Source: an uncultured Spirochaetota bacterium
GTDB lineage: Bacteria; Spirochaetota; Spirochaetia; SZUA-6; Fen-1364
Assembly (NCBI GenBank): GCA_963745235.1
Contig: CAVUXE010000028.1
Location: 1-64,000 of the forward strand
Direction: 5' to 3'
Length of the DNA stretch: 64,000 nucleotides
Shown one piece after another: positions 1 through 64,000 of the stretch (position 1 is its first letter; every line of letters starts with the position of its first letter). The position numbers and the translations under genes are program-made. The notes under the pieces were generated by a model. That model was given only the letters and a program-made list of their open reading frames with translations. It was not told the origin of the DNA and ran no database searches.

Positions 1-1311
1 TTGAGTCGCGACATCGGTTACACATGAGTCGCGACATCGTGACACCTGTGATCAGCCGGTCTCCTGGGACCCCGGCCATCGGCCGGGGTCTCTTCTTTGG
101 TTGCGCCAGTAGCCCTTGCCAGGTTCGATGAGATGGCTCGAGAGGAGCTCACCGGTGTCGATGGCGACGACCGTGACCTCCCGCTCGTCGACGATAGCGA
201 GGACACGGCGGCGGGCATGGGCCGCGCCGACCTTGAGGTGGTGCAGGCGGCCGCCGCGCCGGAGGGTCATGGCGCCCTTGCCGTCGGTGACGTCGTAGCG
301 GAGGCGGAAGTGGCCCCGGCCCCAGGAGTCCGACGGCAGCGCCTTCGGTGTCGCCCGGTACGCTTCGCCGGGTGTCGCCCGGCCAACCGCACGGTGCGGC
401 CGCTGCTCGTTGTAGGCGAGGCGGAAGGCGTCGAGCTGCGTCTGAAGCTCGGCAAGGCCGATCGCTGCCGGCCGCTGCCCGAGCCACCGCTTGAGGGTCT
501 GGTGGAAGCGCTCGATCTTGCCCTGGGTCTGCGGGTGACCCGGCGAGCCGTTCTTCTGGCGGATGCCCAGGTAGGCGAGCAGGTACTCGAAGCCGTTGCG
601 GCCCCCGGTGAAACGGGACGTGTAGACCGCCCCGTTGTCGGTGAGCGTGGCGGCAGGCCAACCGTGGGCGTCGCCGGCCGCGGTGAACGTGGCCACCACG
701 TCGTCGCCGCTGACGCGCCGGAAGGCGGTGCAGGCCAGCAGGTAGCGGGAGTGGTCATCGAGCCAGCTGATGATCTCGACCTCGCTGCCGTCGGCGAGGT
801 GCCAGTGGGTGAAGTCGGACTGCCAGACCTCGTTCGGCGCGGCGGCCTCGAACCGGATCCAGGAGCTGCGCGGGCGCTTGTGCGGCTCGGGCACGACGAG
901 GCCGGCGGCCCCGAGGATGCGCCGGATGGTTGAGGTCGACGGAACGGGCAGGCCCTCGCGCTCGAGGTGCCAGCCGATTGTGGCGGGGCCTGCGTCCAGG
1001 CCTCGGGCGACAAGGTCGACCCGCAGTGCGGTGATCCGATCGCGGAGCGCGTCGGGCGTCCGGCCGGGACTGGTGCGCGGCCGGCGCGACCGCGGTTCGA
1101 GGCCATCGATACCGGCGTCGCGGTACCGGCGAAGGAGCCGGTGCAGGTGGCCGCGGCTTATGCCGGACTGGGCCGCCGCGGCGGTGACGGACAGCTGCGC
1201 TGAGACGACCTTGAGGACGGTCACCCGATACTTCGACATGCAGCGGACTGTCACGCATGTCCCGGCTCATCAGTAACCGATCAGGTGTCTCCTATGTCCT
1301 GGATTCAGACA
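1..1311 (-). mobile_element. IS481-family insertion sequence (left end starts about 4 bp before the window)
   Basis: The right end reads ...GTCCTGGATTCAGACA at 1311. The left end matches TGTCTTGAGTCGCGACATCGGTTACAC of the adjacent copy. Imperfect TGT...ACA terminal repeats flank a DDE transposase. Confidence 0.9.
52..1239 (-). CDS. IS481-family transposase (HTH + rve integrase core)
   Basis: Motifs PNEVWQSDFT, WLDDHSR, TDNG and HPQTQGKIERFHQTLK. Start taken at MSKYRV (alternative start 1254). Confidence 0.92.
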   Translation of the reverse strand: MSKYRVTVLKVVSAQLSVTAAAAQSGISRGHLHRLLRRYRDAGIDGLEPRSRRPRTSPGRTPDALRDRITALRVDLVARGLDAGPATIGWHLEREGLPVPSTSTIRRILGAAGLVVPEPHKRPRSSWIRFEAAAPNEVWQSDFTHWHLADGSEVEIISWLDDHSRYLLACTAFRRVSGDDVVATFTAAGDAHGWPAATLTDNGAVYTSRFTGGRNGFEYLLAYLGIRQKNGSPGHPQTQGKIERFHQTLKRWLGQRPAAIGLAELQTQLDAFRLAYNEQRPHRAVGRATPGEAYRATPKALPSDSWGRGHFRLRYDVTDGKGAMTLRRGGRLHHLKVGAAHARRRVLAIVDEREVTVVAIDTGELLSSHLIEPGKGYWRNQRRDPGRWPGSQETG

Positions 1312-1328
1312 CCTGTCGGGCGCGCTCT

Positions 1329-1744
1329 TGTCTTGAGTCGCGACATCGGTTACACATGAGTCGCGTCATGCGTGACACCTGTGATCAGCCGGTCTCCTGG
1401 GACCCCGGCCATCGGCCGGGGTCTCGTTGTTGGTTGCGCCAGTAGCCCTTGCCAGGTTCGATGAGATGGGTCGAGAGGATCTCGCCAGTGGCGAGATCGA
1501 CGACCGTGACCTCCCGCTCGTCGACGATGGCGAGGACACGGCGGCGGGCATGGGCCGCGCCGACCTTGAGCCGGTGCAGGTGGCCGCGGCTTATGCCGGA
1601 CTGGGCCGCCGCGGCGGTGACAGACAGCTGCGCTGAGACGACCTTGAGGACGGTCACCCGATACTTCGACATGCAGCGGACTGTCACGCATGTCCCGGCT
1701 CATCAGTAACCGATCAGGTGTCTCCTATGTCCTGGATTCAGACA
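1329..1744 (-). mobile_element. Non-autonomous IS481 internal-deletion derivative (MITE-like, 416 bp)
   Basis: Both IS ends are retained. About 900 bp of transposase core is deleted in frame, leaving the 100-aa ORF at 1385..1687. Confidence 0.88.
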
Positions 1745-1846
1745 CCTCCGGGCGCGCCACTTTTCCACGGGTTGCCCGAGCCCGATCCTCGCCGAGGCGT
1801 CAAACGCCTCCTTTTCTGAGTGGCTTCGCCGGCGACAGTCGATGTG

Positions 1847-1914
1847 TCAGATGCCCGGCCCCCCCTGCCGGCAGCGTCAGATGCTCGCCGCGACGCGATG
1901 TGAGTCTCAGATGC
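1847..1914 (+). repeat. Three TCAGATGC motifs at 30-bp spacing
   Basis: TCAGATGC starts at 1847, 1877 and 1907. Confidence 0.6.
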
Positions 1915-2240
1915 CCACGGCCCGGCGCTGCTTCTATCGGCCCGGCGCTAGTTCTGCGAGATTCATCGCGCCACAGGTGCCAGTCACCCCCGCCTGCGGA
2001 CGCCTCTTCGCCATCACCTGCGGCGACGGCGTCGACGCAGCATGGCTGCGAACGATCTTCGTCATCAAGGGCGGGTACTGATCTCGGCACGGACGCGACC
2101 GTAATCGAGATCCAAGGTAAAGTCGCCCGCCAGCGGACGGTGGCACCGCTTGGTGCCGCTCTGGTGGAAGCGCACAGGGCTCTCCTCGCGAGCCTGGCCG
2201 GTATCCCGGACTTCCCCGACCCAAAACGAGGTTGTTTCGA

Positions 2241-2405
2241 TCACCTCTTTGTCAGGAGGAGGAAGAGGGCGCCTGCAACCACGAGCACCGCGATTCCGGC
2301 GACAAAGACCCAGTTGCCCCACCACAGGTCCTTGTTGACCCGGCCGACCACGATGAGGATCGCGGAGACCACCGCCATCAGGGTCAAGAATGGATGAGAC
2401 TGCAC
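2241..2405 (-). CDS. Small two-helix membrane protein (54 aa)
   Basis: Manual translation VQSHPFLTLMAVVSAILIVVGRVNKDLWWGNWVFVAGIAVLVVAGALFLLLTKR; below the ORF-track length cutoff. Confidence 0.45.
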   Translation of the reverse strand: MQSHPFLTLMAVVSAILIVVGRVNKDLWWGNWVFVAGIAVLVVAGALFLLLTKR

Positions 2406-2465
2406 ACGAGACGGCATCTGATTTCCTCCGATCTGTCGGCCCGATGGGGCCTGAACGTGGTGGAC

Positions 2466-2720
2466 CTAGTTGCGAGCCTTCCCGCGGAACGCATCCATGA
2501 ACCGCACCCGGGCCCCGATGCGCATGGCTGCATTGGTATACATGCGGCCGGCCAGCCAGGTCAGGCCGCCGATGGATGCGACGGTCAGCGCTACCGCCAG
2601 GCCGACCTGCCAGAACGGCACGTCGCTGGCCGCCATCCGCACCGCCATGAGGATGGGGGCGAACGGCGGCAGCAACGAGCACACCGTGGCCAGGGGGCCG
2701 CTCGGATTCGGCAGCGCGGC
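2466..2720 (-). pseudogene. ABC-2 type permease, C-terminal fragment
   Basis: SLLPPFAPILMAVRMA...WLAGRMYTNAAMRIG is typical of ABC-2 permease C-termini. The 5' part is missing and the fragment abuts the DsrE gene stop. Confidence 0.65.
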
Positions 2721-2723
2721 GTA

Positions 2724-3080
2724 CTAGAAGGTCAGACAGGTCCAGCCCGACTTCAACATCTCGGTCAACGGCTGGCCCATGTAGATGACATCTATCCCCA
2801 GGGCCTCGAGCTGGTCGGACACGCCGTAGAGGTCGGCGCAGGCCCTGCAGGCCAGCAGTTCCACCCCCGCGGCCTTGAGATCGTCGAGTTCTGTCTGCAG
2901 TTCGCGGTCCGCGGCGAGCAAGGACGCCGAAGGGCCCCAAACAACCAGCCTCACCCGCCCCCACCAGTTCTGGAGCCGGCTGTTCTTGGTGTACATGAAC
3001 ACCATCTTCCGGGCCACTTCCGGATCCGCCGAGGTCCAGACCACTACCAGGCTATCGCCGGGGACCACACCGTTCACCAT
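2724..3080 (-). CDS. DsrE-family protein
   Basis: VVWTSADPEVA..MVFMY..N, WWGRVRLVVWGPS, ACRACAD. AGGAG RBS lies upstream of ATG 3080. Confidence 0.85.
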   Translation of the reverse strand: MVNGVVPGDSLVVVWTSADPEVARKMVFMYTKNSRLQNWWGRVRLVVWGPSASLLAADRELQTELDDLKAAGVELLACRACADLYGVSDQLEALGIDVIYMGQPLTEMLKSGWTCLTF

Positions 3081-3186
3081 GATCCTTCTCCTGCTCGACT
3101 CTTGGTTTCTTTGGCGAAGTCGGATCCTTCGAGTCCGCCCCCCAAGGGCGGTGGGCTCGGAGCGACGCGATCGCCAGCGGTGGCCC

Positions 3187-4088
3187 TCATCTTGTCGCAA
3201 GCACCACCGCGAAGACCAGGTAGCTGACGATGATGATCGAGCCTGCTCGACGGTTCAGCCCTCGTCCCCTGAGAGCCAGGGCAACGGACGCAGCTGTGAG
3301 GACCGCGTAGGACCCGGCCACGAACAGCGCATCTCCTGACGGACTGGCGAGGCCCAGGATCGCGCCCGGCACCAGGAGGCCGACGATCACGTTGAAGACG
3401 TTGCTGTTAAACGCCTCGCTCAGGGTGGCCGCCCTCGCCCCGCGAGGCGAGGTAGACCGCGGCCACGGCGTTGGGCAAGGCTGGTCACGCCGGCGAGGAT
3501 CGAGCCCGCCTACGACGATGGCCGACAGCCCATCTGCGAGCCGATGCTCGTGGCCGCCTGCTCCATGGCTACGCTGGCCGCGACAACGACAATTCCAGCG
3601 ACGAGCGCAACCAGCCGCATCCCGGCGATCACCCGGCTCGGGATCGGATGGCCACCGCCAGCTCCGCCTCCTCTTCGGCCAGGGCGCGCGCCAGCCACTC
3701 CGACCAACGTGCGGGCAGGTGCAGTCTCGCCCGGACGGCTGGATGTTGCGGCGCTGAAGCCACGTAGGGCACGAACGCGATCAGGGCCAGCAGCAGCCCG
3801 ATTGCAGGTGCGATCAGGCCCGGCGACGACGGCGAGGCTCAACCCAGCGCATCCAGAGCCCGACCGCGCCTTCGAGGAGGACCTCTCGTCGATGGAACCC
3901 GATGCGACCTGCGATGAGGGCGCTGAACCCCAGCAGCGCGGCCAGGTTGAAGACGTTGGAGCCAAGTGTCACCCCGATCCCGACCGTCCCGTGCCCACCG
4001 CGATGGCCGTGACCGAGGCTGTGATCTCCGGGCCATCGGCGGCGAGCGCGGCGATCAGCCCGAGAAGGGCCTCGGACATCGCCGAGCC
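3187..4088 (-). pseudogene. Na+/Ca2+ antiporter (CaCA family), frameshifted and 5'-truncated
   Basis: Alpha-repeat motifs AADGPEIT, GSNVFNL, SLPNA and NSNVFNV are spread over several frames. Confidence 0.75.
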
Positions 4089-5089
4089 CTTGCTTGTGAT
4101 AGTGAGAGGACGAGGGCCTGGACCTGTTTTCTCCGTTCAAGCGTTGTCTCGAGGAACCGCGCCGCACGCAAGAGCAACTTGTGGCCTGCGCTCGTGATGA
4201 AGAGCGATTGAAGGGCAATGCCACTATCGATTGCCGCGTCAACCTTATCCCACCGACGCATCGCGCTGTTGAGTCTTTGAAGAGGCACGCGAAGGCGCGC
4301 CTTTCTGTCTTCGTCCAGGCTCAAGAATCGTTTGTAGAAACCGGGAAACAGGGTGTACGCCTCATCCGGCCAATCATTACTCTGTGGCTTTGCCCGTTCG
4401 ATAGAGTACGAAATAGAGCTTCCCTCTGGCGGGATCCAGTCCGGTACCTCCCACCAAACGGAGGCTATTGCCGCTCCGCTTGGTCCCATCAAGCTCGCAC
4501 AGCTGACTATGTCCTGGAAGTCCTCGGGCAGCTTAAACGCAGGCACACGTCCCATTTCTTCCGGCTTGATTAGCTGCTTCCGCACAACTATTTCTCTCAC
4601 CAACGCGGCCGAAGGGGAGCGAAATTGGTCCATAGCGAGCAGCCTTGCCCTACCTTTCCCGGGACTTTCGGGCAATTGATCCCACGGCAGAAGGCTCGTG
4701 CCATCGTCCAGAACGCATGATCTCGAGAGCTTCAACCCTTCGATCGCGAATATCTGACGCGACAGAAACGTGGGCGCTTCGAGAAAGAGCTCGAGGTCGT
4801 GAATCGCACCTGCAATGCCCTTTGTCGTAGCGCCTCTGAGTAACCAGAAGGCGATCGTTGAATGATCGAAGACCCTGGAGCCTGCCCCAGGGGTGTGGAG
4901 CATATGCCCGTAGAGCTCTTGCACTTCGGGAGTGGCATCGATGCACGAAAGCAGAGGGAGTACCTTCGGCAATGGAGCGCCGCCGATCGCGGAACCGACT
5001 ACAATAGCGAGTTGGTAGGGCTCAAGCTTTTGAGGTTCAATAGTTTCTACGGCCGTTTTCAGACAAGTCGTCAGCGCTTCAAGTGGCAC
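4055..5089 (-). CDS. HEPN-like domain protein (ApeA/MAE_28990-like), C-terminus apparently truncated
   Basis: C-terminal RLNSAMRR..VDAAIDSGIALQSLF...LRAARFL...RKQV resembles HEPN helices. The expected RxxxxH is cut off at ~4088. RBS AAGGAG precedes GTG 5089. Confidence 0.55.
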   Translation of the reverse strand: MPLEALTTCLKTAVETIEPQKLEPYQLAIVVGSAIGGAPLPKVLPLLSCIDATPEVQELYGHMLHTPGAGSRVFDHSTIAFWLLRGATTKGIAGAIHDLELFLEAPTFLSRQIFAIEGLKLSRSCVLDDGTSLLPWDQLPESPGKGRARLLAMDQFRSPSAALVREIVVRKQLIKPEEMGRVPAFKLPEDFQDIVSCASLMGPSGAAIASVWWEVPDWIPPEGSSISYSIERAKPQSNDWPDEAYTLFPGFYKRFLSLDEDRKARLRVPLQRLNSAMRRWDKVDAAIDSGIALQSLFITSAGHKLLLRAARFLETTLERRKQVQALVLSLSQARARRCPRPFSG

Positions 5090-5216
5090 GACTGTCTCCT
5101 TCCCAGGCTCGCGAGAACCTGTTTCCTCCGGACTCCGCCGGCGACACGACGTCTCAGATGCGCCGCGTCCGGTGGCCAAAGCTGGCAGTATCCGAGAAGA
5201 TCACCCTATCCGCGCG

Positions 5217-5957
5217 TTAAAGCGCGAGCGCCGGAGTTGCAGAGGGCGCCGCTGGCATCTCGTCCCAGGTCCTTCCATGGAGCTCCCGGCCCGTTGCTTT
5301 CTTATTTACGCCACCCCACTGCTTGAAGAAGAAGGCGGTGCCGTGCTTTCTGCAAACCTTCTTGAGATCAGTGACCCAGCTCTTCTCCATTGGCCTGGCG
5401 CCAGGTCCTGATTCGCCCCCGATGATTGCCCATTGAATCCCAACAAGGGAGGTCGCCATCGGAATCGGAGAAAGCAGCGGCTCGAAGGAAATGAACCTGA
5501 CAGCAGCCGGGACCTTCCGCAGCGCTTCAATGCGATGGACGTAGCGGTAAGATTCCACGGTCGTTCCGATCCAGATATTCCTGCTCCACTCCAGCTCCTC
5601 GGCGAGTTTCAAGAGCTCGAACGGTCTCTTCGTGAGTACCTGGAAAGTATGCCAGCTCGCCGCGTTCATGGTCTTGAAGATGCGTTTCACCGCATCTCGA
5701 GGGATCGCCTCGTGAAACAGGTCGGACATCGAATTGACAAAGATAACCCGGGGCTCTCTCCATCTGAGCGGCACTTCAAAGAGATCCTCGTGGACCGTCA
5801 GCTTGAAGACGTTCTTATATCTTGGGTTTCCCATGGCATGGAGCCGCGCAGCAAGGCGCTCGGCATAGCAGTTGTCGCATCCGTGTGAAATACGGTCGCA
5901 CCCCGTCACCGGGTTCCATGTCGATTCGGTCCACTCAATGGTTGTTCGGCCGCTCAT
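5217..5957 (-). CDS. DUF5131 / phage Gp37-Gp68 family protein (three-Cys motif)
   Basis: IEWTESTWNPVTGCDRISHGCDNCYA, FVNSMSDLFH, LTKR, SFEPLL, GGESG, FFFKQWGG. Confidence 0.95.
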   Translation of the reverse strand: MSGRTTIEWTESTWNPVTGCDRISHGCDNCYAERLAARLHAMGNPRYKNVFKLTVHEDLFEVPLRWREPRVIFVNSMSDLFHEAIPRDAVKRIFKTMNAASWHTFQVLTKRPFELLKLAEELEWSRNIWIGTTVESYRYVHRIEALRKVPAAVRFISFEPLLSPIPMATSLVGIQWAIIGGESGPGARPMEKSWVTDLKKVCRKHGTAFFFKQWGGVNKKATGRELHGRTWDEMPAAPSATPALAL

Positions 5958-5997
5958 TCACTTCCTCAGCCAAAGTATAGCAATTGCAGAGGTTTTC

Positions 5998-7161
5998 TCA
6001 AACCTCAACGCCGACCCCCAGAAGAGGATCTGCTTTTTCTGAGAAGCGCCTGCCATAGTCGGAAGCGCCGATCCTCCCTTGCCTCCTCAGCTCTGATATC
6101 ACGCCGTGCATCTGTGACCGGGTCCAGATCTGCTCCCGAAGATCGCCATAAAGTGAGTGCCAGCGCCGCGGTTCCTTTCGCAGCTGAGACAGAACCCACT
6201 CTTCCAGGGGCCCCAGATCCGGCTCGTCTTCAATAAGCTGCAGCTGATGATGGTTCTCGGATTTCCTGGCAAAGAACCTATTTACCCCGCTTGCCAACGG
6301 GCATGCTTTCCAGAGCTGCTCTTTGATGAGATCCCTACCTGACTCGTGATTTGTGAGGTGCAAAAGGATGTACCGAATATTCAACCGGTCCCGCAGCATG
6401 AAGATGTGAGTTGCCCAGCGGGCGCCAATTCTCTCTCTCATGAGGTCGATGGTCCTGTCGGCTCGTTCATCGTCGGACTCAAGGTCACAGATCGGTTTCC
6501 AGCCGGGCCCGAGAAGAAGGTCGTCAATCTCCTTCTCCACGTGCGGCTGACCCTTGATGTGCATCCGCATGTCGAGCTCGCGCCACATCAGGGTGATGAA
6601 GAGCTCGACTTTCCTGTATGACATCAGTTCTTTCAGCATCGAACCGGGAATGGCGAAGTTGTAGGGGTCCACAAAGATGAAAGTTGGAGCCGGAGTAGCC
6701 TTCCGAGCGCGCAGATCTGAGAGCACTTCAGCAAGCACTTTGAAGCAGTTCTCGCGGAAGGGCTTGACCAGAACGTTCCTCGGGAGTGTGCCCAGTGCGG
6801 CGATTTCGTTCTTGAGCGCTTCGAAGTTGTGAGGATCGCGTTCGATGAGGTAGAAGACTACCTCGCAGTTCTCCAGAATCGAGTCCCTTCGATAATGCGA
6901 GAGCAGGGCGCGAATAGCAACCAAGGGCGAACCGGCCTCCCCAGTGTCATACTTGCCCCTGCCCGCATGCGTATCGAAGTACACGATCCTGCCGTGCGTG
7001 GATCCAAGGATGCTGAACCATCCGCTCAAGTAGAGACGGATCAGTTCGTGCTTTGTGCTCTGGAAATTCGAGTACTCCTCCCAGTGTTGGGGGTTCTTAT
7101 CCGCGTCCTCAGGATAACACTCCATGGTATCACTTTCCTCTTCGAGCTTTGGCTTGACCAC
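5998..7161 (-). CDS. tcmP: Three-Cys-motif partner protein TcmP (SAM-methyltransferase-like fold)
   Basis: KHELIRLYL..W, YFDTHAGRG.Y..GEAGSP, FIFVDPY; adjacent to a DUF5131 gene. Confidence 0.85.
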   Translation of the reverse strand: MVKPKLEEESDTMECYPEDADKNPQHWEEYSNFQSTKHELIRLYLSGWFSILGSTHGRIVYFDTHAGRGKYDTGEAGSPLVAIRALLSHYRRDSILENCEVVFYLIERDPHNFEALKNEIAALGTLPRNVLVKPFRENCFKVLAEVLSDLRARKATPAPTFIFVDPYNFAIPGSMLKELMSYRKVELFITLMWRELDMRMHIKGQPHVEKEIDDLLLGPGWKPICDLESDDERADRTIDLMRERIGARWATHIFMLRDRLNIRYILLHLTNHESGRDLIKEQLWKACPLASGVNRFFARKSENHHQLQLIEDEPDLGPLEEWVLSQLRKEPRRWHSLYGDLREQIWTRSQMHGVISELRRQGRIGASDYGRRFSEKADPLLGVGVEV

Positions 7162-7185
7162 CAGATCCCGGCATGTCGCGCACCG

Positions 7186-7611
7186 TCATCGAATGATGTC
7201 CGCGCAGCACGTGATGCACTTGGATGTCTCGAAAGCTGTCGAACTCTCAGGATATGCGTGGATCTTGTTGAGATCGGTAGAATAAACGACCTTGACCATA
7301 TGTTCTGGACGAATAATCCGACCCGCGCTCATGTAGAATCCAACGGGCTGGCCGGCGGCGAGAATGAGGTTCCTCTTGCCATCACGCTGAATCTCGACAG
7401 ATCCAGCGAGTCGAGCATCGATCATGTAGCTCAGATAGGTAGACGTCGCAGGGTCAGAGAATACAGATTTGTCCTCGCTCGTCGATAGAATTGTATGCTT
7501 CAGAAACTTTTCGACCTGGTAGCTGTTCATACCCACCAGGTTCAAGTTCGAATAGCCAGGGATGAGACTCAGCGAAGAGGCGCACGAATGACAGTAATAG
7601 TCGTTGGGCAT
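7186..7611 (-). CDS. Hypothetical protein with N- and C-terminal CxxC and a KIHAYP motif
   Basis: MPNDYYCHSC...VKVVYSTDLNKIHAYP...KCITC; same strand as, and 25 bp from, tcmP. Confidence 0.65.
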   Translation of the reverse strand: MPNDYYCHSCASSLSLIPGYSNLNLVGMNSYQVEKFLKHTILSTSEDKSVFSDPATSTYLSYMIDARLAGSVEIQRDGKRNLILAAGQPVGFYMSAGRIIRPEHMVKVVYSTDLNKIHAYPESSTAFETSKCITCCADIIR

Positions 7612-7621
7612 CTTTGCTTTA

Positions 7622-7868
7622 TCATTCCGCCGGCCGGATCTGTAGCATCTGGTAGTCGGCACATCGAATCTCGCAGTTTGGCAACGCGTCAGGCCCCCAC
7701 GTTGTCTTCCTGCAGGCCCGCCACCCGGCTCCGCGGTCGCCGTCCCTGAAGAGTCCATAGCAAGCGCATTGTGCAGCGCCCCTCGTGGCCATGCTTGTCA
7801 CTCGCGCACTCACAGACCGAGCCAGCCCTCGCCCAGGCCGCCCGGATCGTCGCCTCGGAGAAAGGCAG
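7622..7868 (-). pseudogene. Degenerate, frameshifted small HNH-like Cys-rich protein
   Basis: PFSEATIRAAWARAGSVCEC...HGHEGRC in one frame, then ...DALPNCEIRC in another. Confidence 0.4.
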
Positions 7869-7871
7869 TCG

Positions 7872-8039
7872 TCAGCCTTTCTTCGTCGGTCGCTTGAGGA
7901 CGACCTTGACCGGATTCCCGCCGACGGGTGGAACCTTGTCCCCCTTGCTCAGCGTGATCTCGGGCGTCTTCTTGCTCGGCGTCTTGTAGATTCCGCTCTG
8001 CACAATCACTTCGCCCGTCTTGAAAGTCTTCTTTGCCAT
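7872..8039 (-). CDS. YjzC-like small basic protein (55 aa)
   Basis: Manual translation MAKKTFKTGEVIVQSGIYKTPSKKTPEITLSKGDKVPPVGGNPVKVVLKRPTKKG; strong GGGAGG RBS. Confidence 0.6.
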   Translation of the reverse strand: MAKKTFKTGEVIVQSGIYKTPSKKTPEITLSKGDKVPPVGGNPVKVVLKRPTKKG

Positions 8040-8391
8040 AAGGCCTCCCTTACTTGGTGATCCCTGGAAAAATGAGATGATTTCTGAGAAGAACTGCCCG
8101 TTTCCTCATCTTTTTTGACATACCCTGAAATACTCAGTTGCGGCAAGTATATATCAATAGTAGATTTGGGTACATAGGCGGTATTGGGGTGGGGAATCGA
8201 AAACGGACTTAAAATCCCCGTCTGACGCTTCTTCATGACCAAGGTAGGTCAGCGACAAACTCTCCGCCTTCCGATGCTGCCTGGGATAATTTTGATTGAG
8301 CCAATTTCCTTTTCTGATATCTGCACTTCATGGGACGAGTATTTATTGTCAATTGCTTGATATTTCGCTTCTTCCATGATCTCTTATTTGT

Positions 8392-9684
8392 ATGAGACAC
8401 TTTTCTTTCAGAGTGGCCGATTCCTTCGAGCCCTCACTCCCATCTGTCCGTCGCCCGAGAAAAGATTCCGGCACAAGTCTGTACAGGCTTCTCAGACAGA
8501 TCAACAAAGGCTTCGGCCGCCATTCCAGTAGGGCTTCAGGTTCATATAGACCTGACACTGACCGGCGGCAGCGGTGCATCGTCAAGGTAAGATATAGTCT
8601 CGGCTCAGGCTCTTTAAGAGCCCACCTTTCATACATTCAACGGAAGGGCTCTGGGAAGGATGGAGAGAGGCCCGAACTATTTGGCAGCTCAGAAAAGTCC
8701 GAACTTACCTCTGGCGAGGCGGGCAAGATGCGTCACTACCGCCTTGTGATCTCGCCCGAGAGTCCAGAGGACTTTCCTCTACAGGTGCTTGCAAAGAAAC
8801 TTATCCAGCGCATCGAATATGATACGGCATACTCGCTCTCCTGGGTCGGAGCCATCCATGAGAATACTGAACACGCTCATATTCACCTGGTAATAAGCGG
8901 GCTGGACAAGAAAGACCGTGAGGTCGCATTCAGCCGAAAGTACATATCCTCGCAAATGCGCGAGCATGCCCGTGACATCCTTACCGAAGCCCTGGGGGAA
9001 CGTCGGCCCGTCCCCGAAGAGGAGCGCTTCAAGAGAGAGATCAAAGCCAATCGTTTCACGAGCCTCGATGAAGCTATCCAGATGGTTTCCAAGACCGGCA
9101 GGGTATCAACAAAGGCACTACGAGCGGTCGCTATGCCTGCAAGAGCTGATGCTGCCGTCGCTCGCCTCAAGTTCCTTGAAGAAGTGGGGCTTGTACACCG
9201 CGAGGGTCGGGATTATCACCTTGCAGCTAACTGGCAAGAATCGCTTGAGGCTTCGCGTCGCTTCGCGAGCTATCTTGAGGCAGCAAGGCAACTGAAGTTC
9301 ACGCCCCCCAGCCTCCTGCGTCTGTATTCTCCTGGAAAAGATGGCCGCATTGTAGGGCGGGTCAGCGCCATTGGCCGGATTGATGAGCTTTCCAACAATA
9401 ACTATATCCTGCTTGAGACCATCGATGGACGAGCGTTCTATGTTCCGCTGTTGCGCAGGCCCCGTGGGATCTCTGTCGGGGATACAATCGCATTGATGAA
9501 ATCACTGGAGCGTGTCTCCACGGGCGGAGAACACAGGTCATCAGCTGGCGGCCGTTCCTCCGCGGCTGCACCTTACATGAGCCTACTGGATGTACGCTAT
9601 GCAAGAATGCCTGATGAAAAACTCAAGTCCGAGCTCACGCGGCTTGGGGAGAAACGAAGCGGCTTCGGACTTCAGCAATCATGA
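8392..9684 (+). CDS. MOBP relaxase (VirD2/RlxS-like, DUF3363-type C-terminus)
   Basis: HLSYIQR catalytic Tyr, RLVISPE, and HUH motif WVGAIHENTEHAHIHLVI. Confidence 0.9.
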   Translation: MRHFSFRVADSFEPSLPSVRRPRKDSGTSLYRLLRQINKGFGRHSSRASGSYRPDTDRRQRCIVKVRYSLGSGSLRAHLSYIQRKGSGKDGERPELFGSSEKSELTSGEAGKMRHYRLVISPESPEDFPLQVLAKKLIQRIEYDTAYSLSWVGAIHENTEHAHIHLVISGLDKKDREVAFSRKYISSQMREHARDILTEALGERRPVPEEERFKREIKANRFTSLDEAIQMVSKTGRVSTKALRAVAMPARADAAVARLKFLEEVGLVHREGRDYHLAANWQESLEASRRFASYLEAARQLKFTPPSLLRLYSPGKDGRIVGRVSAIGRIDELSNNNYILLETIDGRAFYVPLLRRPRGISVGDTIALMKSLERVSTGGEHRSSAGGRSSAAAPYMSLLDVRYARMPDEKLKSELTRLGEKRSGFGLQQS

Positions 9685-9764
9685 CCTAATGGAAGCGCTC
9701 CGCATGGCTTGAAAAAGTATCGCCGGCGATACTTCGAGAAGGCTTTTGGCTTGTTGCTTTTTTG

Positions 9765-9793
9765 TTGCACAATATAAAGCAGTTGGATATAAT
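9765..9793 (+). promoter_or_regulatory. Sigma70-type promoter of virD4, with CAATATAAAGC in its spacer
   Basis: TTGCAC-17 bp-TATAAT; motif at 9770-9780. Confidence 0.7.
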
Positions 9794-9823
9794 TCGCAAA
9801 CAAGGCACCTGAATAGGTCTGGA

Positions 9824-11953
9824 ATGCAAAGCAACATCCGCAACAAGCCAAAGCCCAATTCAAATGTGAACCAAACCTTCGCCGTTTTTCATAAGGCGAT
9901 TCCTCTCACCCTCATCTTTACAGGCCTCTGGATCTCCACTCAAGCCTTCGCCCGAATGTGCGACTATTCATCGATCCTCGGCCCCTGGTGGTTTCGATAC
10001 GGCCCAACGCCCGTCTATCGCCCGTGGATGCTGCTCGCATGGGCATATGAGTTCATTCACTGGAAGCCCGTGCATGAATACCTCTACCAGGCTAGCCTTT
10101 ATCTACTGGTCTTTTCAGGAATAGCGCTGGTCACCTATCTGGTCTTGAGCTTCTTTCGAGGCGGCTATTCCAATACCGATAACCTCTACGGCACTGCCCG
10201 ATGGGCAACCATTCGGGACCTGCGCCGTAACGGCCTCCTCTTTGGCAAAGGCGTGATTTGCGGCCAGACAGCCAATGCAGTCCTACGGGCTGACGCCAAA
10301 ACCGGAACCACGAAGTATCGCCTCTTTCGCTCCGCCAGGATTATCAGCCATGCAGGTGAAACTTCCACGCTTATGGTCGCCCCAAGCAGATCGGGCAAAG
10401 GCGTAAGCACCGTGATTCCTTCACTTCTCTCATGGCCAGGCAGCGTCATTGTCTTTGACCCAAAGGCTGAGAACTGGCATATCACCGCAGGGTTCCGGCG
10501 CGCCTTTTCCCATTGCCTTCGCTTCAGTCCTGTCCTCAAGGATTCAGTTCATTTCAATATCCTTGCCGAGGTCAGACCGGGTGAGAATGCAGTGCGCGAC
10601 GCAGAGATCATCGCCGACATTCTCACCGCTCCCCAGGATGAAAGTGCAGCCAAGGGCGAGAATCAACAGCACTTCATCGACACCGCGAAGAACCTGCTTA
10701 CTGGCGCGATCTTGCACGTTCTCTCTTCACCTGAAATCAGGAACAAAACACTCGGCGGAGTACTGGATTTTCTTTCTTCCTCCGCTTTGGATGCCGACGG
10801 CAAGGAGGACTTTGGTGCCGGCATCTGCAAACAAATGATATTTGGCGAACACCTGGGCGGTCTGCACCCCGTTATCCAGAGCATTGGCAATCAGCAACTT
10901 GCAAGGGCGGATCGCGAGCGCTCAAGCGTTTTTTCCACTGCCGTCCGCGCCGTTCAGACCTTCAAAGATCCTCTGATTCGTAGAAACACCTCGGAGAGTG
11001 ATTTCACCCTTGAGGATTTCGCAGATTCCGCAAACCCCATCTCCCTGTACCTGACTGTGCCTTATTCGGACATCGACCGACTTTCCTCGCTTCTCAGGCT
11101 GCTCATTTCCTTTGTCATTCGGCGTTTCGCGGAAGGTGAAACACGCTATGGCGAGGTCAAGCTAAAGAACCGCATTCTGTTCCTTCTGGATGAGTTTCCG
11201 ATTCTCGGCAGCTTTCCCTTCCTGGAAAAGACCATGGGATTGCTCACCGGCTATGGAATGTCCTTCCTTGTCATCTGTCAGAGCCTCCAGCAGATCATCA
11301 AGCTGTATGGCCCGAACAACTCTTTTATGGAGCACTGCAAGACATGGATCACCTATGCGCCAGGGGACCTCAACAGCGCCAAGACCTTCTCCGAAGTGAC
11401 TGGCAAGGAGTCGATCTGGAAGAAGAGCATTTCCACAAGCGGCAGCAAGTTCTCCGTTGGCCTATCGCATCTGAACTTAAGCGGCAATGAGGTCGAACGC
11501 AACCTCATCAACCCCGATGAGATCATGCGTCTCCCGCCAACGGATCTGTTGGTTTTCGCCCACGGCATGCCCCCCTACCGTGGCAAGAAGATCATCTACT
11601 ACCTGGATTCCCGCTTTAGGCACATCGCCAACCTTCCAGCACCCGAAACGCGAAACGATATCCTCAGTGAACTTCCCCCAGCAACAGCTTCACGAAACCC
11701 TTGGAGCGATCTTGTGGGCGAGGATTACGCGATCACTGAAACCTTTGAAGATGGCGCGGAGCACGTCCCCCCGAGAAGGAAGGAAGGCGCTGCTGGTAGC
11801 GCTGCGGGTACCCTTGAGATAAGCCCCGAGGCGATGCTTCACCCTGAGCAATACTTCCCCCCGGATCCATTTGAAGGGGAAGCCTCCGGTGTCGAGTCCG
11901 ATCCCGAACTTGTCGATTCCCCGTTTGGATCGATCAGGAGGGGAGAATTGTGA
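9824..11953 (+). CDS. virD4: Type IV coupling protein TraG/VirD4
   Basis: YGTARWA, Walker A APSRSGKG, DPKAE, Walker B LFLLDEF, QSLQQI..YG. Start placed downstream of the promoter. Confidence 0.95.
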   Translation: MQSNIRNKPKPNSNVNQTFAVFHKAIPLTLIFTGLWISTQAFARMCDYSSILGPWWFRYGPTPVYRPWMLLAWAYEFIHWKPVHEYLYQASLYLLVFSGIALVTYLVLSFFRGGYSNTDNLYGTARWATIRDLRRNGLLFGKGVICGQTANAVLRADAKTGTTKYRLFRSARIISHAGETSTLMVAPSRSGKGVSTVIPSLLSWPGSVIVFDPKAENWHITAGFRRAFSHCLRFSPVLKDSVHFNILAEVRPGENAVRDAEIIADILTAPQDESAAKGENQQHFIDTAKNLLTGAILHVLSSPEIRNKTLGGVLDFLSSSALDADGKEDFGAGICKQMIFGEHLGGLHPVIQSIGNQQLARADRERSSVFSTAVRAVQTFKDPLIRRNTSESDFTLEDFADSANPISLYLTVPYSDIDRLSSLLRLLISFVIRRFAEGETRYGEVKLKNRILFLLDEFPILGSFPFLEKTMGLLTGYGMSFLVICQSLQQIIKLYGPNNSFMEHCKTWITYAPGDLNSAKTFSEVTGKESIWKKSISTSGSKFSVGLSHLNLSGNEVERNLINPDEIMRLPPTDLLVFAHGMPPYRGKKIIYYLDSRFRHIANLPAPETRNDILSELPPATASRNPWSDLVGEDYAITETFEDGAEHVPPRRKEGAAGSAAGTLEISPEAMLHPEQYFPPDPFEGEASGVESDPELVDSPFGSIRRGEL

Positions 11954-12402
11954 AGCGGCATTCTCCTACCACCGTAATCGGTGTACGAATAGAAGACGGC
12001 CTTCTCACGCGCATCGATGATGTGGTTCGATCCAACAAGAACTACAAAGACCGATCTCAATTCCTTGGTGCCGCGCTTCGTGAGAAGCTCGTCAAAGACT
12101 TCCAAGACTCAGAGCTTCAAGCCATAGCCCTTAGAAAGATATCAAAGGACATCCACGTTCTGGATGACAAGCTTTCGACGCTCATAGAGCTTTTTGGGGA
12201 GTTCATTTTCGCCTTCTTCATGAGTAGCGCTCCCCTGCCCCTGGATGACAAGAAAAGGCTCGCAGCAATCGCCATCCCCGCGAAGAGGCAATACGAAGCC
12301 TTCCTCGAGAACTTCATCGACAAGACGAAGAAATCCGCCACGGGCCTTCTTTCCAAGCTGGCAGCGGATCTCATCGAGGAGCAGGGCGAAAGCCATGGCT
12401 GA
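11950..12402 (+). CDS. Ribbon-helix-helix (CopG-like) regulator
   Basis: VIGVRIEDGLLTRIDDVV...DRSQFLGAALRE; sits between traG and trbB as in Tn4371-type elements. Confidence 0.7.
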   Translation: MKRHSPTTVIGVRIEDGLLTRIDDVVRSNKNYKDRSQFLGAALREKLVKDFQDSELQAIALRKISKDIHVLDDKLSTLIELFGEFIFAFFMSSAPLPLDDKKRLAAIAIPAKRQYEAFLENFIDKTKKSATGLLSKLAADLIEEQGESHG

Positions 12403-13352
12403 AAGCCGAACCCTGTATCAACGACAGCTTGCCAACCTTGACGAGGACCTGAAGCCCATCATGGCAGAACTGCTTGATGAGCGGGTCACCGACATCATGG
12501 TGAACCCCGGGGGCCGACCTATGGGTAAAGAGGTTCGGAGAGACCACTTCATTCAGCGGCAGAGTCATCGAACGAGAAGCCATCTTGAGAATCATCATGT
12601 CCACCGCTGCCCTGATCGAGAAGAAGGTTACCAAAGACGAGTGGAACTTGAGCGGGGTCATACCCAAGTACAACGCCAGGATCGAAGCTTTCATCGAGCC
12701 AACAGTATCATCCCCCACTTTCTGCCTGCGCAAGCCGACGCTGCTTGCCTTATCCCTTGCCGACTATGTCAGGGATGAAAGGCTGAGCCTCACTCACCAA
12801 AAGATCATCATTCAAGCGGTCAAGGACCGCAAGAACATTCTCATAGGAGGTGGCACGGGTACAGGGAAAACCACCCTCCTCAACGCCATTATCAGCGAGA
12901 TAGCCCGCTTGCGCCCCGCGGATCGTCTTTACATCGTCGAGGATACCCCAGAGATCAACTGCAAGGCCCCCAACTTTGTCTCCCTTGTGGTGCTTCCAAA
13001 CGAGTCGATAAGGGCGGTCCGCTCCGCCCTGCGGTACAAGCCCGATCGCATCATCTTCGGCGAGCTGCGCTACGGCGAGGTCGCCCTTGAATGGCTGAAG
13101 GCCAGTTCAACCGGGCACCCCGGCGGCATGTGCACCCTCCATGCAGATAGCGCCCAGCGGATGCTCCCTCGCATGCGCGATCTTCTCCTCGAATGTTTCG
13201 CCACCGCGGTGCCCTTGAACATTATCTACGAGGCCATAGGTCTCTGCGTTTACCTGAAAGAGATTCCAGATTTCGGCCCGCGGGTCGTTGAGGTGGCGGA
13301 AGTGCGGCCTGGCTTAGATGCCGGGGGCAATTTCCAATATGCAACCTACTGA
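12395..13352 (+). CDS. trbB: TrbB/VirB11 conjugative ATPase (one frameshift near 12505-12520)
   Basis: VTDIMVNP, then GGTGTGKTT, VEDTPE, LRYKPDRIIFGELR, TGHPGG..TLHA. Confidence 0.88.
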
Positions 13353-13367
13353 AGGAGGAGGCATCAC

Positions 13368-13685
13368 ATGAGCGAAAAGAGTCTTCATCGGCGTGTTCTC
13401 TCGGTCGGCCTGTTCTATTTCCTTGCTGCGGCAGCCACGAGCTACGCTGCGGACATCACCGATTCCCTTGGCCTGGGATCGAAGCTTGACGATATCGTCA
13501 ACATCTTCAAGAGCAAATTGATCCGGGTCATACTGATCGTCGCTGTGGGCGGCTGCGCTATTGGCCTCATCGTCAACAAAGACAACGAGGCGATGAAGAA
13601 ACGGTTCATGATCATAGGCGTTGCCGCAATCATCCTTCTCGGCGTTCAAGGCCTTGTGGACTTCGTCTGGACTCCCAAGGGTTGA
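13368..13685 (+). CDS. trbC: TrbC/VirB2 pilin
   Basis: Signal peptide plus two hydrophobic helices, located after trbB; GGAGGAGG RBS. Confidence 0.75.
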   Translation: MSEKSLHRRVLSVGLFYFLAAAATSYAADITDSLGLGSKLDDIVNIFKSKLIRVILIVAVGGCAIGLIVNKDNEAMKKRFMIIGVAAIILLGVQGLVDFVWTPKG

Positions 13686-13699
13686 CCCTGCCCCGCCAC

Positions 13700-13743
13700 G
13701 GCCTGTCGCTCCCCTCTGATACAGATCGAGGGGACGGCAGGCC
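13700..13743 (+). terminator. GC-rich stem-loop after the pilin gene (attenuator/mRNA stabiliser)
   Basis: GGCCTGTCG.TCCCCTC ... GAGGGGACGGCAGGCC. Confidence 0.55.
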
Positions 13744-13761
13744 TTCATTTGGAGGCTATAT

Positions 13762-14025
13762 ATGGAAAGCGAGAACGTTACTGACTATCCTTGGAAGGTC
13801 CACCGATCTCTTTTGAGGCGGGATCTTGTTGCCGGGGTGTCCCGCATCACCTTTGCCATCATTATCGCACTCACCGTCTATATGGTGTTTGGGGTGCGGC
13901 AATACTGGTTTGCGGGGGTTACGGTGATCTTGTACTTCGTAGTACGCGCTTTGACCAAGTCTGACGAGTACCTGGTGGAGATCATCCTCGATTCTCTTCT
14001 ACTTCCAGATGACCTTTACCCATGA
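13762..14025 (+). CDS. trbD: TrbD/VirB3
   Basis: VHRSLLRRDLVAGVSR, two TM segments, K.DEY. Confidence 0.8.
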   Translation: MESENVTDYPWKVHRSLLRRDLVAGVSRITFAIIIALTVYMVFGVRQYWFAGVTVILYFVVRALTKSDEYLVEIILDSLLLPDDLYP

Positions 14026-14155
14026 TATGATCGGATGGACAGTAGGGGGCATCCCCTGCATCCATACGCCGGTCCACTCACCACAGGGGCATCGGGTAGA
14101 AACCCTCTTTTGTTGACCTTTACGCTTATGTACAATATGGTCGATAGGGAAATCG

Positions 14156-14596
14156 GTGACAAAAGCAGTTGCATTCCTTGATCAGCTTGCAAGAACACGC
14201 AAACTCTTAAGCTTCTCAAAAAACTATAAGCTGTCCTACGTCTATCTCTGGCAGCTAAAAACGCCCAAGACGGACTCGAAGGGCAAGCCCACAAGAGATC
14301 CTGAGACTGGAAAAGTCGTCTACCGGCGAACCCCATCCTTTAAGATCATAAACAGACTGAAAAACGTGATTCCCACCGAGCACTGGTACGAGGAGGCAAC
14401 TGTTTCACATGGGGAGGAGTATGGCTCCCGATCAAAGAGGGCGACGCCCCGCTCTGCCTCGCCAAGGGATCTCTGGCTTCTTCCAGACGACCCTTTCTGC
14501 GGTGTTGTCTCTGCCTATGACTGTGATCCCCAGCTTGCCGTGCATTCTGGCAGGTTTTCCACCAAGGCTTTGCCTAAGATCATACTTGACTTCTAG
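14156..14596 (+). CDS. Hypothetical basic protein, possible HTH regulator
   Basis: KLSYVYLWQL...RTPSFKII..L resembles an Xre/Cro-like HTH with an insertion; the C-terminal half is doubtful. Confidence 0.4.
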   Translation: MTKAVAFLDQLARTRKLLSFSKNYKLSYVYLWQLKTPKTDSKGKPTRDPETGKVVYRRTPSFKIINRLKNVIPTEHWYEEATVSHGEEYGSRSKRATPRSASPRDLWLLPDDPFCGVVSAYDCDPQLAVHSGRFSTKALPKIILDF

Positions 14597-14639
14597 TTCT
14601 GCTCGGCTTACAACAATATAAAGCTATTGCTTTATATTG
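14586..14639 (+). promoter_or_regulatory. parA promoter with a perfect palindromic operator
   Basis: TTGACT-17-TACAAC followed by CAATATAAAGC-tatt-GCTTTATATTG (14614-14639). Confidence 0.75.
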
Positions 14640-14648
14640 GAGGAGCCC

Positions 14649-15377
14649 ATGAAGACAATCACCATCGGCACGATCAAGGGCGGAGACGGCAAGTCAAGCC
14701 TTTGCATCCTCCTCTCCCGCTACCTCGCCAGCATCGGAAAGCGCATCCTCACTATCGACTTGGACGTTCAAAACTCCACTTCCTACAGCCTTCTGCCGGA
14801 TGGCGATCCCGGCGGGCGACATATCGTTCGGGCGATCATCGAAGACGATATTGCAAGCCAGACCATTCAGCTCGGCCCCTGCCACTTCCTTGTTCAGTGT
14901 GACTACAAGCTTACCCAGCTGCGCACCATGTCCGCCCAGACCATCCGCTCATGCCTTTCAAAGGTCAGCGGCGATTACGACTTCTGTCTCATCGATACCC
15001 CACCCTACTACGACAACATCGTTATCAGCGGCATGACCGCCGCAGACCTGATCATTATGCCCGTGATGCTGAAGAACTCCTTTTCGATAAAGGCAAGCCG
15101 CTTCGTTCGGGAGGCCCTCAGCGTGGATGCACCCCTTCTGGCGGAGCGTCTGTTTGTCCTTTACAACTTCTTCGAAGCTGACGGGGTCGGTGAGCAGTAC
15201 ATGGAGCACTTCCAAGTGATACACGGCAATGCATTCTTTGGTGTACGCTTCCCAAAGACAGCACAAGTCCGCCGAGCCGTGGACTACCACCAGTTACCGA
15301 CAAACTCCTCAAGATTCGATGTTCTTTTCCCGGCCCTCCAGGCACTTGCCCAGGAAGTCATGGACTGGTTTGAGTGA
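14649..15377 (+). CDS. parA: ParA-family partition ATPase
   Basis: Deviant Walker A KGGDGKS, IDLDVQNS, DFCLIDTPP. Confidence 0.92.
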   Translation: MKTITIGTIKGGDGKSSLCILLSRYLASIGKRILTIDLDVQNSTSYSLLPDGDPGGRHIVRAIIEDDIASQTIQLGPCHFLVQCDYKLTQLRTMSAQTIRSCLSKVSGDYDFCLIDTPPYYDNIVISGMTAADLIIMPVMLKNSFSIKASRFVREALSVDAPLLAERLFVLYNFFEADGVGEQYMEHFQVIHGNAFFGVRFPKTAQVRRAVDYHQLPTNSSRFDVLFPALQALAQEVMDWFE

Positions 15378-15390
15378 GTGAGGCAGATGT

Positions 15391-16273
15391 ATGCCGCCAA
15401 AAGGAAAGCTTCAAATAGGTTCGAACATCGGCATCGACAAGGAGCAAGCCTACAAGGACAGAATTGCTGACCTTGAAAAGAACCAGGTCGGGGAGATTCC
15501 CCTCGTCCTAATTGACGAGATCAAGAACGTCCGAAGCCGCTACGATGAAGAGGGCATCAGGCAGCTCGCCGCTTCCATCGAAAAAAGAGGGCTCCTGCAG
15601 CCTGTCATCTTAAGCGAAATGGGAACACGCTACGGCATCCAGGCAGGCCATCGGCGTGTGCTAGCTTTCAAACTGCTGAAGCGTGAAACCATCCCTGCCC
15701 TTGTTAAGCCCTCACCCGAGATGCTTGCCGAGATCCAGTTGATTGAAAACATCCAGCGGGAAGATCTTTCACCCGCGGACCTCGAGATCGCTGTCAAGGC
15801 TCTGGTTGCGCGGTATGGCTCCCAGGAGGCGGTTACAGAGCTTCTTATGAAGAGCAAACAGTGGGTGAGCAATGTGATTGCCGCAGCCAACGCCCGTGAA
15901 GGACTCAGCCCAATACTTGAGCAGCATGGCGTGAAAGGTTCTCTGCCTTCCGGTCATCTGAGGGACATAGCGGCCCTGCCTGAAGCGAGATCGAGTGAAA
16001 GCTGCCAAAGAAGCCCTGGATAACGGGGGCGGCAAGCGTGCGTTCCGCGCGGCCGCTCAAAAGGCCAAAGAGAAACGCAGCCGGTCGGTGCCCAATACGA
16101 AGGGCCATCACATGTTTACCGTGATCCTTACAGCTGAGAAGGAGCCTGATGGCACTATCACAGTCAAACCCGAGATCAGCGGGCAAGCAAGCGCAGAGGT
16201 CAAAGCGCGATTTGATTCCTTCTGCGAGGAGGTTAAGTCGCTTCTCATCGGCAAAGGTGCCACTGCAAACTGA
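15391..16273 (+). CDS. parB: ParB-family partition protein (frameshift near 15990)
   Basis: LAASIEKRGLLQPV, AGHRR, QLIENIQREDLS, HTH; continues in ORF 15995..16273. Confidence 0.85.
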
Positions 16274-16339
16274 TCCTGTTCGCCTCCATGCGGTCCGAAG
16301 CATGTGTTGACAACAGGATTTTCAGGTGAAGGTGCTTCA

Positions 16340-16477
16340 ATGGTTAATCCGTTTCTTCGCCGTCCAGGTTTCCAGCATCGCCTGCCTGCGGTCATTCGAA
16401 GACTCATTCTCATCGTTGCAAGTACCCTGATCGCTTACTACGTCCTTTCGACGTTTCTCAAGGGCCTTGCGCAATAG
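16340..16477 (+). CDS. Small single-TM peptide (45 aa)
   Basis: Manual translation MVNPFLRRPGFQHRLPAVIRRLILIVASTLIAYYVLSTFLKGLAQ; GAAGGTG upstream. Confidence 0.45.
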   Translation: MVNPFLRRPGFQHRLPAVIRRLILIVASTLIAYYVLSTFLKGLAQ

Positions 16478-16524
16478 GGCCAGCCGACATCGATATGAGT
16501 TATTGGTCCCACAGAGACAGCTTG

Positions 16525-16968
16525 CTATTGCGTTTTTTCACATGCCTTCAGATCTTCCAATAGGGAGCACTTCTGTATCGTCACGAGATAGAGCTCTTTG
16601 ACCATATACAGGCCAAAGCTGCGTTGTGGGGTGAGCATCCCAAGCTGGGGCCAGAAAGCTAGCGGGATCTCCTCAAGAGCGCCTACCTTTTCCTGAATCG
16701 CTCGTACAGCTTTCCTCAACCGCCCCACCTCCGCCCCGCGGACCGAAAGAAGTATCCTATAGCCCCCTTCGATGTTTGGTAGGGACTCTTGCTGCTCACC
16801 CTGGCATCGAAGAACATAGCCGCGCCATTCTCCAGGGTAGTAGTAGTATACTGGAATGATTCGTCCCTCCATGAACACGAAATCCTTTCCCACGTCTCCA
16901 TCGCCGCTTGCGTCGATGAACATAGAAACGGGATCAGTCTCGGCCGGTGGGCGCATTCGCAGCTTCAT
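16525..16968 (-). CDS. Hypothetical protein
   Basis: 147-aa ORF with globular composition, divergent from the ardC unit. Confidence 0.55.
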   Translation of the reverse strand: MKLRMRPPAETDPVSMFIDASGDGDVGKDFVFMEGRIIPVYYYYPGEWRGYVLRCQGEQQESLPNIEGGYRILLSVRGAEVGRLRKAVRAIQEKVGALEEIPLAFWPQLGMLTPQRSFGLYMVKELYLVTIQKCSLLEDLKACEKTQ

Positions 16969-16977
16969 AATTTATTA

Positions 16978-17006
16978 TTGCATTCTGCTTTATTTTGTTA
17001 TACAAT
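16978..17006 (+). promoter_or_regulatory. Sigma70-type promoter of the ardC unit, with an operator half-site
   Basis: TTGCAT-17-TACAAT; GCTTTATTTTG at 16987-16997 (10/11 match to the parA operator arm). Confidence 0.65.
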
Positions 17007-17157
17007 GAATCCGCGTTTTATGGTAGCAATGAGATGCCTTGAGTGCTCTCTGGCGGAGGTTCTTCGGCATGACAGGCGATAGAGATTGTGATGGCGGCTT
17101 CCTTTCGGCATCCCGAATGCCCGATCGCAATCCTCTCGTCCGCGGAAAGGAGAGTCT

Positions 17158-17460
17158 ATGAGCTTCAGCAAAAAATCGGACACGGCGGCCCGCTTCACAC
17201 ACCTTGCGGGGCAGCAGCTCACCGACGAGCATGGCAAGCCCTTCATCAACGACACTATCGATAGTGACACGGGGGCGATACTGCGATTTAAGAATGGGTT
17301 CCTCGACGGCGGGCGACTCCCTGCCATCGAATGCGACGATGCCCACATGGAGTTCTACAAGGAAGGGCAGCTGCATCGTGAGGATGGCCCCGCTGTGATA
17401 TCCGACTACGGCAAGGTCAAGGAATACTGGAAGAATGGCCACCGTGCCTCAAATCCGTAG
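17158..17460 (+). CDS. Hypothetical protein with an LHREDGPA beta-hairpin repeat (MORN/YwqK-like)
   Basis: FKNGFLDG..LPAI and YKEGQLHREDGPAVI...EYWKNG; GGAG RBS. Confidence 0.7.
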   Translation: MSFSKKSDTAARFTHLAGQQLTDEHGKPFINDTIDSDTGAILRFKNGFLDGGRLPAIECDDAHMEFYKEGQLHREDGPAVISDYGKVKEYWKNGHRASNP

Positions 17461-17481
17461 CATCGCAAGAGGACAGCTATC

Positions 17482-18303
17482 ATGACAATCAATCATGACG
17501 AGGATGCTTACACCAGGGATGTCGCCTCGCGGATCAGCCGAATGACCCTTGAAGGGAAGGCTCCCTGGCTCAAGGACCATCCTGCAGGCGCTGCTGAAGT
17601 CTCTTATTACCCCTTCATCGACCCGGCACCTATCTACACCGGGGTCAACGCCGTTCTTCTTGATCTTGTTGCCGCGGAGCGCGGTTTCAAGGATCCCCGC
17701 TGGATTCCCATGGCCATGGTGGAGTCAAACAAACTCTCTCCCAAATACGGAGAAAAGCCGGTTTGCCTTGCATTCCGCAACAGGTTTGTCGAAGTCACGG
17801 ATACCAATCCGATAAGTGGTACCGTTGCCTCCGCCCTTTCCGACAGCGCAAAGAGGATCAGCTACTATTACGTCTACAATGCAGAGCAGATTCGGGGCAT
17901 GCCTCCTTTGCAGAAGGATAGGGACACAACTCTTGTCAAAATGAAGACGGAAAACGCCCTCAAGAACACGGGCGCGAAGCGCACCTCAGAGCTGATTCAA
18001 TCCTTCTCCAGGCAATTGCCCAGCCACAATTGCGAAGCTCAAGAAACACTCGCTGCGATTGCAAAGTACCGCCTTGCCTGCCAGCTGCGCCTTCCCTACA
18101 AGGCCGATGTCAACCTCGAAAAGGCTCGTCGTGAAGTGCAGAAAAGAGATCGAGAATCCCTTCTTCGTGCTGCCTATTATGCAGCCAACGATGCCTCAAT
18201 AGCGACCAATCCTGGAAAGGCTTTGGTTGTGGAGCCCCGGAGAACCATTCAGAGGGATCCAGAGCTGTCACACACAAGAAGCTCACGCGGTATTGAGCGG
18301 TAG
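17482..18303 (+). CDS. ArdC-like ssDNA-binding (DUF1738) protein lacking the metallopeptidase motif
   Basis: GKAPW, YTGVN..LL, GFKDPRW, GEK, YYVYNAEQIRG; no HExxH. Confidence 0.8.
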   Translation: MTINHDEDAYTRDVASRISRMTLEGKAPWLKDHPAGAAEVSYYPFIDPAPIYTGVNAVLLDLVAAERGFKDPRWIPMAMVESNKLSPKYGEKPVCLAFRNRFVEVTDTNPISGTVASALSDSAKRISYYYVYNAEQIRGMPPLQKDRDTTLVKMKTENALKNTGAKRTSELIQSFSRQLPSHNCEAQETLAAIAKYRLACQLRLPYKADVNLEKARREVQKRDRESLLRAAYYAANDASIATNPGKALVVEPRRTIQRDPELSHTRSSRGIER

Positions 18304-18330
18304 TTTTGCACCTTGCGGCGGAGGTAGACC

Positions 18331-19311
18331 ATGAGCGCCAGCGAAGCGGGCAGTTCTCGACTCTCCTATCCCGAGAAGGTGACGCAGCGCATCATCGAGT
18401 GTCTTCAAAAGGGCACTGCTCCTTGGATACGTCCATGGGAGCCAGGAAGCGTTCCTGATCGACCTTACAATCCTGTTTCCCAAACCGTCTATCGTGGGCT
18501 TAACACAATATATCTTAGCATCGCGGCGGCCATGAATGGGTATGACGATCCTCGCTGGATGACTTTTCTTCAATGCACCAATAAGGGCTGGAACGTCCGC
18601 CGAGGAGAGCACGCTGAAACCATCAGCTATTTCTCCCGCACAACGACAAGGACAGAAGAAGATCCCGACACTCACGAGAAAGTGAAGCGCACCTATCGCC
18701 TGGATCGTCCAATTTTTCGCTACGCATGCGTGTTCAATGCATGCCAAATCGAAGGGATCGAGCCTCTTGACCGTGGAAGCTTTGAGCGAAAGTTTGATCC
18801 TCTTCAGAAGGCAGAAGAAATCATTCACTCCCACAATCCCGCCATTCTCCATGACCAGAACGACGCATGTTTCTATCGACCCGCCACGGACTCAATCCAT
18901 TTGACCCCGGTGGCTCAATTCAGGTCGCAGGATCTTTACTACGCCACCGTCCTCCATGAGATGGGACACTGGAGCGGGCACTCAACGAGGCTTGATCGAG
19001 ACATCTTGAATCTCTATGGCACCCCGGCCTACGCCCGCGAGGAATTGCGTGCCGAGATCGCCTCCTACATGCTTTCATCGGATATAGGCATTTCGCACGA
19101 TCCGAGCAACCACGCCAGCTATATCGCTTCATGGATCGAGGTTCTGCATCAAGACAAGACCGAGATCTTCAAGGCTTCCAATGATGCCGAGAGAATACTT
19201 CACTTCATTGTAGGCCAAGGTAGGGATATCGATAGGTCGCAAGAGGATGTCATCGAGATCCCAGATCGCTTAGCCAGCAACAGATCGCCAGCTTTCGAAA
19301 TCGGGGCATAG
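18331..19311 (+). CDS. ardC: ArdC antirestriction protein (DUF1738 + zincin-like domain)
   Basis: GTAPWIRPW, YRGLN, DPRWMTF, VFNACQ, LHEMGHWSGH..RL.R, YAREELRAE, YIASW. Confidence 0.92.
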   Translation: MSASEAGSSRLSYPEKVTQRIIECLQKGTAPWIRPWEPGSVPDRPYNPVSQTVYRGLNTIYLSIAAAMNGYDDPRWMTFLQCTNKGWNVRRGEHAETISYFSRTTTRTEEDPDTHEKVKRTYRLDRPIFRYACVFNACQIEGIEPLDRGSFERKFDPLQKAEEIIHSHNPAILHDQNDACFYRPATDSIHLTPVAQFRSQDLYYATVLHEMGHWSGHSTRLDRDILNLYGTPAYAREELRAEIASYMLSSDIGISHDPSNHASYIASWIEVLHQDKTEIFKASNDAERILHFIVGQGRDIDRSQEDVIEIPDRLASNRSPAFEIGA

Positions 19312-19438
19312 CTGCAAAGGTCTGACGGGCTTATGGCATTACGTCCTTCCAGAGTAGCCTGGGGGAAAAGGCCGGGGATGGCGACAGTCGGTTTGACTTT
19401 CTGGCGAATGTGATTAAAATAAAGAATCCACCTCCAAA

Positions 19439-21213
19439 CAGACTGTGTGAATAGTCTCACCAATCCGGAGGCGAATTGGCGGGACCACGCCGCCATCGCG
19501 GCAGGCGGGGGGCGGTTTATGAGGGAGAAGTCGCGGCACATCGACCGCTCCCTGTTCTCGCCCTTCTTGGGTTCCCCCTATCGGCCCACGGCCTCCATCA
19601 ACTTGCCCAACGGTACCAAGTTGAGCACTCGCTTCAGATCATAAATGAGACAACTGAACTGAAACTCAGCCCCTACTGCCTCAAGCCCACGCTGCAGGAA
19701 ATGGCCGAAGCCGAGGGTGCGCTTGATCGTGCCAAAGGGGTGTTCGACCAACTCCTTGCGCTTCTTGATCAAGGCTTTCCTTTCAGGATTCTCCAGTTGT
19801 TCAAAGTACCCCTTCAGCTCCCTATGACGTACCGAGACCCGAAGCATCCTGCCTCCGCTGCCCTTGGTGCAGCAACTCTTTTTCAGACAGGCCGCGCACG
19901 CCGCCTCGTCTGCTTGATACTTCCACGTCATTCGCCCGTTCTTGTCTGCAACCGCCTGAACCGTGATCTTGCGCAGCACCGTACCCAGCGGGCACACCCA
20001 CATGTCCTGCTCGGTATCGTAGCAGAACTTCTCCTGGCCCCAGAGCTTTTCCTTGCTGTCCTCCCGCGCGCCTTCCGCCGCGATCGGCACCGTTACCCGG
20101 ATTCCCTGTTCCTGCTGGTGGGCCAGCACCTCGGTTTCGTTGAAGTAGCCGGCATCCGCCACCATCTCGCTGTTCTCTTCTATCTCCAGCCCCTTTTTCA
20201 CTTCGATTGCCCGTTCTACCATTGCCCCCAGCAGTCTCTTGTCCGTCTGCTGATTGCTCACTTGGGCTGCCACGATCAACTTGTTCTGTCCATCAACGAC
20301 GCTTTGCGCGTTGTACCCCGGCTGCACCATCCCTTTGTCCTTTTGCAGCCGGCTGTCCTGGTCACTGCCCGAGTAGGCATTTTCTTCTGGGTGAGTCTCC
20401 AGAAACTTTTTAGCTGCGTTCACCTTCTCGCGTTTGCGTGTCAGTCTTTGCATCTTCTTCGTCAATTCGACCACTTTCTCCTTTCGAATCTGTATCCCCT
20501 CACAGTCTTGCCGACGGTCCAACTCCTCCATCTCCTCGAAGTAGCGCTCAAGCCCCCGCTCGACGGCCCGTTCGATTTCCTCAAGCTTCTCCCTGCGGTA
20601 GACCTCCCCATGTCCGTTCTGTCCGCGCAGTTTCGTCCCGTCCACCGCCAGTAGCTTCATACTGATCAGCCCCATCTTGTGGCAGAACAGCACGAACTCT
20701 TTGAACACATTCTTCAGCGCTTTCGGATTATCCCGGCGAAAGTCGGCTATCGTCTTGAAGTCCGGCCTCAACCCCTCCACCAACCACATCATCTCCCGGT
20801 TGCGCTTGCATTCAGCCTCCAGTAAGCGGCTTGACCGTATGCGGTTGAAATAGCCGTAGATGTAGATTTTCAGCTTCACCTGGGGCCGGTAGGCCGGTGC
20901 GCCTTTTCGGTTCTCATGCATATGAAATCCCAGCGTAGCCATCTCTAGGGATTCCACGTATGCATCGATAAAACGCACGGTGTTGTCCCGCTCGATCAAT
21001 TCCTCCAAACTGCTCTGAAAGAGGTAGATCTGGTTGCGTGGCGTGCCCGCCTTATACTCGATCACGTCCCCCCCAACCGCTCGGCGCTCAACGCCTCGAG
21101 TTTTGTTGAGAGTACACTGCCTGGGGTTCCAGCACAATGATTTTCCCACGCTCTCTGCTTGTTTCCGCCAAGACTCCCCTGCCCCCGGAACACGAAATCA
21201 TCCACACAGTCTG
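19439..21213 (-). mobile_element. IS1182-family IS, complete copy (1775 bp)
   Basis: Terminal inverted repeats CAGACTGTGTG at both ends; flanked by IS200 hairpin arms. Confidence 0.9.
19578..21065 (-). CDS. IS1182-family transposase
   Basis: G..AY.P, SSRLLE, PDFKTIADFR, AVDGTK, GYNAQ, ADAGY, RKELVEHPFGTIK; GTG start. Confidence 0.93.
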   Translation of the reverse strand: MIEYKAGTPRNQIYLFQSSLEELIERDNTVRFIDAYVESLEMATLGFHMHENRKGAPAYRPQVKLKIYIYGYFNRIRSSRLLEAECKRNREMMWLVEGLRPDFKTIADFRRDNPKALKNVFKEFVLFCHKMGLISMKLLAVDGTKLRGQNGHGEVYRREKLEEIERAVERGLERYFEEMEELDRRQDCEGIQIRKEKVVELTKKMQRLTRKREKVNAAKKFLETHPEENAYSGSDQDSRLQKDKGMVQPGYNAQSVVDGQNKLIVAAQVSNQQTDKRLLGAMVERAIEVKKGLEIEENSEMVADAGYFNETEVLAHQQEQGIRVTVPIAAEGAREDSKEKLWGQEKFCYDTEQDMWVCPLGTVLRKITVQAVADKNGRMTWKYQADEAACAACLKKSCCTKGSGGRMLRVSVRHRELKGYFEQLENPERKALIKKRKELVEHPFGTIKRTLGFGHFLQRGLEAVGAEFQFSCLIYDLKRVLNLVPLGKLMEAVGR

Positions 21214-21233
21214 TTTGGAGGTGGATTCTTTAC

Positions 21234-21789
21234 CTGAAACTTGAAAACCCGCCGCCTATGGCGGCGGTCATGTCCTGATGGCTTTGCCGTAAGACCGATT
21301 GCGAATAACATAGGGGCATGCCGAAATGGAAAAAACAGTCGCACGTGGTCTACCAGTGCAGCTATCACATAGTGTGGACTCCCAAGTATCGATTCCGAAT
21401 CCTGGAAGGAGCTGTAGGGAAGTACGTCGAAGGACGCATCAGGGCTATCTGCGAGTGGAAGGATAGCGAGATAGAGGAACTGGCGGTAATGACGGATCAC
21501 GTGCATCTGGTGGTAAGTACTCCTCCAAGAACATCGATATCAGAGCTGATGGGGTTTCTCAAAGGCAAGACAGCAATCGGGATATTCAAACATTTCCCGC
21601 ACCTGAGGCGGAAGCCATACTGGGGGAATCATTTCTGGAGCCGCGGCTACTGCGTAACGACGATAGGGCTGGATGCGGATAAGATACGGCGCTACGTTAA
21701 ATATCAGGAAGACGCCGAGCGGCTCGAAGAGAAGGAGCGCGAAGAACCAGGCCTCTTTTAGAGGCCGGGGTTTCAAAGCCACCTCCTTT
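21234..21789 (+). mobile_element. IS200-like element, copy 1 (right-end hairpin interrupted)
   Basis: Left-end hairpin CCGCCGCC-TAT-GGCGGCGG, tnpA, then half hairpin AAAGCCACCTCCTTT. Confidence 0.85.
21318..21761 (+). CDS. tnpA: IS200/IS605-family Y1 transposase
   Basis: YHIVWTPKYR, HUH DHVH, FWSRGY, catalytic YVKYQ. Confidence 0.95.
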   Translation: MPKWKKQSHVVYQCSYHIVWTPKYRFRILEGAVGKYVEGRIRAICEWKDSEIEELAVMTDHVHLVVSTPPRTSISELMGFLKGKTAIGIFKHFPHLRRKPYWGNHFWSRGYCVTTIGLDADKIRRYVKYQEDAERLEEKEREEPGLF

Positions 21790-23626
21790 CAGACTGTGTG
21801 GATGATTTCGTATTCCGGGGGCAGGGAAGTCTTGGCGGAAACAAGCAGAGAGCGTGGGAAAATCATTGCGCTGGAACCCCAGGCAGTGTACTCTGAAGAG
21901 AAGTCGAGGCGTTGAGCGCCGAGCGGTTGGGGGGGACGTGATCGAGTATAAGGCGGGCACGCCACGGAACCAGATCTACCTCTTTCAGAGCAGTTTGGAG
22001 GAATTGATCGAGCGGGACAACACCGTGCGTTTTATCGATGCATACGTGGAATCCCTAGAGATAGGCTACGCTGCAGGATTTCATATGGCATGAGAACCGA
22101 AAAGGCGCGCTTGATCGTGCCAAAGGTGAAGCTCGAAAATCTGCACTCTACGGCTACTTTCAGACCGCATACGGTCAAGCCGCTTACTGGAGGCTGCCTA
22201 TGACATAGCGCAGACCGGAAGCATGATGTGGTCGGTGGAGGGGTTGAGTGCAGGAACTCTTCATCAGACGATAGCCGCACTTTCGCCGGGATAATCCTGA
22301 AAGCGCTGCCGAATGTCGTTCAAAGAGTTCGTGCTGTTCTGCCACAAGATGGGCCGTGATCAGTATGAAGCTACTGGCGGTGGACGGGCACGACCCACAT
22401 GTCCTGCTCGGTATCAGTAGCAGAACTTGGGGCTCCTGGCCGCAGGAGAAGCTTTTCGACTGGCTGTCGACTGGGCTCGCGCGCTACTTCCGCCGCGATC
22501 GGCACGTTACCGGATTCCCTGTTCCTGCTGGTGGGCCAGCACTTCGGTTTCGTTGAAGTAGCCGGCATCCGCCACCATCTCGCTGTTCTCTTCTATCTCC
22601 AGCCCCTTTTTCACTTCGATTGCCCGTTCTACCATTGCCCCCAGCAGTCTCTTGTCCGTCTGCTGATTGCTCACTTGGGCTGCCACGATCAACTTGTTCT
22701 GTCCATCAACGACGCTTTGCGCGTTGTACCCCGGCTGCACCATCCCTTTGTCCTTTTGCAGCCGGCTGTCCTGGTCACTGCCCGAGTAGGCATTTTCTTC
22801 TGGGTGAGTCTCCAGAAACTTTTTAGCTGCGTTCACCTTCTCGCGTTTGCGTGTCAGTCTTTGCATCTTCTTCGTCAATTCGACCACTTTCTCCTTTCGA
22901 ATCTGTATCCCCTCACAGTCTTGCCGACGGTCCAACTCCTCCATCTCCTCGAAGTAGCGCTCAAGCCCCCGCTCGACGGCCCGTTCGATTTCCTCAAGCT
23001 TCTCCCTGCGGTAGACCTCCCCATGTCCGTTCTGTCCGCGCAGTTTCGTCCCGTCCACCGCCAGTAGCTTCATACTGATCAGCCCCATCTTGTGGCAGAA
23101 CAGCACGAACTCTTTGAACACATTCTTCAGCGCTTTCGGATTATCCCGGCGAAAGTCGGCTATCGTCTTGAAGTCCGGCCTCAACCCCTCCACCAACCAC
23201 ATCATCTCCCGGTTGCGCTTGCATTCAGCCTCCAGTAAGCGGCTTGACCGTATGCGGTTGAAATAGCCGTAGATGTAGATTTTCAGCTTCACCTGGGGCC
23301 GGTAGGCCGGTGCGCCTTTTCGGTTCTCATGCATATGAAATCCCAGCGTAGCCATCTCTAGGGATTCCACGTATGCATCGATAAAACGCACGGTGTTGTC
23401 CCGCTCGATCAATTCCTCCAAACTGCTCTGAAAGAGGTAGATCTGGTTGCGTGGCGTGCCCGCCTTATACTCGATCACGTCCCCCCCAACCGCTCGGCGC
23501 TCAACGCCTCGAGTTTTGTTGAGAGTACACTGCCTGGGGTTCCAGCACAATGATTTTCCCACGCTCTCTGCTTGTTTCCGCCAAGACTCCCCTGCCCCCG
23601 GAACACGAAATCATCCACACAGTCTG
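21790..23626. mobile_element. IS1182 copy with two inward-facing 5' ends; mixed-orientation or chimeric
   Basis: 21790-22060 is a + strand 5' end (a variant isoform), 22060-22510 interleaves + and - fragments, and 22510-23626 matches the - strand copy. Confidence 0.75.
22507..23478 (-). pseudogene. IS1182 transposase, 3' part garbled
   Basis: Same protein sequence as the 19578 copy up to QQEQGIR, then a stop. Confidence 0.8.
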
Positions 23627-24183
23627 AAAGGAGGTGGCTTTGGAACCCCGGCCTCTAAAAGAGGCCGGGTTCTTCGCGCTCCTTCTCTTCGAGCCGCTCG
23701 GCCTTTTCCTGATACTTAACGTAGCGCCGTATCTTCTCCGCATCCAGCCCTATCGTCGTTACGCAGTAGCCGCGGCTCCAGAAATGATTCCCCCAGTATG
23801 GCTTCCGCCTCAGGTGCGGGAAGTGTTTGAATATCCCGATTGCTGTCTTGCCTTTGAGAAACCCCATCAGCTCTGATATCGATGTTCTTGGAGGAGTGTT
23901 TACCACCAGATGCACGTGATCCGTCATCACCGCCAGTTCCTCTATCTCGCTATCCTTCCACTCGCAGATAGCTCTGATGCGTCCTTCGACGTACTTCCCT
24001 ACAGCTCCTTCCAGGATTCGCAATCGATATTTGGGAGTCCATACTATGTGATAGCTGCACTGGTAGACCACGTGCGACTGTTTTTTCCATTTCGGCATGC
24101 CCCCATGTTATTCGCAATCGGTCTTACGGCATAGCCATCAGGACATAACCACCGCCGCAGGCGGTGGGTTGTCAAGTTTCACT
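23627..24183 (-). mobile_element. IS200-like element, copy 2 (right-end hairpin interrupted)
   Basis: Left-end hairpin at 24147-24170; half hairpin AAAGGAGGTGGCTTT abuts the IS1182 end. Confidence 0.85.
23655..24098 (-). CDS. tnpA: IS200/IS605-family Y1 transposase (isoform)
   Basis: Same motifs as copy 1, with four amino-acid differences (F/L, S/N, D/E, D/K). Confidence 0.95.
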   Translation of the reverse strand: MPKWKKQSHVVYQCSYHIVWTPKYRLRILEGAVGKYVEGRIRAICEWKDSEIEELAVMTDHVHLVVNTPPRTSISELMGFLKGKTAIGIFKHFPHLRRKPYWGNHFWSRGYCVTTIGLDAEKIRRYVKYQEKAERLEEKEREEPGLF

Positions 24184-24267
24184 CAATCAATACAAGACTT
24201 TCAGTAGCCGGGACAAACATCGATAGCACGCATAGGGCCGCACAGGTCTGAGGAGCTAGTGCGCTGG

Positions 24268-25794
24268 TCACGGGGACCGCTTCCCTGGCCTGAGAAGCAC
24301 AAACGCGCAGGCGTACGGGGGCAGGATGATTTGCGAAAGCGCTGCATCACCATTGCCGCCCAGTTCCCCCCGCTTGACGACCACCCTGTACTTCCTCCTG
24401 GTCGACTCCTTCTCCCAGGCGAATGCGAGGTCATCTTCGACAAGGACGCCGTTGAGAGCGAGTTGCGAAGAGCAGATGCCGCCGACCGGTTCAATGACGT
24501 ATTGCCTCCAGACCATGCCTGCGACGGTTATCATCGAACGGGTATCACGAAGGCTTACGAGGAGGAGACAGCGGCCTCGCAATTTCTTCGCCGCGGAGTG
24601 ATAGTACGCTCGGATCTTCCCCCCTGACTTTTCGACCACGTGTGCCCTGAACACCGCGTTTCCCATCAGCCTCTTCCAAAGAAAGCTTGCATAATAGTCG
24701 GGTCTGGGCTCGAAGGTATTCTGGTCGAGGAGCCCGTAATCCGAGCCAACGAGAGATTGCCGGAACACGCGGGAAACTCCCTCGCGGGCCAGGAGCCCCA
24801 ACTGGTCGAGCCACCAGATGGAGGAGAGGTACGTATCGGACAGCCCCGGTTCACCGCCGTAAAGGGCGTGCCCCGTCTCCGTCATCCAGATTTGCCTCCC
24901 GCGGGCATTCTTCACGACCCGCCGCGCCTGCTTTCGGACACTGTCGAGATGCCGAGGTTTCAGGAGCATTTTCTCGGACGCGCGCCTGTTTGCAAAACGG
25001 CCCCTGCTGGACTGCTGCGGGTAGTAGTGCCAGCTCATCACGTTGTCCGATCGCATCGCCCCGCTCCTGCCAAGGGTTGGCATGATAGGATTGGGTTCCC
25101 CGATCGCAGGAATTACAGCCGACGCTGGCCCCACGGCAAACGCGCGAGGGTGCAAATTCCGGATGAGCCCGGAGAATCCGGCAAAGTCCTCCACGTAGCG
25201 CGAGGCGCTCACTCGATATCTGAACCCGTGCGTGATCGGATAAGCGTTCACCTCGTTACCAAGCTCCCATGCCCGCACAGGAAAGCGCTTCTCCGCTGTA
25301 TAGGCGATGAGTGCGCGGGCGCTTGAGTCCATCCATGCCCCCTCGGCGTCGCGTTGGCTGGGCCCGGCGTTGACGACGAACAGGATCTGGAAACCGACCG
25401 TTGACGCGAAGGCATTGATTCGCTTCCAAAGACCTTTTCCCAGCACCATCTCCCGATCAGCATTCGCAGCATGATCGTCCGGCGTTTCCTGCTTCCGCCC
25501 ATTCTTCTCCCTGATCCGGTATCGGACACGGTCCGCCTCAGTGCCCCCTATCCGAATCATCGAAGGGGCGAGGAGTTTCGCAAAAGCGACCAGCCTCGCA
25601 TCGCATAGATCGAGGGGTGCCACCGTGTCTCTTGCGACTCCCCGGGAAATGCCCTTCGCCCGGCCCCACCAGTGCCCTCCCAGGACCAGGGATGTATCTA
25701 TGGTCAGCGAGAGGTAACCCGGGAACAGCGCTGCCACCTGCTCAGCCCCGAGGAGAACTCTGAAATGATTACTCTTGATCCGGGCTGCCGCCAT
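24268..25794 (-). CDS. Glycoside hydrolase family 79 (heparanase/beta-glucuronidase-like)
   Basis: RIGGTEAD, acid/base WELGNE, nucleophile WMTETG, WWLDQLG, RQSLVG.DYGL, PDYY. Confidence 0.9.
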   Translation of the reverse strand: MAAARIKSNHFRVLLGAEQVAALFPGYLSLTIDTSLVLGGHWWGRAKGISRGVARDTVAPLDLCDARLVAFAKLLAPSMIRIGGTEADRVRYRIREKNGRKQETPDDHAANADREMVLGKGLWKRINAFASTVGFQILFVVNAGPSQRDAEGAWMDSSARALIAYTAEKRFPVRAWELGNEVNAYPITHGFRYRVSASRYVEDFAGFSGLIRNLHPRAFAVGPASAVIPAIGEPNPIMPTLGRSGAMRSDNVMSWHYYPQQSSRGRFANRRASEKMLLKPRHLDSVRKQARRVVKNARGRQIWMTETGHALYGGEPGLSDTYLSSIWWLDQLGLLAREGVSRVFRQSLVGSDYGLLDQNTFEPRPDYYASFLWKRLMGNAVFRAHVVEKSGGKIRAYYHSAAKKLRGRCLLLVSLRDTRSMITVAGMVWRQYVIEPVGGICSSQLALNGVLVEDDLAFAWEKESTRRKYRVVVKRGELGGNGDAALSQIILPPYACAFVLLRPGKRSP

Positions 25795-25884
25795 TTGTTC
25801 CCTCGAATTCTCTCAATCTCAACAGCATGCTGACGCCAAGTTAACAAATCTTTGGTTCGAATTCCGACCGGGGAGGGGAAGACG

Positions 25885-26928
25885 ATGCGAATCGCCTATT
25901 CATTCGCGGGAGAAGGCCTGGGCCACGCCGCGAGAACCTCGGTCATCGGACCTCTTCTTGAAAATAACCACGATGTCGTGTATTTCGTGCCCGACGTGGC
26001 CCGAGACTTCGTCGTCTCCAAGTTGGGCAAGAGGCAGTATGAACGCATCCTCCATTTCTCTTTTCAGAAGAAAGGGGAGAGAGTTCGTCTCCTTGCCTCG
26101 ATTTTCTGCACCCTTCCCCTCCTTGTCCGTTTCCCCTTCGAGATTATGCGACTCATTGACCGCCTCCATGCGCTCAGGATTGACGCAGTTATCTCTGATT
26201 TCGATCCCTTTCTCCCCTGGGCGGCCAGGATCGCGGGAGTTCCCATACTGCAGATCAACCACCCCGGTATCGTCCAGCGCCTGCTGAGGCCTCGCTTCAT
26301 TGCCTTGATCACCGCGCTGGCGACCCGCCTCCTTGAAGGGCCGTGGAACGACAGGATACTCATCTCGTTTTACGACGGAGACGTGGGCCCGATCCTGCGA
26401 GAGGAAATCTTCGCGCATCCCGTACGAGACGACGGAACTATCCTCGTGAACCTCAAGGACTGCCTGAGACCGGTGGTTATCCCCGTTCTTGATGCGATGC
26501 ACCTGCGCTACCGACTCGTGCCGGATCCCAGGGAGAACTTCGAAGAAGCCATCGCTGCCTGCTCTTTCGTCCTTTCGACGGCGGGACACCAGATAATCGT
26601 TGAATCCATCGCCCTGAACAAGCCAATACTTGTTATTCCCCAGCAGGGTCAATGGGAACAGCAACTGAACGCGGAAATGGTTGAGAAGACGCGAAAGGGA
26701 AAATCCACCACCGTTGAACGGCTCCGCGATGACCTCGCAGAGTTCAAGCTCCACCTTGAGCGCTATCGATCCAGCCGAGTTCCGGCTTGCTTCGTGACCT
26801 CCGACGATCGAAGGTCGATACTCCGAAGGATCGAGGCCTTCCTGAGAGAATGCAAGGGAAGAAGGATGCGACTCAGGTCTTCCCGTCGTGCATCCGCCGT
26901 ACCGCTGGCGCTCGGCGGCGATTCGTGA
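25885..26928 (+). CDS. GT-B glycosyltransferase (MJ1255/VC2487-like, GT28 C-terminal)
   Basis: MRIAYSFAGEGLGHAAR, ISDFDP, STAGHQ..ES, P..GQWEQ..NA. Confidence 0.85.
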   Translation: MRIAYSFAGEGLGHAARTSVIGPLLENNHDVVYFVPDVARDFVVSKLGKRQYERILHFSFQKKGERVRLLASIFCTLPLLVRFPFEIMRLIDRLHALRIDAVISDFDPFLPWAARIAGVPILQINHPGIVQRLLRPRFIALITALATRLLEGPWNDRILISFYDGDVGPILREEIFAHPVRDDGTILVNLKDCLRPVVIPVLDAMHLRYRLVPDPRENFEEAIAACSFVLSTAGHQIIVESIALNKPILVIPQQGQWEQQLNAEMVEKTRKGKSTTVERLRDDLAEFKLHLERYRSSRVPACFVTSDDRRSILRRIEAFLRECKGRRMRLRSSRRASAVPLALGGDS

Positions 26929-26973
26929 GCGCGTCCAATGCAGGACCGTTCCCACTTATGCCATAGAAAAAAG

Positions 26974-26994
26974 ATATTTCACGAGTTAAAATAA
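26974..26994. promoter_or_regulatory. Putative ROK operator (autoregulatory)
   Basis: ATATTTCACGAGTTAAAATAA, 16/21 identical to the 29474 palindrome. Confidence 0.6.
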
Positions 26995-27010
26995 CGCTGA
27001 CGATAGAAAG

Positions 27011-29440
27011 ATGAAACCAGCCAACAGGACGACTCGAGACCTACGCAGAATCAACAGAGGCCAGGCGCTCCGGACCTTGTACTTCGACGGGCCAGTCAGC
27101 CGGCTTCAGGTCAGCAGGATGACCGAGCTGAGCCCGGCAACGGTCTCGAACGTTGTAGCAGAGCTCCTGTCGGAAGGCATCATCATCGAGTCGGGGTCCG
27201 TGGATTCCGAGGTCGGACGCCCCAGCACGCTGCTTTCTATCAACCGACATTACGGCTGCTTCTTCGGGATCGAGGTGGGGGAGGCCCTGATCCGTATCGA
27301 AGTGTTCGACCTGATACTCTCACCCCTTGATTCACTTTCCATTCCCCTCAGTCTCATTGAGAACCCTCCCGAGCAGGTGGCCAAGGCTATTGCCGGCGGG
27401 ATCAACAAGCTCCTCGCGCAGCTGGGCTTCGGCAGGAAGCAGGTCATCGGCGTCGGCATCGGAATGCCGGGCATAGTCGATTCAGCGTCAGGAGTTTCAG
27501 TGTACGCCGCGCATTGGAACTGGCGTGACGTGCCTTTCCACGGCCTGCTGGAAGACGAGTTGGATTTTCCCTTTTTCCTGGAAAACGGCACGAACGCGAT
27601 GGCTTTTGCGGAGCACCTGTTCGGCTCCGGGGAGAAAGCGGGAAGCATGCTCGTGCTCTCACTCGGCAATGGCGTCGGGGCCGGCATCATAAGCGAGGGG
27701 AAGCTGTTCCGGGGCGTTTCCAACAGCGCCGGCGAATGGGGGCATACCACCGTGGACATCGACGGCCCGGCCTGTCGATGCGGCAGTCGCGGCTGCCTTG
27801 AGGCGTACATCGGATCTGCGGGAGTCATCCGGCGGTTCCTGGGCGATGAGGAGGGCCGGGACGCTCAGGGCCACGAGGACCAGCAGGAGCTCATCCAGTC
27901 CATCCTCGATGCCTCGCGGGAAGGGGATCCGCGCGCCAGGGCGGTGGTCCAAGATACGCTGCAGTATCTGGGGGTCGGGATCGCCAATCTCGTCAATCTC
28001 CTGAATCCGGCGAAGGTGGTCATCGGCGGATGGCTTGGGCTGCTCCTGGGAGAGCAGGCGCTTGCCGAACTGCGGGCGGTGCTCGCCCGGTTCGGGCTCG
28101 CGCAGCCCCGCGCCGCTGCATCCATCGAGCTGAGCAATCTGGGTCTGAAAGCCGAAACGCTCGGGGCCGCGGCCCTCGTCATGAGCCACTTCCTCGAAAA
28201 CGCAGGCCCTGATGCGAAGCTGACACGACACAAGAAGGCCTCGGGTTCCCGCAGGCCCCCCGTGCGGCTGGTCCGGGTCCTTGCCGTATCCGGCCTGGAA
28301 ACCAACGTCCTGCTTCGACACTTGTCCGAATTGCAGAGCCAGACCGGCATCACCCCGTCCATCGAGCAGGTGACCCGGTCCCAATGGGGAGAGAGAAAGA
28401 ACCGCGAGCTGGTGGAAAACTCCGGGTTCTACGACGTGATCATGGTGGCAGGAGGCGATGACCTCCTATGGGTCAAGCTCAAGGGGCACGTTCAACCTCT
28501 GAACGGGTACCTGCAGGATTCTGACCTCCGGCAGCTCATGCACCGGGAGTATTTCGAGAACGACGGCATGCTCTTCGGCATGCCCCAGTACTACAACTTC
28601 CCCATGCTCTATTACAGGAAAGACCTGCTTTCCGACCCCGCAGAGCAGAAGGCGTTCATGCGCAGGCACGGGAGGCCGCTGGCCCCTCCACGCGATTTCG
28701 ATGAGCTGGAGCGGGTGGCGGAGTTCTTCCATCGCCCGCCTGATCTGTACGGCTTCTTCGTCGGCGGGGTGGAATGGTCTGTTTTCCTGGATTACACGTA
28801 TTTCGCTTTCGGGAACCAGACGTACCTCGGGGACCCCGACACCGGGAAGCTGGCTCTTGATACCGCGGCGGCAAAACGCGCGATGGGGGCTCTGTGCAGG
28901 ATGGTCCGCTTCAACCCGCCGGGCTGGCAGACGCTGAGCTTCTTTGACGCAGAGCGGCTGTTCAAGTCCGGGAAGGTCTTCATGTACCAGAACTGGATGT
29001 ATGCGACGAAGATTCTCATGGCCGCCATGCCAGGAAAAGTCGGGATTGCTCCGGTGGTGGGCGACAAACAGCCCGGAGAACACCTGGGCTCATTCCTTGC
29101 GGTCATTCCCCGGGATGCTCCGAATCCTGACGCTGCCGGAAAGTTCATCTCCTGGATGCTCAGTCCCGGCTACCAGAAGGCCCAATCGATGGAAACGGGC
29201 AATCTTCCCGTTCGCAAGGATGTCCTTGAGGACCCGGAAGTCCAGGCAGCCCTTGTCGGTTTTGACCAGTATCAAAAGGCGCTGCCCTACCTTTCCTACC
29301 AGCGAACCACCTGGTTTGGCGAGCTGTCAGCCGGAATCAGCGAGGCAATATGGAAGATTCTGGGCGGTCAAATGACTCCTGATCAAGCCATGGATTGGCT
29401 TCAGAACACGAAATACAAGGATCGGAAGGCTATTGAATAG
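27011..29440 (+). CDS. ROK-family transcriptional regulator fused to a sugar solute-binding protein domain
   Basis: N-terminal HTH (SRLQVS..TELSPATVS..V, GRP) and ROK Zn motif GEWGHT...CRCGSRGCLE. From 28271 there is a collinear paralogue of the downstream SBP. Confidence 0.9.
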   Translation: MKPANRTTRDLRRINRGQALRTLYFDGPVSRLQVSRMTELSPATVSNVVAELLSEGIIIESGSVDSEVGRPSTLLSINRHYGCFFGIEVGEALIRIEVFDLILSPLDSLSIPLSLIENPPEQVAKAIAGGINKLLAQLGFGRKQVIGVGIGMPGIVDSASGVSVYAAHWNWRDVPFHGLLEDELDFPFFLENGTNAMAFAEHLFGSGEKAGSMLVLSLGNGVGAGIISEGKLFRGVSNSAGEWGHTTVDIDGPACRCGSRGCLEAYIGSAGVIRRFLGDEEGRDAQGHEDQQELIQSILDASREGDPRARAVVQDTLQYLGVGIANLVNLLNPAKVVIGGWLGLLLGEQALAELRAVLARFGLAQPRAAASIELSNLGLKAETLGAAALVMSHFLENAGPDAKLTRHKKASGSRRPPVRLVRVLAVSGLETNVLLRHLSELQSQTGITPSIEQVTRSQWGERKNRELVENSGFYDVIMVAGGDDLLWVKLKGHVQPLNGYLQDSDLRQLMHREYFENDGMLFGMPQYYNFPMLYYRKDLLSDPAEQKAFMRRHGRPLAPPRDFDELERVAEFFHRPPDLYGFFVGGVEWSVFLDYTYFAFGNQTYLGDPDTGKLALDTAAAKRAMGALCRMVRFNPPGWQTLSFFDAERLFKSGKVFMYQNWMYATKILMAAMPGKVGIAPVVGDKQPGEHLGSFLAVIPRDAPNPDAAGKFISWMLSPGYQKAQSMETGNLPVRKDVLEDPEVQAALVGFDQYQKALPYLSYQRTTWFGELSAGISEAIWKILGGQMTPDQAMDWLQNTKYKDRKAIE

Positions 29441-29463
29441 TCACTTTCGATAAGAGAAGTTAC

Positions 29464-29494
29464 TTGACCATATTTATTTTATGACATAAAATAA
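29464..29494 (+). promoter_or_regulatory. Promoter overlapped by a palindromic ROK-type operator
   Basis: TTGACC-17-TAAAAT; TTATTTTATGACATAAAATAA at 29474-29494. Confidence 0.75.
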
Positions 29495-29571
29495 GTCATA
29501 TAATGTAGATCAGGTGTCCCGCGCGTTGCACGGGCCAAGCACCCTATCCATTCTGAGGAGGCAATCTCTCC

Positions 29572-30831
29572 ATGCGAAAAACCATTGTAGTGATTCTGGC
29601 TGTCCTCATTGCTGTCGCCGCAGCCGGCAACGCCTTCGGGCAATCCTCTGCGGCCAAAGTTGTCCGCGTGCTCGCTGTCTCGGGACCCGAGACCGACGCT
29701 CTCATCAAGTACGCTGCGGACTTTGAAAAGCAGACGGGGATCACGGCTTCGATCGAGCAGGTCGCGAGACCCCTCTGGGGAGAGCGCAAGGTTCGGGAGC
29801 TCATGGAGGATTCCGGGCTCTATGACGTGGTCATGGTCGGCGGAGGGGATGATCTCCTGTGGGTCAAGCTGAAAGCCCACATCCGGACCCTGGATGACTA
29901 CCTCGACAAGAGCGACGTGGACCAGCTCCTGCTCAGCGACAATTTCAAGAAGGATGGCAGGCTCTTCGGCGTGCCTCAGTACTATAACTTCCCAATGCTG
30001 TATTACCGCAAGGACCTCCTGGAGAACCCGAAAGAGCAGGCAGCGTTCAAGGCGAAATACGGACGCGCTTTGACCCCGCCCCGCACCTTCGATGAGCTGG
30101 AGCAGGTCGCCCAATTCTTCAATCACCCCCCTAAGATGAGCGGGTTCTTCCTGGGCGGAGTGGACTGGTCCGTGTATCTCGACTACACCTACTTCATGTT
30201 CGGGAACAAGGCCAACCTCGGTGACCCTGAGACTGGGGCCCTGACTCTCAACTCACCCGAGGCAAAGAGGTCAATGACCGCGCTGACCCGGATGGTGCGG
30301 TTCAACCCGAAGGGATGGGAGACGGAGAACTTTTTCGACGGAGACCAGCTGTTCCTCCAGGGCAAAGTTTTCATGTACCAGAATTGGTTCTACATCACCA
30401 AAACGCTGATGGAAAAAATGCCCGGAAAGGTGGGAATGGTGCCGACAGTTGGCGACAAACAGCCCGGCGAGCACCTCGGGGCCTTCGTGGCTGTGATTCC
30501 GACGGCCGCTGCCAATCCCGATAACGCTGGCAAGTTCATTTCCTGGATGCTCAGCGCTCAATACCAGAAGGAGCAGGCTATTGACACGGGGGACTTGCCG
30601 GTCAGGCAGGATGTGATGAAGGATCCCGACGTGCAGAAGGCCATCCCGTACCTCCCGGAGTACCAGAAGGCGCTGCCGTACCTGACCTATCAGTATTCGA
30701 CGTGGCCCAACGAGCTTTCCAGCGGCATCAGCGAAGCGATCTGGAAAGTATTCAAGAAGCAAATGACCGCGGACCAGGCCTGCGACTGGCTGGAAAACGA
30801 AAAGTTCAAAGACCGCAGGGCGATCGAGTAG
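29572..30831 (+). CDS. Sugar ABC transporter solute-binding protein (CUT1)
   Basis: Signal peptide; YDVVM, PMLYYRKDLL, PPRTFDEL. Confidence 0.9.
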   Translation: MRKTIVVILAVLIAVAAAGNAFGQSSAAKVVRVLAVSGPETDALIKYAADFEKQTGITASIEQVARPLWGERKVRELMEDSGLYDVVMVGGGDDLLWVKLKAHIRTLDDYLDKSDVDQLLLSDNFKKDGRLFGVPQYYNFPMLYYRKDLLENPKEQAAFKAKYGRALTPPRTFDELEQVAQFFNHPPKMSGFFLGGVDWSVYLDYTYFMFGNKANLGDPETGALTLNSPEAKRSMTALTRMVRFNPKGWETENFFDGDQLFLQGKVFMYQNWFYITKTLMEKMPGKVGMVPTVGDKQPGEHLGAFVAVIPTAAANPDNAGKFISWMLSAQYQKEQAIDTGDLPVRQDVMKDPDVQKAIPYLPEYQKALPYLTYQYSTWPNELSSGISEAIWKVFKKQMTADQACDWLENEKFKDRRAIE

Positions 30832-30849
30832 CACCGCTCCCGAGCGGAA

Positions 30850-30890
30850 ATGAGGGGGGCCCGCCGGCTTTGCCAGGCGGTCCCCCTCAT
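30850..30890 (+). terminator. Intergenic stem-loop after the SBP gene
   Basis: ATGAGGGGG..CCGCC / GGCGG.TCCCCCTCAT. Confidence 0.55.
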
Positions 30891-30911
30891 GGACGTCCGG
30901 CCTCGTAAGGA

Positions 30912-31829
30912 GTGAGCCCAATGGGCATTGCGCGTGGGATGACAGGCAGGCACCGAGGCGTCGTCAGGAGGCGGGCAGGGATCGTCCTGACCTTGCCGTC
31001 TCTTCTGTTCGTCTTCGCTTTCCTTGTCTATCCGATAGCGGACCTGGTAAGGGTGAGCTTTTACGACTATTCCCCGCTTCGCTCCTCGGCGTCGCCGTTC
31101 GTGGGATTGAGGAACTACAAATGGATGCTTGCGTCCGACACGGTCTGGCACTCCCTTTCCGTGACCATCCTGTTCACGATGTTGAGCGTGCTCCTCGAGG
31201 TGGTAGCCGGCCTCGCGATTGCGCTCCTGCTTGCAAAGCTGATTCTTGACACGAAGAACGCCTGGGCCAGGTTTCTGAGCAGGACAGCCAACGGAATCTT
31301 CATCCTTCCCTTCGCGGCCCCCGGGATCGTTGCGGCAATAGCGTGGAAGATGCTCCTGCATCCCCAGTTCAGCCCGATAAACGCGATCCTGGGTGTCCAG
31401 GTTGCATGGTTCACGGACTTTCCCCTGCTCAGCATTGTTGTTGCTGACGCCTGGAAGACGATGCCTTTGATCCTCTTCCTCACGCTGTCGGCGCTTCTTT
31501 CCATCGACAATTCGCAGTTCGAAGCAGCGCGCATGGATGGGGCCCGGCCGTGGCATGAGCTAGCCTACCTGACCCTCCCCGCAATCCTCCCCGTGCTGGC
31601 AGTAACGTGCGCCTTCCGCGCCGTGGACGCGTTCACGAAGGTCTTCGACATTGTGTTCGGCACCACGGGGGGCGGACCGGGAAACGACACGCAGGTATTC
31701 CCTCTGCTCATCTGGCAGACGGGCTTTACCAATCTCCACTTCGGACAGGCCGCCAGCCTCGCAGTGCTCGCCATCGCCATCTCCGCGCTGCTCGGCTGGG
31801 TCCTGGTATTATCCCGGAGGGCTGGATGA
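30912..31829 (+). CDS. Sugar ABC permease (MalF-like)
   Basis: FVGLRNY, EAARMDGA loop, TM helices. Confidence 0.9.
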   Translation: MSPMGIARGMTGRHRGVVRRRAGIVLTLPSLLFVFAFLVYPIADLVRVSFYDYSPLRSSASPFVGLRNYKWMLASDTVWHSLSVTILFTMLSVLLEVVAGLAIALLLAKLILDTKNAWARFLSRTANGIFILPFAAPGIVAAIAWKMLLHPQFSPINAILGVQVAWFTDFPLLSIVVADAWKTMPLILFLTLSALLSIDNSQFEAARMDGARPWHELAYLTLPAILPVLAVTCAFRAVDAFTKVFDIVFGTTGGGPGNDTQVFPLLIWQTGFTNLHFGQAASLAVLAIAISALLGWVLVLSRRAG

Positions 31830-32647
31830 TTAGCAAACGATCCTCCGCGGCTGTCCGATCATTCGTCCTCCTGCTCCTGATGCTGGCCGCCCTCCTTCCC
31901 ATGCTCTGGATGCTGATCAGCTCCTTCAAAACAGAGGGGGAGATCTACCTGGATCCGCCGACCTGGATCCCGCATCTGCCCACACTTGCGAACTACGGCG
32001 CGCTCTTCCAGCAGTTCGGGTTTGCCCGGCTGACGTTCAACAGCCTCGTGATCACGTGCGCCGTGGTGGCCCTCAGCATCGTGTTCGGCACCATGGCGGC
32101 CTACGGGTTTTCCCGCTACGGTTTCAGGGGAAGCGGGGTCCTTCTCGGGGCTTTGCTCCTGACACGGATGATCACCCCGGCATCCCTCGTGCTGCCCCTG
32201 TACTCCCTCATGCGGGCTCTCGGGCTGCTGAACTCCCTGACCAGCATCGCCGTCGGCATTGCGGTCCTCAACCTCCCCTTTGTTGTCTGGATGATGAAGC
32301 CGTTTTTCGACCAACTTCCCCACGAGATCGAGGAAGCCGCGGAACTGGACGGCCTCACCCCTGTCGGGGTGTTCTGGCGCGCTGCGCTGCCTATGGCCGC
32401 TCCCGGCCTGTACAGCATCTTTCTCTTCAGCTTCGTGGCGGGCTGGGTGGATCTGTTGTTCGGAATCACGTTTGCCACCACGCCGCGAGCCATGCCCCTG
32501 ACTGCAGGCCTCATGCAGATGCAGACGGGGTACAAGATCTACTGGGGCCCCCTCATGGCCGGAGGCATTTACCTGTCTCTGCCGACCATGATCCTGGCCT
32601 TCTTCTTTCAGAAGAGCCTGGTGAACGGGCTCAGAGTCACCACCTGA
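31826..32647 (+). CDS. Sugar ABC permease (MalG-like)
   Basis: ISSFK, AAYGFSR, EEAAELDG; ATGA overlap with the upstream gene. Confidence 0.9.
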   Translation: MISKRSSAAVRSFVLLLLMLAALLPMLWMLISSFKTEGEIYLDPPTWIPHLPTLANYGALFQQFGFARLTFNSLVITCAVVALSIVFGTMAAYGFSRYGFRGSGVLLGALLLTRMITPASLVLPLYSLMRALGLLNSLTSIAVGIAVLNLPFVVWMMKPFFDQLPHEIEEAAELDGLTPVGVFWRAALPMAAPGLYSIFLFSFVAGWVDLLFGITFATTPRAMPLTAGLMQMQTGYKIYWGPLMAGGIYLSLPTMILAFFFQKSLVNGLRVTT

Positions 32648-32668
32648 GGCCCGGCACAAAGGATACGC

Positions 32669-34687
32669 ATGAGCACGCACCCTGAGCTGATACGAAACGG
32701 AGTCCTCACTGTCAACGGCGCCCGGGTTCCCGTCCTGAGCGGAGAGATCCACTTCTTCCGCATGTCCCCGGAGACCTGGGATACCGCGCTGGCGAACCTC
32801 AAGGCCATCGGTCTCCCCATGGTGTCTACGTACCTGAGCTGGAGGCGATTCTCCCTGGGCCCGGATCGATACGACCTGGAGGGCAGAACCGACCCGAGGT
32901 TGAACGTGAAGGGGTTCCTTGAGCTGTGCCGGAAGCACGGGCTGTGGGTCACCATGAAGCCCGGGCCGTGGATCTGCGCTGAAGAGGCCAACGGAGGATA
33001 CCCGGACTGGCTCGTAGAGCGGGAGGAGCTTCAGGTACTGAACGCGGCCGGCGAGCCCGTGCAGGGCTACACCCCCGCTTTTCGGTCACCCATCCCAAGC
33101 TATCTCCACCCCGCATACCTTGAAGCTGTCCGTGTCTGGCTTCGGGAGGTGGACGCGGTGATTGCCGACTACGTGCATCCCCGCGGGCCGATCATCCTGG
33201 TCCAGCTGGACAATGAGCCCTCCATGACTTTCCACGACCGGCTGCTGGAATCCGACTACAATCGCGTCAACGTCGGAAAAGATGGCCTCTACAGCCAGTG
33301 GCTGGAAGGCAAGTATGGAACGATCTCGAAGCTGAACAGGACGTACAGAAGCTCATGGCCATCCTTCTCCTGCGTTGAGGCGCCACGCTCCATCGGACCC
33401 GAGATCCTGGAAACCTCTGCGCCCTGGGCAGATTGGGTGGAGTTCAAGGAGCTCATGATGGTCCGGCATGTTGCGAAGCTCGCGGAGCTGCATCGGGAGA
33501 ACGGCCTTGCGCAGGTCGTTTTCACAATCAACTACAACGAGCACCCGCAGCTCGGCGTTCCCAACGACTGGCGCAGCCTGGAGCTGGCCAGCGGGATGGG
33601 CGGCTTTGACTTCTACCCCCGGATGCCTCTCGGCGCGTCAGGCCTTGCAGACGTCGCGCTGTTCGTGGGCTACAGCCGGGCCTGCAATGTCATTCCCTGG
33701 TCTCCGGAGATCATGAGCGGAAAGTGGAGCTTCGAGGGTCAGGAACATGAGCCCGGTGAGCTTCGAAGCGCAGACTTCGAGCTTCTCTATCTGAGCTGCA
33801 TAGCCTTCGGGCTCAAGGGGATGAACTTCTACATGTTCGCAGACCGGGACAACTGGATCGATTCCCCCCTTGACGCGGCCGGATGTCCCCGGCCGAACCT
33901 TGAGGCGGTCAGGAACGTCGTTCGGCTTGTCAGCGAAGAGCCTGAGCTCGAGTCTTTCGATCGGAACCAGCCGGTCGCGGTTCTGTACTACCGGCCGCAT
34001 GCCCGCGAGGCATTCATCGCGGACGCTTCCCCTGCGCCCCTGACCATCGGCGGCTTTTGTCTCGGGTCCTCCTACTCCTGTTTCAAGTCGATTTTCAGCG
34101 AGCTGCATCGGCTGAACCTGGATCCTGCCGTGGTCGATCCATGGGTCGGACTCGGGACGCTCACGGCGACGCGTCCGGAAATGCTTCCTGCGCACCGGCT
34201 CCTTTTCGTTCCGGGCGGGTCTTCCATGGACGAGGCGACTCTTCGCCTGCTGGACGATTTCGTGGCTGGCGGGGGGAGTGTCGTGTGGGTTGGACGGCGG
34301 CCGGAGCGGGATCTGGGCGGCGGGCACTTCACGGGAAGCCACTGTTGCCTCACGGAAGAACGCACGCGCGGCGTCTTGGCGAGCCCGACCGGCGAACCGG
34401 ACAGCAAGACGCTTCTTCGCATCCTGGATGAAGAGCGCATCGGCCCGGAGGTTCCTGCCAGCGTTCCGGGAATCCTTACGACGCTTCACAGGTCCCGGTC
34501 ACGTGAATGGCTGTTCGTGGTGAACATCGGGGAGACGCGCCAGAATGTCGAGCTCAGGTTCCCCGACCCGCACCTGAAGGGGATGATTTCGCTCCCGGGC
34601 GGCAACCTGAGAGTACGCGTGAAAAACTCAAGCGCGCGGCTGACCTGCGAGCCGCAGTCCGTTCAGGTCTGGAGGCTCGATCCCTGA
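32669..34687 (+). CDS. Beta-galactosidase-like glycoside hydrolase (GH35/GH42 clan A)
   Basis: SGEIHFFR, KPGPWICAE..NGG.PDWL, IILVQLDNE. Confidence 0.85.
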   Translation: MSTHPELIRNGVLTVNGARVPVLSGEIHFFRMSPETWDTALANLKAIGLPMVSTYLSWRRFSLGPDRYDLEGRTDPRLNVKGFLELCRKHGLWVTMKPGPWICAEEANGGYPDWLVEREELQVLNAAGEPVQGYTPAFRSPIPSYLHPAYLEAVRVWLREVDAVIADYVHPRGPIILVQLDNEPSMTFHDRLLESDYNRVNVGKDGLYSQWLEGKYGTISKLNRTYRSSWPSFSCVEAPRSIGPEILETSAPWADWVEFKELMMVRHVAKLAELHRENGLAQVVFTINYNEHPQLGVPNDWRSLELASGMGGFDFYPRMPLGASGLADVALFVGYSRACNVIPWSPEIMSGKWSFEGQEHEPGELRSADFELLYLSCIAFGLKGMNFYMFADRDNWIDSPLDAAGCPRPNLEAVRNVVRLVSEEPELESFDRNQPVAVLYYRPHAREAFIADASPAPLTIGGFCLGSSYSCFKSIFSELHRLNLDPAVVDPWVGLGTLTATRPEMLPAHRLLFVPGGSSMDEATLRLLDDFVAGGGSVVWVGRRPERDLGGGHFTGSHCCLTEERTRGVLASPTGEPDSKTLLRILDEERIGPEVPASVPGILTTLHRSRSREWLFVVNIGETRQNVELRFPDPHLKGMISLPGGNLRVRVKNSSARLTCEPQSVQVWRLDP

Positions 34688-34707
34688 GGGTCGTGCGCCA
34701 GAAGAGG

Positions 34708-35694
34708 CTACTTCCCCGATTCTCCCAGCATCTTCCGCATCAAGGAGGCTATGCGGATGGCGTCCGAGCTCTGGAAGCACCCGCGCAGCTCGTTCCGGTC
34801 CACGCGGTCCAGCATCTCATAGCACATGCGGATGTTGGCGATGCTCTGCGCCACGGCGTCTTCCGGCATCTCGCGGAACGGAAACAGGTCCAGGCCGAAC
34901 CAGCCGTCGTAGCCCAGCTCGTCCAGCCAGAACAACAGCTCCACCGTTTCCCAGAGGTTCACCATGCCCACCATGGCGTCATCGTCATACATCTTCGAGT
35001 TGTCGTTCCAGTGCGTGTGGAAGAGCTTCTTGTAGCGCATGGCGAAGGCAAAGGTCTCCGCGAGGTTCTCATTCATGATCAGCGCGTGTCCCGTCTCGAT
35101 GTTGATGCCGAGGTTGGGACGATTGATCTCGTTGAGGAGCGTCACCGTCTGCCCCACATTGGGAAGCAGGATATGCGCACGGGGATCATAGGCCTTGTAC
35201 TCCACGACAATACGCTGCCGAGGGTTGTGGTCCGCCCACTCCGCAAGACCTTCCGCCAGGGTGTCCCACCGGCGCGGGAAATCCACCTGGAAAGGGTAGT
35301 CGTACCCGTCCTGGGCAGGCCAGTAGCACATCTGGCTCACGTCCAGCTCACCGCAGATGTCACTCACCTTCTTGGCGAAGTCGATTGCGCGACGTCGCAG
35401 CGCCTTGTCAGGATTGCTGAACTGGCCGAACTTGTACACCGGGTCGATCCACAGATGCGGCGTGATCATGACGAAGCGCAGGTTGAGGTCCGCCGCCCGC
35501 TTCTTCATGTGCTTGAAGTTCGCGTCGTTGAGCTCGGTGGGGTAATGCATCTCAAGGCCGCCCACGGCGGGGATCTTCCCGGCTGCTTCCAGGCGCTCCT
35601 CCACGGTCCTGTCGGGCCTGTACCCTGCCTTCACGAACCGGTCCCCCGTGGCTCCCATGTACCACAGACCGACTGATATCTTGAGCTCACGCAT
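34708..35694 (-). CDS. Xylose isomerase-like TIM-barrel sugar isomerase
   Basis: WPAQDGYDYPFQ, EYKAYDPR, GH, HWND, DDD metal ligands. Confidence 0.85.
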   Translation of the reverse strand: MRELKISVGLWYMGATGDRFVKAGYRPDRTVEERLEAAGKIPAVGGLEMHYPTELNDANFKHMKKRAADLNLRFVMITPHLWIDPVYKFGQFSNPDKALRRRAIDFAKKVSDICGELDVSQMCYWPAQDGYDYPFQVDFPRRWDTLAEGLAEWADHNPRQRIVVEYKAYDPRAHILLPNVGQTVTLLNEINRPNLGINIETGHALIMNENLAETFAFAMRYKKLFHTHWNDNSKMYDDDAMVGMVNLWETVELLFWLDELGYDGWFGLDLFPFREMPEDAVAQSIANIRMCYEMLDRVDRNELRGCFQSSDAIRIASLMRKMLGESGK

Positions 35695-35739
35695 GTCATG
35701 CCTCCTCTTCACCGGTGAGGTCCGCGCGCGAAGGCCTGA

Positions 35740-36702
35740 TCAGGCCCAGTACATCTCGCCGGGCTTCTCACCCATCAACGCTTCTTGCAGAAGGGCAACG
35801 CCCTTTGCCAGGCCTTCGTCCCGGGACATCATGGCGTCCTCATGCTCGATGGAAACGACGTAGTCGTAGCCCACCATGCGCAGCGCGCTCATGATGTCCT
35901 TCCACGTCTTTGCATCGTGCCCATAGCCGATGCTGCGGAATGTCCACGCCCGTTCGAGAATCCGATCGTACGGCTTGTTGTCGTTGCAGCCGTTCACGGA
36001 CACGTTGATCCGGTCCACCGCGCAGTCCTTTCCGTGGACGTGAAAGATGCTCGGTCCCAGCTTCCTGATGGCCGCGGGCAGATCGACCCCGTTCCAGAAC
36101 AGGTGGCTGGGATCCAGGTTGCACCCGATCACAGGCCCCACGGCTTCCCGGAGCTTCAGCATGGTTTCCACGTTGTAGACGAGGAAGCCGGGGTGCATCT
36201 CTACGGCAATCTTCACCCCGTTGTCCCGCGCAAACTCCCCCGCCTGCTTCCAGTATGGGATGGCGACCTGGTTCCACTGGTAGTCCAGCATGGTGAGATT
36301 GTGCGGCGGCCAGGGACAGGTGACCCAACTCGGGGACTTGTCACCGGGACAGCCCGCGGGCAGGCCGGACGTCACATTGACCACGGGTACTCTCAGCAGC
36401 GCGGCGAGCTTCACCGTCTTTCGAAAGATCTCATCCGATTCTCTTGCAAGCTTCACCTCCGGCGACAGCGGCTCGTAATGGCAGCTGAAAGCGCTGATCA
36501 TGAGGCCGCGCGCGGCCACCGAGGCCAGGTACGCGTCACGCTTCCCCTGGCTCGCCAGAAGCTCCTCCACGGGGCAGTGATGGCTGCCGGGGTACCCGCC
36601 CGTTCCTATTTCCACCGCGGAGATCCCTGCGGCCTTGATGGTGTCCAGGGCCTCTTCGAACGGGAGGTCCTGGAAGAGAACCGTGAATACGCCGATGCGC
36701 AT
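35740..36702 (-). CDS. Sugar phosphate isomerase/epimerase (AP_endonuc_2, IolE-like)
   Basis: EIGTGGYPG, EMHPG, DPSH, HVHGKD, SIEHED. Confidence 0.9.
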   Translation of the reverse strand: MRIGVFTVLFQDLPFEEALDTIKAAGISAVEIGTGGYPGSHHCPVEELLASQGKRDAYLASVAARGLMISAFSCHYEPLSPEVKLARESDEIFRKTVKLAALLRVPVVNVTSGLPAGCPGDKSPSWVTCPWPPHNLTMLDYQWNQVAIPYWKQAGEFARDNGVKIAVEMHPGFLVYNVETMLKLREAVGPVIGCNLDPSHLFWNGVDLPAAIRKLGPSIFHVHGKDCAVDRINVSVNGCNDNKPYDRILERAWTFRSIGYGHDAKTWKDIMSALRMVGYDYVVSIEHEDAMMSRDEGLAKGVALLQEALMGEKPGEMYWA

Positions 36703-36774
36703 GCCGCCCTCCTTCGCGGTTGGGGGGCTCCGTGAACCGGCTTCCGCGGCACGGCGCGCGGGCCTCCCCGACCG

Positions 36775-37860
36775 TCACGATCGCCTGAGCGCTTCTCCTT
36801 CTTCGAGCATCGCGATGAAGTTGCCCACGGGCACGTACTCCGGGATGGAGTTGCCGGACCCCAGTGCCCATCCGCCGCCCGGCGCGCAGCGCTCGAAGAG
36901 AAACCGCGTATGCTCCCGCACCTGCTCCTCAGTCATGGAGGGAAGCTTCACCATGTCGAAGCCGCCCAGATGGGCAATCCGGCTCCCGTAACGGGCCTTT
37001 GCTTCCCACACCGGCTCGATGACGTCTTCAAAGGAGTGGCGCGCGTCCCAGCCTGTTGAGATGATGTCCTCGATGACCGCGCTCAGGTTGCCGCAGGAAT
37101 GGAGGATGATCGGCTTCCCGTGCGCGTGGGCAATCTCCACGATCCGGTGATGCCACGGCAGGACGAGGCGGCGAAAGTCATCCGGACGCAGAAGAAGCTG
37201 TGTCTTGAAGCCCAGGTCATCGCCATAGCGCAGGGCCCCGACGCAGTCGTAGGAAGCGAGAGTGCGAAAGTATTCTACCACTCTCTTTCCCACTTCCTCG
37301 AACACGTCTTCTATCAGCTGCGGATCATCGAAGAGCAGGTACGATATGCCTTCGTATCCCAGGAGCCACATGACGTTCTCGAACACTCCCGGGCTGTCTC
37401 CGATGACCAGCATGCCTTCGGGAAGAACCCGGGGTGCGTAGTCGAACGGGGAATAGTCGATGGATCGCATGTCCACCCAGGGGTAGCGTTCGAAGTCGGC
37501 GCGATCCGAGATGGTCTTCAGCTCCTGCGTCATGTAGGGTCGGTCTCCCTGCTCGGTGAGGGCCGTCGGTCTCGGCTTCTGCTGGAACACGAAGCCAGTC
37601 ATGGACTCCCGCACGGAAGCATAGTCGTAGCCAAGCCAGTACTGGTGGCGGACATGCCGCAGAAAATCCCGACTTCCCGCGCCTTGCGGCGCAGGGAAGC
37701 TGCGCTCCCGCGGCAACTCGGGATCCCCGATGCGCCGCAGGACCGACTCCTCGATGTTTGAGAAGATTTCGAAAAACGGGATCTGGTCCGGGACCTGCCG
37801 TGCCAGCACTTTGCGCAGGCGCGCGAAGTCCGGCTCCGGCCTGATGGCGGATACGCTCAC
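36775..37860 (-). CDS. Uroporphyrinogen decarboxylase / MtaA-CmuA family protein
   Basis: PDQIPFFE, GDDLGFK, LHSCG, HLGGFD, GGGWALGSGNSIP; GTG start. Confidence 0.85.
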   Translation of the reverse strand: MSVSAIRPEPDFARLRKVLARQVPDQIPFFEIFSNIEESVLRRIGDPELPRERSFPAPQGAGSRDFLRHVRHQYWLGYDYASVRESMTGFVFQQKPRPTALTEQGDRPYMTQELKTISDRADFERYPWVDMRSIDYSPFDYAPRVLPEGMLVIGDSPGVFENVMWLLGYEGISYLLFDDPQLIEDVFEEVGKRVVEYFRTLASYDCVGALRYGDDLGFKTQLLLRPDDFRRLVLPWHHRIVEIAHAHGKPIILHSCGNLSAVIEDIISTGWDARHSFEDVIEPVWEAKARYGSRIAHLGGFDMVKLPSMTEEQVREHTRFLFERCAPGGGWALGSGNSIPEYVPVGNFIAMLEEGEALRRS

Positions 37861-39029
37861 CCGGCGTCGACCTTCACCCAGGCCGACCCGCGCTTTGCGG
37901 ATTCTCCGGCCTTCAGAACGAACTTCATACCGCGGAGGCCATCGTACACGGTGGGGAACTTGTACTCCTCCGTCTTCATCGGCCTCCCGTCCAGATGCCT
38001 TCGGATGGCCTCTGCCACTCCGCAATAGATGTTGGCAAACGCTTCCAGGTATCCCTCGGGGTGGCCCGTGGGGACGCGCGTGCTCCCCGTGGCCAGGTCT
38101 GAGAGGTATTCCTTGTGCCCGCGGCTGATCGTCTGCCGGGGCTGGTTGTAGCGGTAGATGTGCAGGTAGTTCGGGTTCTCCTGGGCCCAGAGAACTGCTC
38201 CCTTTTCCGCGTAGATCCTGATGGTGAGCCCGTTCTCCTCCCCCGTGGCCACCTGGCTGATGGTCATGGTGCCCCTGCCTCCCCCGGAAAGACGGAATAG
38301 CACACCCGCATCCTCTTCCAGGACCCGGTCGGGAAGGAAGGTGGTGAAGTCCGCGCACACCTCGGTGATCTTCTCACCGGTGATGAACGACAACAGGTTC
38401 TCGCAGTGGGTCCCGGCGTCTCCCATGGTTCCCACCAGGCCGGCCTGCTTCGGGTCCGTGCGCCACACTGCCTGCTTGTTGCCTTCCTTTTCCACCGGTG
38501 CCATGAGGAAGTCCTGCAGGTACTCCACGAGGACCCTGCGGACCTTCCCCATCTCGCCGGATTGGAAAAGTCCCCGGGCATGGCGCACCAGCGGGTGGCC
38601 GGTGTAGTTGTGGGTCAGGCAGAAAACAAGGCCGGTCTTCTCAACCAGCTTCACCAGCGCCTCCGCCTGTTCCCGGTTGTAGGTCATGGGCTTGTCCAGG
38701 ACGACGTGAAAGCCGCGCTCCAGGAACGCCTTGGCGATGTCGAAATGAGACACGTTCTGCGTGACGATGGAGACGAAGTCTATCCGCTCATCAATCGGAA
38801 GCTGGGATTCTCTTTCCACCATCTCCTGCCAGGTGGCGTAGGCGCGCGAAGGGCTGATGTAGAGCTGCTGCGCCGTGACCTTCGTGTTTTCGGGATCCCG
38901 GGAAAAACAGCCGGCAGTGAAATCGATCTGCCCGTCGAGGTTGGCGGCCATCCGGTGCACCCAGCCGATGAACGCTCCCTGCCCGCCGCCCACCATTCCC
39001 ATCCGAAGCCTGCGTTTCCACGCTTCCAT
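37857..39029 (-). CDS. Gfo/Idh/MocA oxidoreductase
   Basis: GMVGGGQGAFIG.VHR, DKP, WRTDP, GD.GTH, GHPEGY. Confidence 0.92.
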   Translation of the reverse strand: MEAWKRRLRMGMVGGGQGAFIGWVHRMAANLDGQIDFTAGCFSRDPENTKVTAQQLYISPSRAYATWQEMVERESQLPIDERIDFVSIVTQNVSHFDIAKAFLERGFHVVLDKPMTYNREQAEALVKLVEKTGLVFCLTHNYTGHPLVRHARGLFQSGEMGKVRRVLVEYLQDFLMAPVEKEGNKQAVWRTDPKQAGLVGTMGDAGTHCENLLSFITGEKITEVCADFTTFLPDRVLEEDAGVLFRLSGGGRGTMTISQVATGEENGLTIRIYAEKGAVLWAQENPNYLHIYRYNQPRQTISRGHKEYLSDLATGSTRVPTGHPEGYLEAFANIYCGVAEAIRRHLDGRPMKTEEYKFPTVYDGLRGMKFVLKAGESAKRGSAWVKVDAG

Positions 39030-39042
39030 GGCGCCTCCGACT

Positions 39043-40017
39043 CTATTCCTTGCGTTGCACAAGGACGGATACGATGATGATGATCCCCTTCACAGTGCCC
39101 GTTGCAAACGGTGAGACTCCCATCAGGGTGAGCATATTGCTGAGGATTCCCAGGATCAGCACGCCGAAAAAAGTGCCGATCACGCTCCCCTTTCCGCCGC
39201 TCATCCTCGTTCCGCCAATGATGACCGCCGCGATGGCATCCAGCTCGTAGCCGGTCCCCGAGCTGGCCGCGGAAACCGAGTTCAGGCGCGAGGTCTCAAT
39301 GATCGCCGCCACGCCGACCATTGCCCCGCTGATCGCGTACGTGAGGAGCTTGACCCTGTTCACGTTGATGGCGGAGAGGTGGGAGGCCTTCTCGTTCGAC
39401 CCGACGGCGTAGATATACCGGCCCAGCGGCGTCTTCTGCGAAAACACGTAGACCAGAGCGGTCAGGATGACGAAGTAGATCACTGGGTAGGAGATCCCGA
39501 AAAGATCCCCGTTGGATATGATCTCGTACTGCTGCACGTTGGCGCTGATCCCGCCGCCATTCAGGAGGTAGAGGGCCAGGGACCGGCAGGTGGCCATGGT
39601 CCCAAGGGTTGCAATGAACGGGGTGACGCGGCCTCTCGTTATGATGGTCCCGTTGACGCTCCCCATCGCAAGACCGCCGACCACAGTGGTGATGAGGGAA
39701 AGAGGGATGCTGTGCGTCATGTTGAGCACCCAGATCCCGCCCGCGCCCACCAGCACGAGCGCGGAGCCCACGGAGAGGTCGATCCCGCCCGAGATGATGA
39801 TCAGCGTCATTCCCAGGGAAATCACGCCGATGATCGAGTCATTGCGCAGGATATTGATGATGTTCGCTTCGCTGAGGAAGCTGCTGCCGGCGAGCACCGT
39901 CGCAATGATCACCATGGCAAGGAGTGCCACGATGGCGCTGTTCTCCGCGACGAACCTCACGATGGGCCCGGCCACCGGATGGCGGCGAATGGTCTGGTAC
40001 CTCGATTGTACGCTCAT
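39043..40017 (-). CDS. Monosaccharide ABC permease (RbsC-like)
   Basis: GGIDLSVG, PFIATLG, GRYIYAVGSNE, YELDAIAAVIIGG. Confidence 0.92.
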   Translation of the reverse strand: MSVQSRYQTIRRHPVAGPIVRFVAENSAIVALLAMVIIATVLAGSSFLSEANIINILRNDSIIGVISLGMTLIIISGGIDLSVGSALVLVGAGGIWVLNMTHSIPLSLITTVVGGLAMGSVNGTIITRGRVTPFIATLGTMATCRSLALYLLNGGGISANVQQYEIISNGDLFGISYPVIYFVILTALVYVFSQKTPLGRYIYAVGSNEKASHLSAINVNRVKLLTYAISGAMVGVAAIIETSRLNSVSAASSGTGYELDAIAAVIIGGTRMSGGKGSVIGTFFGVLILGILSNMLTLMGVSPFATGTVKGIIIIVSVLVQRKE

Positions 40018-41546
40018 GCGTGGGACCTTTCCTGCTGGAGGGCGTCCGCCCGTCGTTTCGCGCCCGTTGCATACATCATCACGTTTTCCTCGGTTGCATT
40101 GTCCCGGTCCAGGATCCCCACGAGCTCCCCGTGATACATCACGGCCACCCTGTCGCACACCTTCAGGACCTCGGGGATCTCCGAGGAGAGGATGATGATC
40201 GACTTGCCTTCCCGCGCCATGCGCATGACGAGATGATAGATTTCGGCCTTCGCGCCGACGTCGATCCCCTGCGTGGGGTTGTCCAGGATCATGATCCGGG
40301 ATCCCGCCTCGATCCACTTCGCAAGGACCACTTTCTGCTGGTTTCCGCCGCTCAGGGAGGTGATGGGGAGGTTGATGTCGGTGACCTTGATGTTGAGGTT
40401 CTTCACGTGCTCCTGCGTCCGCAGCTCTTCCCGCCGCGAGTCGATGAAGGGCCCGCGGAGAAACCCCCGCAGCCGCGCAATGGTGGCGTTGGATCGCACG
40501 GAAAAATCCTTGATGAGGGCGTTCTCCTTCCTGTTCTTGGGGGCCAGGCCGATGCCGGCGGCAAGCGCCTTCTGCGGGTGCGTGAGGTTTCTCGGCGCGC
40601 CTTCAACGACGAGGCGGCCGCCGGTCTTCCTGCGGGAGCCGAAGATGCACTCGAAGAGCTCGGTGCGCCCGTCCCCCACGAGGCCCGTGAAACCCAGGAT
40701 CTCTCCCCGGCGCAGCTCGAAGCTCACGTCGCGGAAGGAGCGGTCGCTGGAGAGGTGCTCCGCTGCGAGCACCGTGCCTCCCAGGGGACGGGGCTCGTAG
40801 AAATGCTCCACGGCCATTTCCCGGCCCACCATGAGCCGGGCCAGGTCCTCTTCGCTCACCGACGGGGAGACCCGGCCGCTGCCTGCCACGCTCCCGTCCC
40901 GCAGGACGGTATAGCCGTCGCACACGGTGAGGACCTCTTTCAGCTTGTGCGAGATGAAAATGACGGAGACTCCGCTCTGCGCGAGGGAGCGCATCACGGT
41001 AAAGAGGTAGCGGATCTCGTGGTCCGTCAGGGAGGTGGTCGGCTCGTCCATGATGAGGATCTTCGCGTTGGCAAGGAGCGCGCGACCGATCTCCACCACC
41101 TGCTTGTAGGAGGCATCCAGCGCCCCCACCATCTCGCGGGGATCAATGGCGACGTCCAGCGTCCCGAGGATCTCCGCTGTCCTGGCGCACATGGCCTGCT
41201 CGTCGACGAAACCGATGGCCGTGCGAAGCTCCGCGCCCAGGAAGAAGTTCTCATAAACGCGCAGATCGTTGACGAGGTTCAGCTCCTGGTGGATGAAGCT
41301 GATGCCCAGCCGGTGGGAAGCGGCCGGCGTAGGGATAAAGGCATGCCGCCCGTTGACGAGGATCTCTCCCGCATCCGGGAGCACGACACCTCCCAGGATG
41401 TTCATCAACGTAGTCTTGCCCGCGCCATTCTCCCCGATGAGCGCGTGGATCTCCCCCGCGTGGAGACTGAAGTCCACGCCCCGCAGGGCCGCCTGGCCCA
41501 GGAAGGACTTTCGCATGTTCCGCATGTCGAGGATCAGACCGTCCAT
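40014..41546 (-). CDS. Monosaccharide ABC ATP-binding protein (RbsA-like)
   Basis: GENGAGKTT, DEPT, LSGGNQQK; two nucleotide-binding domains. Confidence 0.95.
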   Translation of the reverse strand: MDGLILDMRNMRKSFLGQAALRGVDFSLHAGEIHALIGENGAGKTTLMNILGGVVLPDAGEILVNGRHAFIPTPAASHRLGISFIHQELNLVNDLRVYENFFLGAELRTAIGFVDEQAMCARTAEILGTLDVAIDPREMVGALDASYKQVVEIGRALLANAKILIMDEPTTSLTDHEIRYLFTVMRSLAQSGVSVIFISHKLKEVLTVCDGYTVLRDGSVAGSGRVSPSVSEEDLARLMVGREMAVEHFYEPRPLGGTVLAAEHLSSDRSFRDVSFELRRGEILGFTGLVGDGRTELFECIFGSRRKTGGRLVVEGAPRNLTHPQKALAAGIGLAPKNRKENALIKDFSVRSNATIARLRGFLRGPFIDSRREELRTQEHVKNLNIKVTDINLPITSLSGGNQQKVVLAKWIEAGSRIMILDNPTQGIDVGAKAEIYHLVMRMAREGKSIIILSSEIPEVLKVCDRVAVMYHGELVGILDRDNATEENVMMYATGAKRRADALQQERSHA

Positions 41547-41574
41547 ATGCGCGCCCTCCGCTCACCTGAGAGGT

Positions 41575-41604
41575 GAGCCCGGCCGCGGGCACGCGACCGG
41601 GCTC
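41575..41604 (-). terminator. Intergenic stem-loop after the SBP gene
   Basis: GAGCCCGG.CGCG / CGCG.CCGGGCTC. Confidence 0.5.
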
Positions 41605-41617
41605 TGATCTTGACAGT

Positions 41618-42568
41618 TTAGTACGGGGAGGAGGCGTCGAGATACTGGTCGACGTTGTCCTTCGTGACGGCGTTTGCGGGGATGATGACCTGCTTCTGGT
41701 CGGGCATCTTCCCGTTCATGATGTCGACGGCGTACTTGACGGCGTCCTTCACCATGAGGGGCGAGTACAGGAAGGAGGCCAGCGCGATGGGCCCTCCCGC
41801 CTTGATCGCATTGAAGTATTCCTGCGCCCCGCCGGCTCCGGTCTCGATCTTGATGTCCTTGCGCTTGCTCTCGGAAATCGCCTGGAGGACTCCAATGGAA
41901 AGCTCGTCATCGATGGTGAACACCGCGTCGATGTGCTTTTCAGCGTTCAGCAGGTCGCTCATGATCTTCAGGCCGGCCTCCTTGGAGCTGTTCTCAGCGC
42001 CGACTTCCTTGGCAATCTTGATGTTGGGGAACATCTGGGTCATCGTGTCCTTGAACGCGTTCACCCTTTCGGTATGCACGGATCCGTACGCGGGGACGCC
42101 CACGGAAACGACAATGCCCTTTCCGCCCAGCTTGTCGCCAATGAACTTCGCCGCGTTCACGCCGATCCCGGCATTGTCGCCGGCCAGGTAGAACGTGGGC
42201 TCGAGCTCCACTTTGCGGTCGAATATGATCAGGGGAATCTTTGCGTTCAGCACGCGCTGTGCTGCCGGGGTCAGGGGCTTGGTGTCTGAGGGCAGCATCA
42301 CGATGGCGCTGACATGCTGGGCGATCAGGTCGTCGACCTTGGCGGACTGCTCGTTGGGATTGGCGCCCGTGGTCAGGATGTACTTCACACCCAGGGCTTC
42401 CGCTTCTTTCTTCGCATTGTAGATGACAGCCGCCACCCAGCCGTGATCCGCCGCGGGGAAGCTCATCCCGAGCACCTTCTCCTTGGGCTTGGCGGGGCCG
42501 CAGCCCGCGATCAAGAGCACCGAGGCGGCGAGCGTGATCGCCGCAAGAACCATGATTCCTTTTCTCAT
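41618..42568 (-). CDS. Monosaccharide ABC solute-binding lipoprotein (RbsB-like)
   Basis: Lipobox LLIAGC; PAADHGW, IPLIIFDR, GDN. Confidence 0.9.
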   Translation of the reverse strand: MRKGIMVLAAITLAASVLLIAGCGPAKPKEKVLGMSFPAADHGWVAAVIYNAKKEAEALGVKYILTTGANPNEQSAKVDDLIAQHVSAIVMLPSDTKPLTPAAQRVLNAKIPLIIFDRKVELEPTFYLAGDNAGIGVNAAKFIGDKLGGKGIVVSVGVPAYGSVHTERVNAFKDTMTQMFPNIKIAKEVGAENSSKEAGLKIMSDLLNAEKHIDAVFTIDDELSIGVLQAISESKRKDIKIETGAGGAQEYFNAIKAGGPIALASFLYSPLMVKDAVKYAVDIMNGKMPDQKQVIIPANAVTKDNVDQYLDASSPY

Positions 42569-42681
42569 TCCGGGTACCTCCTTGAAGAGTTTGGATCCAT
42601 CAGCACGGATGGATAATTCCACTTGCTGCGGCTGCCGGGTCCACCCTGCAGCGTGGCACCTCCTTTCGCCCGCGCAGGCGC

Positions 42682-43965
42682 TTACAGTGCGTCCTGCTGC
42701 CGGCGCAGCCTCACGACAGTCTTCGACTCGTCCAGCTGCACGTCCCTCCATGTGATCACGGCGCCCCTCCTGACCGGCCTCGTCACTCGCGCTCCGGGGG
42801 CAAGCCCCACGGGAAGCGCGCCGAGCTTCCAGGCTTCTTCCGCAGTGTCCAGGCTGCCGTGGAAGGTGAAACCGCCGAAATCGTCCAGCCTTTCTCCGGC
42901 CGCGAGATCCTTCTTCGCGATGGTAAGCACATCCACCACCGGCCGTGGCAGCGGGGTGAGCCACGGCTCTCGGTACAGATGCGCCCGCGCTACGGAGATC
43001 GGCGCTTCCAGAAACCACAGGTGATAGGGACGAAAAAAGGTCGTGTACTTCCCGTTGCCCGCCTTCAGGTATCTCAGGTCATCCGCAATCCGGGCATTGT
43101 CGGTTCGAACGGTGACAAAGACGCCGCCGGACATGTCGGTGCCCTGCACAAAATCCACCACGCCGGGGAACGGGCAGATCCCTCCATCCTCTTTCAGGGA
43201 GAAAATGTCAGACACCGTCTTTCGCGTTGCCTCGGGACCCACCATCCCGCGCTGTATGGGCAGGCATCCGGTTGCGTTGGCTACGCAGGCCATTTCGAAC
43301 ATCGTCTTGGTGCCGTCCACATAGGAGGCGATGGTGAAGGGGTCCTTGCCGTCCCTGCGGGCGGACTCGGCAACGGTATCCGGAGTCGCCGCGGTATTCA
43401 TCGCGTTGTTTTTTCCCTTCCCGATGGCCACGGCTTCGAAGCCGAGGGTCTGCACGTAGTCCCACAGCTCCATGATGCAGCCCGGCTCATCTCCGCCCGA
43501 GACGGTGTAGAGGATGCCTGCCTTGTCTGCGAGGTGCTTGAGGACTCTTCCCGCGGTGACATCCGCCTCGATGTTCACGAGGACCACGTCCTTGCCGTTC
43601 TGGATGCAGGACCACGCGGTCTCGGCGCCGATTGCCGGAGATGGAGTGACGTCCACCACGATGTCCACGTCGTGAAGGTGCGCGGCTAATCCATAGAGGC
43701 CGGTCGCCACGCGCTTGCCGGCCCGCAGCGCATCCGCGGCGGCGGAAACCTTCTCCGTTTCCACGATGCTCTCGGCAGGGACTCCCGTTGACTGCAGCAC
43801 CGATCGGGCGAGCGCGACGTCCGTGTCCGCAAGGACAGACACCTGCATGCCCTTCATCCGGGCGGCCTGGGTGACGAATCCGCTGCCGATCCAGCCGGCG
43901 CCGCTCACTGCAAGGCGGATGGGATTGCCCGCACTGTCTCTTTTTCGAAGATCGCTCAGGAGCAT
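42682..43965 (-). CDS. NAD(P)-dependent oxidoreductase with a C-terminal SAF domain (homoserine-dehydrogenase-like)
   Basis: GAGWIG, NIEADVT, GDEPG, GKGKNN, DGTKT, RPYHL, AKKDL.AGE.LD. Confidence 0.85.
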   Translation of the reverse strand: MLLSDLRKRDSAGNPIRLAVSGAGWIGSGFVTQAARMKGMQVSVLADTDVALARSVLQSTGVPAESIVETEKVSAAADALRAGKRVATGLYGLAAHLHDVDIVVDVTPSPAIGAETAWSCIQNGKDVVLVNIEADVTAGRVLKHLADKAGILYTVSGGDEPGCIMELWDYVQTLGFEAVAIGKGKNNAMNTAATPDTVAESARRDGKDPFTIASYVDGTKTMFEMACVANATGCLPIQRGMVGPEATRKTVSDIFSLKEDGGICPFPGVVDFVQGTDMSGGVFVTVRTDNARIADDLRYLKAGNGKYTTFFRPYHLWFLEAPISVARAHLYREPWLTPLPRPVVDVLTIAKKDLAAGERLDDFGGFTFHGSLDTAEEAWKLGALPVGLAPGARVTRPVRRGAVITWRDVQLDESKTVVRLRRQQDAL

Positions 43966-43969
43966 GGCC

Positions 43970-44947
43970 TCACCTCCCGCCCTTCGCGGCCACCACGTCC
44001 AGCGCGGCCTCCACGATGTCCGGGGCGGCAAAATGGTGGCGAGCCATCAGCTCCTCCACGGAACCGGATTCCAGGTGGGTATCCTGAACGCCGATGAAGC
44101 GCATCGGGACCGGATGTTCTTCCGCGGCCACCTGGGCAACGGCCGCGCCCATTCCCCCGCGCACGAGGTGCTCCTCCGCGGTCACGATTGCCCCTGTTTC
44201 CCGGGCGGCGGCCAGGACCGCTTCCCGGTCGATGGGTTTCACGCTGAGCATGTCCAGCACCCTGGCCTGGATGCCTTCCTTCTGGAGCGTTGCGGCCGCG
44301 TCCAGGGCCACGCCGACCATCAGGCCGCACGCGGCAAGGGTCACGTCGGCGCCGTTTCGCACCACGTTCGCTTTTCCGATCCTGACCCGGCACTTTCCTT
44401 CCGCGTAGATTCGAGGGAACTCGCCGCGGCTGGAGCGGATGTAGACGGGACCCACGAAGTCTGCCGCGGCCTTGACGCAGGCGGCCATCGCGGTCTCATC
44501 GCTGGGAACAAGGATGGAGAAGGAAGGAAGGCCTCCCACGAGGGCGAAATCCTCGATGGCGTGCGAGGTGGGGCCTTCCCGACCGGTGGAAATGCCGGCG
44601 TGGCTGCCGAGCAGCTTGACGTTCAACCCCGCAATGGACACCTGCAGCCGAAGCTGGTCGTAGGCGTTGGGCAGCAGGAAACAGGGCAGGCTTCCGACAA
44701 ACGGGATGAAGCCGCAGGCGGCAAAGCCTGCGCTCACACCCACCAGGTTCGCCTCTGCGATGCCGATGTTGAAGAAGCGATCCGGGAAAGTATTCCTCAT
44801 GAGCCCCATCCCGGTGGAGCTGGAAAGATCTCCGTCCAGGGCGATCACCCGGTCATCCGCCCGCGCGACCTCCACGAGAGCACCGGCGAAGGCGTCCCGC
44901 ATCTGCTTCGTGCCCCGAGGGAGCCCGGCCTCCTCACCGATGCGCAT
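43970..44947 (-). CDS. Transketolase, C-terminal subunit
   Basis: RFFNIGIAEAN, EGPTSHAIED, TAEEH. Confidence 0.92.
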   Translation of the reverse strand: MRIGEEAGLPRGTKQMRDAFAGALVEVARADDRVIALDGDLSSSTGMGLMRNTFPDRFFNIGIAEANLVGVSAGFAACGFIPFVGSLPCFLLPNAYDQLRLQVSIAGLNVKLLGSHAGISTGREGPTSHAIEDFALVGGLPSFSILVPSDETAMAACVKAAADFVGPVYIRSSRGEFPRIYAEGKCRVRIGKANVVRNGADVTLAACGLMVGVALDAAATLQKEGIQARVLDMLSVKPIDREAVLAAARETGAIVTAEEHLVRGGMGAAVAQVAAEEHPVPMRFIGVQDTHLESGSVEELMARHHFAAPDIVEAALDVVAAKGGR

Positions 44948-45773
44948 GCAGTATCTCCTCCCGGGCCTGTTGCAGCTGGTCGCCGACGGGCGAGCGGGCG
45001 TGGAACGTGTAGTCGCTTTCCATGAAGGACACGCCCTTTCCCTTCTTCGTATGGGCGATTACCACCTGCGGGCGGCCCTGAACGACGCGGGCGCAGTCCA
45101 GGCGCCTGCGAAGGTCCTCCATGTCGTGACCATCCGCCTCTTCCACGTGCCAGCCGAATGCCTTCCATTTCTCGCCGAACGGCTCCAGGGCCATCTCGCG
45201 GGCTATCGGGCCCGTCTGCTGGTATTTGTTGTAGTCCACGATGGCTGTCAGGTTCTCAACCCGGAAGTGCGCTGCCGCCATGGCGGCTTCCCACACCTGG
45301 CCCTCGTCGCACTCACCGTCCCCCAGGAGCACATAGACGCGGAACGCATGGCGTCCCAGCCGTCCGGCAAGCGCGGTCCCCAGACCAAAGGAAAGGCCCT
45401 GGCCCAGCGATCCGCTTGTCACCTCGACACCAATGGCGACATTCTGCTTCGGGTGGCCGTGCAGCGGCGATTCCATGGTTCGAAACCCCGAGAGCTCGGA
45501 GACGTCGAAGAACCCCGCTCGGGCAAGCACGGCGTACAGCGCGGGAGCGGCATGGCCCTTGCTCAGGATGAACCTGTCACGATCCGGCCAGGTGGGCTCC
45601 GCGGGCCTCACCTTGAGGATTCCCCCCGAATAGAGAACTGTCAGTATCTCCACGACGGAGAAGCAGCTCGTGGGATGTCCGCCCATCCGCGCGGTCATCT
45701 CCAGGACATCGAGCCGGACCGACCGCGCGATCTCCTGCAGCGCCGCGAGGTTTGTCCTTCCCGCTTCCGTCAT
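44934..45773 (-). CDS. Transketolase, N-terminal subunit
   Basis: DRFILSKGH, GSLGQG, TPP motif GDGE...N. Confidence 0.92.
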   Translation of the reverse strand: MTEAGRTNLAALQEIARSVRLDVLEMTARMGGHPTSCFSVVEILTVLYSGGILKVRPAEPTWPDRDRFILSKGHAAPALYAVLARAGFFDVSELSGFRTMESPLHGHPKQNVAIGVEVTSGSLGQGLSFGLGTALAGRLGRHAFRVYVLLGDGECDEGQVWEAAMAAAHFRVENLTAIVDYNKYQQTGPIAREMALEPFGEKWKAFGWHVEEADGHDMEDLRRRLDCARVVQGRPQVVIAHTKKGKGVSFMESDYTFHARSPVGDQLQQAREEILHAHR

Positions 45774-46750
45774 GCCGCCCCGGCCTTTCCGGCGCTGCCC
45801 ATGACCCGGGTGATCTTCCTGACGTACAGGTCCTTCATCTCCCGGCGGGCTGCCGCGAGGTACGCGCGCGGATCGATTGCCGCGGGGTTCTCCGCAAGGG
45901 CCTTCCTGACCGCCGCCGTCATGGCGAGCCATCCGTCCGAGGCGATGTTGACCTTGCAGACTGCGGACTTGACCGCCCGGATCACCATTTCCTCCGGGAT
46001 CCCCTGGGCTTCCACGAGCGCGCCGCCGAATCGATTCAGCGTGTCAACGTACTCGCTCAGCAGGGCAGAGGCGCCATGGAGCACGATGGGAAAGCCCGGC
46101 ATCAGCTGCCCCATGGCCTCCAGGATGTCGAAGCGAAGGGGCGGCACCGGCTCTCCCTTTCTGGTCTTGATCTTGACGATTCCGTGCGAAGTCCCGATGG
46201 AGACCGCAAGGCTGTCCACCCCCGTCATCGCGATGAACTCCATGGCGCGTTCGGGGTCCGTGTACTTCGACTCCGCGGCAGTGTGATCCTCCTCGGTCCC
46301 CGAGAGCACACCCAGCTCGCCTTCCACGGACACCCCGTGCCGGTGGGCATGCTCCACTACCCTCGCCGTCAACTCGATGTTCTTCTCGAAGGGCAGAGCG
46401 GATCCGTCGATCATCACGGAGGAGAACCCGTCTTCGATGCAGGACGCGCATTCCTCCGCCGATGTTCCGTGGTCCAGGTGGAGCGCCATGGGAAGCGGGC
46501 GGCCGTGGGCCTTCATGGTCTCCACGCAGCCCTGCGCCATCCTCCGCACCATGGCCGGGCCGATGTAGGCGCGAACGTTCGCCGAGCACTGAAGGATGAA
46601 GGGAGAACGGGTCTCCATGGCCGCCTCGACGATCGCGAGCATCTGCTCCAGGCAGACGAAGTTGAAGGCCGGTACCGCGTAGCCTCCGGCGTGCGCCATT
46701 CGAAACATGTCCCGGGTGTCGACGAAACCAAGCTCGCGGTGTGCTTCCAT
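45770..46750 (-). CDS. Class II fructose-bisphosphate aldolase
   Basis: AVPAFN, LHLDHG, VMIDGS, GTSHG, VLHGAS, KVNI. Confidence 0.92.
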   Translation of the reverse strand: MEAHRELGFVDTRDMFRMAHAGGYAVPAFNFVCLEQMLAIVEAAMETRSPFILQCSANVRAYIGPAMVRRMAQGCVETMKAHGRPLPMALHLDHGTSAEECASCIEDGFSSVMIDGSALPFEKNIELTARVVEHAHRHGVSVEGELGVLSGTEEDHTAAESKYTDPERAMEFIAMTGVDSLAVSIGTSHGIVKIKTRKGEPVPPLRFDILEAMGQLMPGFPIVLHGASALLSEYVDTLNRFGGALVEAQGIPEEMVIRAVKSAVCKVNIASDGWLAMTAAVRKALAENPAAIDPRAYLAAARREMKDLYVRKITRVMGSAGKAGAA

Positions 46751-46758
46751 ACCCTTGG

Positions 46759-48189
46759 TTACGCCCCCCTCAGGTACGACCCGATCTGCTCCGCCGTGGG
46801 CTGCACAGGGTCGGCTTTCAGGCCAGGGATGAAACGGGTGGCCTCATACAGGGCAGGGGCATACTGCCCGTGGATTCCGGCCACGTGGTGGATGTACGGC
46901 CCGCGCACGAGGCGCTCCTCCCACATCGGCCAGTCGGGGACTTCCACCCACAGGTAGGTGCCCAGGGTGAACGGGCCGGTCGGTGCCGCGGCCGTGCCCC
47001 ATGAGAAGCGAGTATTCGCCGCCGATGCCGTCGAAGCGCGCTATCGTGACGTCCCCCCCTTGATCTCGAAATTGCCCGGTGCCCGGCCGGTGAGGCGGTA
47101 TCACGAAGTGCGTGCCCAGGAAAGCTGCGTTCGGCTCCTTGACGAGGGAATGGGGGAAGTTCCCGCAATGCCAGAGACAGCTCAGCATTGTTGTTCGTGG
47201 GGTGGCGGACGGTCAGGTCCGCAAAGAACGGGGGCGTGCTTTCGAATGCGGCGGCTTTCAAGAGGAGAGCGCTCAAGGCGCCATGGATGTCCGTCTCGCA
47301 TGTCACCGGCACGCCCATGGCCGCGAGCTCTCCGTTCACGAAACAAGGATAGATGCCCAGCGTGTCCGGGAGGTCGTCGTGACATTTGAAGGCGATGGCG
47401 CTCAGCTCTTCCTTCTCCGCCCAGTCCGCGAGGAAGACCTTGAGCGCGGCAATGCGCTGAAGCGCTTCGTCGTTCACGCCCTTCAGCGAGACGCGCCCCT
47501 GATCGCCTCTGCGGTCTCCTTGACCCGGCGGTCTCCGGCGGCCAACTCCAGGACCCGCTTCGCGAGGACCACGAGGTCCATCGGCACCATCTCGATGCCC
47601 CAGCGCTGGATCAGGTCCTGCTCGTTGATCATGACGGTGTAGAAGTTCGGCGGCCGGGTGCTGATCTGGCCGATGCGGGCGCCCAGGAAGCTTTTCGCGG
47701 CGGCAACGGCGGAAAGGAACGTGCGGACGCCCCTCTCGAAGGCGGGATCATCCAGGCGGGAGTTCACGATCCAGGAGAACTTCACGCCGTACTTCTTCAG
47801 GACGTTCGCCGTGGCGAACATGCCGCACTGCGTGTCGCGAAGCCGCGTGCCGTCCGGGAGCGGGGACTCATCCCGCGGCCCCCAGATCAGGAGGGGCTTG
47901 CCCACGGCGCGGGCCAGCTGGCACACGACCTCCTCTGTCCCGAAGTTCACGTGCGGCGCGAACACCGCGTCGACGCTCGGCCTTCTTGAAACAGCTCCGC
48001 GGCGGCCGCGGCGTGGGAGCGCTCGAAGAGGAGCCCTTCCTCGTTCACGGCGTCGATGTTCACGAAGTCAACGTTCCACTCTGAGAGCTTCTTCTCCACC
48101 AGGACCTTGTAACGCGCCGCGTCCTCTGCCGAGAAAACGAACCTGCGGGTTGGGGCGAGTCCGACGAGCAGCCTTTTCCTGTTCACCAT
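46759..48189 (-). pseudogene. L-fucose/L-arabinose isomerase-family protein with several frameshifts (possibly sequencing errors)
   Basis: NFGTEE, RDTQCG, CETDIHGA, WHCGNFP and GPYIHH are spread over four or five frames. Confidence 0.8.
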
Positions 48190-48229
48190 GATTCCTCGAT
48201 CCTCCGTCATCTTCCGTGGATGGCGCGCT

Positions 48230-48977
48230 CTACCGGGCGCCGCCCACCAGCTCGTTGTGAAGCACGTAGCGATCCGCGCGGTAGTACACGCGCAGGTACT
48301 CCATGGGGATGTCATCCTGGGAGAAAGTGACTCGGTCGAAGTACAGAAGGGGCGCACCGGGCCTGATGGAGAGCAGCCTGGCAATCCTGAGAGGCGCCGG
48401 GATGGCCTGGATGGTCTGCATGGCGCGCGACCACAGGATTCCGTACTTCTTCTCCTTGACCTCCCGCAGTGAGTTCACGGAGAAGTCATAATTGAGGATT
48501 CCGGGGATATAGCGATGGACCAGGAAAGATTCCTCAACGCACATGGGCTCTTCATCCGCAAGACGCAGCCTGTCGATTCGCGCGAGCTCCTCGCCTGCCG
48601 GTATCTTCAGCCTCTCTGCGATATCAGCGGAGGCGGGCATGAGCCCCGGTGAAAATGATCCGCGTCCGGGGGGTCAGCCCCCGCTGCTTCATGTCATCCG
48701 TGAAGCTCACGATGCGGGCCATCCCGTGCTCCAGCTTGGGATGGGCCACGAAGGATCCCCTCCCCCGCTCCCGCACCAGGAGCCCTTCAGAAACGAGCAT
48801 GTCCAGGACCTTGCGGACGGTGACGCGGCTGATTCGGTAGGTGTCCACCAGCTCGGATTCGGGAGGGATCATGTCTCCCGGTTTCCATGCCGTAGACCTG
48901 ATTTTGTCCTGCAAGAGGTTGTACAGCTGGTGGTAGAGCGGGATCTTGCTGTTGGGGTTGAGATTTTCAGCACTCAT
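48230..48977 (-). CDS. GntR-family (HutC/UTRA) regulator, frameshift near 48640
   Basis: PLYHQL, IPPESEL, SRVTVR, GRGSFV, and a UTRA domain in a second frame. Confidence 0.85.
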
Positions 48978-49039
48978 GACTCCCTCCACGAAAGCACCGT
49001 ACCTCCTGCTTCCTCGGGGTGTTGTCGCCGTAGTCGGGC

Positions 49040-49072
49040 TAATGTATTAACATTAAGATGATCATATGTCAA
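49040..49072 (-). promoter_or_regulatory. Promoter and GntR-type operator of the leftward sugar operon
   Basis: TTGACA on the - strand (49067-49072); palindrome TAATGT-atta-ACATTA at 49040-49055. Confidence 0.65.
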
Positions 49073-49154
49073 TATGATAATGTAAAGTCAAATGCGTGGC
49101 CGGATGAAGCGTGGCGCGGCGCTGCCGTGTGAGACGAGGATTGTTCCGTGACCC

Positions 49155-49571
49155 TTACTCCGCATGCACCTCGAAATACGAGACAGCCCATCCCCGTTGC
49201 GTGTGCCGCAATCGAACGAGGAAGGGAGCTCCAACGTGAAAATTGACGTAGACGACATCGGGATCCACCTGGGCTCCGCGAATGGTCCGAACGATGCGCT
49301 GAACCCGCGACTGCGCGGGCCTCACGGACGCCAGGGAAACAGAGTGCCTCGATGACGCGAGGAAGACGACATCCTCGTTGGCGGCAAACGCCCGCACGTC
49401 CGTTCCAACATCGCCCCCGTGGTCGGTCAACTGGTATGCGTCTTCGATCCTGCCATTCTGCAGATCCGCGACGAAGCGAAACGCCAGACCCATCGCCTCA
49501 GGCGGTCCGGAGGGACGGAAAAAGAAAAGGGCGAGGGCGAGAATCGCGGCCGTGGCTGCAGCCGCCCCCAC
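49155..49571 (-). CDS. Hypothetical membrane-anchored protein (start uncertain)
   Basis: N-terminal hydrophobic helix, then F..DLQNGRIEDAYQL, which resembles NTF2-like domains. Confidence 0.5.
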   Translation of the reverse strand: MGAAAATAAILALALFFFRPSGPPEAMGLAFRFVADLQNGRIEDAYQLTDHGGDVGTDVRAFAANEDVVFLASSRHSVSLASVRPAQSRVQRIVRTIRGAQVDPDVVYVNFHVGAPFLVRLRHTQRGWAVSYFEVHAE

Positions 49572-49885
49572 TAACCGACGAGGGAGATTGCAACCACGCA
49601 GATGTTGTCGCTCATGAGGGTCCGAATGATCCTGCCTCGAAGGCTCTTTTGGGACGTATCGACTCCGAAAACAACGCTGCCCGTTTTTCCTATGTCACCT
49701 TCTGATGGCGAAAGGGCGGGCTGCTGATCAAATTTCAAGAGGAGACCACCTTCGGACATGTTCAGGACTACACAAGGGCAAGGCCTGGTCTCGAGAGTGA
49801 ACACCGCCGGAATGCTGGCTGCAATGCGCTCGCTCTGTCTGCGTTCAGTTGCCTTCTGGTCATGTTCAGCATTCACGTCTGACAT
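49571..49885 (-). CDS. PilZ-domain protein
   Basis: ERRQSER (RxxxR) and NMSEGG (N/DxSxxG). Confidence 0.85.
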   Translation of the reverse strand: MSDVNAEHDQKATERRQSERIAASIPAVFTLETRPCPCVVLNMSEGGLLLKFDQQPALSPSEGDIGKTGSVVFGVDTSQKSLRGRIIRTLMSDNICVVAISLVG

Positions 49886-49978
49886 TCTCCGGTGCCTCTT
49901 CGAGTGAAAACACGTGCTGACTACTCTACCACGTCAGGAGGAAACCCTCAAACGAGAGCTATTGGTATCGAGCGATTG

Positions 49979-51793
49979 TTAGGATTCTACGAGCTCCATG
50001 TTCTTTCTTGGTGAATATCCCTGGAGAGCAAGGTCGTGTTCGCCGACGCGCGTCTCAGGTTCACCCTCCACCTTGAACTGGCCTGCGATCGCCTGAAGTC
50101 CCTGGGCCAGCTCGGAAAGCTGCTCGACAGCGCCGGATATTTCCCGTGCCGAAGAGGCGGCAGCGTGGGTGACCTGATTCGCGTCTTCCACGGCGCCCAG
50201 GACATGCCTCGCCTTCTCCGTCTGCTGTTCGGTTGCCTCGGAGATGCCCTTGCTCATGGCCCCGATATTCTGGAGGACTTGCGAAAGCTCTTTCACCGCA
50301 AGGACCTGCTCAGCCATCGAGGTGGATACCGAGGCAACCATTTCCCTGACCTGCTGCGATGCCGAGTGGATGTGGTCCATGGCCAGCCGCGAGTTCCCCG
50401 CGGTCTCCACCCCGCGCGCCACGTTCCCCTTGCTGAGCAGCATCAGGCGTTCGATTTCCTTCGTGGATTTCGAGCTGCGCTCCGCAAGCTTTCGTACCTC
50501 GTCTGCAACGACCGCGAACCCGCGGCCATGATCCCCTGCCCGGGCCGCTTCGATGGACGCATTGAGAGCCAGGAGGTTCGTCTGGTCCGCAATGTCGGAA
50601 ATGACATCCACGATTCCTCCTATCATTTCCGAGCTCTGGGAAATCTCCCGCATGCCGCCTGTTACCAGCTGCGCCGCCTCGGAGCCTTCCCTGGCCTTCG
50701 CCATGGACTGGTCGGCCAGCTCCACAATCCGGTCGAAGCTTTTCGAAACCTCCTCGATGGCGTTCTGCGCCCGCTCCATGGTCACGGAACCCTGGTTCAC
50801 GGCAGCTGCCTGTGAGTGCGCGGCGCGGGAAACCGTGACGACGGACGCGGCGAGGTGCCCCGCGGAGGCGCTCGTCTCATCGAGCGAGGATGCCTGGCTC
50901 TGAGCGCCTTCAGCGATATGAACGATGGCGGAGTTGATCTCCTCGGTGGACACGGCAACCAGACTTGCCTCTTCCTGGATCCGCGCCACCATATGACGAA
51001 GCCGCTCGACCATCCCGTTCAGTGCGTGAGCGAGCTTCCCCACTTCATCCTTGCGGTTGACCTTGATCTGCTGCCCGAGGTCCCCCGCGGCCACCAGCTC
51101 CGCCAAAGCGATCCCCCGCGCCAACGGTCGGGTTATTGAAATCGCAAAGGAGATACCAATGAGAATGGCCAGAAGAGGCCCAACAACAAGCGCGACTGCC
51201 GCGGCTTTGCGCACGTCGGCGATCACAACCTCCCCGTTCTGCGCGGCCTGGAGGGCGTACGCGTTCTTCAGCTCAACGCTGGATGAGAGAATCTCAAGAG
51301 CATGTTCTCGCTTCGCTCCTTCAACACCGAGAACCTGCATAACCATCTTTTCATGGAGTGCTTGGGAAGGGGAATCGCGAAAGGATTTCTCCATCGTGAC
51401 GAAGACTTCGTGCTCTTTCCACCAATCGTCCCACGCCGGTTTGAGCTCAGCCCACAATGCCTGCTCCGCGTCCGTTCTCGAAAGAGGCTCATAGGCGCCA
51501 AGCGCATTGCCGGCGGATTGTTCGGCGTCTATCAGGTGCGAATAGGCGGTTGCCCGATCCTGGTCTTTGACTCCCGCGACAAGCAGCAGGCTCTCCGCGG
51601 CCTGCACCTCCTCCATCGCAACCTTGAGGCTGAGAAGAGAGACCGATCCGGGGAGAAGGCCTTTCACGGCTGAGTCGAGGAGAGCGGCAACGCGGGTGAC
51701 GCTCGTCATGCCGAAGTACCCGACAGGCACTATCAGGAGAGACACGAGCAGAAACCCACCGAGCATCTTGGGGACCAACCTGATGTTCCTCAT
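49979..51793 (-). CDS. Methyl-accepting chemotaxis protein (4HB sensor, HAMP)
   Basis: Two TM segments, [46 protein letters not shown]. Confidence 0.95.
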
Positions 51794-51903
51794 ACCCCCT
51801 CCTGGGCTCACGTGTGAAGATTGTGGGTTTCCATATTCGGCGGCGACTGTTAGGGATTAATTAAGGGGACAATTTCACATGGAAAGAATTGTCCCCAGTG
51901 GCA

Positions 51904-52707
51904 TCAAGAAAGAAGTTGCCGGGCAGCCAGCACCCTGCGTTTGCATGACTCAAGGTCCTGCGCTTCCGACAGCTCAATGCATATGAGCTTTCCATCAGCA
52001 ACCATCTCTCGGTAGAAGGCGGGCGGGATGTCCCCATCTTCCACGAACAAGGGCTGCACGATGTTGTCCTTCGTCATTTTGACATGGACATAGGGCAACC
52101 GGTCACGATAGTCATTGTAGAACTTCCTGATATCGGCCGCACCGCAGAAGGACCGGTTGTGCTCCCGGTCCATTGCGTTCCCCGGATCGAAAGTCAGGTT
52201 CATCGAAGGAACCACGGCAAGCAGCTCGCTGATTCCCGCCTCACCGCCGGATCCGCTCAGGGGCTCGTGGCTGTTTTCGAACACGGGCAGGACACGATGC
52301 GTAGCGGCGGTCCTGATGTACTCCTGGACACGCTCCTGCAGCGTGGCCAGCTCTTCGTTCGAATATCCGATCTTGGCGGCATTGTCCCTGATAACCCGCC
52401 CCGCGATGGTCAGGCGTACGAAAGTCCCCGGTCCAAAGACGGCGCCGTTTTTCACGCCCCGAAGGAACATCCGGCCGTCAGCAGGATCCAGGATGTTCGT
52501 CCCGTCCCAGGCGTAGTGCAGGCGCATGTTTCCCCTGGCCGCGGCAGAGATCAGCCTCCGAAGCGCCCCCTCGTCCAGAGAGAGGCTCACGTCGCGCACT
52601 TCCATCCACGGGAAGCGCTCATCCACGGCCCAGGCAACGAGCTCCTCCAGGGTCGTCTCACCACGTGCGATTGCCCCCGCGAATGTCCTGGATGTGAACC
52701 CGATCAT
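51904..52707 (-). CDS. Xylose isomerase-like TIM-barrel protein
   Basis: FENSHE, TFDPGN, YVHVK, CIEL. Confidence 0.7.
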   Translation of the reverse strand: MIGFTSRTFAGAIARGETTLEELVAWAVDERFPWMEVRDVSLSLDEGALRRLISAAARGNMRLHYAWDGTNILDPADGRMFLRGVKNGAVFGPGTFVRLTIAGRVIRDNAAKIGYSNEELATLQERVQEYIRTAATHRVLPVFENSHEPLSGSGGEAGISELLAVVPSMNLTFDPGNAMDREHNRSFCGAADIRKFYNDYRDRLPYVHVKMTKDNIVQPLFVEDGDIPPAFYREMVADGKLICIELSEAQDLESCKRRVLAARQLLS

Positions 52708-53726
52708 CTCTGCACCCGGCCCGACGTGCCTTCGTTCAGAAGCTCACGAACCTCCTCGAGGGAGGTAAGGTTGAAGTCCCCGAGAACCGTCTGCTTCAGA
52801 GCGGAGGCGGCCGCCGCGAAATCGACGGCTTCCTGGGGGGCCATTTTGCTCATGATGGCGTAGATCAACCCCGCGGAGAAGGAGGCGCCGCCGCCGCCCC
52901 GGTCAACCAGATGGATGTCATAGTCTCGCGAAGTGAAGAAGTCCTTCCCGTCGTAAAGCAGCGCGGACCAGCCGTTGTCCGACGCTGAGCGGCTCTCCCG
53001 CAGCGTCGAAGCCACGAAGCGGAAAGAGAACTTTTCCTTCATCTGCCGAAACATCGTCTTGTACCCGTCCACGCTGAGCTTGCCGCGGGAAACGTCGGTG
53101 TCTGAAGGCTTGAACCCGAGCATTATCTCGGCGTCCTCTTCGTTGCCGATACAGACATCCACGTGCTTCATCAGGCCCGTCATCACTTCGCGAGCCCGTT
53201 CGGGAGTCCACAGCTTCCTGCGATAGTTGAGGTCGACGCTCACGGTGAGCCCGTGCTCCTTTGCTTTTGCAAGCGCGACTTCCGTGAGCTGGCGGGCGCT
53301 GTCGCTGAGCGCGGGAGTTATCCCCGAGACGTGGAACCAGGCCGCGTCCTTGAAGACCGCATCGAAATCGAAATGCGACGGCCCCGCCGTGGCCATGGAA
53401 GAGTCCGCCCTGTCATAGATGACCCGGGACGGACGCATCGCCGCGCCGTTCTCATAGAAGTTGAGACCCAGGCGCTTCCCCCCGAACGCAATGAACCGTG
53501 TGTCCACGCCCTGCGCGCGGATGCTCGCCAGGGCAGCGCGGCCCAGGGGATTGTCGGGGAGCCGGGTCACGTAGGAAACGTCCATGCCGAACCTGGCAAG
53601 GGATGCCGCGACAATCGACTCATCCCCGCCATAGAAGACATCGAATGAGCCTGCCTGCTCGAACCTCAGGTTGCCCGACGGCATGAACCTGATCATCATC
53701 TCCCCCATCGTGACGACGTGATTCAT
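52704..53726 (-). CDS. KdgK-like PfkB sugar kinase (catalytic GxGD reads GGGA)
   Basis: VVTMGE, GGDE, VIYDRA, HVSGITPA, DLNYR, NEED, DRGGGGASF. Confidence 0.85.
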   Translation of the reverse strand: MNHVVTMGEMMIRFMPSGNLRFEQAGSFDVFYGGDESIVAASLARFGMDVSYVTRLPDNPLGRAALASIRAQGVDTRFIAFGGKRLGLNFYENGAAMRPSRVIYDRADSSMATAGPSHFDFDAVFKDAAWFHVSGITPALSDSARQLTEVALAKAKEHGLTVSVDLNYRRKLWTPERAREVMTGLMKHVDVCIGNEEDAEIMLGFKPSDTDVSRGKLSVDGYKTMFRQMKEKFSFRFVASTLRESRSASDNGWSALLYDGKDFFTSRDYDIHLVDRGGGGASFSAGLIYAIMSKMAPQEAVDFAAAASALKQTVLGDFNLTSLEEVRELLNEGTSGRVQR

Positions 53727-54151
53727 TTTATCACCCCCCTCAGCACCAGATTCCTTCGCAGACGGAATGCATCCACAAAGATGACCGCGTTTATTCCGGC
53801 GCGGATCACAGACGAGGTGACGGCCGGCCTGTCATCTATCCAGAGAAGCTCCTCCCGCCGGCCACCCGTGCGGGCCATGAGCTCTTTGATGAGCTCATTC
53901 GGCAGATCTGCCCTGAAGCGCCCGGAGGCGAAAAGCCATTTGTCCGCGGGAATCAACCGCTCAAGCCGGAGGTTCTCCAGCGCAGCGGTGTCCTCCCCGG
54001 CACCCTCGCAAAAGAGCCACTGGGTGAAATCCCCGGAAAGCTCCTTGAGAAGCACCTCCATGCCCGGGGTGAAGCTCGGGACCTCGTGAGCTTCCCGCAT
54101 GACCACCCCGTGAAAACGGAAGACGAGATGGGGAGCCCTCGCGCGGCTCAT
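53723..54151 (-). CDS. Degenerate HAD-like protein
   Basis: C-terminal LLWIDDRPA..AGINAV.F resembles HAD motif IV; no clear DxD at the N-terminus. Confidence 0.5.
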   Translation of the reverse strand: MSRARAPHLVFRFHGVVMREAHEVPSFTPGMEVLLKELSGDFTQWLFCEGAGEDTAALENLRLERLIPADKWLFASGRFRADLPNELIKELMARTGGRREELLWIDDRPAVTSSVIRAGINAVIFVDAFRLRRNLVLRGVIK

Positions 54152-54564
54152 TCTCCCATTACCTGCAGGATAAGGCTGCGGGGGGCGCTTTCATGCTGCA
54201 TATCCAGGACCATGATGTCCTGGTAGGTCCCCAGGAGAAGCTTCCCGTCCTGGACGGGAACCGTGACGCTCGCCGAAAGGAGTGCGCTTCTCACGTGGAC
54301 GGCGCCGTTCCTGTCATATCCCACCAGGTGATGCCGGTAGGCCCCCTCCAGGGGAACAAGCCGCTCCAGCGTATCCTCCAGGTCCACGAGAAAGCCGGCC
54401 TCGTGCTCTACGATCATGACTGATCCCGTTGTGTGCTGGAGAAACACGGTGAGGGAACCCTCCCGCAGGCCGGATTCGGAAACGAAGCGTTTCGCCTCTT
54501 CGGTAATCACAAAAGTGGAGAACTTCCCAGCGCTTTCGATCTGAATCCTGCCGGTCTTCACCAT
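54148..54564 (-). CDS. YjbQ/UPF0047 family protein
   Basis: HTTGS, E, Y.H, NG..HVRS, LGTYQ. Confidence 0.9.
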   Translation of the reverse strand: MVKTGRIQIESAGKFSTFVITEEAKRFVSESGLREGSLTVFLQHTTGSVMIVEHEAGFLVDLEDTLERLVPLEGAYRHHLVGYDRNGAVHVRSALLSASVTVPVQDGKLLLGTYQDIMVLDMQHESAPRSLILQVMGE

Positions 54565-54573
54565 CGGGAAAGC

Positions 54574-55461
54574 CTATCGTCCGCCGCGCGGGCCTTCAAC
54601 GGCTGGGGCGCCCCGCGGATCCTCCCCTCGGGGAATGCCCAGCCGGCTCATCCACTCCCTGATCCTGCCGGCTGCCGTGATGACATGAGGCTCGGGATCC
54701 ACGTTGTAATCCCAGGAAAGCTCCACGGACAGGAAGCCCGTAAAGCGCGTTTCATGAAGCGCCATGAGGAGGGGCTGGAAATTGAAAGTCCCGTCGCCAG
54801 GAACAAGGCCCTGGTGCCTTTTTCCGTCATTGTCGTTCAGGTGCACCTGGTAGAGAAGAGGTCCCAGGGCGTGGACCTCCTCCACGCCGGTTTGCCCGGC
54901 AAGGTGGATATGACCGGAGTCCAGCACGACGCCCAGGTTGTTCCTGCCCAAAGGTCTGATAAGCCGCAACGCATCTTCCGCGTTGACAACCAGGTCGCTC
55001 ACGTAGTGGTTGACTGCTTCCACCCCGATCTTCACGCCGGCCTCCGCCGCAACGTCCGCCACCACGGAGAGGCTGTCGGACATCCGGGCCCAGGCATCCT
55101 CCCGGCCCTGCCCGTGCAGGGACCGGCCCGGCACGGTGAGCACGCTCGTTGCTCCGAGCTGCACCGCGTTGTCAATGGACTCCTTGATGTAGTCCAGGCT
55201 GTCCTGGCGGACGCGCTCATCATTCGTCGTCAGGCTGAAGGGGTAGCGGTAGAACGCCGGCATCACGGATGCGATCTCCAGCCCCAGGTCAGCGGCCTGG
55301 CGGCGAAGGGCTCGAAGCTTCGAAGGCCCCAGATCTGAGCGGAAAACATGGGGCCGCCCGCCCCACAGGTCGACGCCCTCGTAGCCCGCCCGGGCGACGA
55401 TGGGCAGGACGTGCTCCAGGGTGTAGTTGGAGAACACCGACGATACGACGGCAAGCTTCAT
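54574..55461 (-). CDS. Sugar epimerase/isomerase (FrlC / D-psicose 3-epimerase-like)
   Basis: WGGRPH, EAVN, DSGH, VHLND, PGDG, SVEL. Confidence 0.8.
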   Translation of the reverse strand: MKLAVVSSVFSNYTLEHVLPIVARAGYEGVDLWGGRPHVFRSDLGPSKLRALRRQAADLGLEIASVMPAFYRYPFSLTTNDERVRQDSLDYIKESIDNAVQLGATSVLTVPGRSLHGQGREDAWARMSDSLSVVADVAAEAGVKIGVEAVNHYVSDLVVNAEDALRLIRPLGRNNLGVVLDSGHIHLAGQTGVEEVHALGPLLYQVHLNDNDGKRHQGLVPGDGTFNFQPLLMALHETRFTGFLSVELSWDYNVDPEPHVITAAGRIREWMSRLGIPRGEDPRGAPAVEGPRGGR

Positions 55462-55471
55462 TCTGCGTCCT

Positions 55472-56151
55472 CTACGGAAGCTCGGGGAGATCCTGCCGCG
55501 CCTTCGCGACGAGGGCGATGTATTTTTCAACCTGCTCGCTGATCCACCGCAGCCCGTGCTTCTCCACCATCCCCGGATCGAAGAAGTTCCGGTTTCCCGA
55601 GATCGCATCCGCCCCGCAGCGAATGAAGTCCGCGGCGTTCTCCAGGCTGATCCCGCCGGAGGGGCAGAGCTTCACTCCCGGGTAGACCATCTTGAGGTTC
55701 GTCATGTACTTCGGTCCCCCGAGAGTGGCGGGAAAAATCTTGACCATGTCCGCGCCGGCCTCCATGGCCATGAGCACCTCGGTTGCCGTGAAAGCCCCGC
55801 AGTACATCGCGGCCCCATAACGGTGCGCCGTGGCAATGACTTCGGGCCGGAAACGCGGGAGAAACGATGACCCGGGCCCCCGCAAGAATGGCGAGCCGGG
55901 CGGTCGTCTCATCCAGAGTGGTTCCGGCGGCCAGGAAGATCCTGTCCTTGAGCTCGTCCCTGAGGGTCTCGAAAGATTCGAAGATCCCCGGGCGTCGTCG
56001 TGGTGATTTCGATAACACGGGCACCGCCCTCGTACATTGCGCGTACATAGCTGACCAGGTCCCCGCCTGCCTTGATCTTCATGGCGGGAAGAACGCCCGT
56101 TGTGCGGGTCACAAAAACCGCTTCGTTCTCCGGGCCGTCCGTTCGACTCAT
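55472..56151 (-). CDS. eda: KDPG/KHG aldolase (two frameshifts)
   Basis: IEIT, AGT.LD, IVSP, GAFTATE, Schiff-base VKIFPA, PSGGI. Confidence 0.8.
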
Positions 56152-56831
56152 TCTTTCCTCCTTATGCGCCCCAGGATCGTTGCCGGCCCTCCATCCGCGC
56201 CGCTGATCCACCAGGGCGCAACGATCACGGAGGCAAGCCCGCCCAGGTCCTGGTCCAGTTTCATGTCCTCGATGACCAGGAAGCGCCTTCCCTCCCCCTC
56301 CAGGAGCACGTTGTGGGCCTTCATGGTCCGGTCCAGAAACCTGATGCATGACAGGGAAGGCACATCCATTCCCAGTGCGCGCATGCGCGGAAACTTTTCC
56401 AGGAGGTAACCGGCGCTTTCCACGCCGAACCCGGGGCAGTGGCTGGAGTAGCGCTTCGGGTCGGACGCGCGCACCTCACCGTATCCGAATCGGAACATGA
56501 CAAGGTCAGCATCAGAGCTCCCCCGAGACAGGCCCTCCAGGTGGGTCGGCATCACGAGCGCGTCATCTTCCAGGGGAAGGTCCAGGACAACCGGCCGATC
56601 GAAGATCAGCTCCGCCGGCTGGAAATCCGATAGTGCGAGGCCCCGGGGGGTGACGTGGCGGGGCGCATCGACATGCGTTCCCGTGTGAGTGACGACCTTG
56701 ATGAGCGTCACGTTGGCGTCATCCCCCTTTTCCAGGCTCAGGAACGGGGAAAGCTCCATTCTCGGGATGGCCGGCGGGGTCGGCGTTTCCATCGAGAGAG
56801 GATAAGAAAGAAAGACGTACTCAGGGGTCAT
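56148..56831 (-). CDS. Cyclase family protein (kynurenine formamidase-like metallohydrolase)
   Basis: HTGTHVDAP.H, GMD..S, H, IE, GADGGP. Confidence 0.9.
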   Translation of the reverse strand: MTPEYVFLSYPLSMETPTPPAIPRMELSPFLSLEKGDDANVTLIKVVTHTGTHVDAPRHVTPRGLALSDFQPAELIFDRPVVLDLPLEDDALVMPTHLEGLSRGSSDADLVMFRFGYGEVRASDPKRYSSHCPGFGVESAGYLLEKFPRMRALGMDVPSLSCIRFLDRTMKAHNVLLEGEGRRFLVIEDMKLDQDLGGLASVIVAPWWISGADGGPATILGRIRRKE

Positions 56832-56841
56832 GAGTCGCTCC

Positions 56842-58005
56842 TCAGCCGGACCGATGGTCCTGCGTGAAGTCCTTGAGCCAGCCTTTGTCCCACAGGCTGG
56901 GGAAGGGGTTGCGCTGATAGGGGTGCGCAGCCACGGCCGCCTCATCGAGCTCCAGGCCGAGCCCCGGCTGGTCATCCAGAAAGAGCTCACCGCCACGGAT
57001 CGGATTCCAGCCGTGCACCAGCTCATTTCTCCACGGGACATCGAACTCGGCAAACGCCTCCTGGATGAGGAAGCTGGGACTCGCCACGTCGAAATGCAGG
57101 CAGGCGGCAAGGGAGACCGGACCAACGGAGCAGTGCGGGGACAACCGGATGTCCTTCTGCTCGGCAAGCGCGGCAATGCGCCGCCCAGCGGAAAGTCCGC
57201 CGCAGTGGGCAAGGTCGGGCTGCAGCACGTCCACTGCCCGCAGGGAGATGATCCGCGCAAAATCCGCCATGGTATAGAGACGCTCGCCGGCAGAGATGGG
57301 CACGGAGGACTGGCGCTTGACGAAATCCAGCATCTCAATGCGCTCCGGCGGAACAGGCTCCTCGCACCAGGCGGGGGAATAGGGGGTCAGGCGCCTGATC
57401 ATTTCCAGGGCAGTGGGCGCATTCAGCCTGCCGTGGAACTCGATCATGAGCTGGACTTCCGGCCCCACGGCCTCCCGCACGCCGGCAACGAGGGCCTCGG
57501 CCTCTTCCATTTCCGACGGGCTCATCACCATCCAGGCGGTTCCCAGGGGATCGAACTTCATCGCCCTGTAGCCCCGGGACACGGCTTCCCGAGCGCGCTC
57601 CGCGTATTCCCTCGGGGTTCGCGCCCCGCCGTACCAGCCGTTTGCGTACGCGGGAATCCTGGTGTTGAACCTGCCGCCCAGCAGCCGATAGACCGGCTGG
57701 CCGCACGCCTTTCCGACGATGTCCCACAGGGCCAGCTCCACACCGCTGATGGCAGTCATGACGGTGGAGCCTCCCTGGTACTGGTCCCTGATCAGCGCCC
57801 CGGCCAGCGCTTCGATATCGAAAGGATCACGACCCACCACCCGGTCCTCGAGCCATTCGTGGCACAGGGTCTCCACGGTCTTCTCCTGCCACTCCAGGGA
57901 AGCTTCCCCGACACCGGTGATCCCGGTGTCCGTGGTCAGGCGTATGAAAAGGTAGTTTCGCAGGCCGGCGTTGGCGAGAAACGTCTCGAATCGCGAAATC
58001 TTCAT
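56842..58005 (-). CDS. Enolase-superfamily sugar-acid dehydratase (DgoD-like)
   Basis: GVGEA, ALWDI.GK, YANGW, KFDP, EFHGR, EEP, GER, QPD, PH. Confidence 0.9.
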   Translation of the reverse strand: MKISRFETFLANAGLRNYLFIRLTTDTGITGVGEASLEWQEKTVETLCHEWLEDRVVGRDPFDIEALAGALIRDQYQGGSTVMTAISGVELALWDIVGKACGQPVYRLLGGRFNTRIPAYANGWYGGARTPREYAERAREAVSRGYRAMKFDPLGTAWMVMSPSEMEEAEALVAGVREAVGPEVQLMIEFHGRLNAPTALEMIRRLTPYSPAWCEEPVPPERIEMLDFVKRQSSVPISAGERLYTMADFARIISLRAVDVLQPDLAHCGGLSAGRRIAALAEQKDIRLSPHCSVGPVSLAACLHFDVASPSFLIQEAFAEFDVPWRNELVHGWNPIRGGELFLDDQPGLGLELDEAAVAAHPYQRNPFPSLWDKGWLKDFTQDHRSG

Positions 58006-59177
58006 GCCCGTGCCTTTCCGGGCCATCCGTGGGACACGAGCCATGCGTGCGCCTCAGCATCAGCTTCCTTCGGGTCCAGGGGCAGCCGCACCACCGCGCC
58101 GCCTCGGGCCAGGGAAAGCTCGGAGGCCACGAGCGCTTCATATGCCTTGTGCCCGTCCCAGCCGCTGACCAGCGGCTTCTCGTTGCCGCGGATGGTTTGC
58201 AGGAAGTTCTCGATCAGGCCCATGAAGCCCCCGAACTCCTCGTCGAACAGGAGCGTGTTGGGCACAACGGGAGCCCAGACCCGGGATCCCTCCGTCTCGC
58301 TGTCATGCAGGGTGAGCCGGCACTGGTCATCCACGTCCAGCCAGGCGTGGTCCCCGTAGACCTCCACCCGCTCCCACGGCTTGAAGCTCAGAGCCGAAGA
58401 GCTCGTGGTGATCACTCCCACGGCTCCGCTCGCGAACTCCAGCTGGCAGACCGCATTATCGACGGGAAACCTGCGGCGGTTCTTATGGTAGCGGTCCAGC
58501 CCGACGCAGCGCACCGAGGCGACGTCACCCATGAGATACCGGGTAATGTCGAAGATGTGGATGGTCCCGGATTCGAAGAGGTCCACATACTCATAGCCGA
58601 GGTTGAACTTTGCAACGGACATGGCAGGATTGGAAACAGGGCCTTCGGAAATCATTCTCTTTGCCTTGCGATACGGCGGAGAGAACCGCTTGTTCGCCAC
58701 CGCCATGAGCGGAACGCGCCGTGTGTCGGAGAGCGTGCACATGCGAAACGAATCTGACAGGGAGCGCGCAATTGGCTTTTCCACGAGCACCGGTATGCCC
58801 TTCTCGAGACACGCGCAGGTGTGCTCGCAGTGGAGGTCATCCGAGCTGCACACGATGACTCCGTCCAGCTTCTCCTCATCTATCATGCGCCGGTAGTCCG
58901 CGTACCATGTGCCACCGAACACCGCCTCCACCTTGCGCGCCTGCTCCGCGGTGCGCAGCGCAAATGCCCGTACCTCCACCGGCTCCCAGATCGTCTGCAG
59001 CCTCTTGATGGCCGGCCAGTGCTTGGACTGCACCACCGGGCCCGCGCCAATGAAGCCAAGGGAAAGGGGCTTGCGCGACGCGCGCTCTTCATCTTTTGCA
59101 ACGCCGTAAACGTCCCCCAGCTCGAAGGCTTTCCTCGCCGGGGTATGTCCGTAGGTATCTTCCCTGTCTCTCATCAT
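58002..59177 (-). CDS. Gfo/Idh/MocA oxidoreductase
   Basis: GFIGAG, VLVEKP, ESGTIHIFD. Confidence 0.9.
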   Translation of the reverse strand: MMRDREDTYGHTPARKAFELGDVYGVAKDEERASRKPLSLGFIGAGPVVQSKHWPAIKRLQTIWEPVEVRAFALRTAEQARKVEAVFGGTWYADYRRMIDEEKLDGVIVCSSDDLHCEHTCACLEKGIPVLVEKPIARSLSDSFRMCTLSDTRRVPLMAVANKRFSPPYRKAKRMISEGPVSNPAMSVAKFNLGYEYVDLFESGTIHIFDITRYLMGDVASVRCVGLDRYHKNRRRFPVDNAVCQLEFASGAVGVITTSSSALSFKPWERVEVYGDHAWLDVDDQCRLTLHDSETEGSRVWAPVVPNTLLFDEEFGGFMGLIENFLQTIRGNEKPLVSGWDGHKAYEALVASELSLARGGAVVRLPLDPKEADAEAHAWLVSHGWPGKARA

Positions 59178-60178
59178 GAAGCGCCCCGCATCCCGCGCAT
59201 TGCGGGCCGGCTCGCCGCGCCCGAACGAAGCGCCTGGCGGCTGATGACCTCGAAGAAGAGCGCCACGAGGATGACTACCCCCTTGTAGAGGTAGAACGCG
59301 GAGTCACGCATGCCCATGGTGCTCAGGCCGTTGTTCAGGATGGAGAGGAAGATCACGCCGACGATGGTCTTCCTGATGCTCCCCTCCCCGCCCATCATGC
59401 TGCTGCCGCCAATGATGACGGCGACGATGGCGTCGAACTCCAGGCCGTACACGGCGTTCGGCGCTCCCGCGGACATCCTGGCAGTGGTCACCACCGTTGC
59501 CAGCCACACGAAGAAACCGCTCAGAAGGAACAGGAGCAGCCTGGAAAGGTCCGTGTTTACCCCCGCCTGCTTGGTCGCCTCGACGTCGCCGCCCAGCGCG
59601 TAGGTGTAGCGGCCCAGGCGCGTGCGGTTGAGCATGTACCAGCCGATCAGGTAGCTCGCCACCACCACCAGGATGACCGGGGAAATGCCCGCAAGGAAGC
59701 GGTTGTTCATGAAAGCGACGAACGGATTGACGAACGGCAGCGAGTCCCCGCCCGTGATCCCGAGCGCCAGGCCGCGCGCCCAGATCATGGCCGCCAGGGT
59801 CACGATGACCGAGTTGATTCCCACGTAGGAAAGAAGGAAACCGTTGAAAAGCCCGCAGGCAAGGGCGACCCCGAGGGAGGCGGCAAGGGAGACCGCCATG
59901 CTGCCCGTGCCCCGAAGAACCACTGCAAGCACGACTCCGGAAAGGGCCACGACGGAGCCGGGTGAGAGGTCGAATTGCCCGGCGATGATCGTGAAGGTCA
60001 CGCCCACGGCAACGATTGCAAGGGCGGCATTCTGCTCCAGGATGCTGACGAGGTTGTTCATGGTGAGAAAGTCAGGATTCAGCAGGGTGAATACGACAAT
60101 CAGGAGAACGCCCATGAAGACGAGGCCGAACTCCTTGAGCAGCCAGCCGGTGACCTGTCGGGATCCGCGTTCCTTCAT
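59174..60178 (-). CDS. Monosaccharide ABC permease
   Basis: FDLSPG, TRLGRY.YALGG, EFDAIVAVIIGG. Confidence 0.9.
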   Translation of the reverse strand: MKERGSRQVTGWLLKEFGLVFMGVLLIVVFTLLNPDFLTMNNLVSILEQNAALAIVAVGVTFTIIAGQFDLSPGSVVALSGVVLAVVLRGTGSMAVSLAASLGVALACGLFNGFLLSYVGINSVIVTLAAMIWARGLALGITGGDSLPFVNPFVAFMNNRFLAGISPVILVVVASYLIGWYMLNRTRLGRYTYALGGDVEATKQAGVNTDLSRLLLFLLSGFFVWLATVVTTARMSAGAPNAVYGLEFDAIVAVIIGGSSMMGGEGSIRKTIVGVIFLSILNNGLSTMGMRDSAFYLYKGVVILVALFFEVISRQALRSGAASRPAMRGMRGAS

Positions 60179-61191
60179 GCCGCCCTCCCCCTGCTGACCC
60201 GGTCGATGACCACGGCGGCGAGAATCAGGAGGCCGTTCACGGCGGTCTGGTAAGGCCCCGGTATTCCCTTGATCGTGAGGTAGTTGAGGATCATCCCCGC
60301 GATCAGCGCGCCGAGCATGGACTTTTCCAGCCTTCCCGAGCCACCGGTCAGGCTTGCTCCGCCCAGCACCACGGCAAGGATCACGTCGAACTGTATGTTG
60401 TTGCCCACCCCCGGGCTCACCGCGCTCAGGCGCGCCGCAAGGATGAGACCGCCGATCCCGGCGGTGAAGCCGGAAAGAACGTAGGTGAGAGTCTTGAGGC
60501 GCACCACGGGGACCCCGCACAAGGCGGTTGCCCGGGCGTTGCCGCCAATGGCGTACAGGCGCCTTCCGAAGCTGGTCTGGCGGAGAGCAACGGCAAAGAC
60601 GACGTACAGGAGAACCATGAGAAGGATGAGCACGGGAATGGACGCGATGGTCTTCTGGGCCACGAAGGTGAAGACCGGGTCCCGCACCCAGAGCCAGGCG
60701 TTGTCGATCCAGAGAATGGTCTGGGCCAGTCCCCGAACCGCAATCATCGTGCCGAGTGTCACGATGATAGGGCTGATGCCGGCGCTTTCCACGAGGAAGC
60801 CGTTGACGAGGCCCACCGCGCTCGCGGCGGCCAGGCCCGCCACGATGGCAACGCCCGTGGGAAGGTAGCCGTGGTTGAGGAGGAACATGGAGACCACCGC
60901 GGCAAGAAGCGCCGAGGAGCCCACGGACAGGTCGATTCCTCCGACGAGGATCACCATGAACATCCCGATTGCCATGATGGCAACCACGGATATCTGCTTG
61001 AAGATCGTGACGATGTTTTCCGCCAGGAGGAATCGAGGCGCCGTCAAGCCGAAGAGAATCCCCAGCGCTATGATCACCAGGACAATTCCATAGTCGCTGG
61101 CGATGACGCGGATCCGCTCTCCGCTGTTCAGAAGCGATGCCGGCTGGTCCATATGGCGCGGCGCCTGCGCCAGCTCATCTCCCCTGTGCAT
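60175..61191 (-). CDS. Monosaccharide ABC permease
   Basis: GGIDLSVG, FGRRLYAIGGN, AVVLGGASL.GG. Confidence 0.9.
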   Translation of the reverse strand: MHRGDELAQAPRHMDQPASLLNSGERIRVIASDYGIVLVIIALGILFGLTAPRFLLAENIVTIFKQISVVAIMAIGMFMVILVGGIDLSVGSSALLAAVVSMFLLNHGYLPTGVAIVAGLAAASAVGLVNGFLVESAGISPIIVTLGTMIAVRGLAQTILWIDNAWLWVRDPVFTFVAQKTIASIPVLILLMVLLYVVFAVALRQTSFGRRLYAIGGNARATALCGVPVVRLKTLTYVLSGFTAGIGGLILAARLSAVSPGVGNNIQFDVILAVVLGGASLTGGSGRLEKSMLGALIAGMILNYLTIKGIPGPYQTAVNGLLILAAVVIDRVSRGRAA

Positions 61192-62689
61192 GTTTGTGCC
61201 ACCCCTGGATTTCCGCCAGCAACTGCTCTTCCCCCGCCTCGGTGCGGGCGAGGATCCTGCTCAGGCGACCCTTGTACATCACGAAGATCCTGTCCGAGAT
61301 CCCCAGGATTTCGTTGTGGTCGGTCGACACCACCATGATCGCCTTCCCCTCCGCGGCGAGGGAGCTCAGCATCCGGTAGATCTCCGCCTTGGCGCCCACG
61401 TCGATGCCGCGGGTAGGCTCGATGAACAGCAGGATGTCCAGGTTGCTGAGAAGCCACCTGGCCACGATGGTCTTCTGCTGGTTTCCGCCGCTCAGCGTCC
61501 TCATGCGGGAGTTGGGCGTCCTCAGCGTGATGCCCACCTTGCGGATGAGATCCACCGCGGAAGCGCGCTCCCTGCGGTTATTGAGGAGTGGAAACGCCCG
61601 GCTGCGGCGGAAGGCGGGCAAAGAGGGAAGCGTGATGTTCTCCTTGACGGACATTTCAAGAATCAGGCCCTCATCTTTTCTGTTCTCCGTAAGGAGGCAG
61701 ATCCCGGCGTCGATGGCTTCCCGGGGAGAGTGAATCAGGATCTCTTTCCCGCGCCGCCGCACATGGCCTTCAGACTTTTCCATGATCCCGAACAGGGACC
61801 GCAGCAGCTCATTCTGCCCGGCCCCCAGGAGGCCGGTCACGCCGATGATTTCGCCCGGGTAGAGATCGAAGCTGACGTCCTGGACGCGTGAGCCGATGCT
61901 CAGGTTCCTCACCTGGAGCGCCGGCTCCTCCGACAGTGCCCCGCGATGGCTGGCTGCCTGGTAGAAAGCGTCCGCCTTCTGCCCGATCATCGCCTCGATC
62001 AGCTCATCCTCCGTGACACCTGCCACCTCCACGGTTTTCACAGTCTTTCCATTTCTGAGAATGGTGCCGCGGTTGCAGAATTGGAGAACCTCCCGCAGGC
62101 GGTGGGTGATGAAAATGATGGAGGCCCCGGTGTCGCGGATGCGGTTCAGGATCTGGAACAGATGCTCCGTATCCTCCTGGGTCAAGGGCGCGGTAGGCTC
62201 ATCGAGAATGAGGACCTTCAGGTCGTGGGAAAGGGCTTTTGCAATCTCCACCAGCTGACGCTGGGCAAGGGGAAGGTCGGCGATCTTTTCTTCGATATTG
62301 ATGTCTTCGATGCCCAGCTGCTCCAGGATCTCCTTCGATCTCCTGCGCAGCGTCCGGCCGTCAACGGCAAGGGGACTGCCCGGCTCCCGGCCGAGAAACA
62401 TGTTCTCCGCAACAGTGAGATTGGAGAGGAGGCTCAGCTCCTGGTAGACGGTGACGATTCCCTTTTGCAGCGCTTCCCGGGGATGGCGGAAGGAGAGCTC
62501 CTTCCCATCCAGAGTGATGATCCCGTCGTCCGCAGCGTACATCCCGGACAGGATTTTCATCATGGTAGATTTCCCGGCCCCGTTCTGCCCGATCACGGAG
62601 TGGATTTCTCCGCCCTCCACGGACAGGCTGGCGTGGTCCAGCGCAAGGACCCCGGGGAAGCGCTTTGTCATGTTTCGCATTTCGAGCAC
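61175..62689 (-). CDS. Monosaccharide ABC ATP-binding protein
   Basis: GQNGAGKST, DEPT, LSGGNQQK. Confidence 0.95.
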   Translation of the reverse strand: MLEMRNMTKRFPGVLALDHASLSVEGGEIHSVIGQNGAGKSTMMKILSGMYAADDGIITLDGKELSFRHPREALQKGIVTVYQELSLLSNLTVAENMFLGREPGSPLAVDGRTLRRRSKEILEQLGIEDINIEEKIADLPLAQRQLVEIAKALSHDLKVLILDEPTAPLTQEDTEHLFQILNRIRDTGASIIFITHRLREVLQFCNRGTILRNGKTVKTVEVAGVTEDELIEAMIGQKADAFYQAASHRGALSEEPALQVRNLSIGSRVQDVSFDLYPGEIIGVTGLLGAGQNELLRSLFGIMEKSEGHVRRRGKEILIHSPREAIDAGICLLTENRKDEGLILEMSVKENITLPSLPAFRRSRAFPLLNNRRERASAVDLIRKVGITLRTPNSRMRTLSGGNQQKTIVARWLLSNLDILLFIEPTRGIDVGAKAEIYRMLSSLAAEGKAIMVVSTDHNEILGISDRIFVMYKGRLSRILARTEAGEEQLLAEIQGWHKHAQGR

Positions 62690-62754
62690 AGTGTTCCCGC
62701 GCCTCTCTTCCCGTTACTTCATAGCTTGTGCACACATTCCGCGCAAGACAGGGA

Positions 62755-62778
62755 GGAGGCCGGGGTGCCCCGGCCTCC
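62755..62778 (-). terminator. Stem-loop after the SBP gene
   Basis: GGAGGCCGGGG-tg-CCCCGGCCTCC. Confidence 0.6.
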
Positions 62779-62790
62779 CGCCGTTGAGGG

Positions 62791-63867
62791 TTACTTCCCC
62801 ATGTACTGGGCAACGATCTCGTCGAGCGGCTTCTCGTACGGGAAGGTCGTCAGATTGGTCGTCATGTCCTTGGCGAGCTTGATTGCCGCGTCCGCGTTGT
62901 CCTTGGTGATCAGCGTGCCTTTGATCAGGATTTCAGCAGGCACTTTCTCACCCATGGCGATCCGGAAGGGAACCCACGCCTTCCAGAATCCCGAGTACTC
63001 GGGCCCAAGGAGGACCGTGGCCGACATCTTTCCATCCTTGATGTCCTGGAGCGCGAAGTCATCCCCGTCCACAGACACCATGATGATCTTTCCATCACCG
63101 GTCTTTCCGGCCTTTCCATCCCAGAGCCGGCCCGCCTGGTCGACCGCGTTGAGGGCGGGGACGGTGAGGCTGTCGCTGTTGCCGTACACGAGGTCGAGGT
63201 CGGGATAGGCGGTCAGCCAGTTTTCCATGATCTCAACCGCGCGCTTGGGGTCCCATCCGGTGGGCTCCTTTGCGACGATCTTGATGTCAGGATACTTGGC
63301 AAGCACGTCCGACCATCCGCCGGAGCGTTCCGTGTTCAGACCCTGTCCGAGCAGGCCCTGGAGGTTGGCAACCTTGCCGGCCGGGGAGCCGTTCTTCTGC
63401 GTCAGCAGCTTCACGGAATACTCGCCCTCCAGGCGGCCGGTGTTCCTTTCATCGAACCCCAGCATGGTCGCCATTCCATCGATCTTGCTGTGCAGGGCAA
63501 CCACCGGGATGTGGGCGGCGGCCGCGTATGCCATTGCCGGGCCGAATGCCTTCACGTCGATGAAGTTGACGGCAATCGCATCCACCTTCTGGTTGACGAG
63601 GTTCTCGAATGCCTGGATCTGCTTGTTGACGTCACCTTCGCCGCTTGCCACCTTCAGCTCGAAGCCGAACCTGCGCGCGGCTTCCTTTGCGCCGTTGACC
63701 TCCCCGATGTGGAACGGATTGCTCAGATCGATCTGGACCAGGCCGATCACTTTTTTGCCGGTTGACGCCTGCGAGGCGGCTTCCTGCTTTCCGCCCGCGA
63801 ATGCGCCAACTGCCACGAGAAGTGAGCCGACAATGCTCAGAATCAAGACTCGAATCAGAGTTCGCAT
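62791..63867 (-). CDS. Monosaccharide ABC solute-binding protein
   Basis: Signal peptide ending AFAGGKQE (spirochaete-style); NPFH, R..G, SVDG. Confidence 0.9.
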   Translation of the reverse strand: MRTLIRVLILSIVGSLLVAVGAFAGGKQEAASQASTGKKVIGLVQIDLSNPFHIGEVNGAKEAARRFGFELKVASGEGDVNKQIQAFENLVNQKVDAIAVNFIDVKAFGPAMAYAAAAHIPVVALHSKIDGMATMLGFDERNTGRLEGEYSVKLLTQKNGSPAGKVANLQGLLGQGLNTERSGGWSDVLAKYPDIKIVAKEPTGWDPKRAVEIMENWLTAYPDLDLVYGNSDSLTVPALNAVDQAGRLWDGKAGKTGDGKIIMVSVDGDDFALQDIKDGKMSATVLLGPEYSGFWKAWVPFRIAMGEKVPAEILIKGTLITKDNADAAIKLAKDMTTNLTTFPYEKPLDEIVAQYMGK

Positions 63868-63890
63868 CTGGTGAGTCCTCCTTGCGGCCG

Positions 63891-63949
63891 ATGGTACAGC
63901 CCGCCTTTCCATATGTCAACTAGCCGATAAAGACTTTACAAAAGTAAAG
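63891..63949 (-). promoter_or_regulatory. Promoter of the leftward sugar-acid operon, with an upstream palindrome
   Basis: TTGACA (63914-63919)-17-TACCAT (63891-63896) on the - strand; CTTTAC-aaaa-GTAAAG at 63934-63949. Confidence 0.7.
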
Positions 63950-64000
63950 CATGGTGAGCTATTGAGTGATTATTTTTCTTTAATGTACAGTATGCTAATG

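What the first reader, a model, noticed from the sequence alone, without database searches (positions are those of the whole stretch)
27011..30831. ROK repressor fused to a cytoplasmic duplicate of the operon's own ABC solute-binding protein
Seen: one 809-aa ORF combines an HTH, an intact ROK Zn-motif domain, a basic linker and a ~390-aa domain. That domain is collinear without gaps with the mature part of the adjacent SBP (29572-30831), roughly 60% identical by eye, and starts exactly where the SBP signal peptide ends. The divergence argues against an assembly duplication, and the missing signal peptide argues against two genes joined by a lost stop. Known: ROK repressors (NagC/Mlc/XylR) sense ligand through the ROK domain and normally carry no CUT1 SBP domain. 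Inference: a dual-input transcription factor that recruited the transporter's binding protein as an intracellular sensor of the imported oligosaccharide, or that docks on the permease.
Basis: partly seen in the sequence, partly recalled or inferred. Interest (0 to 1): 0.8.

Follow-up and report, generated by a model that had tools for sequence, protein, structure and literature searches.

The report
ROK repressor fused to transporter's binding protein
A sugar-operon repressor has permanently picked up a signal-peptide-less copy of its own transporter's sugar-binding protein, probably as an internal sugar sensor, which shows how new ligand-sensing regulators can arise.

Summary
ORF 27011-29440 (809 aa) is a winged-HTH + ROK repressor, then a 20-aa basic linker, then a 391-aa CUT1 solute-binding (SBP') domain with no signal peptide. 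SBP' is 65% identical, without gaps, to the mature part of the secreted SBP encoded next door (29572-30831).

It is not an assembly artefact. The two copies are 66.7% identical in DNA. Contigs from three independent studies bridge the junction. Seven other fused lineages (61-82% identity) exist in metagenomes.

A tree puts all fused domains in one clade (100/100), sister to the neighbouring free SBPs. This points to one old duplication and fusion followed by co-divergence. The fused copy accumulates about 2-2.5 times more non-synonymous change but stays under purifying selection.

A perfect palindrome, TTATTTTAT-GAC-ATAAAATAA, sits inside the SBP promoter. A weaker copy sits in the same register in the regulator's own promoter.

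Canonical ROK cleft motifs that are invariant in 31 unfused relatives drift in the fused clade. SBP' keeps 68 of 89 family-invariant sites.

Best reading (inferred): a local repressor whose SBP' domain senses the imported oligosaccharide in the cytoplasm. The architecture is very rare: one cluster among 1.84 billion representatives. I found it in no paper. It is a new variant of a known kind.

The parts
26964..26992 (+). Promoter-like site P1 (TAGAAA-17-TAAAAT) in front of the fused regulator gene
   Evidence: consensus scan only, 2 sites found against 1.0 +/- 1.0 in shuffles. The sequence is read.
26974..26994 (+). Operator-like site O1 (ATATTTCACGAGTTAAAATAA), 16 of 21 matches to O2, with TT/AA kept at +/-5,6. 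It starts 10 nt after the start of the -35 hexamer, the same register as O2.
   Evidence: the only other 21-mer in the 64-kb window within 6 mismatches of O2. Local shuffles give a mean of 0.035 hits at <=5 mismatches (maximum 1). It aligns with the O2 core.
27011..29440 (+). Fused regulator gene, 809 aa (P0001)
27011..27250 (+). Winged helix-turn-helix DNA-binding domain plus GR-containing linker (residues 1-80)
   Evidence: The AF2 model has helices 8-26, 31-38 and 42-55 and strands 58-64 and 72-77. Foldseek aligns about 400 columns, DBD included, to the operator-bound ROK repressor Lmo0178 (5f7q, TMt 0.83-0.85), to 1z05 and to Mlc. Weak HTH_24 hit. Highly conserved among fused homologues.
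27263..28201 (+). ROK (ASKHA-fold) domain, residues 85-397, with ExGH and CxCGxxGCxE
   Evidence: Pfam ROK E 1.6e-56. PDB sequence hits to Lmo0178, 1z05 and Mlc. Motif columns.
28202..28264 (+). Basic, disordered linker (residues 398-418). Length 19-20 aa and net charge +5 to +8 in all seven fused proteins examined, with poor sequence conservation.
   Evidence: pLDDT below 50 at 407-415. Linker lengths and charges. Alignment.
28265..29437 (+). SBP' domain: a CUT1-type solute-binding fold without signal peptide, paralogue of the neighbouring SBP
   Evidence: (MalE3 6dtq, GacH, TMBP).
29464..29492 (+). Promoter-like site P2 (TTGACC-17-TAAAAT) of the transporter operon
   Evidence: The -35 hexamer is conserved in L099 and L100.
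29474..29494 (.). Operator O2: a perfect 9-3-9 palindrome, TTATTTTAT-GAC-ATAAAATAA, between the -35 and across the -10 of P2
   Evidence: 0 expected in shuffles. It is the only such site in the 5.85-Mb genome at <=1 mismatch in the 14 arm positions. Conserved in L099 (1 change) and L100 (3 changes).
29572..30831 (+). Secreted free SBP (419 aa, P0002) with Sec-type signal sequence
30912..31829 (+). ABC permease 1 (BPD_transp_1)
31826..32647 (+). ABC permease 2 (BPD_transp_1). Its start overlaps the stop of permease 1.
   Evidence: translation begins MISKRSS.
32669..34687 (+). GH35-like glycoside hydrolase (672 aa), probably cytoplasmic
   Evidence: Pfam Glyco_hydro_35 4.5e-34 and GLMA_2nd. Closest solved chains: exo-beta-D-glucosaminidase 5gsm (2.3e-41) and beta-1,2-glucosyltransferase 7vkx (1.7e-40).

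Best explanation
The 809-aa protein is the dedicated repressor of the adjacent SBP-permease-permease-GH35 operon, and probably of its own gene. Its wHTH/ROK half binds two palindromic operators, O1 and O2, that sit in the same register inside the two promoters. Its C-terminal half is an old, selected duplicate of the transporter's binding protein that lost its signal peptide and so stays in the cytoplasm. The likely mechanism is as follows. The oligosaccharide brought in by the transporter is bound by the SBP' domain. The Venus-flytrap closure of that domain is passed through the short basic linker, which is attached to the last ROK helix. This changes the oligomer geometry or DNA affinity of the ROK repressor and de-represses the operon. 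SBP' has probably taken over most of the inducer sensing from the ROK cleft. Shown here: the anatomy, conservation, single origin, purifying selection, operators and synteny. Inferred: ligand binding by SBP', the direction of regulation, and the hand-over of sensing.
For: (1) The fusion is real and conserved. Among the proteins scored, six other 90% clusters are fused (P0004-P0009, 61-82% identity). L099 adds one more lineage. P0226 and P0227 are further full-length members. Contigs from 3 studies bridge the junction. (2) Single origin. In the careful ML tree of 40 SBP rows, the 8 fused domains form one clade (100/100), sister (86/80) to the 5 free SBPs of window type (99/92). (3) Selection. 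For orthologue pairs, dN is 0.158-0.249 for the fused domain and 0.080-0.102 for the free SBP in the same three loci. Nominal dN/dS is <=0.21 for these orthologue pairs, with dS saturated. (4) Synteny. In 3 of the 3 fused loci with downstream DNA (window, L099, L100), a free SBP and then permease genes follow. L099 reaches the GH35-like gene too; L100's contig ends inside the first permease. (5) Operators. O2 is a perfect palindrome inside P2, unique in the genome and conserved in L099 and L100. O1 lies in the same register in P1. The same TTATTTT-N7-AAAATAA box lies within about 100 nt upstream of unfused ROK genes in 6 of the 80 ROK loci fetched. It has TT/AA at +/-5,6, the only fully conserved positions of NagC/Mlc sites (PMC4288165, passages read). 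(6) The DNA-binding half is intact. The fold matches operator-bound Lmo0178 and Mlc, and the GR linker motif is present. (7) The SBP' core is kept. Of 89 sites (nearly) invariant in 31 free SBPs, 68 are kept in all 8 fused domains, and most of the other 21 are conservative changes. The equivalents of MalE W62, W230 and W340 are kept in the window's fused domain and free SBP; the E111 position is Asn in both (alignment at about 20% identity). (8) The ROK cleft drifts. DxGET (88-92), NGA (192-194) and parts of the GxG loop (217-224) are invariant or nearly so in 31 unfused relatives but polymorphic among the 7 fused proteins, at similar overall divergence (median pairwise identity 63% against 60%).
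Against: There are no experimental data of any kind. Ligand binding by SBP' is not shown. Two positions that are universal in free SBPs are changed in every fused copy (P429L, D648E). Position 769 (F in fused, P in the neighbouring SBPs) maps to a MalE sugar-contact position (Y341), and 429 maps to MalE D14. So the pocket may be retuned or even disabled. That mapping rests on a low-identity sequence alignment. The AF2 model gives no confident inter-domain arrangement (pTM 0.61). ExGH, the Zn cysteines and E264 of the ROK domain remain invariant, so ROK-cleft sensing cannot be excluded. The unfused comparison set is dominated by Streptomyces sequences. The promoter scan is a sigma-70 consensus match, and the count of sites is not above chance. 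The RNA evidence is two low-depth metatranscriptome contigs, which do not prove transcription.
Confidence: 0.55

Rival explanations
1. True dual-input regulator. The ROK cleft still binds one effector (for example the monosaccharide or sugar-phosphate product) and SBP' binds the intact imported oligosaccharide. The repressor integrates both signals.
For: ExGH (E242, H245), the Zn motif and E264 are invariant in all fused proteins. Solved ROK repressors include an inducer-bound state of Lmo0178 (5f7r entry title). SBP' keeps most family-invariant sites.
Against: The DxGET and NGA loops and part of the GxG loop are strictly conserved in 31 unfused relatives but vary within the fused clade: G90 to R/D, N192 to K, G193 to N/R.
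Confidence: 0.2
2. SBP' no longer binds sugar. It serves as a structural module for oligomerisation or steric control, or it contacts another protein such as the transporter's cytoplasmic ATPase, as a loose analogy to Mlc sequestration by EIICB.
For: The fused domain evolves about 2-2.5 times faster than the free SBP. It has fixed changes at two universally conserved positions and at a MalE Y341-equivalent position. The Mlc/EIIB complex shows that ROK repressors can be controlled by protein contacts (3bp8).
Against: 68 of 89 family-invariant sites are kept, including the aromatic residues aligned with MalE W62, W230 and W340. No ATPase gene lies in the operon. SBPs are not known to contact the cytoplasmic face of the transporter (general knowledge).
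Confidence: 0.15
3. A neutral or decaying fusion (a by-product of a deletion) or an assembly artefact, with no function for the C-terminal half.
For: The architecture is extremely rare: one fused representative among 1.84 billion. It was found in none of 60 relatives or 400 genomes sampled from the same phylum.
Against: Eight lineages down to 61% identity keep the whole frame open, with a constant linker length. Nominal dN/dS is <=0.21 between fused orthologues. Independent assemblies bridge the junction. DNA identity to the neighbour is only 66.7%.
Confidence: 0.03

Closest known systems
ROK-family repressors with solved structures: Lmo0178 of Listeria monocytogenes (5f7p/q/r), Mlc of E. coli (1z6r, 3bp8), the Vibrio Mlc homologue 1z05, and NagC
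   Same: N-terminal wHTH + GR linker + ROK domain with ExGH and a Zn motif. Foldseek TMt is 0.80-0.87 over about 400 columns and sequence E-values are 1e-34 to 1e-45. The operator is an AT-rich palindrome with TT/AA at +/-5,6. The protein regulates an adjacent sugar ABC-transport operon.
   Different: None of these carries a C-terminal SBP domain. Scores are far below the NCBIfam NagC and Mlc equivalog cut-offs (188 against 650; 169 against 530). The cleft motifs drift in the fused clade.
LacI/GalR repressors (HTH + type I periplasmic-binding-protein fold) and LysR-type regulators (HTH + type II PBP fold); E. coli XylR (PBP-like domain + AraC DNA-binding domain). All recalled from general knowledge.
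   Same: The principle is the same: a Venus-flytrap binding-protein fold used inside the cell as the effector sensor of a DNA-binding protein.
   Different: Those are ancient families with no recognisable donor gene. Here the donor SBP is still next door at 65% identity, the DNA-binding partner is a complete ROK repressor that already had its own sensor domain, and the SBP' is C-terminal. There were no LacI, Peripla_BP or LysR Pfam hits.
CUT1 sugar-binding proteins of ABC importers (T. maritima MalE3 6dtq, T. litoralis TMBP 1eu8, GacH 3jzj, the beta-1,2-glucooligosaccharide SBP 5yse, E. coli MalE)
   Same: SBP_bac_1/8 fold. The aromatic positions aligned with MalE W62, W230 and W340 are kept.
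   Different: No signal peptide or lipobox, covalently tied to a repressor, faster evolution, and fixed changes at positions equivalent to MalE D14 and Y341.
Unfused ROK-SBP-permease-permease-GH35 operons (L001, an Actinomycetota MAG; L102, a metagenome contig)
   Same: Same gene order and the same SBP, permease and GH35 families: SBP 64-65%, permeases 57-66%, GH35 46-55% identical.
   Different: ROK and SBP are separate genes and there is only one SBP copy. Their ROK is only 38% identical to the fused ROK half, so it is not its direct orthologue. The closest unfused ROK found is P0028 at 53% identity.

Membership tests
ROK-family transcriptional repressor (NagC/Mlc/XylR type) | ROK (ASKHA) domain | tested here: met
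   Pfam PF00480 E 1.6e-56, 192 bits against cut-off 22.9.
ROK-family transcriptional repressor (NagC/Mlc/XylR type) | N-terminal winged HTH followed by a Gly/Arg linker | tested here: met
   AF2 secondary structure. The Foldseek alignment includes the DBD of Lmo0178, Mlc and 1z05. 'EVGRP' is read, and the GR motif is described in PMC4288165. The Pfam HTH_24 hit is only sub-threshold.
ROK-family transcriptional repressor (NagC/Mlc/XylR type) | Zn-binding motif H...CxCGxxGCxE and ExGH | tested here: met
   GEWGH and CRCGSRGCLE are present and invariant in the 7 fused and 31 unfused sequences. The motif definitions are recalled from general knowledge.
ROK-family transcriptional repressor (NagC/Mlc/XylR type) | Palindromic operator near the regulated promoter | tested here: met
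   In silico only: O2 is perfect and unique in the genome, O1 is weaker. Binding is not tested.
NagC or Mlc orthologue (NCBIfam equivalogs) | Score above the curated equivalog cut-off | tested here: not met
   NagC 188.5 against 650; Mlc 169.1 against 530. It is a ROK repressor, but not NagC or Mlc.
ROK sugar kinase | N-terminal DxGxT phosphate-1 motif and a catalytic Asp in the xNDxN loop; no DNA-binding domain | tested here: not met
   The window protein has EVGEA at 88-92 and ENGTNA at 191-196, and it carries a wHTH. The motif definitions are recalled.
CUT1 ABC-importer solute-binding protein (SBP_bac_1 / SBP_bac_8) | SBP fold and Pfam family | tested here: met
   Both the fused domain and the free SBP hit PF01547 and PF13416 above cut-off. 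Foldseek hits MalE3, GacH and TMBP.
CUT1 ABC-importer solute-binding protein (SBP_bac_1 / SBP_bac_8) | Export signal (Sec signal peptide or lipobox) that places it outside the membrane | tested here: not met
   The fused domain follows a polar, basic linker and has no hydrophobic segment (maximum KD19 1.57), whereas the free SBP reaches 2.48 at its N-terminus. So the fused domain has the SBP fold but cannot act as the transporter's receptor.
LacI/GalR family | LacI-type HTH + Peripla_BP_1/3 domain | tested here: not met
   No such Pfam hits. It resembles this family in principle only.

The most novel reading that the evidence does not exclude
This is a regulator caught in the middle of swapping its sensor. 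After a ROK repressor captured a signal-less duplicate of its transporter's binding protein, the SBP' domain became the inducer sensor and the ancestral ROK cleft was released from constraint. That would make it a living intermediate, with the donor gene still adjacent, of the route by which 'binding-protein + HTH' regulator families such as LacI/GalR are thought to have arisen. The length-conserved, strongly basic 20-aa linker would then be the new allosteric or DNA-contacting coupling element.
Probability: 0.35. Interest if true: 0.8.

Novelty: new variant of a known kind. Interest (0 to 1): 0.6.

Why it matters
Binding-protein folds are the effector domains of the largest bacterial regulator families, but their recruitment happened so long ago that no donor can be recognised. 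Here the donor (the free SBP), the recipient (a complete ROK repressor), the operators and the regulated operon are all in one locus. Unfused relatives are available for comparison. This makes several questions directly testable: how an extracellular receptor becomes an intracellular allosteric sensor, what happens to the recipient's old sensor, and how the signal is coupled. It also suggests a natural design for biosensors: a repressor fused to the SBP of the transporter, giving 'sense what you import' specificity.

Tried and rejected
(1) Complex prediction of the ROK half (1-405) against SBP' (419-809) using alignment A3. The verdict was 'no answer' (score 0.00, mark 0.32), so it gives no information either way.

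(2) Search for earlier notes of this scan by place, by sequence and by words: nothing found.

(3) Literature searches:
- 'ROK family' + 'solute-binding protein' + 'fused' (2 papers, irrelevant by title and abstract).
- 'ROK' + 'SBP_bac_1' + 'transcription' (3 papers, irrelevant).
- ROK / repressor / substrate-binding protein / domain fusion / ABC transporter (57 papers, 15 listed; none holds 'domain fusion').
- Periplasmic binding protein / transcription factor / gene fusion and related terms.
- One-component / SBP_bac_1 / SBP_bac_8 and related terms.
None describes this architecture. The SBP-signalling review PMC8050422 (passages only) has 0 occurrences of 'fused', 'transcriptional regulator' and 'ROK'. 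Supplements were not available, and subscription journals are not covered.

(4) Taxon naming. The phylum is therefore not stated.

(5) L001 first looked like a fused hit (query residues 4-809). It proved to be two separate genes.

(6) P0078 and P0128 matched across the linker coordinates. They proved to be fragments of free SBPs with signal peptides.

(7) The idea that each fused domain is the recent duplicate of its own neighbour (concerted or recurrent fusion) was rejected by the tree.

Neither is exhaustive.

(9) RNA run X14 laid two short contigs on the locus (27459-27697 and 30019-30437). This is too little to claim expression.


Full report
OBSERVATION

The window holds an 809-aa ORF at 27011-29440 (+) and a 419-aa ORF at 29572-30831 (+).

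Pfam places three domains in the long protein: ROK at residues 85-391 (E 1.6e-56), SBP_bac_1 at 444-723 and SBP_bac_8 at 475-746. It also gives a sub-threshold HTH_24 match at 19-58. NCBIfam finds NagC-like and Mlc-like similarity, but far below the equivalog cut-offs.

BLASTP aligns residues 419-809 to residues 29-419 of the neighbouring SBP. The alignment has 256/391 identities (65%) and no gap.

The free SBP begins with a hydrophobic signal sequence. The fused protein has none, and its junction is a polar, basic stretch with net charge +5. The identity is 65%, not 'about 60%', and homology starts about five residues after the likely cleavage site.

NOT AN ARTEFACT, NOT A FRESH ACCIDENT

- The two copies are only 66.7% identical in DNA.
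- Logan contigs from three different studies run across the junction with no indel: X1 27160-29115, X2 28178-28446, X3 28104-28434.
- The word-indexed protein search returned six other 90% clusters with the same ROK + SBP architecture over the full length where the sequence is complete: P0004 82%, P0005 77%, P0006 70%, P0007 64%, P0008 61%, P0009 61%. Only the 8000 candidates sharing most words were scored.
- Two further full-length members, P0226 and P0227, belong to two of those clusters.
- The metagenome scan added one more lineage (L099) and the DNA of P0009 (L100).
- In all seven fused proteins examined the linker is 19-20 aa long with net charge +5 to +8, although its sequence is poorly conserved.

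HOW RARE

- An exhaustive HMMER pass over 1.84 billion 50% representatives found a single fused representative (P0004) among the best 150. The two hits that seemed to span the linker (P0078, P0128) are fragments of ordinary secreted SBPs.
- 'Longer-protein' searches with the ROK half and with the free SBP returned only this clade as ROK+SBP proteins. They also returned two unrelated ROK fusions. The tool itself calls this weak evidence.
- None of 60 relatives (20 of the same genus) has a fused form; their best ROK hits are 34-35% identical. None of 400 genomes drawn from the same phylum has a match at E <= 1e-100.
- I found no paper describing the architecture. Supplements and subscription journals were not covered.

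ORIGIN

Downstream DNA is available for three fused loci: the window, L099 and L100. In all three a free, signal-bearing SBP and then permease genes follow the fused gene. The window and L099 also show the second permease and the GH35-like hydrolase. L100's contig ends inside the first permease.

Unfused operons with the same order (ROK, one SBP, two permeases, GH35) exist in L001 and L102. Their ROK is only 38% identical to the fused ROK half, so they illustrate the ancestral layout and are not the direct ancestor. The closest unfused ROK found is P0028 at 53%.

A careful ML tree of 40 SBP rows has this composition:
- 8 fused domains;
- 5 free SBPs of the window type, 3 of them verified neighbours of a fused gene;
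- 27 other free SBPs.

The tree puts all fused domains in one clade (100/100). That clade is sister (86/80) to the window-type free SBPs (99/92), and the pair is nested in free SBPs (100/99). The branching order within the two clades is compatible with co-divergence.

So one duplication of the SBP gene, loss of the signal peptide and fusion to the upstream ROK gene occurred in a common ancestor. The alternative, that each fused domain pairs with its own neighbour, is rejected.

SELECTION

Between the same three loci, non-synonymous divergence is as follows:

| Pair | Fused domain dN | Free SBP dN |
|---|---|---|
| window - L099 | 0.158 | 0.080 |
| window - L100 | 0.247 | 0.102 |
| L099 - L100 | 0.249 | 0.100 |

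The fused copy therefore evolves 2.0-2.5 times faster. Its nominal dN/dS is <=0.21 for these orthologue pairs. Synonymous sites are saturated (dS above 1), so the ratios are only rough.

Of 89 sites that are invariant or nearly so in 31 free SBPs, 68 are kept in all 8 fused domains. Most of the other 21 are conservative changes. Only P429L and D648E are fixed differences at positions universal in free SBPs.

I aligned E. coli MalE to the family. All 14 remembered landmark residues of MalE checked out in the K-12 sequence. The mapping gives:
- MalE W62, W230 and W340 fall on conserved W487, W662 and W768.
- MalE E111 falls on N529.
- Position 429 (P to L) falls on MalE D14.
- The fixed F769 (P in the neighbouring SBPs) falls on MalE Y341.

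At about 20% identity this mapping is tentative. It suggests a preserved aromatic pocket that has been retuned.

THE ROK HALF

The AF2 model has mean pLDDT 88 and pTM 0.61, with the linker (407-415) below 50. Its N-terminal 400 residues superpose on operator-bound Lmo0178 (TMt 0.83-0.85), on 1z05 and on Mlc.

The ExGH motif, the Zn cysteines and E264 are invariant. The kinase phosphate-1 motif is absent, and a DNA-binding domain is present, so this is a repressor and not a kinase.

In 31 unfused relatives (pairwise identity 41-99%, median 63%), the DxGET loop (88-92) and the NGA loop (192-194) are invariant or nearly so. In the 7 fused proteins (median identity 60%) these loops vary: E/D at 88, G/R/D at 90, A/T/S at 92, N/K at 192, G/N/R at 193, T/A/P at 194. 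Parts of the GxG loop (217-224) vary too.

Overall, 50 of the 110 sites invariant in unfused relatives are changed in at least one fused protein. The unfused set is dominated by Streptomyces and is a sister group, so this is suggestive and not proof. It fits relaxation of the old ROK cleft after the new domain arrived.

OPERATORS

Upstream of the free SBP gene lies a perfect 9-3-9 palindrome, TTATTTTAT-GAC-ATAAAATAA (29474-29494). It sits between a -35-like TTGACC and across a -10-like TAAAAT.
- It is the only such site in the 5.85-Mb genome.
- It is the best-conserved intergenic segment in L099 (1 change) and L100 (3 changes).

The only other 21-mer in the window within 6 mismatches of it (5 mismatches) lies at 26974-26994. 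That is in front of the fused gene, again starting 10 nt after the start of a -35-like hexamer (local shuffles give a mean of 0.035).

The same TTATTTT-N7-AAAATAA box lies within about 100 nt upstream of unfused ROK genes in 6 of the 80 ROK loci fetched: L028, L031, L039, L047, L051 (two sites) and L077. In four of these loci (L028, L047, L051, L077) the ROK gene is followed by a GH35-like gene, as it also is in L019 and L037, which lack an exact box.

The box has TT/AA at +/-5,6. Passages of PMC4288165 state that these are the only fully conserved positions of NagC and Mlc operators.

MECHANISM (inferred)

The protein is the local repressor of the transporter/GH35 operon and probably of its own gene. 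The transported oligosaccharide reaches the cytoplasm and binds SBP'. Closure of SBP' is passed through the short basic linker, which is attached to the last ROK helix, to the repressor's quaternary structure or DNA-binding geometry. The operon is then de-repressed.

The substrate is unknown. The GH35-like enzyme is closest to exo-beta-D-glucosaminidase (5gsm) and to a beta-1,2-glucosyltransferase (7vkx). The SBP fold also matches a beta-1,2-glucooligosaccharide binder, among many maltose-type SBPs.

Rival readings are a true dual-input regulator, a non-binding structural or protein-contact role for SBP', and a neutral fusion. They are weighed in the rivals section.

COMPARISON AND NOVELTY

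The protein is a member of the ROK repressor family, and all tested defining features are met. It is not a NagC or Mlc orthologue. It carries a domain with the CUT1 SBP fold that fails the export criterion.

It works like LacI/GalR or LysR regulators in using a binding-protein fold as a cytoplasmic sensor, but it is not a member of those families.

It is a new variant of a known kind. Its value lies in having donor, recipient, operators and target operon all preserved at one locus, with unfused relatives available for comparison.

Noticed in passing
window 23655-24098 (-): An IS200-like Y1 transposase gene (Pfam Y1_Tnp, E 6.2e-39) lies 3 kb upstream of the fused gene. Together with the absence of the locus from 60 relatives, this hints that the region may be accessory or horizontally acquired.
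   Followed up: no
window 24268-25794 (-) and 25852-26928 (+): A GH79-like hydrolase (Glyco_hydro_79n, 2.4e-25) and a GT28/GT1-like glycosyltransferase lie directly upstream of the regulator. Two xylose-isomerase-like TIM-barrel genes lie downstream on the minus strand (34708-35712, 35740-36702). They may belong to the same sugar pathway.
   Followed up: partly
L028 7909-7929, L031 7921-7941, L039 3561-3581, L047 7930-7950, L051 5886-5906 and 5916-5936, L077 3393-3413: The same TTATTTT-N7-AAAATAA box sits just upstream of unfused ROK regulator genes in Chloroflexota, Anaerolineales, Caldilineales and Chthoniobacteraceae MAGs. In L028, L047, L051 and L077 the ROK gene is directly followed by a GH35-like gene. 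This looks like a conserved ROK-box/GH35 regulon spread across phyla.
   Followed up: partly
window 28202-28264 (linker, residues 398-418) and homologues: The linker between ROK and SBP' keeps its length (19-20 aa) and a strong positive charge (+5 to +8) in all seven fused proteins, while its sequence is free to vary. This suggests a functional role, such as DNA contact or an electrostatic tether.
   Followed up: partly
P0009 (649 aa) against L100 3-1925: The database gene call P0009 starts at an internal Met inside the ROK domain, although it lies on a 103-kb contig. On L100 the identical frame stays open to the contig end. It is either a mis-called start or frameshift, or a truly N-terminally truncated variant without the DNA-binding domain. 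I could not decide without that contig.
   Followed up: no
P0228 (933 aa, Rubneribacter badeniensis, 41 member sequences): An unrelated odd architecture surfaced in the 'longer' search: ROK fused to ion-channel domains (PF00480 + PF00520 + PF07885).
   Followed up: no
window 29495-29571: The 5' leader of the SBP gene in the window carries an extra GC-rich insert (about 29520-29545, 'CCCGCGCGTTGCACGGGCC', a possible hairpin) that is absent from L099 and L100.
   Followed up: no
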